From Octopus vulgaris (Eukaryota): 64,000 nt of DNA. The first letter of the stretch is position 1. Every line of letters starts with the position of its first letter. Position numbers and translations under genes: made by a program. The notes under the pieces were generated by a model. It ran no database searches and had not been told where the DNA came from. It was given only the letters and a program-made list of their open reading frames with translations. Location: positions 19,220,001 through 19,284,000 of the forward strand of contig OX597822.1 of the NCBI GenBank assembly GCA_951406725.2. The letters run 5' to 3'. Positions 1 through 64,000 of this stretch are shown piece after piece.

Positions 1-996
1 ATTGTTATCAATCTCTGCATTTAGTCTTCTAATTATTTATTTATTTGCCTATTTAAGTGTGGATGTTTACATACATATCAAGTCATCTAATTTGTTATCT
101 ATTTATTTTTTACTTATTTACTTATACTAGGGTAGTTTTATACATACATATCTATCATTTATTTTTATTTAAATTTTAATAATATATGTATACATATATA
201 CTGGTTTGTACTTATAATATGTGTATAACCGTATTTATTCCTTCGTGTTTATTCCTTCTTATTTATTTTATCGCATTTTATCTTAAGTATTTATAATATA
301 AATTTTTAAAAATTTCTGTGATGTTCTCATAAGCGTTTACATTAGTACTTCCCCTTCTATTTTTTAATACCTAAACTGGTATATTATGGCATTAAATTTA
401 TTAAGTAAATATGTGATTTATTTATAATATATAAATTAATATATATTTTATATTTTTTATTTTATATTTTAGCGTACTTGGAATCATAACAAACTTACGA
501 TAAATCTAACAACCGTATGTTTACTATGCAACAAACCGGTGTTATAAATTTTAAGTTACCCATGAAATAATTATCTGACTTAGTAACATACTGATATTTA
601 AAAATATATTTATATCTAAATTAAATATTTTATGAAAGGCATGGATGGTTCTTTTTCGTTATTTGAAGCACAGTTATAATTTTGTAGGACTAAATGGTAG
701 CATAGTTGCTTCCCTTTTTGTTTATCTATGTGCTAGTTGTTGCTTGTGATTATGTATGCGTATAAGTGTATGTATATACATATAACTATGTGTGTATGTG
801 CGATTGATCTGTAGATGCGTGTGTGAATATTGGCGTTCCTTGACTAACCAACCGTATAATTTTCTTTTGTGATTTAAATTTCAAACCAATAGCCAATCGA
901 ATTAATCTAAATTTTCTTTACCTAGTGGTCAGCATTTCTAAACTCATAGTTATTTCGTTCTTGAAAGGATGGACTTTGTGCAAACTTAACTGTATC

Positions 997-1042
<46 letters not shown>

Positions 1043-1381
1043 AGTAATTTTTATTAACTTTTATAGCTTTAGAATTTTATGAACTGAACCATGGTTTTAA
1101 TTATTATTTTTCATCTCCCTATGTGTTAGGTTTTTTTTTAAAAAAAATATTAGCCAAATATGTATAATATCGGTACTTATTAATATTAGAATATACACTG
1201 ATATATATTTTGTTTTATTTTGTTCTGTTTACCTTCCTTTATTGTACCAATGTGTATTATATTATATAAGTGTAGCATTATGATGTATAAGTTTTTATAT
1301 TTTACATTTTTATATTTTTATATTTATATGTATATGATTATATAATATTTTTCACAATTATAACAAATTTAATTTAATTCT

Positions 1382-1485
1382 CTGAAGAGGCCGTGGGGCA
1401 TCCTTGTTAATGCCTCATTTATACCTGCCTTTATGGCTTATAGGTTAAATGAGGTATGACTGCCCTCACTGCCGAAACAGCTGTC
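1382..1485 (+). ncRNA. Type I hammerhead ribozyme motif with a long stem II (Penelope-like element type)
   Basis: CTGAAGA (1382-1388), GGC...GCC closing stem II, GAAAC-AGCT-GTC (1474-1485). Stem III contains the palindrome ACAGCTGT. Stem I is weak in this copy (CT/AG plus imperfect distal pairs). Confidence 0.75.
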
Positions 1486-1841
1486 AGTTTTGATTAATTG
1501 CATATTATATTTGAAATTTTTTACTTATATCTCTTTATCTTTTTACTATTAATGTATATCTCTTTTTGTATAATGCCTCTACTCATATGTAATGGTGTAT
1601 TAAAGTATTGATTGGGTATCATCGGATAGTTGATGTTTTATTGATTTAAGTATGTTTCTCCATTCTCTAATTTTGTAGTATTAATTTACGGTAATATTAT
1701 TACCTTTACCCATATAATACATTTGATGAACTGATTGTTTGACAATTTTTAACATCTATGTATTAATCTTGTTGGGTACCTATCTGGCAGTATATTGGAT
1801 ATATATTATCCCATGGTGGGTTGAATTTTCAACCCCTATCT

Positions 1842-1889
<48 letters not shown>

Positions 1890-1959
1890 ATTTCGTAGAC
1901 AGGAACTGAAACAAATCAATCATATATATATATGTATGTATATATGTAAGTGTATGTGT

Positions 1960-4640
1960 CTTGGTATTGGCAACATGAATGACAATGACCAGAAACTACT
2001 TGAATTTTGCTATCATAACCACCTGTGCATCACTAACACATTCTTTGCCAACAAAACATCCCACAAGGCATCTTGGAGACATCCAAGATCTCACCACTGG
2101 CATCAGCTCGATTTCATCATTACACGAAGATCCTTTCTGAATTCTGTTCAACTGACCCGTAGTTACCACAGCGCAGATTGTGACACAGATCATTCATTAA
2201 TTAGAAGCAGGGTGAGGATTCTGCCTAAAAAGGTCCATCACTCCAAGAAAATGGGCTGACCACACATTAACACTGCCAGAACTTCTGACCCTACACAGCG
2301 ACAATACTTGCTGTTTCTATCAAAGTTGCCCTCAGTAGCTGCCCAACCTCCTCTGCTGAAAGTAGGTGGAATTATATCAGGGAAGCTTTGTATACCACAT
2401 CAATAGATACTTTCGGCATGAGAGAAAGGCAAAACCCAGATTTTGTTCAGTGCTGGGCTCTCAGAGCTGGAAACAGTTATCAAAGCAAAGCGTGCAGCTC
2501 TGATGCAATACAAGAGTGATTCTTCTACAAAGTCACTCGAAGAACTCAGAAAGGCAAGAAATAAAACCCAACTGACTGGCAGACACTGTGCAAATAGGTA
2601 TTGGCAGGAAATCTGTCAGAGTATCCAGTCAGCTGCTGACAGTGGTGACACCTGTGGGATGTATGCCGGTTTGAAGAAGGCCCTCGGTCCATCCGCAACC
2701 AAGTCAGCCCTTCTGAAATCAACTACTGGAGATCTCATCAAGGACCAAAGCAAGCAAATGGATAGATGGGTGGAGTACTACCAGGATCTGTACTCACGGG
2801 GGACCACAGTAGCTGCGGCTGCAATCAAGAGTGTCAAGATCTTGCCAGTCATGTGTGAACTTGACAGTCTGTCATCTATAGCAGAGCTCACCAAGGCTAT
2901 TGAATCCCTAGCAAGTGACAAGGCTCCGGGAAAAGACGACATCCCCTTAGAAATCATCAAAGCCAGCAAAAACACCATCCTGCTTCAGCACCTTCATGAG
3001 CTTCTGTGTCGGTGCTGGGAAGAGAGTACAGTCCCTCAGGATATGCAGGATGCTAACATCATTACGCTTTACAAAAACAAAGGTGACCGTGGTGATTGTA
3101 ACAATTACCGTGGAATATCTCTTCTAAGCACTGTTGGAAAGGACTTTGCTCACATTATCCTGTCCAGGCTACAACTGCTTGCTTCTCGAATTTATCCAGA
3201 ATCGCAGTGTGGCTTTAGAAGAAGTAGATCAACTATTGACATGATATTCTCCATACACCAACTTCAGGAGAAGTCCAGAGAGCAGAAAATGCCATTATAT
3301 ATGACCTTCATTGATCGGACAAAGGCCTTTGACTTGGTAAGTAGAAAAGGCCTCTTCATTCTGCTCCAAAAAATCAGATGTCCACCAAAGCTGCTGAGGA
3401 TCATCACATCTTTCCAGCACAGTGGTTCAGCATCAACTGCCTTCCAAATAAAAAATGGGGTAAAGCAAGGTTATGTCCTTGCTCCTACATTATTTGGCAT
3501 CTTCTCGCTGCTGCTGTCACATGCCTTTAAGACATCAGATGATGGAGTGTTTCTGCATGGTAGATGTGATGGGAAACTGTTCAATCTCTCGCGTCTGTGT
3601 ACCAAGACCAAAATCAGAAGTGTCCTGATCAAGGAGATGCTATTTGCTGATGATGCCGCTCTGGTATCACACACAGAAGAAGCCCTACAAAGGCTCATCA
3701 ACTGTTTTGAGCAAGCATGTAGCAACTTTGGCTTAGTTATCAGCCTCAAGAAGACCAACATCATGGGTCAGGCTACATCGGACATCCCAAACATACATAT
3801 TGGAGACCACAGACTACAGGAGGTGGAGAAGTTTATCTATCTTGGCTCTACCGTCACCTACAACCTATCCCTTGATGCTGAGCTCAATATACACATTGGC
3901 AAGGCAGCTGCTGTGATGGCCCAACTCTCCAAACGGGCATGGGACAACAATAAGCTGACCAAGACTACAAAAATGAAGATTTACCAGGCATGTGTACTTA
4001 GCACTCTACTGTATGGAAGTGAGACTTGGACGCCATACGATGTCATACGTCGCCTAAATATCTTTCACCTGCACTGCCTCCGGAAAATCTTTCGCATCAA
4101 ATGGCAGAATCATGTCCCCAAGCAAGCAGGAATACCAAGCATGTTTGCACTCCTCACACAAAGACGTATGAGATGGCTTGGACATGTTAGTCATATGGAA
4201 GATGGCAGAATCCCCAAGGACATACTCTACGGAGAGCTTGCTAGGGGCACTAGGTCTGTGGGAAGACCGTTCTTACGATACAAGGATGTTTGCAAAAGGG
4301 ACATGAATGCCTGCAACATCAATATTACCAACTGGGAAGCAGTTGCCAGCAACCGTGGAGATTGGCGACGTACAGTAAAAGAGGGAACACAAAGGAATGA
4401 CATAGAGAGAGAGGAGAAATGGAAAGACAAGAAAAGACGTCAACAAGAAACTATGACATTACAACCAGCCAGGCAAAGTCTTCGCTACATTTGCGGCACC
4501 TGCCAGAGGGAGTGTTTGTCCAGGATAGGACTACACAGCCACAGCATGAGATGTATTAGGACATGAAATGTAAAAGCCTGACTAGATTATTTTATGCGCA
4601 ACTCCATTGTCTCCCGAGACAAAAAGGATGCCAACAACAA
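1960..4640 (+). mobile_element. RTE-clade (BovB-like) non-LTR retrotransposon, 5'-truncated and disrupted
   Basis: APE endonuclease C-terminus (HWHQLDFII, CDTDHSL) in ORF 1936-2259. RT in ORF 2443-4566 (NYRGISLLS, QCGFR, KAFD, GVKQG, LFADD) with a C-terminal CxxC...HxH zinc finger. Short (CAA)n tail at ~4632-4640. Stop and frameshift between the two ORFs. Confidence 0.93.
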
Positions 4641-4944
4641 TCTATATGGATTTCGTAGACAGGAACTGAAACAAATCAATTGTATATATATGTATGTATA
4701 TATGTAAGTGTATGTGTGTGTCTTTGTCTCTGTGTTTCGCCCTCATCACTGCTTCACAACTGCTGTTCATTTATTTACATCCACATAACTTACTGGTTTC
4801 ACAAGAACAAATAGAATAAGTACTAGGCTTATCAACATAAAAAAGCACTAGGCTGTGTCTCATATTTTTGTTTGCCCACTCGGTTGTATCTATCAATTTA
4901 TCTTTGTATGTGTGTGTGTGTGTGTATTTATATATATATTTATA

Positions 4945-6232
4945 TCAGCCTAATGGGAGCCTTAACTCCCAAATTTTAGTCATTTCTTTTATGATCCAAA
5001 ACTAGGTCAAAAGTACTGAATGGATCTTTATGAAATTTGGAAATTATAGTCTATGCATAAGGGCCATAACCCCCATGACAATTCATATATTTTTGCTGTT
5101 AATGAAATTTTAACCATAGATATTAGACACAAATGAAGTAATATTCATAAAATTTCATCTTCTTACAAAGTTAGAAAGACCCCGCCATGGAGACTTAACA
5201 CCCACAATTTTGTCATTTTATTTAAGCAAAAACGAATAGAGTTGTGCTCTTGAAAGCTGTAGGGTTACCCAAGCATAAAAGTTGGGCATTTTTTCTAATT
5301 CAATGGTACAACAGTTTGTGATTTCTGCAATGTGGTGCATAAATTGTCAAGTAAATGAGAGGCATCTTTGCCTCCATTGATTCAGTTGCAAAGTGTCGAG
5401 TAAAGTTATTTGATTGCAGACCTCCTTTCAGTCTTTTTATTATCACTCGGTCACACAGTCCCCAGACGGTAACATTGATTTCAAGGCCTTCCCTGATGAG
5501 TGGCTGGTTATTCAAAGACATTTATAGATTTTAAATTTATTCTGTCCAGTTAAGTATCAGTATAGTGGTCATTTGCAAACTCCAGAGGTGACACTTTAAT
5601 TTCTCCTTAGCCCTCATGTCACACAGTTGTTAATGTTGATTTCAGTTGGATCACACCCTTCCAATTGCTATAGATTCGTAATGCATCTTACGGCTGCGCC
5701 TGTCACCTGGATGGTGAGGAATCCTACATTGGGAGTGGTAACGACTAGGGTAGGGTAACTGACTGCTTATTGTAATCATTCGTCTTTTGGTTTCCAGTAG
5801 CTTTGCTCTCTTTTACAAACCCAGGGAACATATATTTCCTATTTCAAAGAAATTCAAACAATAGATATAAGACTAAAGTTAAAAAGATTTTCAACAATTC
5901 AACTTCTCTGGTTGACATTAAGATGCCCACCCCCAACAGGGGGCCTTAACTCTCACATTTTAGAGCTCTATGACCTTCATTTTTCAGGAGCAAAATCTTT
6001 TTAACAGGTTCAATAAGACTGGAATTTTAGAATATGCGCATAAAAATCAGTAGTATGGGATACATGTGGCACGATTACAAATTTTTTTAGGGTGTGTAAA
6101 GAGGGAAATAACCCTCATCTGCAATTTTGATGAAATTGGAAACATAGATATTCCAGTTCATTACAGAAAATATAACAGAAAAGTCTAATTCTTCAATTGA
6201 ATGTAACCGGGCAACGCCAGGTATCTCTGCTA

Positions 6233-6233
<1 letters not shown>
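4945..6233 (+). mobile_element. Non-autonomous Helitron-like element (5' boundary approximate)
   Basis: The 3' end CCGGGCAACGCCAGG...TCTCTGCTAG|T fits a GC-rich subterminal hairpin followed by CTAG. Internal sub-repeat GG(A/G)(G/-)(C/A)CTTAAC...ATTTT at ~4956, ~5190 and ~5940. Confidence 0.5.
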
Positions 6234-6267
<34 letters not shown>

Positions 6268-6270
<3 letters not shown>

Positions 6271-7470
6271 TGTGCATAAGATATTTGAGGATAGATTTAT
6301 ATTTATAACTTTATTTATCAAAAAATACTCTGAAGATAAAAATTAACCTTTTCTATAAAGTTATTCAATAAAGCCACCTTCAGCTTCAACAACTGCTTCT
6401 ATATGAGATCTAAATCATATACATGCTCGAATCAAGTGGTCCTGGTTCATTTTGGACATTACTCTGACTATGGCAGCTTTCATAGAATCTTTGGTGTTAT
6501 GAACGTGTTCATTGGTCTTTCTCTCAACAACGCTCCACTTGTAATAGTCCAATGGATTGAGATCTGGGGAATTAAGAGGCCGAATGTTAGGGGCCATATG
6601 ATCATGAAAATTTTCAGCCATCCATTCCTGTTACTTGAGCCATGTGTGGTAGTGCAGAGTCTTAGTGAAATACATATGGCCTTCCATTGCATACACTGTC
6701 TATCCAGGACTTAACAATTGTTTCCAGGACCTTAATGTAGGCGACAGAGTTAACTCTAAGGCCTTAAGGAATAGTAAGGAGGCATCATATGTCCTTCATT
6801 GCCGACAACCCCTAAAACCATGACAGGTGCAGGAAATTTTGTATGCGTAACACTTGGAACTTCAGAAGGGTCTGCACATACCATCTGTCATTTTTTCTGT
6901 TAACTTTTTGATCTTGGTCGAAGTTTTTCTCGTTTGAGAAAAACCAAATTAAATCTTCTTCTGCTGGATTTTTCAGTTTAAGAGTTTTTAAATCTGATGT
7001 GGTGATTTTCTTTTGCTTTTTCGGACAAATTGACCTTTCTTCATCATATAAGACTTATATCTGGTGTCTTTGTGGACAACATTTCTGACTGTTCCTTCTG
7101 ACACATGGAGATCTTTTGCAATTGACCTCGTGGACTTTCTGGGACTGTAAACAATGGTCTGTTGAACTTGCTGGATGAATTCAGGTGTTCTGATGATTTC
7201 AGAGCATTTAGAATGCTTTTTATGCTTTGATACTGGTGATACATTTCCATCTTCAGTCTCTAGCTCCTTACAAACTTTGTAGACAAAAGACCTGGCAACT
7301 TTTAAAAATCGAGATATTTCTAAATCGCTTTGCTCAACCTTTATAACCACAATTCTTGAGTAAGCTGAGGATCTGCCATTATTAGTTTCTGAAACAAAGA
7401 TTATATAGAGTTAACAAAAAATGCAGCAATGACCCAAAAAAGGTTTTCCTCAAATACCTTATGCACCTTG
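6268..7470 (-). mobile_element. Tc1/mariner superfamily, DD37D (maT) transposon with a decayed transposase
   Basis: TIRs CAGTGTGCATAAGATATTTGAGGA / TCCTCAAATACCTTATGCACCTTG, flanked by TA. Minus-strand fragments give an HTH region (ORF 6988-7350), WFFSNEK, and DSALPH...SPDLNPLD. After correcting one frameshift I count 37 residues between the second and third Asp. Confidence 0.9.
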
Positions 7471-7677
7471 TATATATAAAGTCTCTCATCTACCATGATA
7501 ATAAATCGAGTGTGTTGTGAATACATTCGTCGTAAAGAAGAAGCTGTTCTCCTGTAAAGAACACAACAGCGATAATCATATTTTCATTCAGGTCTACCGG
7601 AATGTATTAAGAATAAATTGTTTCGATTCTCGCTGTTCTCGCTACAAACAATGATTTATTATGATAACGTTTACTGT

Positions 7678-7995
7678 GAAGGCGCATGGCTCAGTAGTTA
7701 GAGCGTCGGGCTTACAATCGTGCGGTTGTAAGTTCGATTCCTAAACCGGGCTGTGTGTTGTGTTCTTAAACAAGACACTTTGTTTCACATTGCTCCAGTT
7801 CACTCAATTACAGAAAGAAGTCGCTACGTCTCTAGTGCCAAGCTGTATTTGCCTTTGCCTTGAATAACATCGGTGGGAAGGCTAGTATTCATAGGCGACT
7901 GCTGGTTTTCCACAAACAACCTTGCCCAGACTTAAGCCTCGGAGGGGAACTTTCTAGGTATATTCCCATAGGTATTTGTGACCGAAGGCGGTCTT
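7678..7995 (+). mobile_element. tRNA-derived SINE
   Basis: A box TGGCTCAGTAGTTAG and B box GTTCGATTCC; near-identical copy at 8774-9090. Confidence 0.8.
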
Positions 7996-8160
7996 AAATA
8001 ATAATATCGTCTATTGGTGCACATTATTGTACATTGGCAGAACTCTAACTTGACTTCTTTTTTTTTTTTTTTGAATGGAAGAAGTCATGTCCATTGTGAT
8101 ACTGATGCGAATTCTCTTATCACTAGTTTACCAAGTAGAGAGAAGTCAATGAGGTTGTAT

Positions 8161-8497
8161 GGAATGGGAAGCACTCCGTCGGTTACGACGATGAGGGTTC
8201 CGGTTGATCCGATCAACGGAACAGCCTGCTCGTGAAATTAACGTGTAAGTGGCTGAGCACTCCACAGACATGTGTACCCTTAATGTAGTTCTCAGGGATA
8301 TTCAGCGTGACACAGAGAGTGACAAGGTCAGCCCTTTGAAATACAGGTACAACAGAAACAGGAAGTAAGAGTGAGAGAAAGTTGTGGTGAAAGAGTACAG
8401 CAGGGATCACCACCATCCCCTGCCAGAGCCTCGTGGAGCTTTAGGTGTTTTCGCTCAATAAACATTCACAACGCCCAGTCTGGGAATCGAAACCGCG
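8161..8497 (-). mobile_element. 5'-truncated tRNA-derived SINE with a 14 bp target-site duplication
   Basis: CAATGAGGTTGTAT occurs at 8147-8160 and 8498-8511. B-box-like GGTTTCGATTCCC at the element 5' end on the minus strand. Confidence 0.8.
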
Positions 8498-8773
8498 CAA
8501 TGAGGTTGTATAATAATACCTAAACATACTTTGTGTTGCCTCCTGAGATCAGTTTAAATTAATATTAGTCATTGAGCAAATGTTTTTGTCTCTTCATCAC
8601 GTAATTATTATTGATTTAATTAATTTCGTCATATTAATTATGAAGACTCTAACTCAGTGATTCTCAACCATGTGTTGCTTGTGGATTCCTTAGATTCTTA
8701 CCTTACTTCTACTAGGCTTCCTTCGCCATTCGATGTAAATTCAAAAAATCCTACTGTATCTTTTTTCTTTTGT

Positions 8774-9090
8774 GAAGGCGCATGGCTCAGTGGTTAGAGC
8801 GTCGGGCTTACAATCATGAGATAGTGAGTTGGATTCCCGAACCAGGCTGTGCACTGTGTTCTTGAGCAAGACACTTTATTTCACATTGCTCCAGTTCACT
8901 CAACTGTAGAAATGAATTGCGACGTCAGTAGTGCCAAGATGTATCAGACATTGCCAACATTGGTGGCATGGAGAGGGGAGACTGGTATGCATGGGTGACT
9001 GCTGGTCTTCCATAAATAACCTTGCCCAGATTTGAGCCTCAGAAGGGAACTTTCTAGATGCAATACCATGATTATTCATGACTGAAGATC
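8774..9090 (+). mobile_element. tRNA-derived SINE, apparently nested in a hAT-like MITE (about 8655-9248)
   Basis: Same family as 7678-7995. Outer termini CAGTGATTCTC / TAGAACCACTG; no clear 8 bp TSD. Confidence 0.7.
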
Positions 9091-10129
9091 TTATAACTGC
9101 ATTTTTATAATTAAACATCATTAGGAATTATATAAAAAAAAAAATTTGTTGAAATATTTCATGTATTGTAGAAGTATTAACAGTTTATTGCAGATAAACT
9201 TTAACGGCAAAATCTTATATGGACCCCCTAAAGGTCATAGAACCACTGCAATTTTGCTTAGGGATATAAAGTATTTATCGTCTCTTTAGGTGCAGCCGCA
9301 CTGTAAAATTGACAACTTCATTTCTTCTTGTGAAACTCCACAACTCAGCATCAAACCAAAATTCTTCAATCGTGTCGGTCGTTCACTGGACTGGATCAGT
9401 CGTTCAGATTGTGATGGAATGTCAGGCCATGTGCAGCAATTCCCTTCTCTGTTAATTTCATCATGCACTAGTATCGAACAGGATCAATAACTCATACAGA
9501 ATTATTATCGATGTACAAACATTGGCACCTTTACTAAAAGACTCTAAAACCAAGCCGAGGATTGCTCATTAAAACAAAAGATATTCTTATTCTTTTCAAT
9601 ATTGCAACATATTTGCAGTGAAACTATCGAAATTGATTTCGAGTAATCCTAAACTTACAAGATTCAAGTGAAAGGGAATAACTTCGTAAAGGGAAATAAT
9701 TCTTGCCCGATTTGATTTTTTTTTTTTCCTCGATATATTTTTCTAAACCCCGTCTTCGATTTGTGAGAAAACGATAACTTGAATCCTGCATTTAATTATT
9801 ACTTTATAGGCTTGCTTGTTGTCTTCTTTTTTTGAGGTGTTTCACTCAGAAGGTAAAGAGGACCCTACAACATACCTAATGCCCGACAGGTGTTCGTTGA
9901 TGGCATTACACACAAAAAGCAAAGGACTTTAACACTTTAACGGAGGAATTGAATTTGATGGTTATTCCAGTAATAATGTTAAATAACTACCAAATAAAAC
10001 ACAATTGGTGCTTTCTGCTTCAAGAAACTTGACATGTCTTATTTCTCAACAAAAAAAAAACAGATTGGTGTATAAAACTGCTTTCAGCAGTTAAGAGTTA
10101 CGAAATTTTGAGAGGGATGTAATATGTAA

Positions 10130-10320
10130 TAATGAAATTATTGTATACAGTGCTCAGGTGCACCACAACTTGTCAGACAGTGCATATAAAGCACATGCAG
10201 TAATGTACAAATGTCTGGAAAGCGAACAATGCATGAGTCAGATACATGCTTGTGTGTGTATGGAGGGGAGAAAATCAGGTGTAGTCTTGGCGAATCTCAG
10301 AAAGCATGGAAGTTTTTCCG
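10130..10320 (-). mobile_element. CR1-like LINE 3' end fragment
   Basis: Reverse complement of the 3' part of 26575-27001, including the (ATT)n-type tail. Confidence 0.7.
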
Positions 10321-10659
10321 CAGTAAAAGGGTTAAAGATTATTCAGTAAAAGAAGTTATGATCACTGTTACTGGCACTTTTACAATACAAACGGATTTTT
10401 AACGAAATTCAGTTTTAACCCCTTATAACTTTTTTTTATTTTATGATTTATTATTATTATTTGAATTTTGGGAAAATTCTTGCGAATTTCAAACAATTAT
10501 AGGGAAAAAAATTTTCTTGATTTTTTAAATCCCTAACGGCACTGTCATGCCTTTTGGATGTCAGAAGTGAAAGAAGAAAAATCTGACGTCATTTTGACGT
10601 CACACTTTTTCTCGTCCATCTTCGTTTCTTTCCGTATAATTTATCAAATTAAAAAACGC

Positions 10660-10781
10660 AAAATCAAAAACGCGTGTAAATATATCAAATTAATAAACGC
10701 AAATTATTTAGAATGTAAAAATCAAAAACGCGTGTAAATATATCAAATTAATAAACGCAAATTATTTAGAATGTAAAAATA
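10660..10781. repeat. Tandem duplication, 2 x 58 bp
   Basis: AAAATCAAAAACGCGTGTAAATATATCAAATTAATAAACGCAAATTATTTAGAATGTA is repeated directly. Confidence 0.9.
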
Positions 10782-10822
10782 TTATTTTCAACGGAGAGAT
10801 TTTATGGGTAGAAAAATATTTT

Positions 10823-11000
10823 TTTCTACTCGAGGCACAAGGTCCGAAATTTTGGGGAGAGGGGCCAATCGATAAGATTGACCCCAGTACGCAACTGGTA
10901 CTTCATTTATCAACCCCGAAAGGATGAAAGGCAAAGTCACCCTCGGTAGAATTTGAACTCAGAACGTAAAGACATACGAAATACCACTAAGCATTTAGCG
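10823..11000 (-). mobile_element. Abundant tRNA-derived SINE family
   Basis: Shared core GACCCCGAAAGGATGAAAGGCAAAGTCGACCTCGGCGGAATTTGAACTCAG, where the reverse complement of TTTGAAC is the B box. Other copies at ~25470-25830, 27325-27660, 33450-33630 and 40480-40690. Confidence 0.75.
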
Positions 11001-12383
11001 GAAATTGAAAGAAACCCGATTATCTATCTATCTATCTGTCCATTTGTCAATCAATCAATCTTTCTAACTGCAGTTTCGATTATAAATGATCCATAAAGGA
11101 CCAGCGCATATCAAAGTGAAGTAGGCCACTCATTGACTTGACAGAATCACGTAAAGCCGATAGTTAAGTAAGCCATTACTCTCGCTCATACATACATGCG
11201 TTCGTCTCTGTATTTAGACCTCGCCACTGCTTAACGACTGGTATTGGTTTGTGTACGTCTATGTGTGTATAAAGAGAAACAGACAGATCATAATAAATAC
11301 AAAAGAACATCTCAAACCTTGCTGAACAACGAAGCAATTGCTTGCATTTTCATCTCGAAAATGAAAAGAATTATCATAAGCGACCGTTTTCTTAACTATT
11401 TTGGATTCCTCTTTCTTCAAAGCCATCCATACGCATCTGATTTGGACTTTAGCCAAAGCAAAGTTGTCGCCCCTGAAATCTGTCCCGACAATTTTCTAAC
11501 AAAATACTTTCTAGAAGTTACATCTATTTATCACTTTTCATTTCTTTGCCCAGAAGTTCCCTATGAAAGCTCTACAATACTCCTCTCTCTCCCCCAATCA
11601 CAATTCTTTTATCATGTGTGTAACACAGCAATAACGATTGGCTCTGTTAAATTGCTATTACATACTGCCGCCTGCAATGTAAACACAAATAAACGTGTGT
11701 GTGTATATATAAAATGTCCCAAAATATATATACACGTCAATAGCTGATAATTCACTTCATTTTTATTTTGAGGGGATTTAACCTATTATTAACTTAATGG
11801 TTAAAGCAATCAGCCAGTATCTGAAGGATACAGTTTCAACTCCCATAGCCACATCTGGCAACTTATATCAGTCTTGTAAGTCTTACTCAATCTTTCTCTA
11901 CTCTTCTTACAGCTTTACTACGTTCAAGATTTACTTTCTTGTCCATAAAATACCAACCACATATGACACTTCCAAAGTTTATAAAATGTTATATAAATTG
12001 ATTAAATCCACATGACATTCCAGCAGAAAACTGCTCAGAGAGCAGTGTTTCTGCTAGTTGTATACCAATGACAAAATACCAAGGTATGTCACTTACAACA
12101 ATCAAGCTGTTCAACTTTTGGATTAACACCCAGCTGAGCAAAATCTATCATCAAATATACAGCCCATATACACACACACTTACATGGAACTTTAACTATT
12201 AAACATTGTACATTGTCCAATGCATCATTCCTTTTCCTTAAAACAACTGGCTGTAATTTGAAAGATATTTTGCTTCTATTTCCAGCAAGGCCCTATAGAG
12301 GTTCCTAAGTTGGATCACTTCTAGGTTGTGATTTACCTATCTGAGCATAGATGGTCTTGGCCAGGTTTTAAAATTTCTCTCCC

Positions 12384-12422
<39 letters not shown>

Positions 12423-15400
12423 CACATCAGAGTCCCTATGATTCGATCAAGAGTTGAAAAGCCAATGGAAGTATTGCAATGCACAATTCATTTCAATAAT
12501 ACAAAGGACAGATGCAGATGAGCAGCTCGCTCCACAACCATAATGTCCAGAGTTCAATACCACCACTACATGGTGTTTTGAATGTTTTTACCAAAGCCGC
12601 AAGTTTTGTTTCAGTGTGCAGTTAGTCTATAGGTATGATCTGTAGGCAACCCCATGGTGTTAAGTATGCTTTGGCCAAAGTCCTATGTATGTTTGTGCAC
12701 CTTTCTTTTTCTTCAGTCTTCTGGTAACATGAATATTATGGAGGATTTGTGAGTATGATTTGTTTCTGTTGAGTGTGAGAGTTGATTGTATTTGATATTG
12801 ACTATTAGACGTGTTCCTTGTTCAGTCACGATTTAGCAAATTTATGATCAAAGTCATTCAAGCTTTAACCTTCCCTTCCACCTTTCTTTCAGACAGTGTC
12901 TCCAGGACATTAATCAATGTGCTTCTTTTCAAAACTATAAGATGTTGAGGGAAAAGTCCACTGGAGCTGAGAAATTCCTACCTACATGCATTTTTTTTTT
13001 ATTAGTTAACAGTAGTGGAATTGGTAGATGTTACTTTGGAGCCATATTTCAAGATGACTGGTGTAGGTTGGATTAGTTGCACACTCTTGTATGAAAAAGG
13101 GGTAAGCAAGTTGTATGATGTGATCTATATATGAAGCTAGGTGTTTCAACATGCGGCAAGGCCATGTATGGTACTCCATTCGAACCAATTACAAATTCTG
13201 CAAGTGTTTCTGTAGAAGTTTTACATCTGACCATGCAATCTGCCATTTTGTGCTTCATGTAATTTCTTGAGATGCTCAACACTATAAACCCACGTGGATG
13301 ACAGGAAATGGAAACAAAATCTTTAACCCCTTAGGATTTAAACCAGCCGTATCAGGCCTAAATATTCTAATTGTTTTATGTTCAAACCAGCATCTCACAC
13401 TTATCCTACAATGTCTTTCTTAAAAAAACAATCACATCATTGAAATCACTAAGCTATGGGTTAATGCATGATTAATTCAAAACAATGTGAACAAATATAT
13501 TTGACAGAGTAATCTGAGAGCTAAAAAGTTAAATACTGATTCTACAGACATAAAAAGTTTGCTAGCAATGTAAAAGCTATCAAGGTTAATGAGTCGTGAA
13601 TTGGAACTGCATCAGAAGAAACATTAAAACTGAAATAAAAACCTTAAAAATTTAACATCCTCAGCAATATTTCCATGGAGAGAATGAGGTAATTTCTCAT
13701 TACTTTTCCTTTGACATTTTTCTTTAAAGAAACCAATGACAAGGGTATTTATTGGTTCCACAAGAATGAAATAACATAACCATGAGAAAGAATTCAAATC
13801 AAAGTCTATGTAGATATAAATCACCAACAGTTTGCTTTCTACAGAGTTCATCACACTATGTTGAACTAGACCACAAAATACACTGAACTCCTCAGATATC
13901 TCATTTGATTGTCCTTTTTTTATTATTGTAACCTCCATTACAGACCAAATTCAAGGACTGTCTTAGCAATGTCATATTTATTTATTCAAAATCATTGACA
14001 GCGGAGTGACAGAAATGATAAAACAATCTTTCATCCTTCTACACTGAAGAGCTCAAATCCTGATATGGTTAACTTTTGCTTTTTATCTTTCTGATTGATA
14101 CCTGTAATATACTGGTTCACTTCAACCAATAAGCTATGTTCAAAAACTGGACTTGGCAAAGAAAAAAAAAAATCAATGTAAGTTCCCCGTGGCAATTTTC
14201 CAAAATGGTTATACCTACCTCATATCTGATGGGATATATGTGATCATTACAAATATACAAATATTTTAAGAAAAATTTTTTAACTTTTAACAATTACAAT
14301 AGCCAGAAGCTCATCTTTCAAGTCCAAGTTTCTGAATTGGCAAGCAAGCTGCAAATTGGAAAGAATATATTTGCAGTGATATAAGCAAGCTGTAAATAGG
14401 AGGGCAAATTTGCAGTGAAAGCTCACTAAAATGCTGTATCTTTTTCCTTGGACAGAAAAAATGTCAAAGGAATTATGGACAAGAATGTCAGCTGGCTTAG
14501 GTTTTATTATTTTTTTTTTTTGTAGGGATAGAATAAGAGGCAGTTGAAATTCAGGTAAGTTTGTTCCCATTACCAAATATTTCTAAGACTTATTAAATGT
14601 GCTGGTGACACTATTACCCTCATTATACATAAAAATAGCAAGCTGCATATTTCAAGTAGGAACTGTGCAACAGATCCTTATTCTCCAAGATATCACCAAA
14701 CTAATGAGAGAAGGACAAAAAAGTAAAAGATGATAGAGAAATTAGAAACAAGCTGAAGTCTATATATAACGTTGACCAAATGAAAGGCTAGTAAATGCTG
14801 AAGCAAAATACTATTTCTGAAGTATTTATTTACAATAGAAAGATTTGATAATGTAAATAACTAGAGTAAAATTTCCTTGGTGTTATAAGACAAAGGTTTT
14901 AAATTTGTGTTTTTCTGGGGGGTTTTTTAGCAGAAAACTTTCGTCTGATCCTTTAGAAATTAATTCTTCACACTACTAAAGATTTCATTTTCAGTAAGAT
15001 TTTTGGATGAAGAAAAGAAAAAAATTATAAATTATTGTAGGTGTGTAGTTTGACAGTGTTAGCTAATATAAACGGTGAACAATGTAAGATGTTCATTTAA
15101 CTGCAGTGATAATGGAGAAAAACATTCAACAGTAGTCAACAACTGTGTCCAAAAGAAGAAAGTAACAAGTCCCATAAAAAGATGATTTGGCAACACTGCA
15201 GACAACCAAATATATTAATTTGTGAATTGACAAATATATTTATCTCTAAATATATATAAGGAATAAATATAAAACAAACTTTAATTTGTCACAACAGCTC
15301 TCCTCTCATTGGCAATAACTGAGTATGGAGAAAAGATAAAACAACAAATTTGTATCTAATTTAAATCCTACCAAGACTAAGTGTACTTAACATACCAATA

Positions 15401-16328
15401 TGTAGTAGGATAGGCTAAGATTCATTAACAAAGTGGAAAGACAACTATCTTTTGACTGCTCCTGTAAATTTGTATTTCATTAAAGAACAATATGTTGTTC
15501 AAAGAAAAGTGTTGTCATTCCAAATAGTATGTAATATGCAGCTGTACAAAAATAATTGAGTTTAACCTTCAAGGGTGTAAAGTCTGGAGAGGCAAACTTG
15601 TAGACAAAAAATATAATTTAATGCGTAAGATTGATTCTATTCTGTGTTGGCTGTGGTTGAGTAGCCAACTTTAGCTAAATTCATCATCGTCGTTTAACGT
15701 CCGTTCTCCATGCTAGCATGGGTTGGACGGTTCGACCGGGGTTCTGGGAAGCCAGAAGGCTGCACCAGGCTCCAGTCTAATTTGGCAATGTTTCTACAGC
15801 TGGATGCCCTTCCTAACGCCAACCACTCCGTGAGTGTAGTGGGTGCTTTTTACGTGCCACCTGCACAGGTGCCAGGCGGGGCTGGCAACGGCCACGGTCA
15901 GATTGGTGTATTTTATGTGCCACCGGCACGGAAGCCAGTCGAGGCGGTGCTGGCATCGGCCACGAGTCAGATAGTGCTTTTTACGTACCACCAGACCAGG
16001 GATCCTGGCTGGTTCAATTCGATTTCGATTTCGCTTGCCCCAACATGTCTTCACAAGCAAAGGGGGTTGGCAAGGGTGCCTGTCGTACGGTCGCATTGGA
16101 GTATTTTACGTGCCACGGCCACGAGTCGGATAGTGCTTTTTACGTACCACCAGGCCAGGGATCCTGGCTGGTTCAATTCGGTTTCGATTTCGCTTGCCCC
16201 AACATGTCTTCGCAAGCATGGGGGGTTGGCATGGGTGTCTGTCGTCGGATGAGGTTCTATATCAACTTCGCTTGCCTCAACCGGTCTTTGTGTCCAAGGG
16301 AGGAAAGGCATTCATAAGTAGGCTGGGC

Positions 16329-19300
16329 TCACTTGTCCTGCCTGGTCTTCTCACGTACAGAATATTTCCAAAGGTCTCGGTCTCTGGTCATTTCCTCAGT
16401 GAGGCCTAAAGTTCGAAGGTCGTGCTTCACCACCTCGTCCCAGGTTTTCCTGGGTCTACCTCTTCCACGGGTTCCCTCAACTGCTAGGGATTGGCACTTT
16501 CTCACACACCTATCTTCATCCATTCTCGCCACATGACCATACCAGCGCAATCGTCTCTCTTGCACACCACAACTGATGCTTCTTAGGTACAACATTTCTC
16601 TCAAGGTGCTAACGCTCTGTCGAGTATGTACACTGACATTACACATCCATCGGAGCATACTGGCTTCATTCCTCACGAGCTTACGCATGTCCTCAGCAGT
16701 CACGGCCCATGTTTCGCTGCCATGTAGCATGGCTGTTCGTACACACGCATCATACAGTCTGCCTTTTACTCTGAGCGAGAGGCCTTTAGTCACCAGCAGA
16801 GGTAAGAGCTCCCTAAACTTTGCCCAGGCTATTCTTATTCTAGCAGTTACACTTTCAGCGCACCCACCCCCACTACTGACTTGGTCACCTAGATAACGGA
16901 AGCTATCAACTACTTCTAGTTTTTCCCCCTGGAAAGTGACGGAAGTTGTTTTCTGCAGATTTTCGGAGGTTAATGCTCCCGAGCATCTGCCACATACAAA
17001 AACTATCTTCCCAGTTAGCCTACCTTTGACATTGCTGCACCTCTTATGTGTCCATAGCTTACACTGGGTACATCTTATAGAGTTTCTACCTACACTTTTT
17101 CTACAGATCGAGCAGGGCCATCTTCCTGAAGATATTTGTGGATTGTCTACCTTTCTACTTATTAGTACTTTGGTTTTAGCTAGGTTGACTCTAAGGCCCC
17201 TTGATTCTAAACCCTCCTTCCACACCTGGAACTTCTCCTCCAGTTCTGATAGTGACTCAGCAATAAGAGCAAGGTCGTCAGCGTAGAGGAGCTCCCAGGG
17301 ACAGCCTGTCTTGAATTCCTCCGTAATTGCCTGGAGTACTATGATAAATAGGAGGGGGCTGAGTACTGAACCCTGGTGGACCCCAACCTCTACTTTGAAT
17401 TCTTCTGTGTACATGTTGCCAACCCTAACCTTACTTACGGCATCTCTGTACATGGCTTGCACAGTCCTCACCAGCCATTCATCTATCCCTAGTTTCCTCA
17501 TTGACCACCAGATAAGGGATCGGGGGACCCTATCAAAAGCTTTCTCCATGTCAACGAAAGCCAGGTACAGGGGCTTATCTTTGGCTAGGTATTTCTCCTG
17601 CAGCTGCCTTACCAGGAATATAGCATCAGTGGTACTTTTCCCTGGCACGAATCCAAACTGCATCTCATCTAAACTAACTCTCTCTCTAATTAGTTGGGCT
17701 ATGACCCTCTCCGTAACCTTCATTACTTGATCCAACAGCTTGATACCTCTGTAATTATTTGTATCTAGGGCATCACCTTTACCTTTGTAGCAGTTGACTA
17801 GTATGCTGCTGCACCAGTCATTGGGTATGACTCCTTCGTGTATCACCTGGTTGACTATACGGGTGACTAGGTTATAGCCGACACTGCCAGATATTTTGAG
17901 CATCTCTGCAGTAATTCCTGATGGGCCTGGGGCTTTCCCTGTCTTCATGCTTCTAATTGCCTTAGCTACCACGGAACTATCAACTCGGATAGCTGGTCCC
18001 TCTGTAGGGTCAACATTCGGCAGACTCTCTTTATCCCATTCATTTTCCTCATTCAGTAACCAAGCTTCTCTCTTTGCATCCTCATTTAGCGCAAGTGAAC
18101 CATCCTCCATGCGAACACATTTCTCTCCTACCACATCACGATTCTCTCTCACACACTGTCTTGCAACACGAAATACCTCAAGTCTTTCATCCTCACGGCG
18201 CAGGACATTGGCAAATTTTCTCTTATCTGCTTCCCCTCTGGCTAGATAGACCTGTCTCCTAGCTTCCCTTCTGGCAGTCTGATACCCTTCCCTGCTACCA
18301 CCGTTCTTCCAGGCCTTCCAAGCCTGTTTCTTTTGTCTAATAGCCCTGTCAACAATATTGTTCCACCACCACGTTATTTTGGGTCTTAAGGGGACTTTGC
18401 ACCAGCCACAGATCTGGTCAGCGGCTTTCAGCAGGTTGTCCCTCAGAAACGTCCAGTTGTCTTCTACCCCATGTGTAGCTATACCCCCTTCCACTTCGTC
18501 AAAGGCTTCAAGTAACATATCTCTAAATCTCTGTCCATTCGCAGGGGCTTTAAGCTTCCAGACCCTTCTTCTCCATGTTGGTCATCTTCTAGTCGCCCTC
18601 TTAGTCCTGATCCTAAAGTCACTAACTACCAGTCTATGTTGTGGGGTGCATTCTTCGCCTGGGAAGGTTTTGGCATTTATAAGCAGCCATCTTTCCCTTT
18701 TTCTGGCAAGGATGTAGTCGATTTGGCTAGTATGCCGGCCCGATCGGTAGGTGACCAGGTGGCTTGTTGGTTTCCTGAAGTTAGTGTTGCAGACCATAAG
18801 ACTATTCGCATCGCAGAACTCCAGCAGCCTGGTTCCCTCCTCGTTGCGGGAACCATAACCGTAGCCTCCATGTACGCCATGGAAGCCCCCAGCATGTCGT
18901 CCAACATGCCCATTGAAATCACCAGCCACAAAGAGAAGGTCCCTGTCGTTCGTCGATGAGGTGGTCTGCAGTAGGGTGTCATAGAAACTGTCTTTCTGTC
19001 CATCGGGTAGCCTTGGCTGAGGGGCATAGGCCGATATAATGGTTGCTAATCTATTATGAAGCACTATTCTAATCTTAAGTATTCTGTCACTTACTCTGAT
19101 TACCTCAATTACTCTATCTATCCATTTCTCAGTGATAAGTATACCCACGCCACCAACCCCGTCAGTGTTCCCTGCCCAGAAAATCTTGTACCTGTGTTCC
19201 TTGCCTGTGAGGACCCTAGCAGATCCTCCTCTCCACCTTATTTCTTGCATACAACATACATCAACACGTCTCCGTTCAAGCATCTCGACTATCTCGCCAG

Positions 19301-19418
19301 ACCTACCTTTCAATGTGCCAACGTTGAGGGTGTGGGAGGTGTGGGCCTCTGAGACCCTGGGATGAGGGGCAGCAGTGTTATGTACCTGAAAAGAAAGCTT
19401 GCATTTGCCAGATATCAT
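16329..19418 (-). pseudogene. LINE EN-RT polyprotein frame (~1029 codons) interrupted by one in-frame TGA at 18582-18584
   Basis: Reading through the stop gives RATRR*PTWRRRVWKLKAPANGQRFRD-MLLEAF; the 63 nt between the two ORFs keeps the frame. Confidence 0.88.
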
Positions 19419-19573
19419 ACTGAGACTCTAGACTACAACCTGCATAAATTTCAAAGTTTTTGCGCTATATGATCACAATAAACCCTACATAGGGGTGCGG
19501 GGGGGGGGTCAAGAAAGATAGAAAACAGAAACTTCCGGTTCTGGTGGATGGCTGGGAGGGCCGGGTCACCTCC

Positions 19574-21938
19574 AAGGAACAACAGGTTTTAAGTTAATAC
19601 GTAGGGAATTTTCTGCGACAGAAATTACTGAACATCTAGGAACTTCGGGGTTCGATTAAAACATAATATAAATAGGAGAGAGAGAGAGAATATTGTAGTG
19701 AATTCTGGGGATGGAATAACAACGGGATGACACTGAAATTAAAGGAGGAATTTAAAATGCATGACAGACAGGAAGCCATGCATACAAGATGGCGAAATAA
19801 ATAATAGAGAAACGGGATTTAGAGTTACGAATCAACGCTTAAAAAATGAATATGAATGACAGGTTGTAAGTTAAATTCGCTTAGCTGGTCATTTTTCGAG
19901 TCAGTGTTTTGTCAGCAAGATGTAGAATCGAGAAGAGGGACGAGATAAATTGAACACTGCTTTATAAAGAGTTAGGGATTGGGGGGGGGGTTATCAGGTG
20001 GAAGCATGAGGAAAGAGAGAGGGGGAAGGAAGAGAGAGAGAGAGCTAAGGAACAACAGGTTTAATTCGTAAGGAATTTTCTGCAACAGAAATTACTGAAC
20101 ATCTAGAAACTTCGGGGTTCGAGAAGAATGTAATATAAATAAGAGAGAGAGAAAATATTTCGAGGGAATTTAGGGTATCTTTGGGGAAAGGAATAACGAC
20201 GAAGGAACAACAGGTTTTAAGTTAATACGTAGGGAATTTTCTGCACAGAAATTACTGAACATCTAGAAACTTCGGGGTTCGAGAAGAACGTAATATAAAT
20301 AAGAGAGAGAGAAAATATTTCGTAGGGAATTTAGGGTATCTTTGGGGAAAGGAATAACGACGAAGGAACAACAGGTTTTAAGTTAATACGTAGGGAATTT
20401 TCTGCGACAGAAATTACTGAACATCTAGAAACTTCGGGGTTCGAGAAGAACGTAATATAAATAAGAGAGAGAGAAAATATTTCGTAGGGAATTTAGGGTA
20501 TCTTTGGGGAAAGGAATAACGACGAAGGAACAACAGGTTTTAAGTTAATACGTAGGGAATTTTCTGCGACAGAAATTACTGAACATCTAGAAACTTCGGG
20601 GTTCGATTAAAACATAATATAAATAGGAGAGAGAGAGAGAATATTGTAGTGAATTCTGGGGATGGAATAACAACGGGATGACACTGAAATTAAAGGAGGA
20701 ATTTAAAATGCATGACAGACAGGAAGCCATGCATACAAGATGGCGAAATAAATAATAGAGAAACGGGATTTAGAGTTACGAATCAACGCTTAAAAAATGA
20801 ATATGAATGACAGGTTGTAAGTTAAATTCGCTTAGCTGGTCATTTTTCGAGTCAGTGTTTTGTCAGCAAGATGTAGAATCGAGAAGAGGGACGAGATAAA
20901 TCGAACACTGCTTTATAAAGAGTTAGGGATTGGGGGGGGGGGATTATCAGGTGGAAGCATGAGGAAAGAGAGAGGGGGGAAGGAAGAGAGAGAGAGAGCT
21001 AAGGAACAACAGGTTTAATTCGTAAGGAATTTTCTGCAACAGAAATTACTGAACATCTAGAAACTTCGGGGGTTCGAGAAGAATGTAATATAAATAAGAG
21101 AGAGAGAAAATATTTCGTAGGGAATTTAGGGTATCTTTGGGGAAAGGAATAACGACGAAGGAACAACAGGTTTTAAGTTAATACGTAGGGAATTTTCTGC
21201 GACAGAAATTACTGAACATCTAGAAACTTCGGGGTTCGAGAAGAACGTAATATAAATAAGAGAGAGAGAAAATATTTCGTAGGGAATTTAGGGTATCTTT
21301 GGGGAAAGGAATAACGACGAAGGAACAACAGGTTTTAAGTTAATACGTAGGGAATTTTCTGCGACAGAAATTACTGAACATCTAGAAACTTCGGGGTTCG
21401 AGAAGAACGTAATATAAATAAGAGAGAGAGAAAATATTTCGTAGGGAATTTAGGGTATCTTTGGGGAAAGGAATAACGACGAAGGAACAACAGGTTTTAA
21501 GTTAATACGTAGGGAATTTTCTGCAACAGAAATTACTGAACATCTAGAAACTTCGGGGTTCGATTAAAACATAATATAAATAGGAGAGAGAGAGAGAATA
21601 TTGTAGTGAATTCTGGGGATGGAATAACAACGGGATGACACTGAAATTAAAGGAGGAATTTAAAATGCATGACAGACAGGAGCCATGCATACAAGATGGC
21701 GAAATAAATAATAGAGAAACGGGATTTAGAGTTACGAATCAACGCTTAAAAAATGAATATGAATGACAGGTTGTAAGTTAAATTCGCTTAGCTGGTCATT
21801 TTTCGAGTCAGTGTTTTGTCAGCAAGATGTAGAATCGAGAAGAGGGACGAGATAAATCGAACACTGCTTTATAAAGAGTTAGGGATTGGGGGGGGGGATT
21901 ATCAGGTGGAAGCATGAGGAAAGAGAGAGGGGGGGAAG
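19574..21938. repeat. Higher-order tandem array, long/short units L-S-S-S-L-S-S-S-L
   Basis: A shared ~80 bp core AAGGAACAACAGGTTT...GAAACTTCGGGGTTCGA starts at 19574, 20047, 20202, 20363, 20525, 21001, 21158, 21320 and 21482. Periods are ~475 and ~155-162 bp; the higher-order period is ~951-957 bp. Confidence 0.95.
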
Positions 21939-22254
21939 TAAAAGATATTGTATTTAGTAACATTAGCAAACTTATTTCAATGGTATATTAACATGGTTAG
22001 ATAAAGGATGGGAACTGTACACCAAGATTGTTGTTAGAACAACTGCTAACCTGGTATTTAGACTATTCTGATGTATTAAATGTTAAAACCAGCATCATTT
22101 GTATAAAATTTCAGCTGCAAACAACTCAAAGAGGAATCAATAAAACAAAAATAGCCATTTTCTGAATAATATTGAAATTACTTGTATGAAGGCATATATC
22201 CTTCCTTGAAAAAAAATAAAAATGAAGAAGATTCAAAATTCATGAGATAAGCAA

Positions 22255-22286
<32 letters not shown>

Positions 22287-23000
22287 TACATATATAAAAA
22301 TATTAAAATAACTGGTTAGGTTTGATAAAGAATGAAAATAACAGAAAAAGTAGATATGATGCTTGTATTACGAGAGCATTCATTATATGAAGCTGGCAAT
22401 TGTACACCAGGAAAAACTAGTGACAATTAGAAGAGTAAAAAAAAAAAAAGGTGGACAACAGCCAAAAGGCCATACTTGATACATTAAAAAAAGCAGTTCT
22501 AGAATCAGAAATCGGTCAGTGGTAGACATTTAATTAATGGAATCCAATCTTTTATTCATTTCGCTCTTTCTTTTCATATATTTTCAAAATTCGTTAAATT
22601 TTCAATTATTCACTCTTTATTTTCTGGTGTCTTTTATTATTATAATTATCATAATTATTATTATTATTACCATCATCCAATTTTTTTGAGAAAAATATCA
22701 GCAAGAAAAATTAAAAATAAATTTGCTGGCAGCATGAATGAGCACTGCCCACATTAAACTAACAAGAGCTGGTGCCATGCCCAGACTTATGGTGAGACCA
22801 AAATACTGAAGATGGGTCATTCACCACTGTCCATTTTAATCAAGCTAGGAGGAGTCTGGCTGGAAGTTTTTGTCACCAAATATACATAGTTATTGCAACC
22901 TTTCACTCATATTCTGCCACAGGCAAATCAGAGTGGCCGGGGAAACTGGAATTAGTTTCATGTTGTCTGTAAGTGTTTTAAGCCTAGTGCACTCTTATTG

Positions 23001-23038
<38 letters not shown>

Positions 23039-23413
23039 ATCATAGAAGGAATGAATGAAGAGGCTTATAGAAGAGAAAGATGCACTGATGTTCAGAGATA
23101 AACATTAATTCTAATAAAAAGTGAAATAAGGATTTAAATTTAAAAATAAAATTCAAAAGAAAAGTGTGTGTGTGTGTGTGTATATATTTATGTGTGTATA
23201 ATTACATCAATCAACTTTCTTTTTATATATATATATATATAATTAAAAAAAAGGAGGAAAAGAGGAACAGTAAGAGAAGATAATGAAGACAATGATAATA
23301 TCATTAATATTATATCATTATAGGTGTTATGTAATAATCCCACCCGGCCATATGGTAGCTTCTGCAGAGTTCGAATGAAAGCCGGAATTATGTTAGTTGT
23401 CTCCCTTGCAACA

Positions 23414-23581
23414 TCATTGCGCTTGTGGACGTTTTTGTAGAGCCATCACTAAGTCGTTGCGTAGTGCCTCTGCATGCTTGCGATCTTGCAAGGTCTGAAT
23501 AGAGCGAAGACCATTCACAATATCCTTCGTTTTCCCAAAATAAATTTCATTAAGAGTGTTTCTAATTTTATTCTCCATATC
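23414..23581 (-). CDS. CAPZB: CapZ-beta last coding exon (168 nt including TGA)
   Basis: tttctag|[55 protein letters not shown]. The seven exons total 819 nt; with the missing ATG the protein is 273 aa. Confidence 0.97.
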
Positions 23582-26574
23582 CTAGAAATAATTGAAATTC
23601 AAAATGTAAATTAATAACGAAATTCACTATTTATTTATAAACCAAATAATTTTTGAAAAGTATAAAAATTAATCTACATTAAGACTAAGTTAATAATTTT
23701 GCAAAACAACAAAAGCAAAAAGAATGTTAAAGTTTTTTATTAATATATTTCTAAGACAAACACATGGTTCTTTATCCTTTAATTTTTTAAATAATAATTA
23801 TGAACAAATCAACAAACTTTATTTGTCTATATATATTAAACCTTTTGATCCAAAACAGCCCATGGTTCATTGAAGCAAAATTCATATTTTTAAAATTATC
23901 CAAATCAAAACCATCAAAATTTCCTGTTAATTTGTTCCTAACACCAGCTTACTAATTAATGATAAAGTTATTTCACTAAATTCTTCACTATTTTCAAAAT
24001 TGAGACAAAAGCAGTGCAGTTCAAAAGAAAATAGCTACAGTAGGATTAAACTGGTATTTGGAACTCAATTTGACCATTTACCCACTGAAATATGTTATAG
24101 GTCAGGTGATACAATTTCAGTTAAGATTTGAATTTATATTTGAAACATTTTTTGTAAGAGTGGTGTCAGGCAATTTAATGAAGTCAATGTATCATAAAAC
24201 TAAGCACATTTCAGTATGTGTGTGTACATGCAAACACCCAATGACTTAATCACTGCAGTACACAAACACACAATTTGTCCTTATTTTCTTGTCTGCAGAT
24301 TTATTATATTGCAGCTCTCTTCCCCTCTTGTACTGCCATTTATCACTTTCTCTTTCTTTGACCCACTCCTATTTCTTCCACCTTCCCTTCCATGCTGATA
24401 TTTACCACCAAACACACATCCACCTGTCATTCCCCACTTACACTAATGAACTCATTGACCCATCCTTCCTGATCATTAGTCATTCTCTGTATCATCAGTC
24501 TACTTTCCAGCTACTCCCACCCACCCTCATATAATGTAGGGTAGCCATGTATCTCAGACTGTATCAAGACTGTGCCTTTCCCATTATCATACTTTAGCAT
24601 AAAAGCACATCTCCCTCTCAACCCAACTCAGTCAGGGATCCTTTTCTTTGCCTTGTGAATTGAAACATCATCATTGTTGTCATTTAAAAAAAATTAAAGA
24701 AGTACCCAGACACTTTATAAAGTGGAGGCATTAAGAAGGGTATCCAGCCATAGAAAAAATACCAAAACAAGACATTGGAACTCAACAGGCTCATTGGATT
24801 CTGTCAAACTGTTCAACTCATACCAACATAGTAGATGGATGTTAAATGATGATAGCTACTGACAATTATGACCTAATAATAAGAACTGAACCAAACATGG
24901 AAGCTTCATGATGGTTGCTCAAAAAACTAGAAATAACAGTCAATTTTCACTCAAACCACCCCCTACTATCTTGAAAAAGAAAGAATACATTGAAAAATAT
25001 ATTCCTTGATATGCAGTGTTTGAAAAGAGACTGTTTCAGCTGGAATCAATTTGATCCTAGGTCTCCTCAGAGATGGCTGTCCTGGGCTCAATTTATAAAC
25101 AAAGTTAATGCAAACACAAGACCTTAAATTTAAATGAGAAAGGAAATTAAATTTATGATGTTTGTACCTTTGCCAAGCATAGCATTTCAGATGAACTGAA
25201 ATTCTTCATCATCATTTTACATCTGCTTTTAATGCTGGCATGGATTGGAAAGATCATTTCTGCTTTTCTAGATAGGTCAGGGAACCATGTCTTAGGTAAG
25301 TTTCATTTTTAGCCTGATTTTTACAGCTAGATGCTCTTCCTAATATCAGCCACTGAATGTACTGAGTGCATTTTATCATGGTACAAGCTCTAAGACAAAT
25401 AACCAGGGGTGGATAAATAGGGTGAATGATAATACCAAATGCCCAGTGGAGAACATACGTAGAGAATCTTTTCTACTCTAGGTACAAGGCCCAAAATTTG
25501 GGGGGAGGTGGAGCAGTTGATTAGATTGGCCCAGTACGCAACTGGTACTTAAATTATCGACCCTGAAAGGATGATAGGCAAAGTTGAACTCGGCGGAATT
25601 TTAACTCAGAACGTAAAGATAAATGAAATACCTATTTCTTTACTACCCGCAAGGGGCTAAACACAGAGGAGACAAACAGATTAAGTCGATTACATCGATA
25701 CCAGTGCGTAACTGATACTTATTTAATCGACCCCGAAAGGATGAAAGACAAAGTCGACCTCGGCAGAATTTGAACTTAGAACATAAAGACAGACGAAATA
25801 CCGCTAAGCATTTCGCCAGCTCGCTGCCTTGCATAAGTAGAGAATCTGCTTCAACAAATTCCATCTGACCCATGTTTGCATGGAAAAGTAAGCATTAAAA
25901 CAATGATGGTGATAAGAGTTAGGCGATAAAAATAACAGAGGGAGAGAGACGGTACTCAAAAAACGAGAGAGGCAGTTAGGTCCTGTGACATCTTTAGTTA
26001 TACTGGAGGCAATGTATGGCGAGCTAAAGAGATTCAGTACTATCTTTGGTTACACTAGCAGCACAGTATAAGAGGGTGAAAAGAGGAGAGTGATAAAGAA
26101 ATGAGCAATAAGAGCATGAGTGCTGGAGGCATGGGTGCTAGAAGCATGAGTGATAAGAAGGGAGTGATAGATGTGTTAAAAGGGATGAGAGGCTATTGTG
26201 GAGGCCAAAAATATTTCTTTGAGTATAGTTTGAAGTTTAAAACTTTTTGTACAGTTAGTACTTTGTTGTATTTTAATAACAAATAGAAAAAGTGAAGTTG
26301 ACTCTTGTCTAGTGCACTTTTACAACTCAGAGCTGAAATTACCCACTAAAACTATGTTCATACAAATCAAATAAAAAAAAATCTTAAAGATGTAAAATAA
26401 AGTATTCTAGAAGTGATGTCAACAAGATACACCAACTCTGATATGTACCAACCTGACTGAAAACAGAAGGTACTTTCCACTTCACAGTTGAACTACTTTG
26501 TGTTACCAAATGCACTCAGCTGTGAAACTAATAACATCCAACAACTGAAGCAGATCTGTAAAAATATTTAACTT

Positions 26575-27001
26575 CTGACTTGGCAGACACCCATAAAATT
26601 ATTAACCATCTTACAAACAGTAACTCTGAGCACCTTTTCAAACTCCACCTGTCTAACATCCGTGGACATGTTTACAAAGTCAGAAAACTGCACAGCTTCC
26701 ATGACTTTCGGAAACATTTTTTCACGCTAAGAGCTGCTGAAGCATGGAACAAACTGCAGACATCAGTTGTTAGTTGACGGAGCACTGCATCCTTCAAAAC
26801 TTCCATGCTTCCTGAGATTCGCCAACACTAAACCTGATTTTCTCCCCTCCATACACACGCAAGCATGTATCTGACTCATACACTGTTCGCTTTCCAGACA
26901 TTTGTACATTACTGCATATGCTTTATACGTACTTTTGACAAGTTGTGGTGCACCTGAGCACTGTACACAATAATTTCATTATTATTATTATTATTATTAT
27001 T
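26575..27001 (+). mobile_element. CR1-like LINE 3' fragment
   Basis: ORF 26580-26777 (RGHVYKV...RKHFFTLRAAEAWNKL) is the typical CR1 ORF2 C-terminus; it ends in an (ATT)n tail. Confidence 0.85.
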
Positions 27002-27182
27002 TTCATGTTAGCACGGAAATAGGTTTAACAATTTTCCCAATATCTTTGCAGTAGTATTTTTGGAATTTATGCAGAATTTGATAATTACATGTCTTTGTTT
27101 CTCATTAGAGAGGTCATGCAATTGACACCTCAGCACAGATTAAGGAAAATATTAACATTACAAGAAACATTTCAATACTAAC

Positions 27183-27248
27183 CTCAATCATTTTGCCTAT
27201 ATTGACAATGTGTGGGGAAGATTCACTAACGGAAGTATCCAACTCTAT
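27183..27248 (-). CDS. CAPZB: CapZ-beta coding exon 7 (66 nt)
   Basis: cttgcag|IELDTSVSESSPHIVNIGKMIE|gttagt; equivalent to the vertebrate [22 protein letters not shown] segment. Confidence 0.95.
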
Positions 27249-28959
27249 CTGCAAGTAAAGAAACAAAAGTGGTTTAGGTTGTTGTTGTTGTTATTATTAT
27301 TATTATTATTGCTACTGCTGCTGAAGTCGACTTTACCTTTCATCCTTTTGGGGTCGATACCAGTCAAGCACAGGTGACAATGTAAACAGCTTACCCTTCC
27401 CCCCGAAACTGCTGGCCTTGTGCCAAACTTTGAAATTATTATCATCATTACTATTATTATAGCAGCAAGCTGGTAAAATCATCAATGCATCAGACAAATA
27501 ACATTTCTTCCAGCTCTTTACATCCTGAGCTCAAATCCTGCTGAGGTCAACTTGGTCTTTCATTCTTTCTTGATATAATATAGCACCATTTAAGTACTGT
27601 AGTCAATATAATCAACTTACTGCCTCCCCTTGAAAAGGTCAGCAAGTTTAAATGTTTGAAGTGGGAGGAGTGGTGGGAGACAGCCCATGACAGTAGTCAG
27701 TGGTGGCAGTAATGCAAAAGCTTTTGTCTGCCTTGAAAATTTTGCTTACCAAGGCACATTAACTACTACCAACTGTCATCATTACCATCAACAGCATGGT
27801 GATTGTGACTCCTATGCCAGCTGCCTGTAATTCTAAGAACATAGGTTTCACCAACATAGCACAAGACAAGACAACAGCATGTCATGGATCATACAGGAAT
27901 CTCACAACAAGGAAGCTTTCCAATGATAACAAATCATGTATTGCAGCTCTGAACATGGCTACACAGCTGCAAGAGATTGTAGAGGAAAAGTAGAAGCAAC
28001 AAAGCCTACCATCAGAGCTATAGTCTTCCAGTAAAATTCAAATGCACATATGAGAAATCATACCTCATGCTTTCCCACCAGACATCTCTGATTCTGAGAC
28101 TACATCATGCAACAAGGTAAATTACTTGCTCCAAGAAGTATTTCTTGAGATGAAGAAAAATAAAATAGTACTCCTCCTCATACAAAAGGGCCAGCATAAA
28201 CTGTAAGCTAACAGTCAGATAGAGAGAGCCGCAGAGATCATCTCAATGAACGATACACCCCACCACAACAGCTAAACCACAACCACACCACCAAAAGAAT
28301 GACAACCAAACACAAAAAACATCATTTATTAACTTCAACTTTATGAAGACAATGAATAATACTTTTGGAGGAGGCCTTTCAAGAAGACTAAATTCTTATT
28401 CTCCAACCGTAAAATTACTTCTTACTCTTTCCATTTTCTAACTAACATGGCTACACTCAGAGTAGGATGTATGAAAGTACATAAAATGGGATTGGCTTTG
28501 AAACACTTGTTCAGTGAACTCAGGTCACTAGACAGATATGGTAGCCAGACTAGCATTTCCAGGAAACACAAACACGCATACATCCCCATCTTCAGCTGTG
28601 AGATATGTGCATCTTGTGGTTGACTCGGAATGAGCAGCAATGTGGCAGTATTACACTGGAAAAGTTTGAATCTCAGTGCATGGATGAGGAACTTGGACCT
28701 AGATGGTAAATTAAGAGCTGATCATGAATAGCAGGCCTTCAGACTAGTGGCTGTCTTTACTCTGAATGGAACAGGGCAGCAAGATTTCTTTAGGCATCTC
28801 TAAGTGTTCTTGGGAATGTCCTGCTCCCTAGTATTCATGTGAGACTGCAACAAATCTGAGACACATACTGAGATTGTGAGGGGTTAGCCAGTAGGATAGA
28901 GAAGTGTAGAAGCCTTGTAAGCCTACTCAAATATTTACCACAATCTGATAAGTTCATTC

Positions 28960-29365
28960 TGTGTGTGTGTGTGCTAGAGTATGTGTGAGAGTGTGCAAGT
29001 GTTAGTGTGCACGAGTATGTGTGAGTGTTAGTGTGTTAGAGAGTGCATATATGTGAGTGTTAGAGAGTGCGGGAGTATGTGTGAATGTTAGAGAGTGCGG
29101 GAGTATGTGTGAGCATGCGAGTGCTAAAGAGTTTGTCAGTATGCATGAATGTGCAAGTGTAAGAGTGTGCGAATGTTAGTGTGCAAGTGTTAGTGCATGA
29201 GTGTGCAAATGTTTGAGTGCATGAGTGTTAGAGTGTGTGCAGGTATGTGAGTGCCTGAGTGAGTATGCGAGTTGTGTTCGAGTTTTAGTGTGTGAGTTGT
29301 GTTCGAGTTTTAGTGTGAGTGTGTGTGCATGTGAGCAAGTGTGTGAGTGAGTGAGTGAGTGTGTT
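28960..29365. repeat. Degenerate (GT/GAGT)-rich minisatellite
   Basis: Repeated GAGTGTTAG / GTGTGC / GAGTATGTGT motifs. Confidence 0.85.
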
Positions 29366-30212
29366 TACATTTGCACTCTACAAAGGTCAAGAGCTACAAA
29401 CATTGTTGTCATTTTTCCTGTCAACAAACCATCCATTGACTGCACCCTTGAAGACAGCAACAGGATGGACATTCAGTTGCACTATCACGCCTCGATATGT
29501 CAAACCCATTCTTGTATTGAAAAATGGACATAAAAACAAACATCCATAACAACCCCTTCACCTCTTGGATTAATTTTTCCAAGTCAATCAAAGAACTTCC
29601 ATGTGGTCACTCAACCACCAAAAAATAGCAACCTAATAGCCCTCAAATCACTGCTTTATCAGCACAACTGTGCCCACATCTTCAGGAGCTGAGTGGCTGA
29701 AAAACAAGTTTGCAAATGACAAAGATGGGGTGATAACATCAAGGACTGGATTGGAAGGACCCTGGCAAAGTATACAGTTGCAACAAGGGGTAGCAGTGTG
29801 TGGCAAGGTTTGGTGGTTGTGTCTGAGGCCCATGATCTTCAGTCATGAGGACATAACCAATCAATGAAATTGCTGTCTAAAAAAAAATGGGCACACTGAA
29901 TAATGTGACCCTGAATTCCCTGTGCATAAAAAATGGTTTAGTCATGAATGAACAGCCTTTTAATCATAGGTCCACCCAACATTTTTTTCTGATTCCATAC
30001 TATTTCAGTTGTTATAACTATACTAAACTATCTCTCCTCCTTCACTGGAACTACATCATTCAGCCTGTTTCCTATCCAACTTCTAAACTGAAAACAATTC
30101 AAATTGAGAAGTAACTGCTTAGCCTCACTCATTCATCCTTAATCTCTGCTCCTACCCTTCCATTCCAGAGGAACTTGAAAAATTTTAGACTAATTAGAAG
30201 AAATACCATTAC

Positions 30213-30329
30213 CTGTCTTGTAAGGCTGCCACCTAAGTTCATTGTTCCAGAACTTTCCTTTGTAGTCAACAACCACAACATCACTGTAGAAGTTAACTTA
30301 TAATGTGCTGTCTTCCCACTTGATTTTTC
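30213..30329 (-). CDS. CAPZB: CapZ-beta coding exon 6 (117 nt)
   Basis: ttgtag|[39 protein letters not shown]|gtaatg. Confidence 0.97.
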
Positions 30330-30776
30330 CTACAAGATCATGGCAATAAAAGAAAATTAATAGAGATAAGTTGTCAAATCAAAGTTAACATATGAAATTG
30401 CACAAACAATGCAAAATAAGACAAAAACGGACATTAGCTCATATTTTACAATTATATCTAAATTATTCTGTATCACTGTCTATTTAAATTATTTGAAGTG
30501 AGAAAATTGCTTTTACAATGAATATTGATATATGCATATGGAACTGATATTTAAATAGTTTGAAATATCTGCCCCCCCCCCCCACACACACACAGGGTAT
30601 TGAAATAATTAGTTCTGTTTTAACCATTGAATCAAAGTAGGAACAGAACATGCTTTCTCTTTAATCAGGAATGTTGGATGATGCAGTTACATTCCTTTCT
30701 CACAGGAACACAAGGACTGTACAAAGATCAGAGGTTTATGTCTGTTGTTGTATGCAGGTCATTTCTCACTCATTCG

Positions 30777-30827
<51 letters not shown>

Positions 30828-31273
30828 GAATTGTGAAAAAAAGAAAGAGTGGTGAGAGAAGTAATGTTTCCAGTCTGTAATATCTAGCAAGTTTACTGGA
30901 ATTCTTTTATTCTTTTACTTGTTTCAGTCATTTGACTGCAGCCATGCTGGAGCACTGCCTTGAAAAATTGACCCCAAGACTTTTTTTTAAAGCCTAGTAC
31001 TTATTCTATCAGGCTCTTTTGCTGAACCACTAAGTTACAGGGATGTAACCACACTAGCACCAGTTGTCAAGCAGTGAAGGACACAGACACACACACACAT
31101 TATATATATATATATATATATATATATTACGGAGATGTACTCGCATAGCAAGTAATTTGATCTGAGATCGTGTGCTGAAACGAAAACAATTGCAGCGTGG
31201 AAGGTGTTTATAAGCCATTTAAGAAACACACAAAAGCCGTTCGATTCACTTCAACATTTAAGTTTAAGTTTAA

Positions 31274-31323
31274 TTTGTCAAAATATTTTCGTCGCTAAAA
31301 TCCGCGACCTGTTCACTGACAAA
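31274..31323 (-). ncRNA. Non-canonical minimal type I hammerhead ribozyme motif (G3-C8 variant), left-arm copy
   Basis: Exact reverse complement of 32949-32998; same sense as the CAPZB pre-mRNA. Confidence 0.6.
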
Positions 31324-32948
31324 GTCCGTGCTGCATCTAAGAAAGTAACAGTTAGTTCGTCATATATATGTACGTGTGTATGTGTGTATGTATGCATACA
31401 TGTGTGTATGTATGTACATATGCATGTACGTACATACGCCTGTGTATGCATGTATGTATGTATTTATGTATGTGTGTGTATATGCACGCACATACACTCT
31501 ATAAAACATAAAGCTAAAACCTGTAGCGATGGATGGATGTAGAGTGACCACTCATCACAAAGCTATCAAATTTCAACTTCCTACAGCCGAAGCTAGAAAG
31601 TGATTTATGACGCTTACTCCCAAAACTATACCCTAAAATCTATTATCAGATCTTTATCTCTATATCACAGAACTAATGTTTTACTATTGTGCGTATGTAT
31701 GTATGTATGTATGTGCGTATGTATGTATGTATGTGTGTATGTACATACGTACGCATGTGCGTATGTATGTATACGCGCTCGTATGCATGGGCCCATGTAT
31801 GTGTGTGCGTACATGTACGTAGGTATGTATGTTTGTATTCATGTGCTACGTATGTATGTGAGTGTCTAGGAGAATGGGCAGACGTGTCAGTGTGTACATG
31901 TGTATGTGTATGTGAATGTATGTCCGTGTACTGGCGTATGTCCGTGTACTGGCATGTGTCCAAACAGCTTCTGTGACCTGTTTGTATACAAGAATACAAA
32001 CCTACTCTCAACCAAAAGTCCGAATGGAGTAACATCCAGATCCCATTCAGAAGGACTATTCTATAACCACCCCTCTCTCTCTCTCCCTTTTGTGGTTGCA
32101 GTGCGTATGTGCAGTTATATACAACGGTATAAACGGACGTTGTTTGATACGTACAGTTGCACTTGGGCGTTGTATCCATTCACGGTTAGACGATGCTGAG
32201 AGGAACAAACACACACCCACACATATATATATATATGTATGTGTGTGCGTCTATACAAACATATATGTGAATATGTATACAACCTTCAGCAAAGTAACAG
32301 TCATGTACACAACTTGGACGGACACATGCCAGTACACGGAAATACGTTCACATACACATACACATGTACACACTGACACGTCTGCCCATTCTCCTAGACA
32401 CTCACATACATACGTAGCACATGAATACAAACATACATACATACCTACGTACATGTACGCACACACATACATGGGCACATGCATACGAGCGCGTATACAT
32501 ACATACGCACATGCGTACGTATGTACATACACACACACATACATACATACATACATACATACATACGCACATACATACATACGCACAATAGTAAAACATT
32601 AGTTCTGTGATATAGAGATAAAGATCTGATAATAGATTTTAGGGTATAGTTTTGGGAGTAAGCGTCATAAATCACTTTCTAGCTTCGGCTGTAGGAAGTT
32701 GAAATTTGATAGCTTTGTGATGAGTGGTCACTCTACATCCATCCATCGCTACAGGTTTATAGCTTTATGTTTTATAGAGTGTATGTGCGTGCATATACAC
32801 ACACATACATAAATACATACATGCATACACAGGCGTATGTACGTACATGCATACGTACATACATACACACATGTATGCATACATACACACATACACACGT
32901 ACATATATATGACGAACTAACTGTTACTTTCTTAGATGCAGCACGGAC

Positions 32949-32998
32949 TTTGTCAGTGAACAGGTCGCGGATTTTAGCGACGAAAATATTTTGACAAA
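32949..32998 (+). ncRNA. Non-canonical minimal type I hammerhead ribozyme motif (G3-C8 variant), right-arm copy
   Basis: TTTGTCA-GTGAACA-G-GTCGC[GGATTTTA]GCGAC-GAA-AATATT-T-TGACAAA: 7 bp stem I, 5 bp stem II, palindromic stem III. Confidence 0.6.
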
Positions 32999-33079
32999 TT
33001 AAACTTAAATGTTGAAGTGAATCGAACGGCTTTTGTGTGTTTCTTAAATGGCTTATAAACACCTTCCACACTGCAATTG

Positions 33080-33116
<37 letters not shown>

Positions 33117-34780
33117 CATACACACTTCTTTCAGTTTTTGTCTACTAAATCCACTTACAAGGCTTTGGTTGGCCTGAGGCTATAGTAGAAGACACTTGCC
33201 CAAGGCACTACACAGCCACGCCTCCACCTATAGTAATGTAGTAATAGTATCCATAATCACCAATAAGCCTTCCTAATTTTAGCACAAGGCCAGCAGCAAT
33301 TTTATAAGTGGGGAAATTGATTATATCAACTCCAGTACTTGACTGGTATTTTACTTTCAGACAAAAAAAAAAGGCTGCTTAACATTTTATACAACATAAA
33401 AATGATTCTGTCAGTTTGCTACCCGAATAATAATGACAATAATAATCATATTGGTTTCAAATTTTGAAACAAAACCAACAATTCAAGGAAGTGGGTAAGT
33501 CAATTACATCAACCCCAGTGCTCAACTGGTACAATGTCGACCTCAGTGGAATTTGAACTCAGGACATACAGACGAGATGTCACTAAGCATTTTGCCGTGC
33601 ATGCTTACAATTCTGCCAGCTCACCACTTTAATGATAATAATGCTATTGCATATCTTGAGAAACAGACATTTCCCCAGTAAAAAAACTCAACTGTGAATA
33701 TATTCAGCCTGCCTGTTCAGAGTTGCTAAATATAACTGAAGTTTTAATTTCTAAACATTTTACATGTTATTTTGCTCATATAATGACCTTTCTGTTTCAA
33801 AAATTACCTACAAAATTGCAACAGTCTCATAATTCCATAATATACTAATTTATTCTGTCAATCTAGTAACTGAAAAATAAATAGGTTTTTTAAAAAAAGA
33901 ATTTGAACCTCTTACTTCACAAAGGAACACTGATACAAAAGAGGCTCTGGAATGATTGTATATGATGGTAGAAAAATACAATCAATATACAGACAATACT
34001 AACTCTACTGATTATATAAAGTTATACTACAAATAGGCCCCCAAAACAAAGAATATAAAAAAAAAAAAAACAAAAAGTATGAAGAACCACAAGTCAGAGA
34101 GAGAAACATTGTTTCTGTAATCTTTATATATTAAAGCACAAAATCAGCTCTCATGATGAAACATTACAGTTCATTTTTTCATGACATGTAAAAGTTCACA
34201 ATAGAATATTAAGTTATTTTCAAACACATTCAAACAAGAAAAGCTTTATAAGTATTAAATAAATATTCTAAGAATATAGTATTTTGGTTTATTTTAGTAC
34301 TGGTTTACTAATTTTCATGATAATTCCTGATATAATTTCAGAACACAATCAAGAAATATTTGAACAAATAAAATATAGAAAAATCGACACTGACCACTTG
34401 GAATGTCTTCTACATAAAACTTGACAAATTCCTACAAATCCTTTCTTTCTAACCCTTCCTTTAGGAAAGGCTGGAAGGAAACCATTATTGCTATATCATA
34501 TACATGTGCTATTGCTGGTGTCACGGAAAAAAAAAAAGGGGGGATATACACTCTGAATTGGTTGGTGTGAGGGCATCAAAGTGTAGAAACCAAACAAGAA
34601 ATGAAACCCTATCAAGAAGGGGTTAAAGAGAGTAGTACCCATCTATTTATACAGACCCTGACTATAATGACTGATCCAACCCATGCCAGCATGGAAAGTG
34701 GACAAAACAAGGATACATATACACACTCACACCAAAAAATAATTTAATAAATGAACTAAAGCTTATAATAGTCTATATCA

Positions 34781-34969
<189 letters not shown>

Positions 34970-36568
34970 TTATAATCAAGAAAAGATGTTTAAGTATATA
35001 CTGAGGTGTGAATGGAATTTTATTGAATGTATTTGCAGATTACAGGTACAGTCATTTCTGCGTAGTTAAAAAATTTGCTTCTTATGGTTTTGGGTTCAGC
35101 ACCACTGCGTTATACCTTGGAAAGATATCTTCTACTGTAGCCCCAGGCTAACCAAAACCTTGTGACTAGAGTTGATCAACAGAAACTGAAAGAAGCCCAT
35201 CATGTGTATATAAATGTATGTGTAACTGTGTGTGTGCACACATGCGCACGCATGTATGTATGTACACATGTCTCCTTATATTGTCATCGCAAGATAACTG
35301 TAAATGAATGCCACTATCACACAAACAGTGTCATTCATTTCCAATTTTCTGAGAAAACATGCTTGGCCATGAGGAAATTTCATCCATGCAAACACAAAGT
35401 GAAAGTTGAAACAATTATGATTTCTGCCTATAAGCAAGGGTTGATATGAACAAAATAACTTTTCCTGGTTATGTTCCTCTACATCCGAGTCAACTTTGCT
35501 TTCTCACTTACAAGGCCAGTAAAATAAGTACTACTTGATTGAAAACCTTTCTAAACAGTAGTTGCAGTACAGTTGCTGTTCTCTAAACCAGTAAAACAAT
35601 AAGATAAGTGAAATAATCAGCAGCCTTATAAACATGTCAGAGGAAAATAACTTGGCTGGTGAAAAGAGGACACAAAATAAGAGAATTTGAACTTTAAAAA
35701 TTGAAATTCTTACAAGAGATATGAAGGAAAACACAAGACATGATAGATATAGAAATATTGAAGACTCATTGTTGTTTTATCAATTGATTGAGAACCAAAT
35801 AAGTTTAAATCAATTCTAAACACTTTCAATCTGAATATATTTTCTCAGGATTCAGCTAGTTGTTATTTCAGTCAACCCTGATTGAGTAGACTTATGATTA
35901 AGAGCAATCTATTTGTGACCATTTCAAATTTTTAAGACTAACTAGGTCCATCTTAATGAATGCGTTTCTTTCATAAGTTAGAGCAAAATCTAAAGAATTG
36001 GCAGTTATTTCTAGTAGATGAGTTTACAACAGAGTCGCCTTCACATTGGTTTAGGCAGATGAAACTACTGAAATGCAATTACTAACTCTACACCACATTA
36101 ATTGTTGTAGGAAGTAACAGGAAAAGAAACTAAGCCAAGGTCAACTATGCACCAAGCCTTTCTCTGTTGAAAGATTTATGCTGAAACAGTGTTGCCAATG
36201 TAAGAATGTCCAAGAACATAGACTTCATTGTTAGTAAGAATGTGGCAGTAAATTACAAGATACAACTAGTCCCTAAATAAGTCTTAGTAAAAATATAAAA
36301 ACGTTAAGAAGCTTTTCGTTAAACATTTGAGTTCTAGGCTTGGATATCCAATGTTCTCACGTACACATCTACAGAAGAAGTAATTTTATTTATAGTGTTT
36401 CCAAAAACTTAGACAATAATGCCAAGACATTCGAGAATGAAGTAGAATGTGTTTTTCTTTATCTTTCAATAGCTTCCTCTTCTCCATTCTCAAAATTATA
36501 CCAAACAAATTATATATATTGAATAAAATCTTACTCTGTTGTGAAATCAGCATGTAAAAAATAAAATG

Positions 36569-36744
36569 AACCATTTAGCATTCAGAATACTCTCTCAAAT
36601 GTAATGCTTGTTTATTCATATTGTTTTGAATTAATCAGGCATTATCTTGTAGCTTCAAAATCTTGATGTGACTATTTTTTACAATAACATTGTAGGGTAT
36701 GTATGAGAAGACAAATCTGGAGAGTTTAAATGCTGAAGGGTTAA
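36569..36744. mobile_element. TTAA-ended (piggyBac-type) MITE
   Basis: Termini AACCATTTAGCATT / AATGCTGAAGGGTTAA with a shared internal sequence. Relatives at ~13323-13532 and ~47410-47610. Confidence 0.6.
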
Positions 36745-39207
36745 ACAAAATTACAAACCAATGAACAAACATCAAAAAAATTGGGGTTTTCTGAAAATAA
36801 ATCACAAAAAAACTTTCATTTGTTTTTTAATCAAAGATGATTAAGTCAATTACTAAGTTAATAAAACTGGATTTCGAAAAATCAATTGTATTTCCAAATA
36901 TAGCTGACATTAATTAACTCTTAATTTTACTCTATAATACCACATAGAAGCATGCATGGCTAGGTGCTTAAGAAGCTTGCTTCTCAACTATGTGGTTCAG
37001 GCTCACTGAGCAAGTGTCTTCAACTAGAACCATAGACCAACCAAAGCCTTGCGAGTAGTTTTGGTAGACAGAAACTAGAAGTAGTGTGTGTGTGTGTACA
37101 CACACACCTTTGCCTTGACATCACATGAAAATTGAATATGAGCATCACCAACAAGCAATGTTGTTCATTTCCACTCTTCCATGAAAAAAGTGTCTGGCCA
37201 TGGGGAAATATTACCATATGGCCTTTCCTGGAAACAAGTGAGGGTTGGTAACAGGAAGTGTGTGTGTGTGTGTACACATCTCTTTAATGTCCAGTTTTCA
37301 CTATTTGCATGGGTCAAATGGGATTTCTGTCAACTCTCATGTTTCCAAGGTGTTTTTGAGAGATGCTTTCATGGGAATGAATAACACACACACACACACA
37401 CACACAGCTTCGTTCAGTTTACATCTGGCAAGTCCATTTACAAGGCTTTTGGTTGGCCTCAAACTGAAACCATGTGGTTGGAACGCAAACTATTCAACCA
37501 CACAGTCGCACTTACATATAGATACACAGGATAGATATGGAAGTGGCTGTCTGGTTAAGAAGCTTGCTTCCCAGTCATGTGGTCTCAGGTTCAGTCCCAC
37601 AGCATGATACCTTGGGTAATTGTCTTCCAGTATAGCTTCAGGCCAACCAGATCTTGCACAGTTGATTTGGTAGTCAGAAACTGAAAGTAGTCTATCCCAT
37701 ATATGTGTGTTTGTGCATACCCTTATCTTTGTTCATTTCTAGTCTTCTGTAAAAAATATGTCTGGCAGTAGGGAAATATTTCTTTGCTTGGAAACAAGTG
37801 ACGGTTGATAACAGGAAAGGCATTCAGCCAGAGAAAATCTGCCTCAACAAATTCTGTCTGACTCATACAAACATGGATATAAGTGAACTTTAAAATGATG
37901 AGGACGGTATATGTATATAATCACTAATGGGCTAGCAAGCTCTCTCATAAATTTAAAAAGGGAGGAGGAGAAAAACAGATTATTCAGTAAATATATTTAA
38001 GAGTTTAATCTTTAAAATGTAAATAATGTTATCAGAAACCAGAGGACCAAGCACTAGATAAAAAGGAACACATGTTCAACATACCTGATGACATATTACA
38101 TACTGTTGAAGACTGAAACTACATTTAGCTGAGACTGAATCATTTGTTCCAAAGGGAATTAGGAAAATGTCAATGGATAGAAAATATGGTGAATGAGTCA
38201 AGTAATGCTGATAAGATTAGAAGAAAATTCCTTGAGAATAAAGAAAAAAACAGCTAAATCTCCACCAACTGACAATAGAGGAATATCGGAAAAGTAAAGG
38301 AGGTGTGGCTGTGTGAGAAGAAGCTTATCTCCCAACAAGATGGTTCTGGGTTCAGTCCTACTGTGTGACACCTTGGGCAAGTGTCTTCTATAGCCTTGGG
38401 CCAATCAAAGCCTTATGAGTAGATTTGGTAGACAGAAACTGAAAAAATGTGCGTGTCTCTTTGTTAGTCCACCACCACCACTTGACAACTGGTGTTGGTG
38501 TTTTACACTCCATAACTTAGCTGTTTGGCAAAAGGAATTGATAGAATAAGTATCAGGACCTGTCTTAAACATCCTGCAAAAGGCTATATGCGCTACCTTT
38601 CTCTAAGTTAGCCGTAAAACAAAATTTACAGAAATAAACGGAATCAATCTTTGAAAGAAACAAAAAGACAGAAAAAATCAGAACCAGATAAACAACTACA
38701 ATATATATGAGCAAGGAGTGGATATGTTTGCAGAACAACACATCTTTCTCTGCTCTTATACATTGCTGTTTCATGTGTATGGGAGAGCTAATTAGCTATA
38801 ATCTGAACGAACTATCCTATTTCAACCCTTCGTGGCTTACTTCTTTGGAGATTTCATTAGTGTTACAAACACTCCAAACAGGTAGGTCTACTCTTATATA
38901 GGGAACCTAACTTTAAACAACCAATTCACCTTAATATCACTTGTTTTACCCATCTAAGTGAACAACAATGAACAGGCTTGGCCCACTTACAGCCGCATCA
39001 ATATAAGTTCATTGTTAGTCAACCTGAAATAAAGCCACACCACTTCTGCCCTAGCCTTTAAGGACATATTCATATACATTTAAGGACATATTCAAAACTT
39101 TAACCAGAACATCATTCTTGAAGATCTTAATGGGAATGATTCAAATAGAAGAAAGTAATGCAACATCTATATTGAATAAACTAAACTTTAGTATAAATTA
39201 CCATTTA

Positions 39208-39358
39208 TCCTCATCGTCATCATCATCGTCGTTTAGCGTCCGTTTTCCATGCTAGCATGGGTTGGACGGTTCTACTGGGGTCTGTGAAGCCAGAAGGCTT
39301 CATCAGGCCCAGTCAAATCTGGCAGTGTTTCTACGGCTGGATGCCCTTCCTAACGCCA
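39208..39358 (-). mobile_element. 3'-terminal fragment of the RTE-like family at 15682
   Basis: (CAT/CGT)n GTTTAGCGTCCGTTTTCCATGCTAGCATGGGTTGGACGG matches 15682-15820. Confidence 0.85.
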
Positions 39359-40760
39359 TCCTATAGTTCCAAAATATTTAGGAGACTGTAGATGAAATTT
39401 AATTCCTTTATTTCCAAATATGGAAACTTAATTTCTTTATACCCACATATGAAAATGTAACCTTTTGACTATGCATGGCCAACAGCTGGTCTTCCATAGA
39501 CAACCTTGCCCTGACTTGTACCTCAGGTGGTAATTTTCTAGGTGCAATCCCATGGTCATTACCCTTCATATATATAGTCATTACTGGTATCAGATTGCAC
39601 CTATCTGTTTATATTAATTTTTCCTTTCCTGTTTATATTTCCTTTTTATTAACTTTTCCATTGTGCCTAGCTATTTACATTAATTTTATGTATGCATGCA
39701 CTTGTGTCTCATTATCTTGACACCGTGTAATAGTTGTAAATGAGCATCAACATCATAGAAGCAGTGTCCATTTCCAATCTTCTATGAAAATATATATGAC
39801 CATGGGGAAATACTACTTCACTTGGAAGCAGGTGAAGGCTGGCAACAGGAAGGGCATTCAGCCATAGAAAGTCTGCTTCAGTTCCCAGCTGGCTCATGTA
39901 CTCGCAGTAAAACTTTCAAAATTACTGTCATAAAAGGGAGCATGGCTATCTGATTAAAAAGTTCACTTTGGAAGTGCATGGTTTTGGTTTCAATCCCATT
40001 GAGAGGTATCTTAGAAAAGTGTCTTCTGCTATAGCCTTGGAGTAAAGTTTGGTAGATGGCAACAGCATAGAATCCCATAGTATGCATGTGTATGTGTTTA
40101 CATTGTTTACAAACTAGTATTCTGTACCTTAGCAGTTCAGCAAAGGACAGATAAATAAGTGCTACACCTGAAAATAAGTCCTGAAGTCAATATGATCAAC
40201 GCCTTAAGGTGGCTCATAAATATGATTGCAGCTCAATGACTGAAACCAATAAAAAAGAGTAAAAGATTATATTTATGTGTAGGAAACAATGAATTCACGT
40301 AGTTCTGAACTGTGCAGAGATGTACCTAAAATTTCTTATAGTAGCGTAATCTGCAGTAAGAGATATAGGGGCTATAACAACAAACCAGTCAGTTGTTGCA
40401 TTTTCAAAGCTTCAAAAAGAAATTTAAAAAATAAAATTGATAAATTACATGCACTGTTAGTTGTTACAAGTTATAATTCTTTCTACTATAGGAGCAAGGC
40501 CTAAAGTCTGCAGAGAGGGGCCTAATGGATTACATCAACCCCAGTACTCAACTGGTACATATTTTACTGACCCCGAAAGAATAGAAAGCAAAGCTGACCT
40601 CGGTGAAATATGAACTCAGAATGTAAAGACAAACAAAAATCAGCTGAGCAATTTTGTCCAACATGCTAATGATTCTGTTAGCTCACAGCCTTACAAAGTT
40701 ATAATACTATTGTGCGTCTATTACATAACTGAAACCAATGAAGGGAAGTGAGTAACTTAC

Positions 40761-40874
40761 ATTTCTCTATATTGATCAAAAGCAGCATTAGCTTTTATTT
40801 CTAGCTTTCTCAATCGATCTGATGGTAAAGTACCATCATCCAATGGTGGGTCATACATATTGCTCCAAGGTGAC
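40761..40874 (-). CDS. CAPZB: CapZ-beta coding exon 4 (114 nt)
   Basis: ttgcag|(R)[37 protein letters not shown](M)|gtaagt; phases are consistent with the neighbouring exons. Confidence 0.97.
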
Positions 40875-41119
40875 CTGCAATTTACACAAGCATATCACTA
40901 CATTCATAACATAATACATATACATACATAATGTATAATACAAATACATATATAATAGGCAGGAATTCTAAACAAATATACTAGACATAGAAGTATAGTA
41001 GGATTAATTATAGGCTAAAAGAGAAGATAAACTTTATTTGCAACTAGTGCACAAGAGTTGCAAAATAGAGATGGAAATTATATTTTTATACAGGTATGTA
41101 ACACTAGGCATAAATATAT

Positions 41120-41640
41120 AGATATATATATATACAGCTAGATATGGAAATAATTTATTCTCAAATGCAGAATAATGCTGAACGGCATGAATAGGATAAA
41201 TAATCCTTATATTGCAGGAAAATTTGTCAGCAACCAGCCATGAGACATGAAATCCCATGTGTGATTACCTGTCAAGTGCTTTACCATTAAGCTAAACTGC
41301 CCACAGACAAATTTTTCTGCAATTTTTGAACTTATAAATTTAGCTTCATATAGATGCTGTATGTGAAATTCAAATTACGATATAGGTAAACAAACAAGTT
41401 TGCTTTGTAACAAGCTTTGAGATGTATTGAAATATACAGATATGGAAATATTTTATTTTCAAATACAGAATAATGCTGAACAGCATGAAGAGGATAAATA
41501 ATCCTTATATTGCAGAAAAATTTGTAGGTGGTCAGCCATGAAACACTAACACACATCTGTGAATACCAGTCAAGTTCTTTACCATTAAGCGAAACTGCCC
41601 ATTAACAAATTTTCTGCAATTTTTGAACTTATAAATTTCA
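41120..41640 (-). repeat. Diverged direct duplication (~300 bp period) of a tRNA-headed repeat
   Basis: 41120-41340 resembles 41438-41640. Minus-strand head GGCAGTTTAGCTTAATGGTAAAGCACTTGAC is A-box-like. Confidence 0.7.
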
Positions 41641-42301
41641 TCATCATCAATTAACGTCACTTTCCATGTTGGCATGGGTTGGACAGTTTGACTGAGGACT
41701 GACAAACCAGGCTCCAATCTAACCTGGCAAGATATATAAAAATATATAAGTAGGTAGGTAGGTAGCTACACTTGTGCAAATGCTTGGATCTATATCTACT
41801 TACTGTCAAATTTACTTCGTTGTTTGAAAAGGAAATCCAGCAGAGCATGCTAGCTTTATTTCTTTCAAGCCTCTGCAAGTCCTCTGTAATCAAAGTCCAT
41901 GTTTCACTGCCATGTAACATAGCTGTATGTACACAGACATCATACAACCTGTCTTTCATTCTGAGAGACCCTTAGTTACCAACAAAGGTAGAAGCTCTCT
42001 GAACTTCGTCCAGCCAGTTCTTTTCCTAGCAACTACATTTTCAGAACTTCCCCCACAACTGCTAACTTGGTCTCCTAGGTAACAGAAGCTATCAACTACT
42101 TCTGATTCACTAGAACATTAGAGGGAACCCGTTGTTTGCATATTTTAGTGCCTGCACATCTGCCACACACAAAGACTATATTCTCCATTAACCTTCCTGT
42201 GATACCACTACACCTGTTACATATCCAAAGCTTGCACTGGGTACAACATATGGAGTTTCTACCAACTCCCTTCTTACATACTGAGCAGGGCCATCCTCCC
42301 A
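41639..42301 (-). mobile_element. Decayed fragments of the RTE-like family at 15682-19418
   Basis: ORF 41657-41959 (RLYDVCVHTAMLHGSETW) and the PHD region (42140-42300) align with 16650-17125. Confidence 0.85.
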
Positions 42302-42428
42302 GAATGCAATTTTATATTTTATTTCTTATTTGATTGGATAGGGGCACAAAAAGATTATCTAGTGGGATCCCTTCAATGTTAAACTCAGCCCTAAATAAAT
42401 ACAGAAAACTAATAAAAATGAAATTTAC

Positions 42429-42550
42429 CTGTAAGAATCGCCATCTCTATTGTAGTCACATAGAAGATAATCACGTCCTGTAAGCTTGTCACTAGCTACT
42501 TTTAATGGTTGATCAACAGAAGAAAGTAAATCTTCACATAGAGCTGGTGC
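42429..42550 (-). CDS. CAPZB: CapZ-beta coding exon 3 (122 nt)
   Basis: ctactag|[40 protein letters not shown](R)|gtaaat; contains the conserved [14 protein letters not shown] signature. Confidence 0.97.
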
Positions 42551-45500
42551 CTAGTAGAAACAAAAGAAAAGGTGTATTACATTTACTATCCTCATCAATT
42601 AAAGATTAAAATACATAAAAGAAGAAAATCTGATTTTAATCATAAATAAGCAAAAATATATATTTTTATGCATTTCAGCCAGAGACTGTGGCCATGGAAG
42701 GGCACTGCCATATAAATATAATCAATAAAAAAAGAATAATGGTACAGGCTAATATTTTTTTTAATACTTAGTCTTAGAAATAGGGAAAATGCTCAGACTT
42801 TACAGAATCTTCCCCGAGTGGTGAAATCAATGAGACTGATGATTAACTTTTAAAAAATCTAAATATTTGAGATAAAAGCATCATTTAAAACTGCTTTCTG
42901 TGTATCATACTAAATGTATACACTGTAGACTTATCAATGTTCATCTCACTCCAATAGAGTTTTTAACACAAGTCTATGAAGATATTTTTACTTCAGACAA
43001 TTTCACAATATCAAGTATTCTAACAATCTGTATAGTATGATATACATATAGCAATTTTAATTTAATACAGATTCGATTGTATACACATAGCTAACCATCA
43101 TTTTGTTTAGAATTGAGGAATTTCTATTTCAAATCCAGTCTGAGACATTTACCCATATTTTTAGAGAGTATATTCAAAATATGTCTTTACAATATGTATT
43201 TACAAAATATGTCTTCAGATTAAGTGTTGGTGAAGAGTGAGTTTAAAGGTTACAGTTCTAGCAAAGGAAGAGTTTCTTAGATGGAGACACACATGTGGTA
43301 CACCACTTGTTGTGTCAAGAAACAGAAGAATACAGACCAAGAAAGCATGCTGTCATGCTATCTTGTTCTATATTCTACAGGCTAATCTATCAAATGGCCT
43401 TTTTCCAATGTAAATTGAAATATTTATTCAGCCATGGAAATTAATATTTTAAATCACATTTGTTATGTGGTCATAGAAATAACTATTTATATTACATGTG
43501 TCATGTGGCTGTGGACATGAATAATGAAATCAACATATCCTGATTGTTAAGACAGATTTCATTGAAGTTGGTAGCATATAATTGTATAATTTCTTAATAA
43601 TTAGTGTACTTGCCAAAGGCAAGAAAGTTGCATGCTCTACCCAAAGACACAGCCAAAAGGAAGTTTTAAAATAAGTGGTAATACATCTTTGCAAGAAGTA
43701 AATATTTAGAATTTTAGAAAGCAAATAAATATTTCTAACTTTCAGTTATAAACATTACACATTTAAAGCTAAAGTAAATGTGTGAATCCTGCATGAATTA
43801 GTAAACAGTGCTGCTGATTGAAATTTTCTAGAGAATTATAAGCTTTTGTTGTATATTGGCAACAGAAAATAGTCTAACACTAGTGCCTAATATTAGACTA
43901 TTTCCTGTAGTCAATATATAGTGAAGGCTTATAATTATATTTACAAAATATCAAAGTAAATTTTAAGCTATCCTACATGATAATGGATACATTACAACTA
44001 ATTCATGAATGATTTTTGTAATAAACAGATAAATCAGAATGAGTAAAATTGTAATTTGGTAAGTTTTATGGAATTTAATTGGACAGAGTAAATGCTAATG
44101 CAATGAGTAAAACTCAGTTCACAGAAGAGAGATTGGCAGAAGCAAAGGAAGACAAGCGAACTAGTTTGACAGACTAAAACAGAAACAGTAAGCCTGAGAG
44201 ATGGACACAGAAGCAGACAGATAGAAAATAACGCAAGGCAAAATGACATCTTGTAGAGTATCTGTATATTTAAGCCATCAAGACCATTATTGTGGTAAAA
44301 TAAGTGAAATAAAAATGTAAAACTAAAATTGGTGATTCTTCAAACTACTTAGAAATTTGTTAATTTGTTAATGGTTTTCCTTAATATGTCATACAAAGTT
44401 TTAATTACCACACTGTATTTCAATAAATTTTTAATATAATCAAAATTTTGAAATGGTTTAGTAACAACTTTGACTATATATTATGTGAGTGTTGACGAAA
44501 TGAAACTTCATATCATTCTTGTTAACTGAAATAATACTGTAATATGAATAGATCCAGATAGGGTGGTATTGAAAATATTAAACTTATATAAATAAAGACA
44601 CCCAAATATATTCTAAATCTTATTTTGAAATATGAAACATGGTTTAGTTTATTAAGCTATTAAAATGGTGGAGTTAAAGTATCAATATGCAGACAAAGAA
44701 GAAATGTGGGAAGAGATTATTATTTTTATATATATGCACACACACACACTGTAACTTATACCTTGATTTCCTTGTTACAAATAGTGAAAAATAGTCCAGC
44801 GCTCTTCTAATAGCAGGCATACTCTTTCAACAGGTAGAGGCTATTAATAAATACCTTTGTTCAGTTAGTCTACAAGAAAGAATCATATTCAGGCCTCCAT
44901 ATCCTTATAGTGGAGTGCATTCATAAGTATGCATAGCTACAGGCTATGAATTGGTTTTCCATAGCAGAGTTTGGCTGGTGAAGCCTATACCTTCTTGCAT
45001 GCATTTCAGTCTAGCATCATCTCATTTGTAAGCATCACAAACTTTTAATTAGTGTACTATTGGTTATAAATAACATTAATCAATATCTATTTTATGTACC
45101 CTCATGAAATTAACACCCAGCTACTAAAACATTTAGGAAACTCCCTAACCTTTATTTCCAAGTGAAGATCAACAAGCTATCCTCTCAAATATATAAATCC
45201 TGTAGTTAAAAATATTATGACATAAACTGATGTAAAAGAAAATTAGAACTTTAACAGTTGAGTTGGTTGAGAATCAGTTATGGAACTGAGTATCAGATGT
45301 CCACAACTGCCAACCTTTATCTCACTTGTCATACCACTCCCTTCCTCAATATCAACCCTGACACTGATCGTTCCAAGCTAAACCTATTCACTTTAGCAAT
45401 TGTCTCATATCTCATTTTAAAGGCATAAGCCTCCACACCTCACTCAATTTCCAACAATTCACATTCATCATCATCATCTACACTAGCCATGTCAAACATT

Positions 45501-46132
45501 AGAGTCTATGGACTGCAATGCTAACAATTTTTAACACTCATTAACAAAGATTTCGGTCATATCAATTTTTTATGAAGATCTTTGAAAACGTTTTATTTTA
45601 TTCAACGTTTATTGTTTAAATTACTATAGATTATTTTTATCATTAAAAATTCTTTTAATTCCCTCATCTGTACTAATTTCATTAAGCTATTCCAAACCCT
45701 CAAACTAAGAAAACTTTTAAAAGCTGGTGGAGGTAAAGAATACATACACATCCCATTTTCGGTGTAACAAAAGTCACTGGGTGTACATATTCTTTACTTT
45801 CACCTAAAACCTTATATAGTCTGATGTTCCACTTCAAATAAACATATTAATAGAAAAAACAAGTTTCTTAAAGAAGAATATCTTAACTCCTATGTTAAAA
45901 TATCTTTGTCTAAGAGAAACAACAAAGGCAATACAGGATTTTGGAAGTTGTAATGGTTTTAAACCCAATCACCTAAAGCTAATTATATAAAATGTTTAGT
46001 GTATAACCAACTTTAAACAACTCTGAGACAAAAATCTTAGAATAGCAAAATTCTAAAGTAGGTATCATGAAGCTGTTATCAAACCACTTTATTCTCAACA
46101 CAAGTAATAAAAGTATTAAATCCATTACTTAC

Positions 46133-46222
46133 AATATCTATAAGTGCACTTAAATTTTCCTCTATTTGTTGTGGCGGCAGTCTACGCATCAAATCTAATG
46201 CGCAGTCCAACTGTTGTTCCGT
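46133..46222 (-). CDS. CAPZB: F-actin capping protein subunit beta, coding exon 2 (90 nt)
   Basis: Minus strand reads ttacag|[30 protein letters not shown]|gtaagt. This matches the CapZ-beta N-terminus ([24 protein letters not shown]). Phase 0 at both ends implies an ATG-only upstream exon, which was not found in the window. Confidence 0.97.
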
Positions 46223-49200
46223 CTGTAACAAAAAAATAGGAAAAAAACTTTGTCAAAATCAACATTTAAGATACTGTTTTTCAAATTTTCACAGAATCTA
46301 AAAGAAATCAGTTTGGTAGATTGGGTAATTAGCCCATTAAAACTTAGTAAAATTTCTGAGATTGTTTACCTGTTTTTAATCTAATTACAATGATAAGCTA
46401 ATTACAATGATAATTAAAATGGAAAGCATTCTTTCAAAGTGTTAGCAAAAAAAAATGTAAAGTTATATGCAAAGTTATTTAAAAAACTGGAAAAATTTTA
46501 CAATAACAAGAGGATCTTTTTTTAATATTGAAAATAAAAAGAATTTAAAGAAAATATAAATAGCACCAAAATTATACAAATAAACAATAAAAGAGAAAGC
46601 ACATTCTTTTCTCCATAACAGGCAACTAATTTGTCAGTATCTTGTGATGCTTTAACTAAGTTACTCTTAGATGGCATGTAACTTCACATGATCAGCATCG
46701 GGAACAGTCAACACTAATCACTATATTTATATGGTGGGAATTCCAGAAGACCAATGTTCAAAAGTGGAGGAAGGACTGGGAATACTGGTTAGTCAAGCGC
46801 CCGGTGGAGTAGAGTAGACACAATGTGGATGATAAAAAGAGGTACTAGCAGTATCCTGAGGGGTACTGACTAGTTACCAGCAAGTTCCGAGAATCAAAGA
46901 TCACTGTAGAGTTTGTAGAAAAGGTAGATAAGAGACAAGTCTACAAGCAAGAGGATGGACTGTGTTTGTGAGTGACTTCACCATCCTAGATATGGGAGTT
47001 GTACCTTGTGGGTTTCACCTCAACTTTTAAGAGATTCAGTAGTTATGGGCAAAAGTATCTTCTGGTTCTGAAGGAGAAGTTCAGTCTTTATTATGTTGAG
47101 CAAGTGTGTTTGCCAGGAGAGAGGTGATGCATTATCATCCCAAATGACCTCTGCTTGATGGTAAGGCCTAGCATTTGAAGTGATTGTAACGGTTCTATTT
47201 GTGGGATGTTCATATTGAGAGAGGATGAGAAAAATCCTGTTTTCATGCTGCTGATTGTACCTGTCAGTACAGTAGGAAGTTGATGTATAAAAAGGAAGAG
47301 TGTAGGAGACAACTGAACCTTCGGGTATAACAGAATTGATGAAGTGGATCAGAGAAAACATTAGCACAAGCCATGTTTGTGTAACCTGACAGAAAGCACC
47401 AATGTAACTCATTAGCATTCAAAACTGGTCATGTCCAGCCTAAATATTTAACTTGTTTTATGTTCAAACTAGCCAGATCAAGCCTCTCCTACCTATTCTA
47501 CAATGTCCTTCAAAAAAAAAAAGCAATCACATCATTGAAATTGAAGCTATGAGATAATTAAAAACAATGTGAATAAATAAACATTACATTTGACAGAACC
47601 TGAATACCAAAGGTCTACAAAACAAAAGACAGGTGCTTTCTTTAATCATATAAATTCTACATATTTCAACTCCATTTTCAAATATATTATGCCAAAACAG
47701 GCATGGTGCCCAGGCAGCTCTTCAGCTGGCCAGCTCCTGTCAAACCATCCAACCCATGTCAGTATGGAAAATGACATTAAATGACAATGATTTTGAGAAA
47801 AAGTGATTCCATTGTTTCATTCAGCTCTATCATACAAGACAGGAACATTTAAATCCAAATAGAAATGATTTGCTCCATTTTTACCACAGCCTGGAATGGA
47901 CAAATCTCCCCGAGTTAATGACTAAGTCAGCTTAATTCCCATACTTCTAAAAGCATTAATCAATAAGTCAAATTTTGTTACAAATAACAGTTCTATATTA
48001 CTAAATGCAAAGAAATAAAATAAAGTTGGAAACCAAATACAGTACAGACTAAACTTTTTCAATAACTACTATTTGTCATCCTCAAGAGTAGAGAATCTGA
48101 TAAAAAAAAAAAATGTGACAGAAAGCAAAATGTAGATAAGTTTGGATATTCAAACATTATGAGACATCAAAAGCAGTATATATAAAATTAGAAGCTTTAC
48201 TGGGAAATTAAGAAATTTAGCAAGTAAAAATATGAAATGCTTGCTCTACTAGTTATATATTAAATCACCCAAACAACCACACACACATGTGCATAAATGC
48301 ATGCTATATTTTTCATTCAATTTACCAGTAAGTGGTAAGATCTGAAAATAAAACATTGATATATGCAACCTGTTGTATTCAGAATAAAATATTTATTTTC
48401 CTTGCTTTCATCTGAAAGACACCTTCTCATTTTACAGTTGAGTGGTTAGCAATGGTAAAAGTATTAGTTCCAACAATATATAAATAAAAATATTGATGAC
48501 ATAAGTCTTTTCCAAAGAAATATAACTGATGTGCAGAAATGCCAGCATTGTGCAGTATCTCAAACAGATGCATTTTTAACTAAGTACAATAAGGAGGTAC
48601 AGTTCACCACTGTAGACAGTAAGGTTTTTGAATAAATATATTTTATTCTGACTTCTTTGTTTTTCTTTCGTTTAGCCCTAGGTCTGCTCCAACTGAACAG
48701 AACAATGATCAGAGGCATTTCAGCCATGACCATCGTATATTTTTCCCCAGACAGTTTATTTACCACTACATTATCAGGTTTTTTTTTTTCTAACAAACAG
48801 TGTGATCTTAGGAATATCTGAGTTATTTCTAACACATCAAGCAACCAGAGACTTCACATCGGCTTGATGAGTTTTTCATAGTTCATTCAGCTAAACTCCA
48901 ATCTTTTCAAAGACCAATAAAAACAAATAAAAAAGGAGAAATCTTCTCCAGCACATCCTTTCCAGAAAATCTAGTTCCAACTGCTGCTAGATCACCATGT
49001 GCTTATGTATCATACCAATACACAATGATTTTGAAAACAAAAATTAAAATTTCTCAGTCTTAGTTTCAGATCAACCAACTGAAATATAAATAGAAAACAT
49101 ATCAACACAAAGTATAATTTCTGGACTTTTAGAGAAAAAAAAAATTAAGCAATAGCAGCTGATATGTTCTAATGTTTTCACATATACTTAAGGTATTAGT

Positions 49201-50096
49201 CATGAAAGTGAAAGGGTTCTAACAGACTACTAACTGGTTCAAATTTAGTTCAAGATCTTATGACTACAGAGATTCAATCAAGTCACATGATTTGTCTCCA
49301 CAAAATAGAAAGCCAATTTTGATATTATCTGAATAAACTTCAATATCTGACTGGTATTCATTACAAAATTGAAAAAAAAATTTAACTGGGGAACAGATAT
49401 TTTCTACCATTTGCACCAGAATTACCCCACCAATCTAACAATCATTAATTCCTCTTTAGCTCAAAGCCAGATTTTATAAGAGTAATAATCTGTGACAAGA
49501 TGTATATCAAATCTTTTCTTTAATAGACTGTCCACAGCAAATAGTATTGATATGAAAGGTTAATATTGTTACTGACCACCAAAAGGTTGGCTTTATAGGG
49601 GAAAGCAGATTCAATGACAGCAGCCAACCAGTTATTCAACTGACTCATATGAAAAGACAGCTAGAACACAACTTACAAACTCCAAGTCAATGACTCAGCT
49701 GACAGAATCAGAAGTGAGGGAGACCTACTTCAATCAAGTGTCATGAGTAGAAAGGTATCATAGTAATTGAATGACTGGGGTACCACTGTCAAAATAGTTA
49801 GCATTCATAAGAAAGGATTGAAAGTTACAAATATGTTAGCTATTTATGCAGTTCATTTCCAGTTAAAATAAGGTATATTGCTTTATAACTTGGTAACACT
49901 TTCTGAACAAGTCAACTGTGACTAACAACCGACTTCAACCCTTTTTATACCAACCCACATAGGACCATCCTTGCCCTCTATGATTCAAATCACCTTTTTT
50001 AAGATAATCTAAATTTTACCTTCTATTAAAATATCTTTATATCCCAAACACCAACTTAATGACAATATTTTTACTAAATACTTCATTATTTTCAGA

Positions 50097-50390
50097 ATTG
50101 TGAGTGGATTTGGTAGACAGAAACTGAAAGAGGCCCGTCATATATATATATATGTGTGTGTGTGTGTATGTGTGTGTGTATACATTTGTGTGTCTATGTT
50201 TGCGCCCGCAACATCACTTGACAACCGATGTTGGTGTTTACGTCCCCGTAACTTAGCAGTTCGGCAAAAGAGACCGATAGAATAAGTACTAGGCTTACAA
50301 AGAATAAGTTGTGGGGTCGATTTGCTCAACTAAAGGCGGTGCTCCAGCATGGCCACAGTCAAATGACTGAAACAAGTAAAAGAGTAAAGA
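50097..50390 (+). mobile_element. SINE-type repeat inserted into a TTAA-ended MITE (about 49936-50533)
   Basis: GTGAGTGGATTTGGTAGACAGAAACTGAAAG...GGTGCTCCAGCATGGCCACAGTCAAATGACTGAAAC recurs many times in the window. The flanks match the piggyBac termini at 59940 and 61006. Confidence 0.65.
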
Positions 50391-53221
50391 GAAAAAGTAA
50401 TTAACTGAAACAAAGGCAGTGTATTCCAACAGAAATTTGGTAAGAAAAGGGTTCTGCTAAATTCATTATTTTCAAAATTAATAGAAATAAAGGCAGTGTA
50501 TTTCAATAAAGATTTAGTAACAAAAGGGTTAAACATCTATTTCAATATCTGTTGGACTAGATCATAAGAATATCAGATGATTGCAGAGGGAAAATACCAA
50601 TATGTCAAGTTGATTTATGGCAAGTCTATTAACCTACAGGCCATTGTGGCTATTAAATGCAGTTATACTTAATGGCAGTTATATTTTGTTTATAGTATGG
50701 CATTTTGACACCAAAAAACAAATCATTTGAGTAAGATTACCAACATAAATTATTTGAAGAATTTTAATCTATTTTAGAATGCGCCAGTTCTATAAGTCAT
50801 TCTAGATTGAAAATAGTGCAACATAGGAACAATTAGGTTGAATTTCCTTCAAATATATTTTTAAACACTTGAATTTAGAAAATATGAAGTGTACCCCAAA
50901 ACTCAAGCCACTGCCAATGAATGAAACCAAAATCTGTAAATCACATCTCAACCATCCATATAGCTTAATTGTGAACTCTAATAGTGTAAAGAACTTATTC
51001 AACCCACAGGTCAGAAACATTCCAAACTATGTTTAACACAAAATCCTAGACTGCTTTTTCTATTGAAACCTCTCAATACTGTAAGAAGCTAGAGAATTTG
51101 ACAAAATGCATTCAGCCCAGTGTAATAAAAAAATAAATAAAAATAAAGCATAACTATTGCATGAATTTGGATAAAATTTGCAGAGACAATATAATGATTG
51201 TTGGTGTGCATTATAAGGTTTTTATCTATTGAATTTTACTAGTCATGCCCTTTAGTTGATTACACACAATTGTTTCCACATATTTACAAGATACCAATTC
51301 CTGGCCAACAGCTTCCTAATTAAATCATTATTAAATGATAAATGAATCCTTAATAAATAATATCACAAAATTCTAACTCACTGCCATTTAGTTTGCAAAC
51401 CAAAAGGAGAGAGAAAAAAAGAGGAGAAATTTATCTGATAGAACAGTAAACAAACACACACAATGCAGACAGTTTTAGATGAGGTAAACTGTTCCTCACA
51501 CACAAGTGTGCCTAGTCCCAGTTTTTGAACCTCAAGAACAAATGAACTGCAGTTTCATGTGGTCAAAATATCTGCAGTACAGGACTTAACCAGCAAAACC
51601 TAAAGGTATGCTACAGTTACATGACAAATGTAGGGAAAAGTACCAACATAACAGATACTAAGCATCACTAAAGCACCTAATAAGCCCAAGAACCTAGAAA
51701 TCAAAATTCTTTCAACCTAGACAGCAAGTAAATGTTAAATACGTTTCTTTCAATAATTTATGTCAAATTTAATCCTTAACATATCAAGTCATGGTCTCAC
51801 TCTCTGAAGATACACTACTTTGTATTTATGCCAACAAAAGATAGTCTTTAAAGGGGTATTACTCAGTTATTTTATTGACCTGTTTGTTCAGTGGCTAAAT
51901 TGCTCTAAGTACTAGGGCAATATAATTAACTAAAATCTTTGAAAGCAATACCCAACATGGTTACAGCCCAATATTGAAAACTAGTAACAAAATAATTTTA
52001 AATAGAGCAAACAATCATGGCAAAATACACATCAAGATATGTATAGTTTTACACATTTTTATACACTCTTATGAAAATGGATTTTATATAATCATTCTGG
52101 GAATTATTGAAGCAAGAATTACAAAAAACACTTTCATTATGAAAGTCAAAGAAACACTTGCCTAGCAGTTTTTTGATCGGAGTGCATGTTGAAACTAAAG
52201 GAATTACAGCATAGAAAACAAAAATTTAACTTCACATAATCATTATTTGGTGTCAAAATTTTCATTGCATTAACTACAACCTAGTCACTGACAGTTCTAC
52301 TGCAACACAAAATTTGACATCAATAAATGATTAAGTCTGTGTGCTTTTGAATGGCTAATATGGGTCTTCCACATTGTCATTGCATTATGAAGGTGTACTT
52401 AGTAAAAAAATTTTTGGCTTGTTGTTCACCCTCTCATGTGGGATTAAGACTATGTATCCAAGGTAACACAAGGAATCAATTTGTACTATTTACAATTAGA
52501 CCTTCAAACTTAGTTCAACAGAATCCACAACACAGTGCTTTTTTCAGAAGCTAACCTCCCCAGCAAGAGCACTTTTCTCTGGCAAGACAGACAGGTACAA
52601 CATGAAGCATGTTGTAAAAATGGAGCATGAAATGCTTAACACAAACAAAAAGTATTAGGAAGAAATTATAGAAAACTGATCCAACTCGAAGCAATAACTA
52701 AAAGAAAAGAGAGAAGTTTGGTTGTTAAAAGAATCTTCGTCCATATTCAAGCCATCTCAGTAAATAAAGTACTGCAACTCTTGAATTGGCTCTATCAGTT
52801 TTATATTATAAAAGAGAAGCAGATCTCCATCTGTCTATTTGTCACAACATAAGAGGGAGGGAAAGAAAAGGAGGAATCAAAATATATATCACAACGACGT
52901 ATTTTCAGAAGGGGAGAAGTTGAGAGAGAAATACAGTGAGAAAGACAGAGGGTTGATAGGTATGTATGTAGGTAGGTAGTGTTGCCACCATAGCAACTAA
53001 CAAGTTTTGATTAAAAAAAAACACCAGGGAATTTTAAGTGCACATCTGTCAACACAATAACACAGACTTCAAGAAAAGGTTTTATATATATATACATACA
53101 CACAATTGCAATGTGGAAGGCATTTCTAAGCCAAATAAAAACACAAAAACCATTAAATTCACTTCAACATTTAAATTGAGACTGTGACCTGTTTGCTGAC
53201 AAAATTCCATGCCGCATCTCT

Positions 53222-53264
<43 letters not shown>

Positions 53265-53788
53265 CCTTTTTTGTTGTCGTTGTTTGTTTTTCTGTGTCGT
53301 TCAACATATAGACAAGCTACAAAGACTTTCACACTGAACAATTTATGAAGGTATAGGCATGATTTAACAAAAACTTTCACCAGGCACTGACCTACTCCCA
53401 TATAAAATGACAACATTAAGTGTTTGTGTGTGTGCACGTAAATTACAAATTAAAAGCAGCTCTACAAATGTAAACATTATTGATAGCATATACACAATGT
53501 GTTTCATTTACTCACTGAATTTCCTGAGGGATAGCATTTAGGGATACTCCCTAATAATACTAGGTGTTAAAACACCTGAAAATCATAGACCAGGCGAGAC
53601 AACTAGCCTTGGATCAAGCATACACTTGGACTGAACTGAATCCCCAGTCTATGACTAGACACAGTGTGAAAATAAACTAATGAGGTACATGTACATGTGC
53701 AAGTAAATTGAATCACGAATAAAAACTAATGCAAACATTACCCATTGCACATATACAATGTGTTTTATGTATTCACTGAATTTCATGT

Positions 53789-54272
53789 GGAATAGCATTT
53801 TGGGAGATTTCCCAATAATGCTGGGTGTTAAAACACCTGGGAGAGAGGGAGATAGAGTGAGATTGACGGAATAGAATTTTTGGAGATTTCCCAATAACGA
53901 TGGGTGTTAAAACACCTGGGAGAGAGTGAAATAGAGTGAGATAGGCGGGGATTGGCGGAATAGCATTTTGGGAGATTTCCCAATAATGCTGGGTGTTAAA
54001 ACACCTGGGAGAGGAATAGAGTGAGATAGGCGGAGATAGAGCGAGATTGGCGGAATAGCATTCTGGGAGATTTCCCAATAATGCTGGGTGTTAAAACACC
54101 TGGGAGAGGAATAGAGTGAGATAGGCGGAGATAGAGCGAGATTGGCGGAATAGCATTTTGGGAGATTTCCCAATAATGCTGGGTGTTAAAACACCTGGGA
54201 GAGAAGGATATAGACAGGGAGAGAGGGAGAGACGGAGATAGACAGAGAGAGCGAGATAGACGGAGAGATAGA
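53789..54272. repeat. Tandem array of 5 double-hairpin units with purine-rich spacers
   Basis: GGAATAGCATTTTGGGAGATTTCCCAATAATGCTGGGTGTTAAAACACCTGGGAGAG starts at ~53789, 53868, 53957, 54052 and 54147, with a diverged copy at ~53529. Confidence 0.9.
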
Positions 54273-55108
54273 TCATAGAGAAGAAGATATATTCTTGTGT
54301 AGCTTTGTTCTATTTAGGAAAAATTACGTGAGTGTATAAGGCAGTTCTCAAAAATTCAGCTAAACATTCAGTACTGCAAGAAATTTTAACTCTACTGATA
54401 ATCTTTCAGCATTGCTGGAAATTCAAGGAAAATTATCAAATGTCTGTCTCACTCACACAGTTTGTTTAAAGTGTCACGACTTACAATGTTGCTTTTATAA
54501 ATATATATATATATATATAACATTAATATTAGTCACACCCATAGCTACTTGAAGTTATCTACTATTAAAAATAAAAGCAAAAACAAGCCCTCTCCTATCA
54601 ACTAATAGTGACAGATCCGTAATGGTTAGATTTTGTTACAAAGCTTTCTGACAAAATATTTCTATTTTCAGTCACCACATATCTTTCTAAAGATACGTTT
54701 ATTCTTAAATGTTAAAATACACAAGTTTGATTATACTTATAGAAGGTAGTACAACATGGACTACAGCTCTTCCATGACAGCATGGAATAAATATCGAAAT
54801 GAAACTGATAAGATTAATTTTGGAAAACAACATGCAGTAAATGATGACTAACAATAAACTGATTTTATATATATATATATATATAGAATATGAGGGGTTT
54901 AGTTTGTGATCTAAACAAATAGGTATGCTAGATAAGTGCTATAGTTGGCTGACTTGTAGGGTCCAAGATCACAGTTAAAGGCTGGATCTAGAGATCCATT
55001 TTAGGGTTCTGTTATAGCAGGTATATATTAGAGGAAAACTCAAAATCAAGGCAAACGAGTATCTCAAGTCATTTAGAATAATTTAATTAAGGTAAGGTGA
55101 ATTTCAAA

Positions 55109-55168
55109 TCTTACAGCTGTTTCTGGTTGGTTAGTATGTCTGTGCACTGAGTATTCCATCTTCAGAGA
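55109..55168 (-). ncRNA. Minimal type I hammerhead ribozyme motif
   Basis: Minus strand TCT-CTGAAGA-TGG[29 nt]CCA-GAAAC-AGCT-GTA-AGA: canonical core, GUA cleavage triplet, palindromic stem III. Confidence 0.75.
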
Positions 55169-55664
55169 CAAGGTATGAATATTTTAAATGGGGAAAACTT
55201 ACAGTTTACAAGGAATAAAATTCACAATTTGTAAGAAATAAAATTCAAAAATAAAAAGTAAAAGTAAGAATATTGGTAGGAGAATACTATTCACAACTCA
55301 TTTTTTTCCAGAAGATATTGGTTGGTACTTCCATGAAGGTACTGGTTTTTAGTTAAAATCTCAAGTAATCCAGGCAGTATTTTGGCAGTATTCTGAATGA
55401 TGTATTCATATTATGTTTAGAATATGAAGACATCATTCAGGATACTGCCAAAATACTGCATGGATTTACCTGGAATTCTAACTAAAAACCAGTAGCTTCA
55501 TGGAAAAACCAACCAACATCCTCTCGAAAAACATGAGTTGTGAACATTCTCCCGCCATTATTCTTACTTTTACTCTTTATTCTTCTATATTATTCCTTAT
55601 AAATTGTGAATTTTATTCCTTGTAAACTGTAAATTTTCCTCATTTAAAATATTCATAGCTTGTT
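55168..55664. repeat. Diverged palindrome, arms ~245 bp, centre ~55416
   Basis: TATGAATATTTTAAATG...TTTACAAGGAATAAAATTCACAATTT pairs with AAATTGTGAATTTTATTCCTTGTAAA...CATTTAAAATATTCATA; GGCAGTATTCTGAATGATG pairs with CATCATTCAGGATACTGCC. Confidence 0.9.
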
Positions 55665-56277
55665 TCAGATGTGATATGCAAGAGAGATGACTGCACTGGT
55701 ATGGTCATGTGTTGCATATGGATGGGGGACAGCTGTGTGAAGAAGAGTCACACCCTAACAGTGGAGGGAATCTGTGGAAGAGGTAAACCCAGGAAGACAT
55801 GAGATGAGATGGTGAAGTATGACCTACGAACGTAGGGCCTCAGTGTCACTGACAACTGACCAAGACCTTTGAAGATATGCTGCACTGGAGAAGACCCGGC
55901 AAGCCAAGTGAGATTGTAGTCGTGTCCAATGCCAGTGTCACATAACTGGCCCATTTAAAAGCACTCTTCAATCACCCTTCAATATGCCGTACTTGTGAAG
56001 ATCTATTGAACTGAGTGAAATCATAGTCATGGCCAATGCCAGTACTGCCTGACTGGCATGTAAAAAGCACCATTCAAGTGTGGCCAATGCCAGTGTCACC
56101 TGACTGGCTCCCATGCCAGTAGCATGTAAAAATCATGCCCTACACTCTTGAAGTGGTTGGCATTAGGAAGCGCATTCAGCTGTAGAAACCTTGCCAAATC
56201 AGATTGGAGCCTGGTGCAGACTCCAGGCTTGTTAGTCCTTAGTCAGCATGGAAAGCGGACGTTAAACGACGATGACA
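55665..56277 (+). mobile_element. Diverged 3' fragment of the RTE-like family (ORF end, 3' UTR and tail)
   Basis: Encodes a decayed L.WYGHV..M...RGKPRKT segment and ends in GGACGTTAAACGACGATGA. Confidence 0.85.
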
Positions 56278-57050
56278 TATCACACTGAAATGTAACTGAT
56301 ATATATCATCATGAACATCATTGTGTTAGCATTTACTTTTCAGAATCTTGTGTTTTAGTCAGATACCTTTCTTATTGCCACTCTACTTGTTTTAAGAGAG
56401 GTAATAATCTCCCAGTTTATCAAACAGCAAACAGCTCAGGTATGTTTAATGCAGAGAACTGGAAACAAACAACACCGGGTGCCTGAGCCTTTTTACAACA
56501 ATTGTTCTATACACACACACGTGAGTTGTATGAAGAGAGTTCACTACATAACCACAGTTTCAAGTTCTATCTCACTGTGACACCTTGGGCAAGGACTTTC
56601 TATGGGATGGTAACTTTAAATGCAAGGAATGCAGCAATGAATTTGGCATTCAAGTAGGGGTCACTGAGCTCCCTTTTGTTCATCATTTTCCTTCAGCTAA
56701 TTGAGAATAGGTTCATTGTTAAATAGTGGTAGAAAATGCAATCAACTAAAAATGTTCAGTTAATCAAACATACAAACATGACAGCTAAACAGTAATTACA
56801 GCAGCACCTCCAAGAGTCAATGCTACAAAGTGGTAATACAGCATCAGTTATCACTATGCAGAACAGTCACAGCCAAACGGAATGAAAGCAGAGCAGTTCA
56901 GTGCTGACATATCCTTAATTACATCTTAACAAAAGAACAACCCTAGAGCAGACAACAGTTTCCAACAGCCAGCAGTTTTCAGTCAGAATTTTCTTCAACA
57001 AACTATATTAACTTACTTAGCAGCTTAGTAATAAGAACAATTCATATACA

Positions 57051-57264
57051 CAGTAATCCCCCGCCATATTGCAGTTCACCTATCATGGTTTATTATTTAA
57101 ACTTACATTGATTCTTCCATGGTGTTGTTTTGCATTTATAACAAAAATATATACAAATTATAAAAATAAAAAAGAAATACAGTACTGTTTATACTTCACA
57201 GATTTTCACCTATCGCCAGGTGGGGGAGTCGAATCTAACACCTGCAATAGTCGAGGGGTTACTG
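57051..57264. mobile_element. pogo/Tigger-like MITE
   Basis: TIRs CAGTAATCCCCCG / CGAGGGGTTACTG, followed by TA on the right side. Confidence 0.7.
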
Positions 57265-57280
57265 TACGCGTGTACGCACA

Positions 57281-57336
<56 letters not shown>

Positions 57337-59939
57337 AAAACACCCACAAGTCTATGTATGTGTCATTTGTGCTAACACAACTAGCAAAGGAAAATGCAAG
57401 GGAACTTCCAAGTCCTATTCTATTTCTGTGTTAGTTTGACTGAGGTGTCAAGCTTCACATAATAACTTATTCAACTGACTGAATAGGCCATTAGGTGAAA
57501 ACTGAAGTTCCAATCAACACAAATTTTACTATAAATTTGACTACTCTCAGTACCAAGGTACCTCATCAGTAAATGTTCTGTTGTTAACCTTAAATTATCT
57601 TTAAAATAACTGAATTTAACAATTATCCATAAAATATGACAACAGTACTTTCTTATACATCTTTTGCAGACCATTAAAAAATGGGAGTAACTGAGATACA
57701 GAAAGTATGACAGAATTCATAATAAAAAAAATTAAAAAAAAGGTAAAGGTTGAGTAAAAATGGAAGTTGAACAATAGAAAGAGGGTGAAAGTGATATGAA
57801 CATTTAAATACAAAGAGGGAAGTGGGGAAAGGAAGAGTATCCGGACACAACAAAGTTTGTGACATCACTGCATCTTTAGTTATTTCATTTCCTCCTCTCA
57901 ACATTTGTATGAAGTACTCTGAATTGTATCGGTGTATTATTGCACAAGAACAGAAAAAATAAGATTTTCTGTATGATATGTATGCATGTTATGTGTGCGT
58001 ATGTGTATACACACACATTTGGAAATATAATTGTTGCGATTATAATCCATAAATAAAATTGAGTATGGTATATACTTTTATTCATTCATTTCTTTTACCA
58101 GTAATTGCATTGCAGTCATGCTGGGACACCACCTTAAATGGCATGTAATCTATTTTTTAAGTTTAATACTTATTTTATCAATATGTATTTGTTGAACAAC
58201 ACTGGCCTAAAGCAACTCAAACACTCACTTATGAACACAAATACAGTAGAAGACTATGCCCACTATGCAATGAGACCAAATAAAGAACCAGTTACAAGTG
58301 AACTCTAAACCACATGGTCAGGAATTAAACTTCTTGACTACACAGCCATGTCTGGCTTTACACACACATACTTTATTCAAATGACACTGAACTTGAAATC
58401 CTTTTGTGTTCTCTCTTGCAAGATTTTGCAAGAGAACCACACACACACAATTACAAAACTGTATACCATTGTTCATTTCACATTTTTGGGATAATTTTCT
58501 TGATATCAAAACTGATGCCTTTTATAAGCGACAATTTCTGCTTGTCAATCAGGCTTGTCACAACATAATTTATAGTAAATAATGTTTTCATATCCTACTA
58601 TTACAATAGAATAAAACAATCTACTCTAGTGTACATTTTGTCCTATGGTCAAATTTATGTTTTATATAAGCTTATCAATATCAGAAGTTGCTTTGCTCTA
58701 CATACATAAACAAGCTTAACACTGCTTACAGCAAGATGTAAAACAGCATAGCTAGCAGGTTGATGTGGGGAAGTATCATTTAACAGCAATGAACTGAAGA
58801 CTATAGACTGCTCAGATGTTGAAATAGAAGTAGTACATAATTTATGTTACTGAAACAAGTACAAGGTGTGTGTAGCTAGTGATAGGGTTGAAGATGGAAA
58901 ATGTAAGTACTACCACTTTCAACTTGATACAATATGTGGTGTATGTAAAAATATGGTTAAATGATCTGCAAAAAATAGAGTTACTTGAATTAGTGTGCTG
59001 GTGGTGGTTTGTATTAGCATAAATCAAAAAGGACTAAGAACAAAAAGATATGCTGGTGTGCTATAGCACTAATATTTCAGACATATATATTTACTATAGA
59101 AGAAAAATGTTTTCTAGAAAATGGTGTTGATATCTGATAAGGAATAATGAATTACCAGCCAGAGACAACAATCATGGAAGTTACAAAATGCTAAAAAAGA
59201 GAAAAATATTAGAAAGGAACAAAAAAAGCAAGAGCAGATGCTCAGAGGATAAAGATAGTTTGAAGGTATGATGGAGATTTAAAAAGAGAAATTAAATAAT
59301 GTCTATGAAATGCACACCAGTTACCTCACCAGTGAAATGAGAAGTAACGAGGTATGAAAGTAATTTCAGTGATGTGAGAGAGTCTACTATAATGTCATTG
59401 GCATTCAATCAAATGGATAATATATTTGAGATAAGTAATTCAAGCATAACTTTAACTTGATCTACAATAGTTAAGCCTGACATAATACATACACTGATGA
59501 CAACATTAAAATATTTCGGAAAGATGCTGTCATGCAGAGCAGTCTAAATTTGTAGGGGAAAATGGATACTGTTATTTTCTGGCATGCATGTTGAATTTTT
59601 TAGACAAAATTTACAACAAAAAAAAAAAAAAATTTGACATTGGAGGACCAAAAATTCCATGTCGAATACAGTAGGATTTGAAAAGATAGTGATAATGTTT
59701 TAATGTTTACACTATACATTATGCAGAGTTGTATGCCAGAAAATATAGTAGGTACAGAACAATGTTTTATGTTACAAGTGCTGATCTGTAGATTAACAAG
59801 CTATCAGAAAATTTTATGATTGCACCCAAAAAGTAAAAAATGACATATTTCATAAAACCAAAAGTCAAACCTTTATTTCAAACCAATCAAACCATACTCT
59901 TGTTGGTTTCCTATACACAACAGAGAGAACCAACATTAA

Positions 59940-61006
59940 CCCTTTCGTTACTATATTTCTGACCAAAATACACCCCTTATGTGTTTCAATTAATTTCTAA
60001 CATAATCATAAATTTCGTCTGGTTTCATTAAACATCTATAACTTTTTTATTTATCAATATATTAACGTGAATTTTGGAAGATAATTTAATGAAATGTTCT
60101 CAACCAATTCTATACTATAATTTTTGTCACAAAGTGACTCTAATTGCAGGTAGATACAGGTAAATTTAACAAAATATAAAATTATTAAAATTTTGTTCAA
60201 ACATCGCTATAGAAAATGGGTTATTAGCTAATATTCAATTGAGTATACAACAAAATTTTACGATAGAATTTGTTATTCTAGGTAACTTTCTGATACCCAT
60301 AATAATATTTATGGCAAAATAGTCTTAATTTCATTTAAGGTTATGGGAAACCACAAAGTATCCTTTCTTTCATTTTGTTTACATTTAGCGTAACAGTTCG
60401 TTTCCACCGTAATGATTTCAAATAGGCTCATTCGAAAAAGTAAAAAGAAATAGTCTAAGGCTTTACTCTTCTGGGAAAGTCTGTGGCTTGGTCCAGTTTC
60501 TTCAGAAAAATCACCGAAAGAAACAGTTTTTAAATTTTCACTCCATTCAGGTGCCAATTCATTTTCTTTATCGCTGTTGGAGCTCTCGGATTCACTGTTT
60601 TCACTTTCGGAAAATGAAACATCAGATTCATTATCAAATACCACATGCTTTTTTTTTTTCACTCATAGAGTTAGATTTATCAAGGTCTGCAGTAGAAATT
60701 CTGACACGCTGCTTGATATAATGAAATTCGTATCCATTTTTTGTCAGAATTACAAATTTTGAAAACACAATAGGAACAAATTTCGGGAAAAAATCTCCCA
60801 AAATTCACGGAATTAAAATTAAACTTCGATTTTTGTACAAAACTGTAGTTGAACTCTTTACGAAGTATAATACGTATTTTCACGAATGTACTAAAGAGAT
60901 TTGCTCTGATATTCTCATTTAAATATGAATAGGTAAATTCGGGCGGCTTTGGGCGGTTTGGTGACATTAACCAAAATTTTTTTCAGGCGGTTTGGTAACG
61001 AAAGGG
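59940..61006 (-). mobile_element. piggyBac internal-deletion derivative
   Basis: TTAA|CCCTTTCGTTAC ... GTAACGAAAGGG|TTAA gives a perfect 12 bp TIR and a TTAA TSD. ORF 60309-60662 has the acidic N-terminus and the start of a PGBD-like transposase (ALDYFFLLF...IITVETNCYA...WFPITLNEIK); the DDD core is missing. Confidence 0.9.
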
Positions 61007-62345
61007 TTAAAACCAAACTAATCCACAATAAAGTAATTTAATAGTACTTTTCATTAAACTGGTTTTAAAACAAAAATAACTTATTGCTACATTTCAAATG
61101 TCAATTCTTATCAAGAACATTTTTAAAAGTTAACATTTCAAAAATGAAAACAGTTCCTAGCAGAGCCAAAACAGCTCTTCAACTCAGATTAAACACAGTT
61201 CCTAAGCGGACCAAAAAAGCTAAGTTGCTACTTCTATACTAAAACTTTTCAGTGTAGCAACCAAGTGACCCCTCGCAAATGAGGATCATATATCCAACAG
61301 ACAGAACACTTATCTAACAGAGAGATTCCAAACTGTGTATACCTAATGCACTGAACTAATTGATTGACCCTACTGAAGCAACCAACTCAATAAATCTTAA
61401 TAGAAATATAATCAATAAAGAATATAAAAAAAACATGATTACTTAATGGTAAGCTGCAGAACTGACAAGCTGTTCCTAACTTATAATCCATCACTTTAAC
61501 AGAAGAGAGTGAAAACAAAGTTTAAAAACAAGATTCTGAGCACTAAAGTTCAAAATTTTCTGTCAAATGTTTTGAGCAAGCTATATTACTGTTTGTCTGC
61601 ATAACTGAGCTGTTGGTATTTTGAAAGAATGCATCCAGTTGTGAAAACACTAATATTGCACAACTGTACAGATTTGCAACAACCATTACATAAGTTAACA
61701 GAAAAATGCATACAGGATAGAAGTACTCATGCATACCGGGTTAGACTAAGTCACATGACTATAAGGGCTTGTTCTTATTTTCAAAAAAGTTTGGGAACAA
61801 CTGTTCCCAAACTTTTTATTAATTATCACAGTAAGAAATGAGCTGGAGATTTTGTACACTTAAGTCAGTACTTCATAAATGGTGTCACAGGAGGTACCTA
61901 AGTGAGATGTAAAAAGACTTTTAGAAATATAATTAAAGGCCTTAGAAAATTTATATTAATGCTTGAGTGTCTTGAAAAATGTAGTATTCATAACTACTGC
62001 ATATTCATTTAGGTGTCTTCACATGAAACATGTACACTAACTTCATGATACCATCTTCTGACAAGTAGTTTGACATCTTATATATTTGATGTACTGAGGC
62101 AACCATTGTGAGCATCTTAAGTACAGGCATGGCTGTGTGGATAAGAAGCTTGTTTCCCAACGAAGTGATTTTAGGCCCAGTTCCATTGAGCAACCATTGT
62201 GAGTTGATTTAGTAGACAGAAACTGAAAGAAGTGTGCCTGAGCATGGTGAGCAAGACTCCTGTAATGAGTCTATGAAACTAAGTTGCATGGGGCCTATAT
62301 ATATAACTTCTACTAAATGTGTTAAGTGCCTCTTTGTCCACCTCT

Positions 62346-62379
<34 letters not shown>

Positions 62380-62380
62380 C

Positions 62381-62991
62381 ATCATCATCATCATCATCGT
62401 TTAGCGTCCACTTTCCATGCTAGCATGGGTTGGACGGTTCAACTGGGGTCTGGGAAGCCAGAAGGCTGCACCAGGCCCAGTCTAATCTGGCAATGTTTCT
62501 ATGGCTGGATGCCCTTCCTAACGCCAATCACTCCATGAGTGTAGTGGGTGCTTTTTCCATGCCACCAGCACAGGTGCCAGACGAGTCTGGCAAACGGCCA
62601 CGATTGGATGGTGCTTTTTATGTGCCACCGGCACAGGGGCCAGACGAGGCTGACAACGGCCACGAACGGATGGTGCTTTTTATGTGCCACCGGCACGAGG
62701 CCAGTCGGGGCGGCGCTGGCAACGGCCACGTTCGGATGGTTCTCTTACGTGCCACCGACACTGGTATCTCAGCTGCAATTTCCATTGATTGATTTCGATT
62801 CTGATTCTCACTTGCCTCAACAGGTCTTCACAAGTAGGGATTTGTGTCCCAAGAAGGGAAGGTATGCATAAATGGACTGGCTACATCCCGTGTAGAAGGC
62901 CACGGGTTATGGTCTCACTTGTCCTGCCGGGTCTTCTCACGCACAGCATACTTCCAGAGGTCTCGGTCTCTAGTCATTTCCTCAGTGAGAC
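62381..62991 (-). mobile_element. 5'-truncated (~610 bp) copy of the RTE-like family
   Basis: Aligns with 15682-16405 (tail, 3' UTR repeats, last codons); inserted in a (TA)n tract. Confidence 0.9.
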
Positions 62992-64000
62992 CTATATATA
63001 TATATATATATATATAAGCATCATTTTAACATCCACTTTTCTATGCTCACATGGGTAGGACAGAGCATGATCAGATTTTTACAATCAATCCCCTTCCTGT
63101 TGCCAACCCATACTTGTTTCCAAGCAAGATAAATATTTCCCTACGCCCAGATATGTTCTCACAATAATGGAAATGACAGTGCTCATATGACTGACACTCA
63201 TTGTCAGCTATCATGCAATGTCAAGACGAAACGTGTGTGTGTGTGTGTGTTAGTGTCTCCTTGTTTTAATATCATGTGATGGTTGTAAAGGAGTGTCAGT
63301 GTCACAATCAGTGTCTGTTTTCAAGCTTCCATAAAAAGATACCTGACTATAGGGAAATAGTACCTCACTTGGAAACAAGAATGGCATCTAACCATAAAAA
63401 AAACTACCTCAATGTATTTCATCAGACCCATGCAAGTATGGAAAAATAGATGTTAAAATGATGATCATCATTATCTATGTGAATTTAGGATTTTTAGCTT
63501 AGAATACTTGACTGGCATATTCCAGCACCTAAAGAACCCGATCAAAAGTATGCAAGGTAAATATGAAAATATGCTCAAACCCAACTGATTAACATTTCAA
63601 AAGATAATTTTAGATAAAAACAGTTAATTGGTAATTCTGGAATGCTTTCATTTAGTAAAGTAAAACATATATATCAAAGAACTGACTCCCAACTTAGCTG
63701 AGCATTTGACAACTCTAAAACAGGAATTAAGGCTTTGTTTCCCATCACTGATCATGACTGAATTTGAAATGATTTTGTGGAAATTCAAGCTTCATGGTTA
63801 GATTGTTCCAAAGGTCTTCCATCGTGCAGAGCAACCAGTCATGACGTCAACAAGGTATATCAACATCAATGCTGCTTTGTTCAAGTTGTGACAGCATGGA
63901 ATATAAACATACCTGCACATCCATATATACAATACATAAACATACACGTATACACACACACACATACATGACAGTTTCAGTATACCATATTCCTTCACAT

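What the first reader, a model, noticed from the sequence alone, without database searches (positions are those of the whole stretch)
32949..32998. Non-canonical hammerhead with a compensatory G3-C8 core swap and an extra base after A9
Seen: 7 bp stem I (TTTGTCA/TGACAAA), core GUGAACA in place of CUGANGA, one extra G, 5 bp stem II (GTCGC/GCGAC), GAAA, self-complementary stem III AATATT, and a UUU triplet with predicted cut after 32991. An identical copy lies at 31274-31323. Known: C3 and G8 form a Watson-Crick pair in the active fold, and the C3G/G8C double change partly rescues activity. An extra nucleotide after A9 is tolerated in a viroid hammerhead. Palindromic stem III is typical of dimer-acting Penelope-type hammerheads. 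Inference: both core changes fall on the two positions that pair, which argues for selection on catalysis. Standard CUGANGA searches would miss this motif, so it may mark an overlooked ribozyme-bearing mobile family. A decayed third copy lies at ~53105-53220.
Basis: partly seen in the sequence, partly recalled or inferred. Interest (0 to 1): 0.85.

Follow-up and report, generated by a model that had tools for sequence, protein, structure and literature searches.

The report
Flipped-core hammerhead in octopus retrotransposon
This 50-base stretch is a hammerhead-shaped RNA motif carried about 6,000 times by a Penelope-type jumping gene, with two paired core letters swapped (G-C where sister elements have C-G or U-A); it likely still cuts its own RNA slowly, which has not been tested, and standard hammerhead searches miss it.

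Summary
The motif is real. It is the minimal type I hammerhead in the terminal repeat (pLTR) of a young Neptune-like Penelope retrotransposon: 6,164 genomic matches, G3 in 6,000. Longer copies encode RT plus a C-terminal GIY-YIG nuclease, and one tandem copy has the motif on both sides of the ORF, 56 nt before its ATG. The 'identical copy' is the inverted arm of the same insertion, on the opposite strand, so it is not independent evidence. The extra base after A9 and palindromic stem III are normal for Penelope hammerheads. The 3-8 swap does covary between lineages: G-C here, C-G in sister families of this genome, C-G or U-A in metagenomic relatives (15 of 15 rows paired, few independent events). 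Within the family, departures look like neutral decay. Natural U3-A8 is published; I found no natural G3-C8 in the papers held, but four key papers were unavailable. Cleavage is untested, and an intact sister family carries A9C, so selection on cutting is likely, not shown. The scan noted G3:C8-like motifs in Penelope tails of two other genomes before (unchecked). Verdict: new variant of a known kind.

The parts
32949..32998 (+). Minimal type I hammerhead motif with G3-C8 core pair; predicted cut after 32991
32956..32963 (+). Core G3-U4-G5-A6-A7-C8-A9 plus the extra G typical of Penelope minimal hammerheads
   Evidence: PMC4209133
32985..32990 (+). Palindromic stem III (6 nt), predicted to pair between two motifs
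31979..33081 (+). 5'-truncated Penelope-like element copy: last codons of the GIY-YIG domain (stop 32064-32066), about 0.9 kb repeat-rich 3' UTR, hammerhead, short 3' end without tail
33048..33081 (+). Start of the element's ORF (ATG 33048) inside the pLTR, 56 nt after the predicted cut
31127..31946 (-). Inverted 5'-truncated copy of the same element, with the long 3' end
31274..31323 (-). Second, identical hammerhead motif on the opposite strand
31127..31185 (-). About 55-nt tail, made of the first codons of the ORF (ATG 31218), present on this arm only
31101..31126 (.). (TA)n target, left side
33082..33110 (.). (TA)n target, right side
52251..52293 (-). Old-subfamily copy of the motif (G3, U8, 4-nt palindromic stem III), part of an old inverted pair at about 52189-52391
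53102..53220 (-). Decayed pLTR fragment of the same family, hammerhead broken by substitutions and a deletion

Best explanation
The motif is the terminal-repeat hammerhead of a Neptune-like Penelope retrotransposon in which the core 3-8 pair is G-C instead of C-G, and it likely still cuts RNA slowly, as a predicted dimer and probably with help from the element's protein. Shown: the motif sits about 0.9 kb behind an RT/GIY-YIG ORF and 56 nt before the ATG of the next ORF copy; in a tandem copy two same-sense motifs flank the ORF 4,261 nt apart; the 3-8 pair is G-C in all three subfamilies, C-G in sister families and C-G or U-A in farther relatives. Inferred: in a read-through transcript two motifs would pair through their stem III palindromes, each would be cut after U17, and a unit-length RNA with a 5'-OH just upstream of the start codon would be released. 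G-C is likely derived once from C-G. The window's own two copies are likely passengers: they face outward on opposite strands, and a transcript across both would fold back into a long duplex that hides the motif.
For: Linked RT + CX3CX2C linker + GIY-YIG ORF (839 aa open in L032, 1,025 aa in L231). Tandem pLTR-ORF-pLTR in L233. 6,164 matches, control 0, G3 in 6,000. Sister family B (54% protein identity, 100/100 sister in the tree), found by protein with no core constraint, has C3-G8 at the same place; 2,259 canonical matches share its extra G and stem II start, control 6. Relatives found by protein in metagenomes carry C-G or U-A at the same place. Alignment of 15 rows: 3-8 paired in all (CG 8, UA 4, GC 3), stem II cells 100% paired, 0 of 500 shuffles reach the score, slid controls 0.002-0.2 against 0.89. 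Between old and young subfamilies N7, loop II and the length of the stem III palindrome changed while the core stayed fixed. C3G/G8C partly restores cleavage in a Penelope hammerhead, which needed the element's protein (PMC11167929).
Against: No cleavage was observed here. The young, intact sister family has C at core position 9 in 34 of 34 motifs in 20 loci, so lineages can spread with an altered core. Hammerhead mutants did not reduce insertion in vitro and no RNA-seq ends were found at the cut site in the anole element. The covariation rests on few events (one G-C lineage), rows are related, and 3 of 15 rows came from a pattern that demanded C3 and G8. No motif was recognised behind 7 of the 20 metagenomic loci read, some of them truncated. 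The 6-bp AU palindrome alone is barely stable (-0.2 kcal/mol), and the minimum-energy dimer is not the active fold. A 101-nt context folds no better than shuffles.
Confidence: 0.72

Rival explanations
1. The motif descends from a hammerhead and keeps its fold, but it no longer cuts to a useful extent; the fold would be kept for protein binding, template recognition or translation of the ORF that starts 56 nt downstream.
For: A9C fixed in the intact sister family and also seen in L173; cleavage not needed for insertion in vitro; very low activity of metazoan minimal hammerheads. A C-G to G-C flip has to pass through an unpaired state or a double change (inference).
Against: The 3-8 pair is a tertiary contact of the active fold and is kept in three different letter states; U4, G5, A6, G12, A13, A14 are invariant in the 15 rows.
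Confidence: 0.2
2. The motif is an efficient, stand-alone ribozyme that would cut as a monomer at any genomic copy, including this locus.
For: Stems I (7 bp) and II (5 bp) are stable.
Against: Stem III is 2 bp around a 2-nt loop; stem I is open (type I) and no loop I/loop II contact was identified; single minimal motifs showed no activity in PMC4209133; the inverted arm would pair with it at this locus.
Confidence: 0.06
3. The resemblance is chance: the sequence would be part of a terminal inverted repeat of a DNA transposon or foldback element.
For: At this locus the two copies form a large inverted repeat; no Rfam hammerhead match among 106 matches at E up to 5.
Against: Copies are 5'-truncated at many places, end at two fixed 3' ends followed by (TA)n, and continue upstream into an RT/GIY-YIG ORF; the orthologous motif in sister families has the canonical core.
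Confidence: 0.02

Closest known systems
Minimal type I hammerheads in pLTRs of metazoan Penelope-like elements (Cervera and de la Pena 2014, PMC4209133)
   Same: Type I order, unpaired base between positions 9 and 10.1, G10.1-C11.1 pair, short palindromic helix III, place in the pLTR, thousands of mostly solo copies, pairs on opposite strands.
   Different: 3-8 pair is G-C; the text read reports C3-G8 and the natural variant U3-A8 only. Stem I is 7 bp (4-5 bp in the Schistosoma families).
Hammerhead of Poseidon from Anolis carolinensis, PAc (Frangieh et al. 2024, PMC11167929)
   Same: Hammerhead in the pLTR next to the ORF start; two 3' ends, the tail made of early ORF codons; AT-rich targets. 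The engineered C3G/G8C double mutant is this natural core.
   Different: PAc is naturally C3-G8, belongs to the Penelope/Poseidon clade, and its start codon lies inside the hammerhead; here it lies 56 nt after the cut site.
Natural hammerhead core variants (Perreault et al. 2011, PMC3088659)
   Same: Natural covariation of the 3-8 pair.
   Different: The section read lists U3-A8, not G3-C8.
Neptune and Nematis clades of Penelope-like elements (Craig et al. 2021, PMC8557442)
   Same: RT followed by a CX2-5CxxC linker and C-terminal GIY-YIG; partial tandems, inverted 5'-truncated copy, one-sided tail, (TA)n targets.
   Different: Tail about 55 nt rather than 30-40; clade not fixed by a tree with reference elements.
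Non-LTR retrozymes (PMC7229834; bioRxiv 10.64898/2026.07.22.740005)
   Same: Type I hammerhead in an animal repeat, related to Penelope pLTRs.
   Different: Retrozymes are short non-coding tandem repeats; this motif belongs to a coding element and is dispersed or inverted.

Membership tests
Penelope minimal type I hammerhead | Stems I and II closing the core in type I order | tested here: met
Penelope minimal type I hammerhead | Core letters C3 and G8 (CUGANGA) | tested here: not met
   G3 and C8; hence filed as a variant
Penelope minimal type I hammerhead | Watson-Crick pair between positions 3 and 8 | tested here: met
   G-C here; 15 of 15 rows paired in three states
Penelope minimal type I hammerhead | Other core letters U4 G5 A6 A9, G12 A13 A14, A15.1-U16.1, H17 | tested here: met
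   A13 in 97 of the first 100 listed copies, counted by hand
Penelope minimal type I hammerhead | Unpaired base after A9, G10.1-C11.1, short palindromic helix III | tested here: met
   features listed in PMC4209133
Penelope minimal type I hammerhead | Location in the pLTR of a Penelope-like element | tested here: met
Penelope minimal type I hammerhead | Self-cleavage after H17, as a dimer | not testable with these tools
   needs an assay; only contigs were available
Rfam hammerhead families | Match to an Rfam hammerhead model | tested here: not met
   none among 106 matches at E up to 5
Neptune/Nematis Penelope-like element | Single ORF with RT and C-terminal GIY-YIG | tested here: met
   GIY-YIG E 1.6e-4, 22.3 bits against a cut-off of 22.6; the 839-aa frame as a whole gave no Pfam match; RT motifs read by eye, RVT_1 weak in relative P0003
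Neptune/Nematis Penelope-like element | CX2-5CxxC linker and CCHH motif in the nuclease | tested here: met
   read from the translation; cysteines invariant in 42 aligned proteins
Neptune/Nematis Penelope-like element | Tandem and inverted pLTRs, one-sided tail, (TA)n targets | tested here: met
   (55 of 63 motifs with a readable end have (TA)n within 80 nt; 6 more had no readable end; some loci overlap), 86
Neptune/Nematis Penelope-like element | Placement among reference Neptune versus Nematis elements in an RT tree | not tested
   no named reference sequences were at hand; the tree holds unnamed relatives only
Non-LTR retrozyme | Short non-coding head-to-tail repeats, each with a hammerhead | tested here: not met

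The most novel reading that the evidence does not exclude
This is an undescribed natural, cutting G3-C8 hammerhead, amplified to thousands of copies, and one of a hidden set of Penelope hammerheads with altered cores (G3-C8, A9C, U15.1-A16.1) that dimer or protein help makes tolerable; a partner's intact core would let a lineage cross the unpaired state, and CUGANGA-based surveys would undercount such ribozymes, including in elements now called hammerhead-less.
Probability: 0.35. Interest if true: 0.62.

Novelty: new variant of a known kind. Interest (0 to 1): 0.44.

Why it matters
The C3G/G8C swap has been a laboratory rescue experiment for the hammerhead's tertiary pair. Here it is fixed in a successful natural element, next to sister families with C3-G8 and with A9C in the same genome and the same sequence frame. 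That series allows a direct test of an open question: whether Penelope elements need their hammerhead to cut. It also shows that searches fixed on CUGANGA or CUGANGA/UUGANAA miss about 6,000 motifs in this one genome.

Tried and rejected
Rfam scan: no hammerhead. My first patterns missed the commonest form and suggested an A13G subfamily; one search showed A13 in 97 of 100 listed copies, so that was decay. Covariation inside the family: 17 double changes, 8 Watson-Crick against 6.9 expected from the margins (P 0.38); all 10 tight-context C3 copies keep C8; this is post-insertion decay and says nothing about selection. An old G3-U8 subfamily as an intermediate: 11 of 29 old copies had U8, but the query itself had U8 and no other position separated them from the 14 C8 copies; in the unbiased pattern G3 went with U8 in 7 and C8 in 160. 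Expression and cut ends: no RNA holder listed; four runs laid were contigs, which cannot show ends. Viral contigs held no relative. Pfam found nothing on the 839-aa frame. Cofolding did not give the active dimer. Rows left out of the RNA alignment: L181 (G12 to A; L183 and L186 are the same family), L197 and L199 (decayed), and seven loci with no recognised motif. Papers PMC5785218, PMC1986816, PMC3004062 and PMC3334697 are not held, so the novelty of natural G3-C8 stays open.

Full report
Observation. The described elements are present at 32949-32998. The 50-mer folds into stems I and II with z -3.4, and a strict descriptor with a free Watson-Crick 3-8 pair gives 2 hits in the window and 0 in 200 resamples. 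The copy at 31274-31323 is identical as a reverse complement only. Both belong to one inverted structure spanning about 31127-33081, bounded by (TA)n on both sides. The decayed copy near 53102-53220 is real, on the minus strand and broken; an older copy lies near 52251-52293. Rfam gives no hammerhead among 106 matches at E up to 5.

What carries it. A DNA search gave 1,368 candidates, the 40 scored being 99-100% identical. Copies are truncated at varying 5' points and end at two fixed 3' ends followed by (TA)n. [quoted passage not shown] The ORF begins inside the terminal repeat, 56 nt after the predicted cut, and the long 3' end is its first codons. L233 is a tandem with two same-sense motifs 4,261 nt apart around the ORF. 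This is the architecture described for Penelope-like elements with a linker Zn finger (passages of PMC8557442). 'Neptune-like' rests on these features, not on a tree with references. The closest database protein is labelled Octopus vulgaris by its source and is encoded at 99-100% identity in this genome.

Within the family. A pattern with positions 3, 7 and 8 free matches 6,164 places, control 0; both arms of inverted pairs count, so insertions are fewer. 164 have a letter other than G at 3. Of the first 100 listed, counted by hand, 94 have G3 and C8. Of 17 double changes 8 are Watson-Crick, against 6.9 expected: neutral decay. An older subfamily also has G3-C8, with C7, a 6-bp stem II, a 4-nt stem III palindrome and a different outer stem I pair. 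So the swap is old in this lineage, and what changed since are the positions a hammerhead leaves free.

Between families. A sister family with intact 1,312-aa ORFs (54% identical) was found by protein alone. At the same place in its repeat it has C3-G8, the same extra G and a stem II differing by a compensated pair. Its young copies have C at position 9 (34 of 34 motifs in 20 loci). A pattern demanding the canonical core and this stem II start matches 2,259 places, control 6, and several of 30 fetched lie behind nuclease remnants. Forty metagenomic loci of relatives were fetched. A scan of all 40 without a 3-8 constraint gave 12 hits against 3 per shuffle, three of them behind the ORF on its strand. 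Reading behind 20 loci, I recognised motifs in 9 distinct ones (C-G 5, U-A 4; two further loci repeat one family), 2 decayed ones and none in 7. None was G-C. In an alignment of 15 rows the 3-8 pair is kept in all (CG 8, UA 4, GC 3) and stem II is fully paired with many two-sided changes. The rows are related and chosen by me; three came from a pattern that forced C-G; the other 12 were found without such a constraint. In a 16-row protein tree the two octopus families are sisters (100/100) inside a group whose other motif-bearing members are C-G (3) or U-A (1). A single origin of G-C from C-G is the parsimonious reading; the root is a midpoint and no clade test was run.

Mechanism. Known: C3 pairs with G8 in the active fold and the double swap partly rescues (passages of PMC8495972). 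Penelope minimal hammerheads carry an unpaired base after A9 and a palindromic helix III, are inactive as monomers and weakly active as dimers (PMC4209133, parts 1-2 of 4 read). In the anole element the hammerhead cut only with the element's protein, C3G/G8C partly rescued, cleavage was not needed for insertion in vitro, and no RNA-seq ends marked the site (PMC11167929, parts 1-3 of 4 read). Inferred for this family: tandem transcripts bring two motifs together, the palindromes pair, and cuts after U17 release a unit RNA whose 5' end lies just before the start codon. In such a dimer a core cuts the partner's site, which could let a lineage pass through an unpaired 3-8 state (my inference). At the window's locus a transcript over both arms would fold back on itself, so these copies are likely idle. 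Against a strict need for cutting stand the A9C sister family and the in vitro result; the dimer was not the minimum-energy cofold.

Novelty. Hammerheads in Penelope repeats, the extra base and natural U3-A8 are published (PMC4209133; section 8 of PMC3088659). Searches for natural G3-C8 found only engineered mutants (also passages of PMC3884650). Passages of PMC6765202, PMC7229834, PMC11014351, PMC6962438 and bioRxiv 10.64898/2026.07.22.740005 (part 1 of 5 plus passages) added nothing on it. Lunse 2017, Przybilski 2007, Seehafer 2011 and Hammann 2012 are not held, figures are not held, and one supplement of PMC4209133 could not be searched; any of these may already show a G3-C8 case. Two earlier notes of this scan describe G3:C8-like motifs behind Penelope RT genes in other genomes; I did not check them and they are not used as support.

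Verdict. Observation confirmed; interpretation partly supported. A well-supported natural G3-C8 variant of the known Penelope minimal hammerhead, with cutting likely but untested. Interest 0.44.

Noticed in passing
L123-L142 (sister family B, 3' UTR and pLTR): The young family with intact 1,312-aa ORFs has C at hammerhead position 9 in 34 of 34 motifs, while older relatives have A9; L173 also has C9 with U3-A8. A second natural core variant.
   Followed up: partly
L174:4835-4884: Hammerhead-like motif behind the ORF with U15.1-A16.1 instead of A-U and a palindromic stem III.
   Followed up: no
window 52189-52391: Old inverted pair of very short pLTR fragments of the same lineage; one arm has G3/U8.
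   Followed up: partly
window 31962-31980: At the junction of the two arms a piece of about 20 nt of the nuclease-coding end is inverted.
   Followed up: no
window 16329-19427 (-): LINE-like endonuclease (281 aa) and RT (750 aa) frames in register, separated by one stop; class judged by eye only.
   Followed up: no
window 2422-4566 (+): 714-aa open frame resembling a LINE reverse transcriptase, judged by eye.
   Followed up: no
window 19554-21950: Purine-rich array of 162-bp units nested in units of about 955 bp, near-identical copies.
   Followed up: no
window 55162-55669: Inverted repeat with nested arms (124 and 79 nt, 86-88% complementary); may be another inverted element.
   Followed up: no
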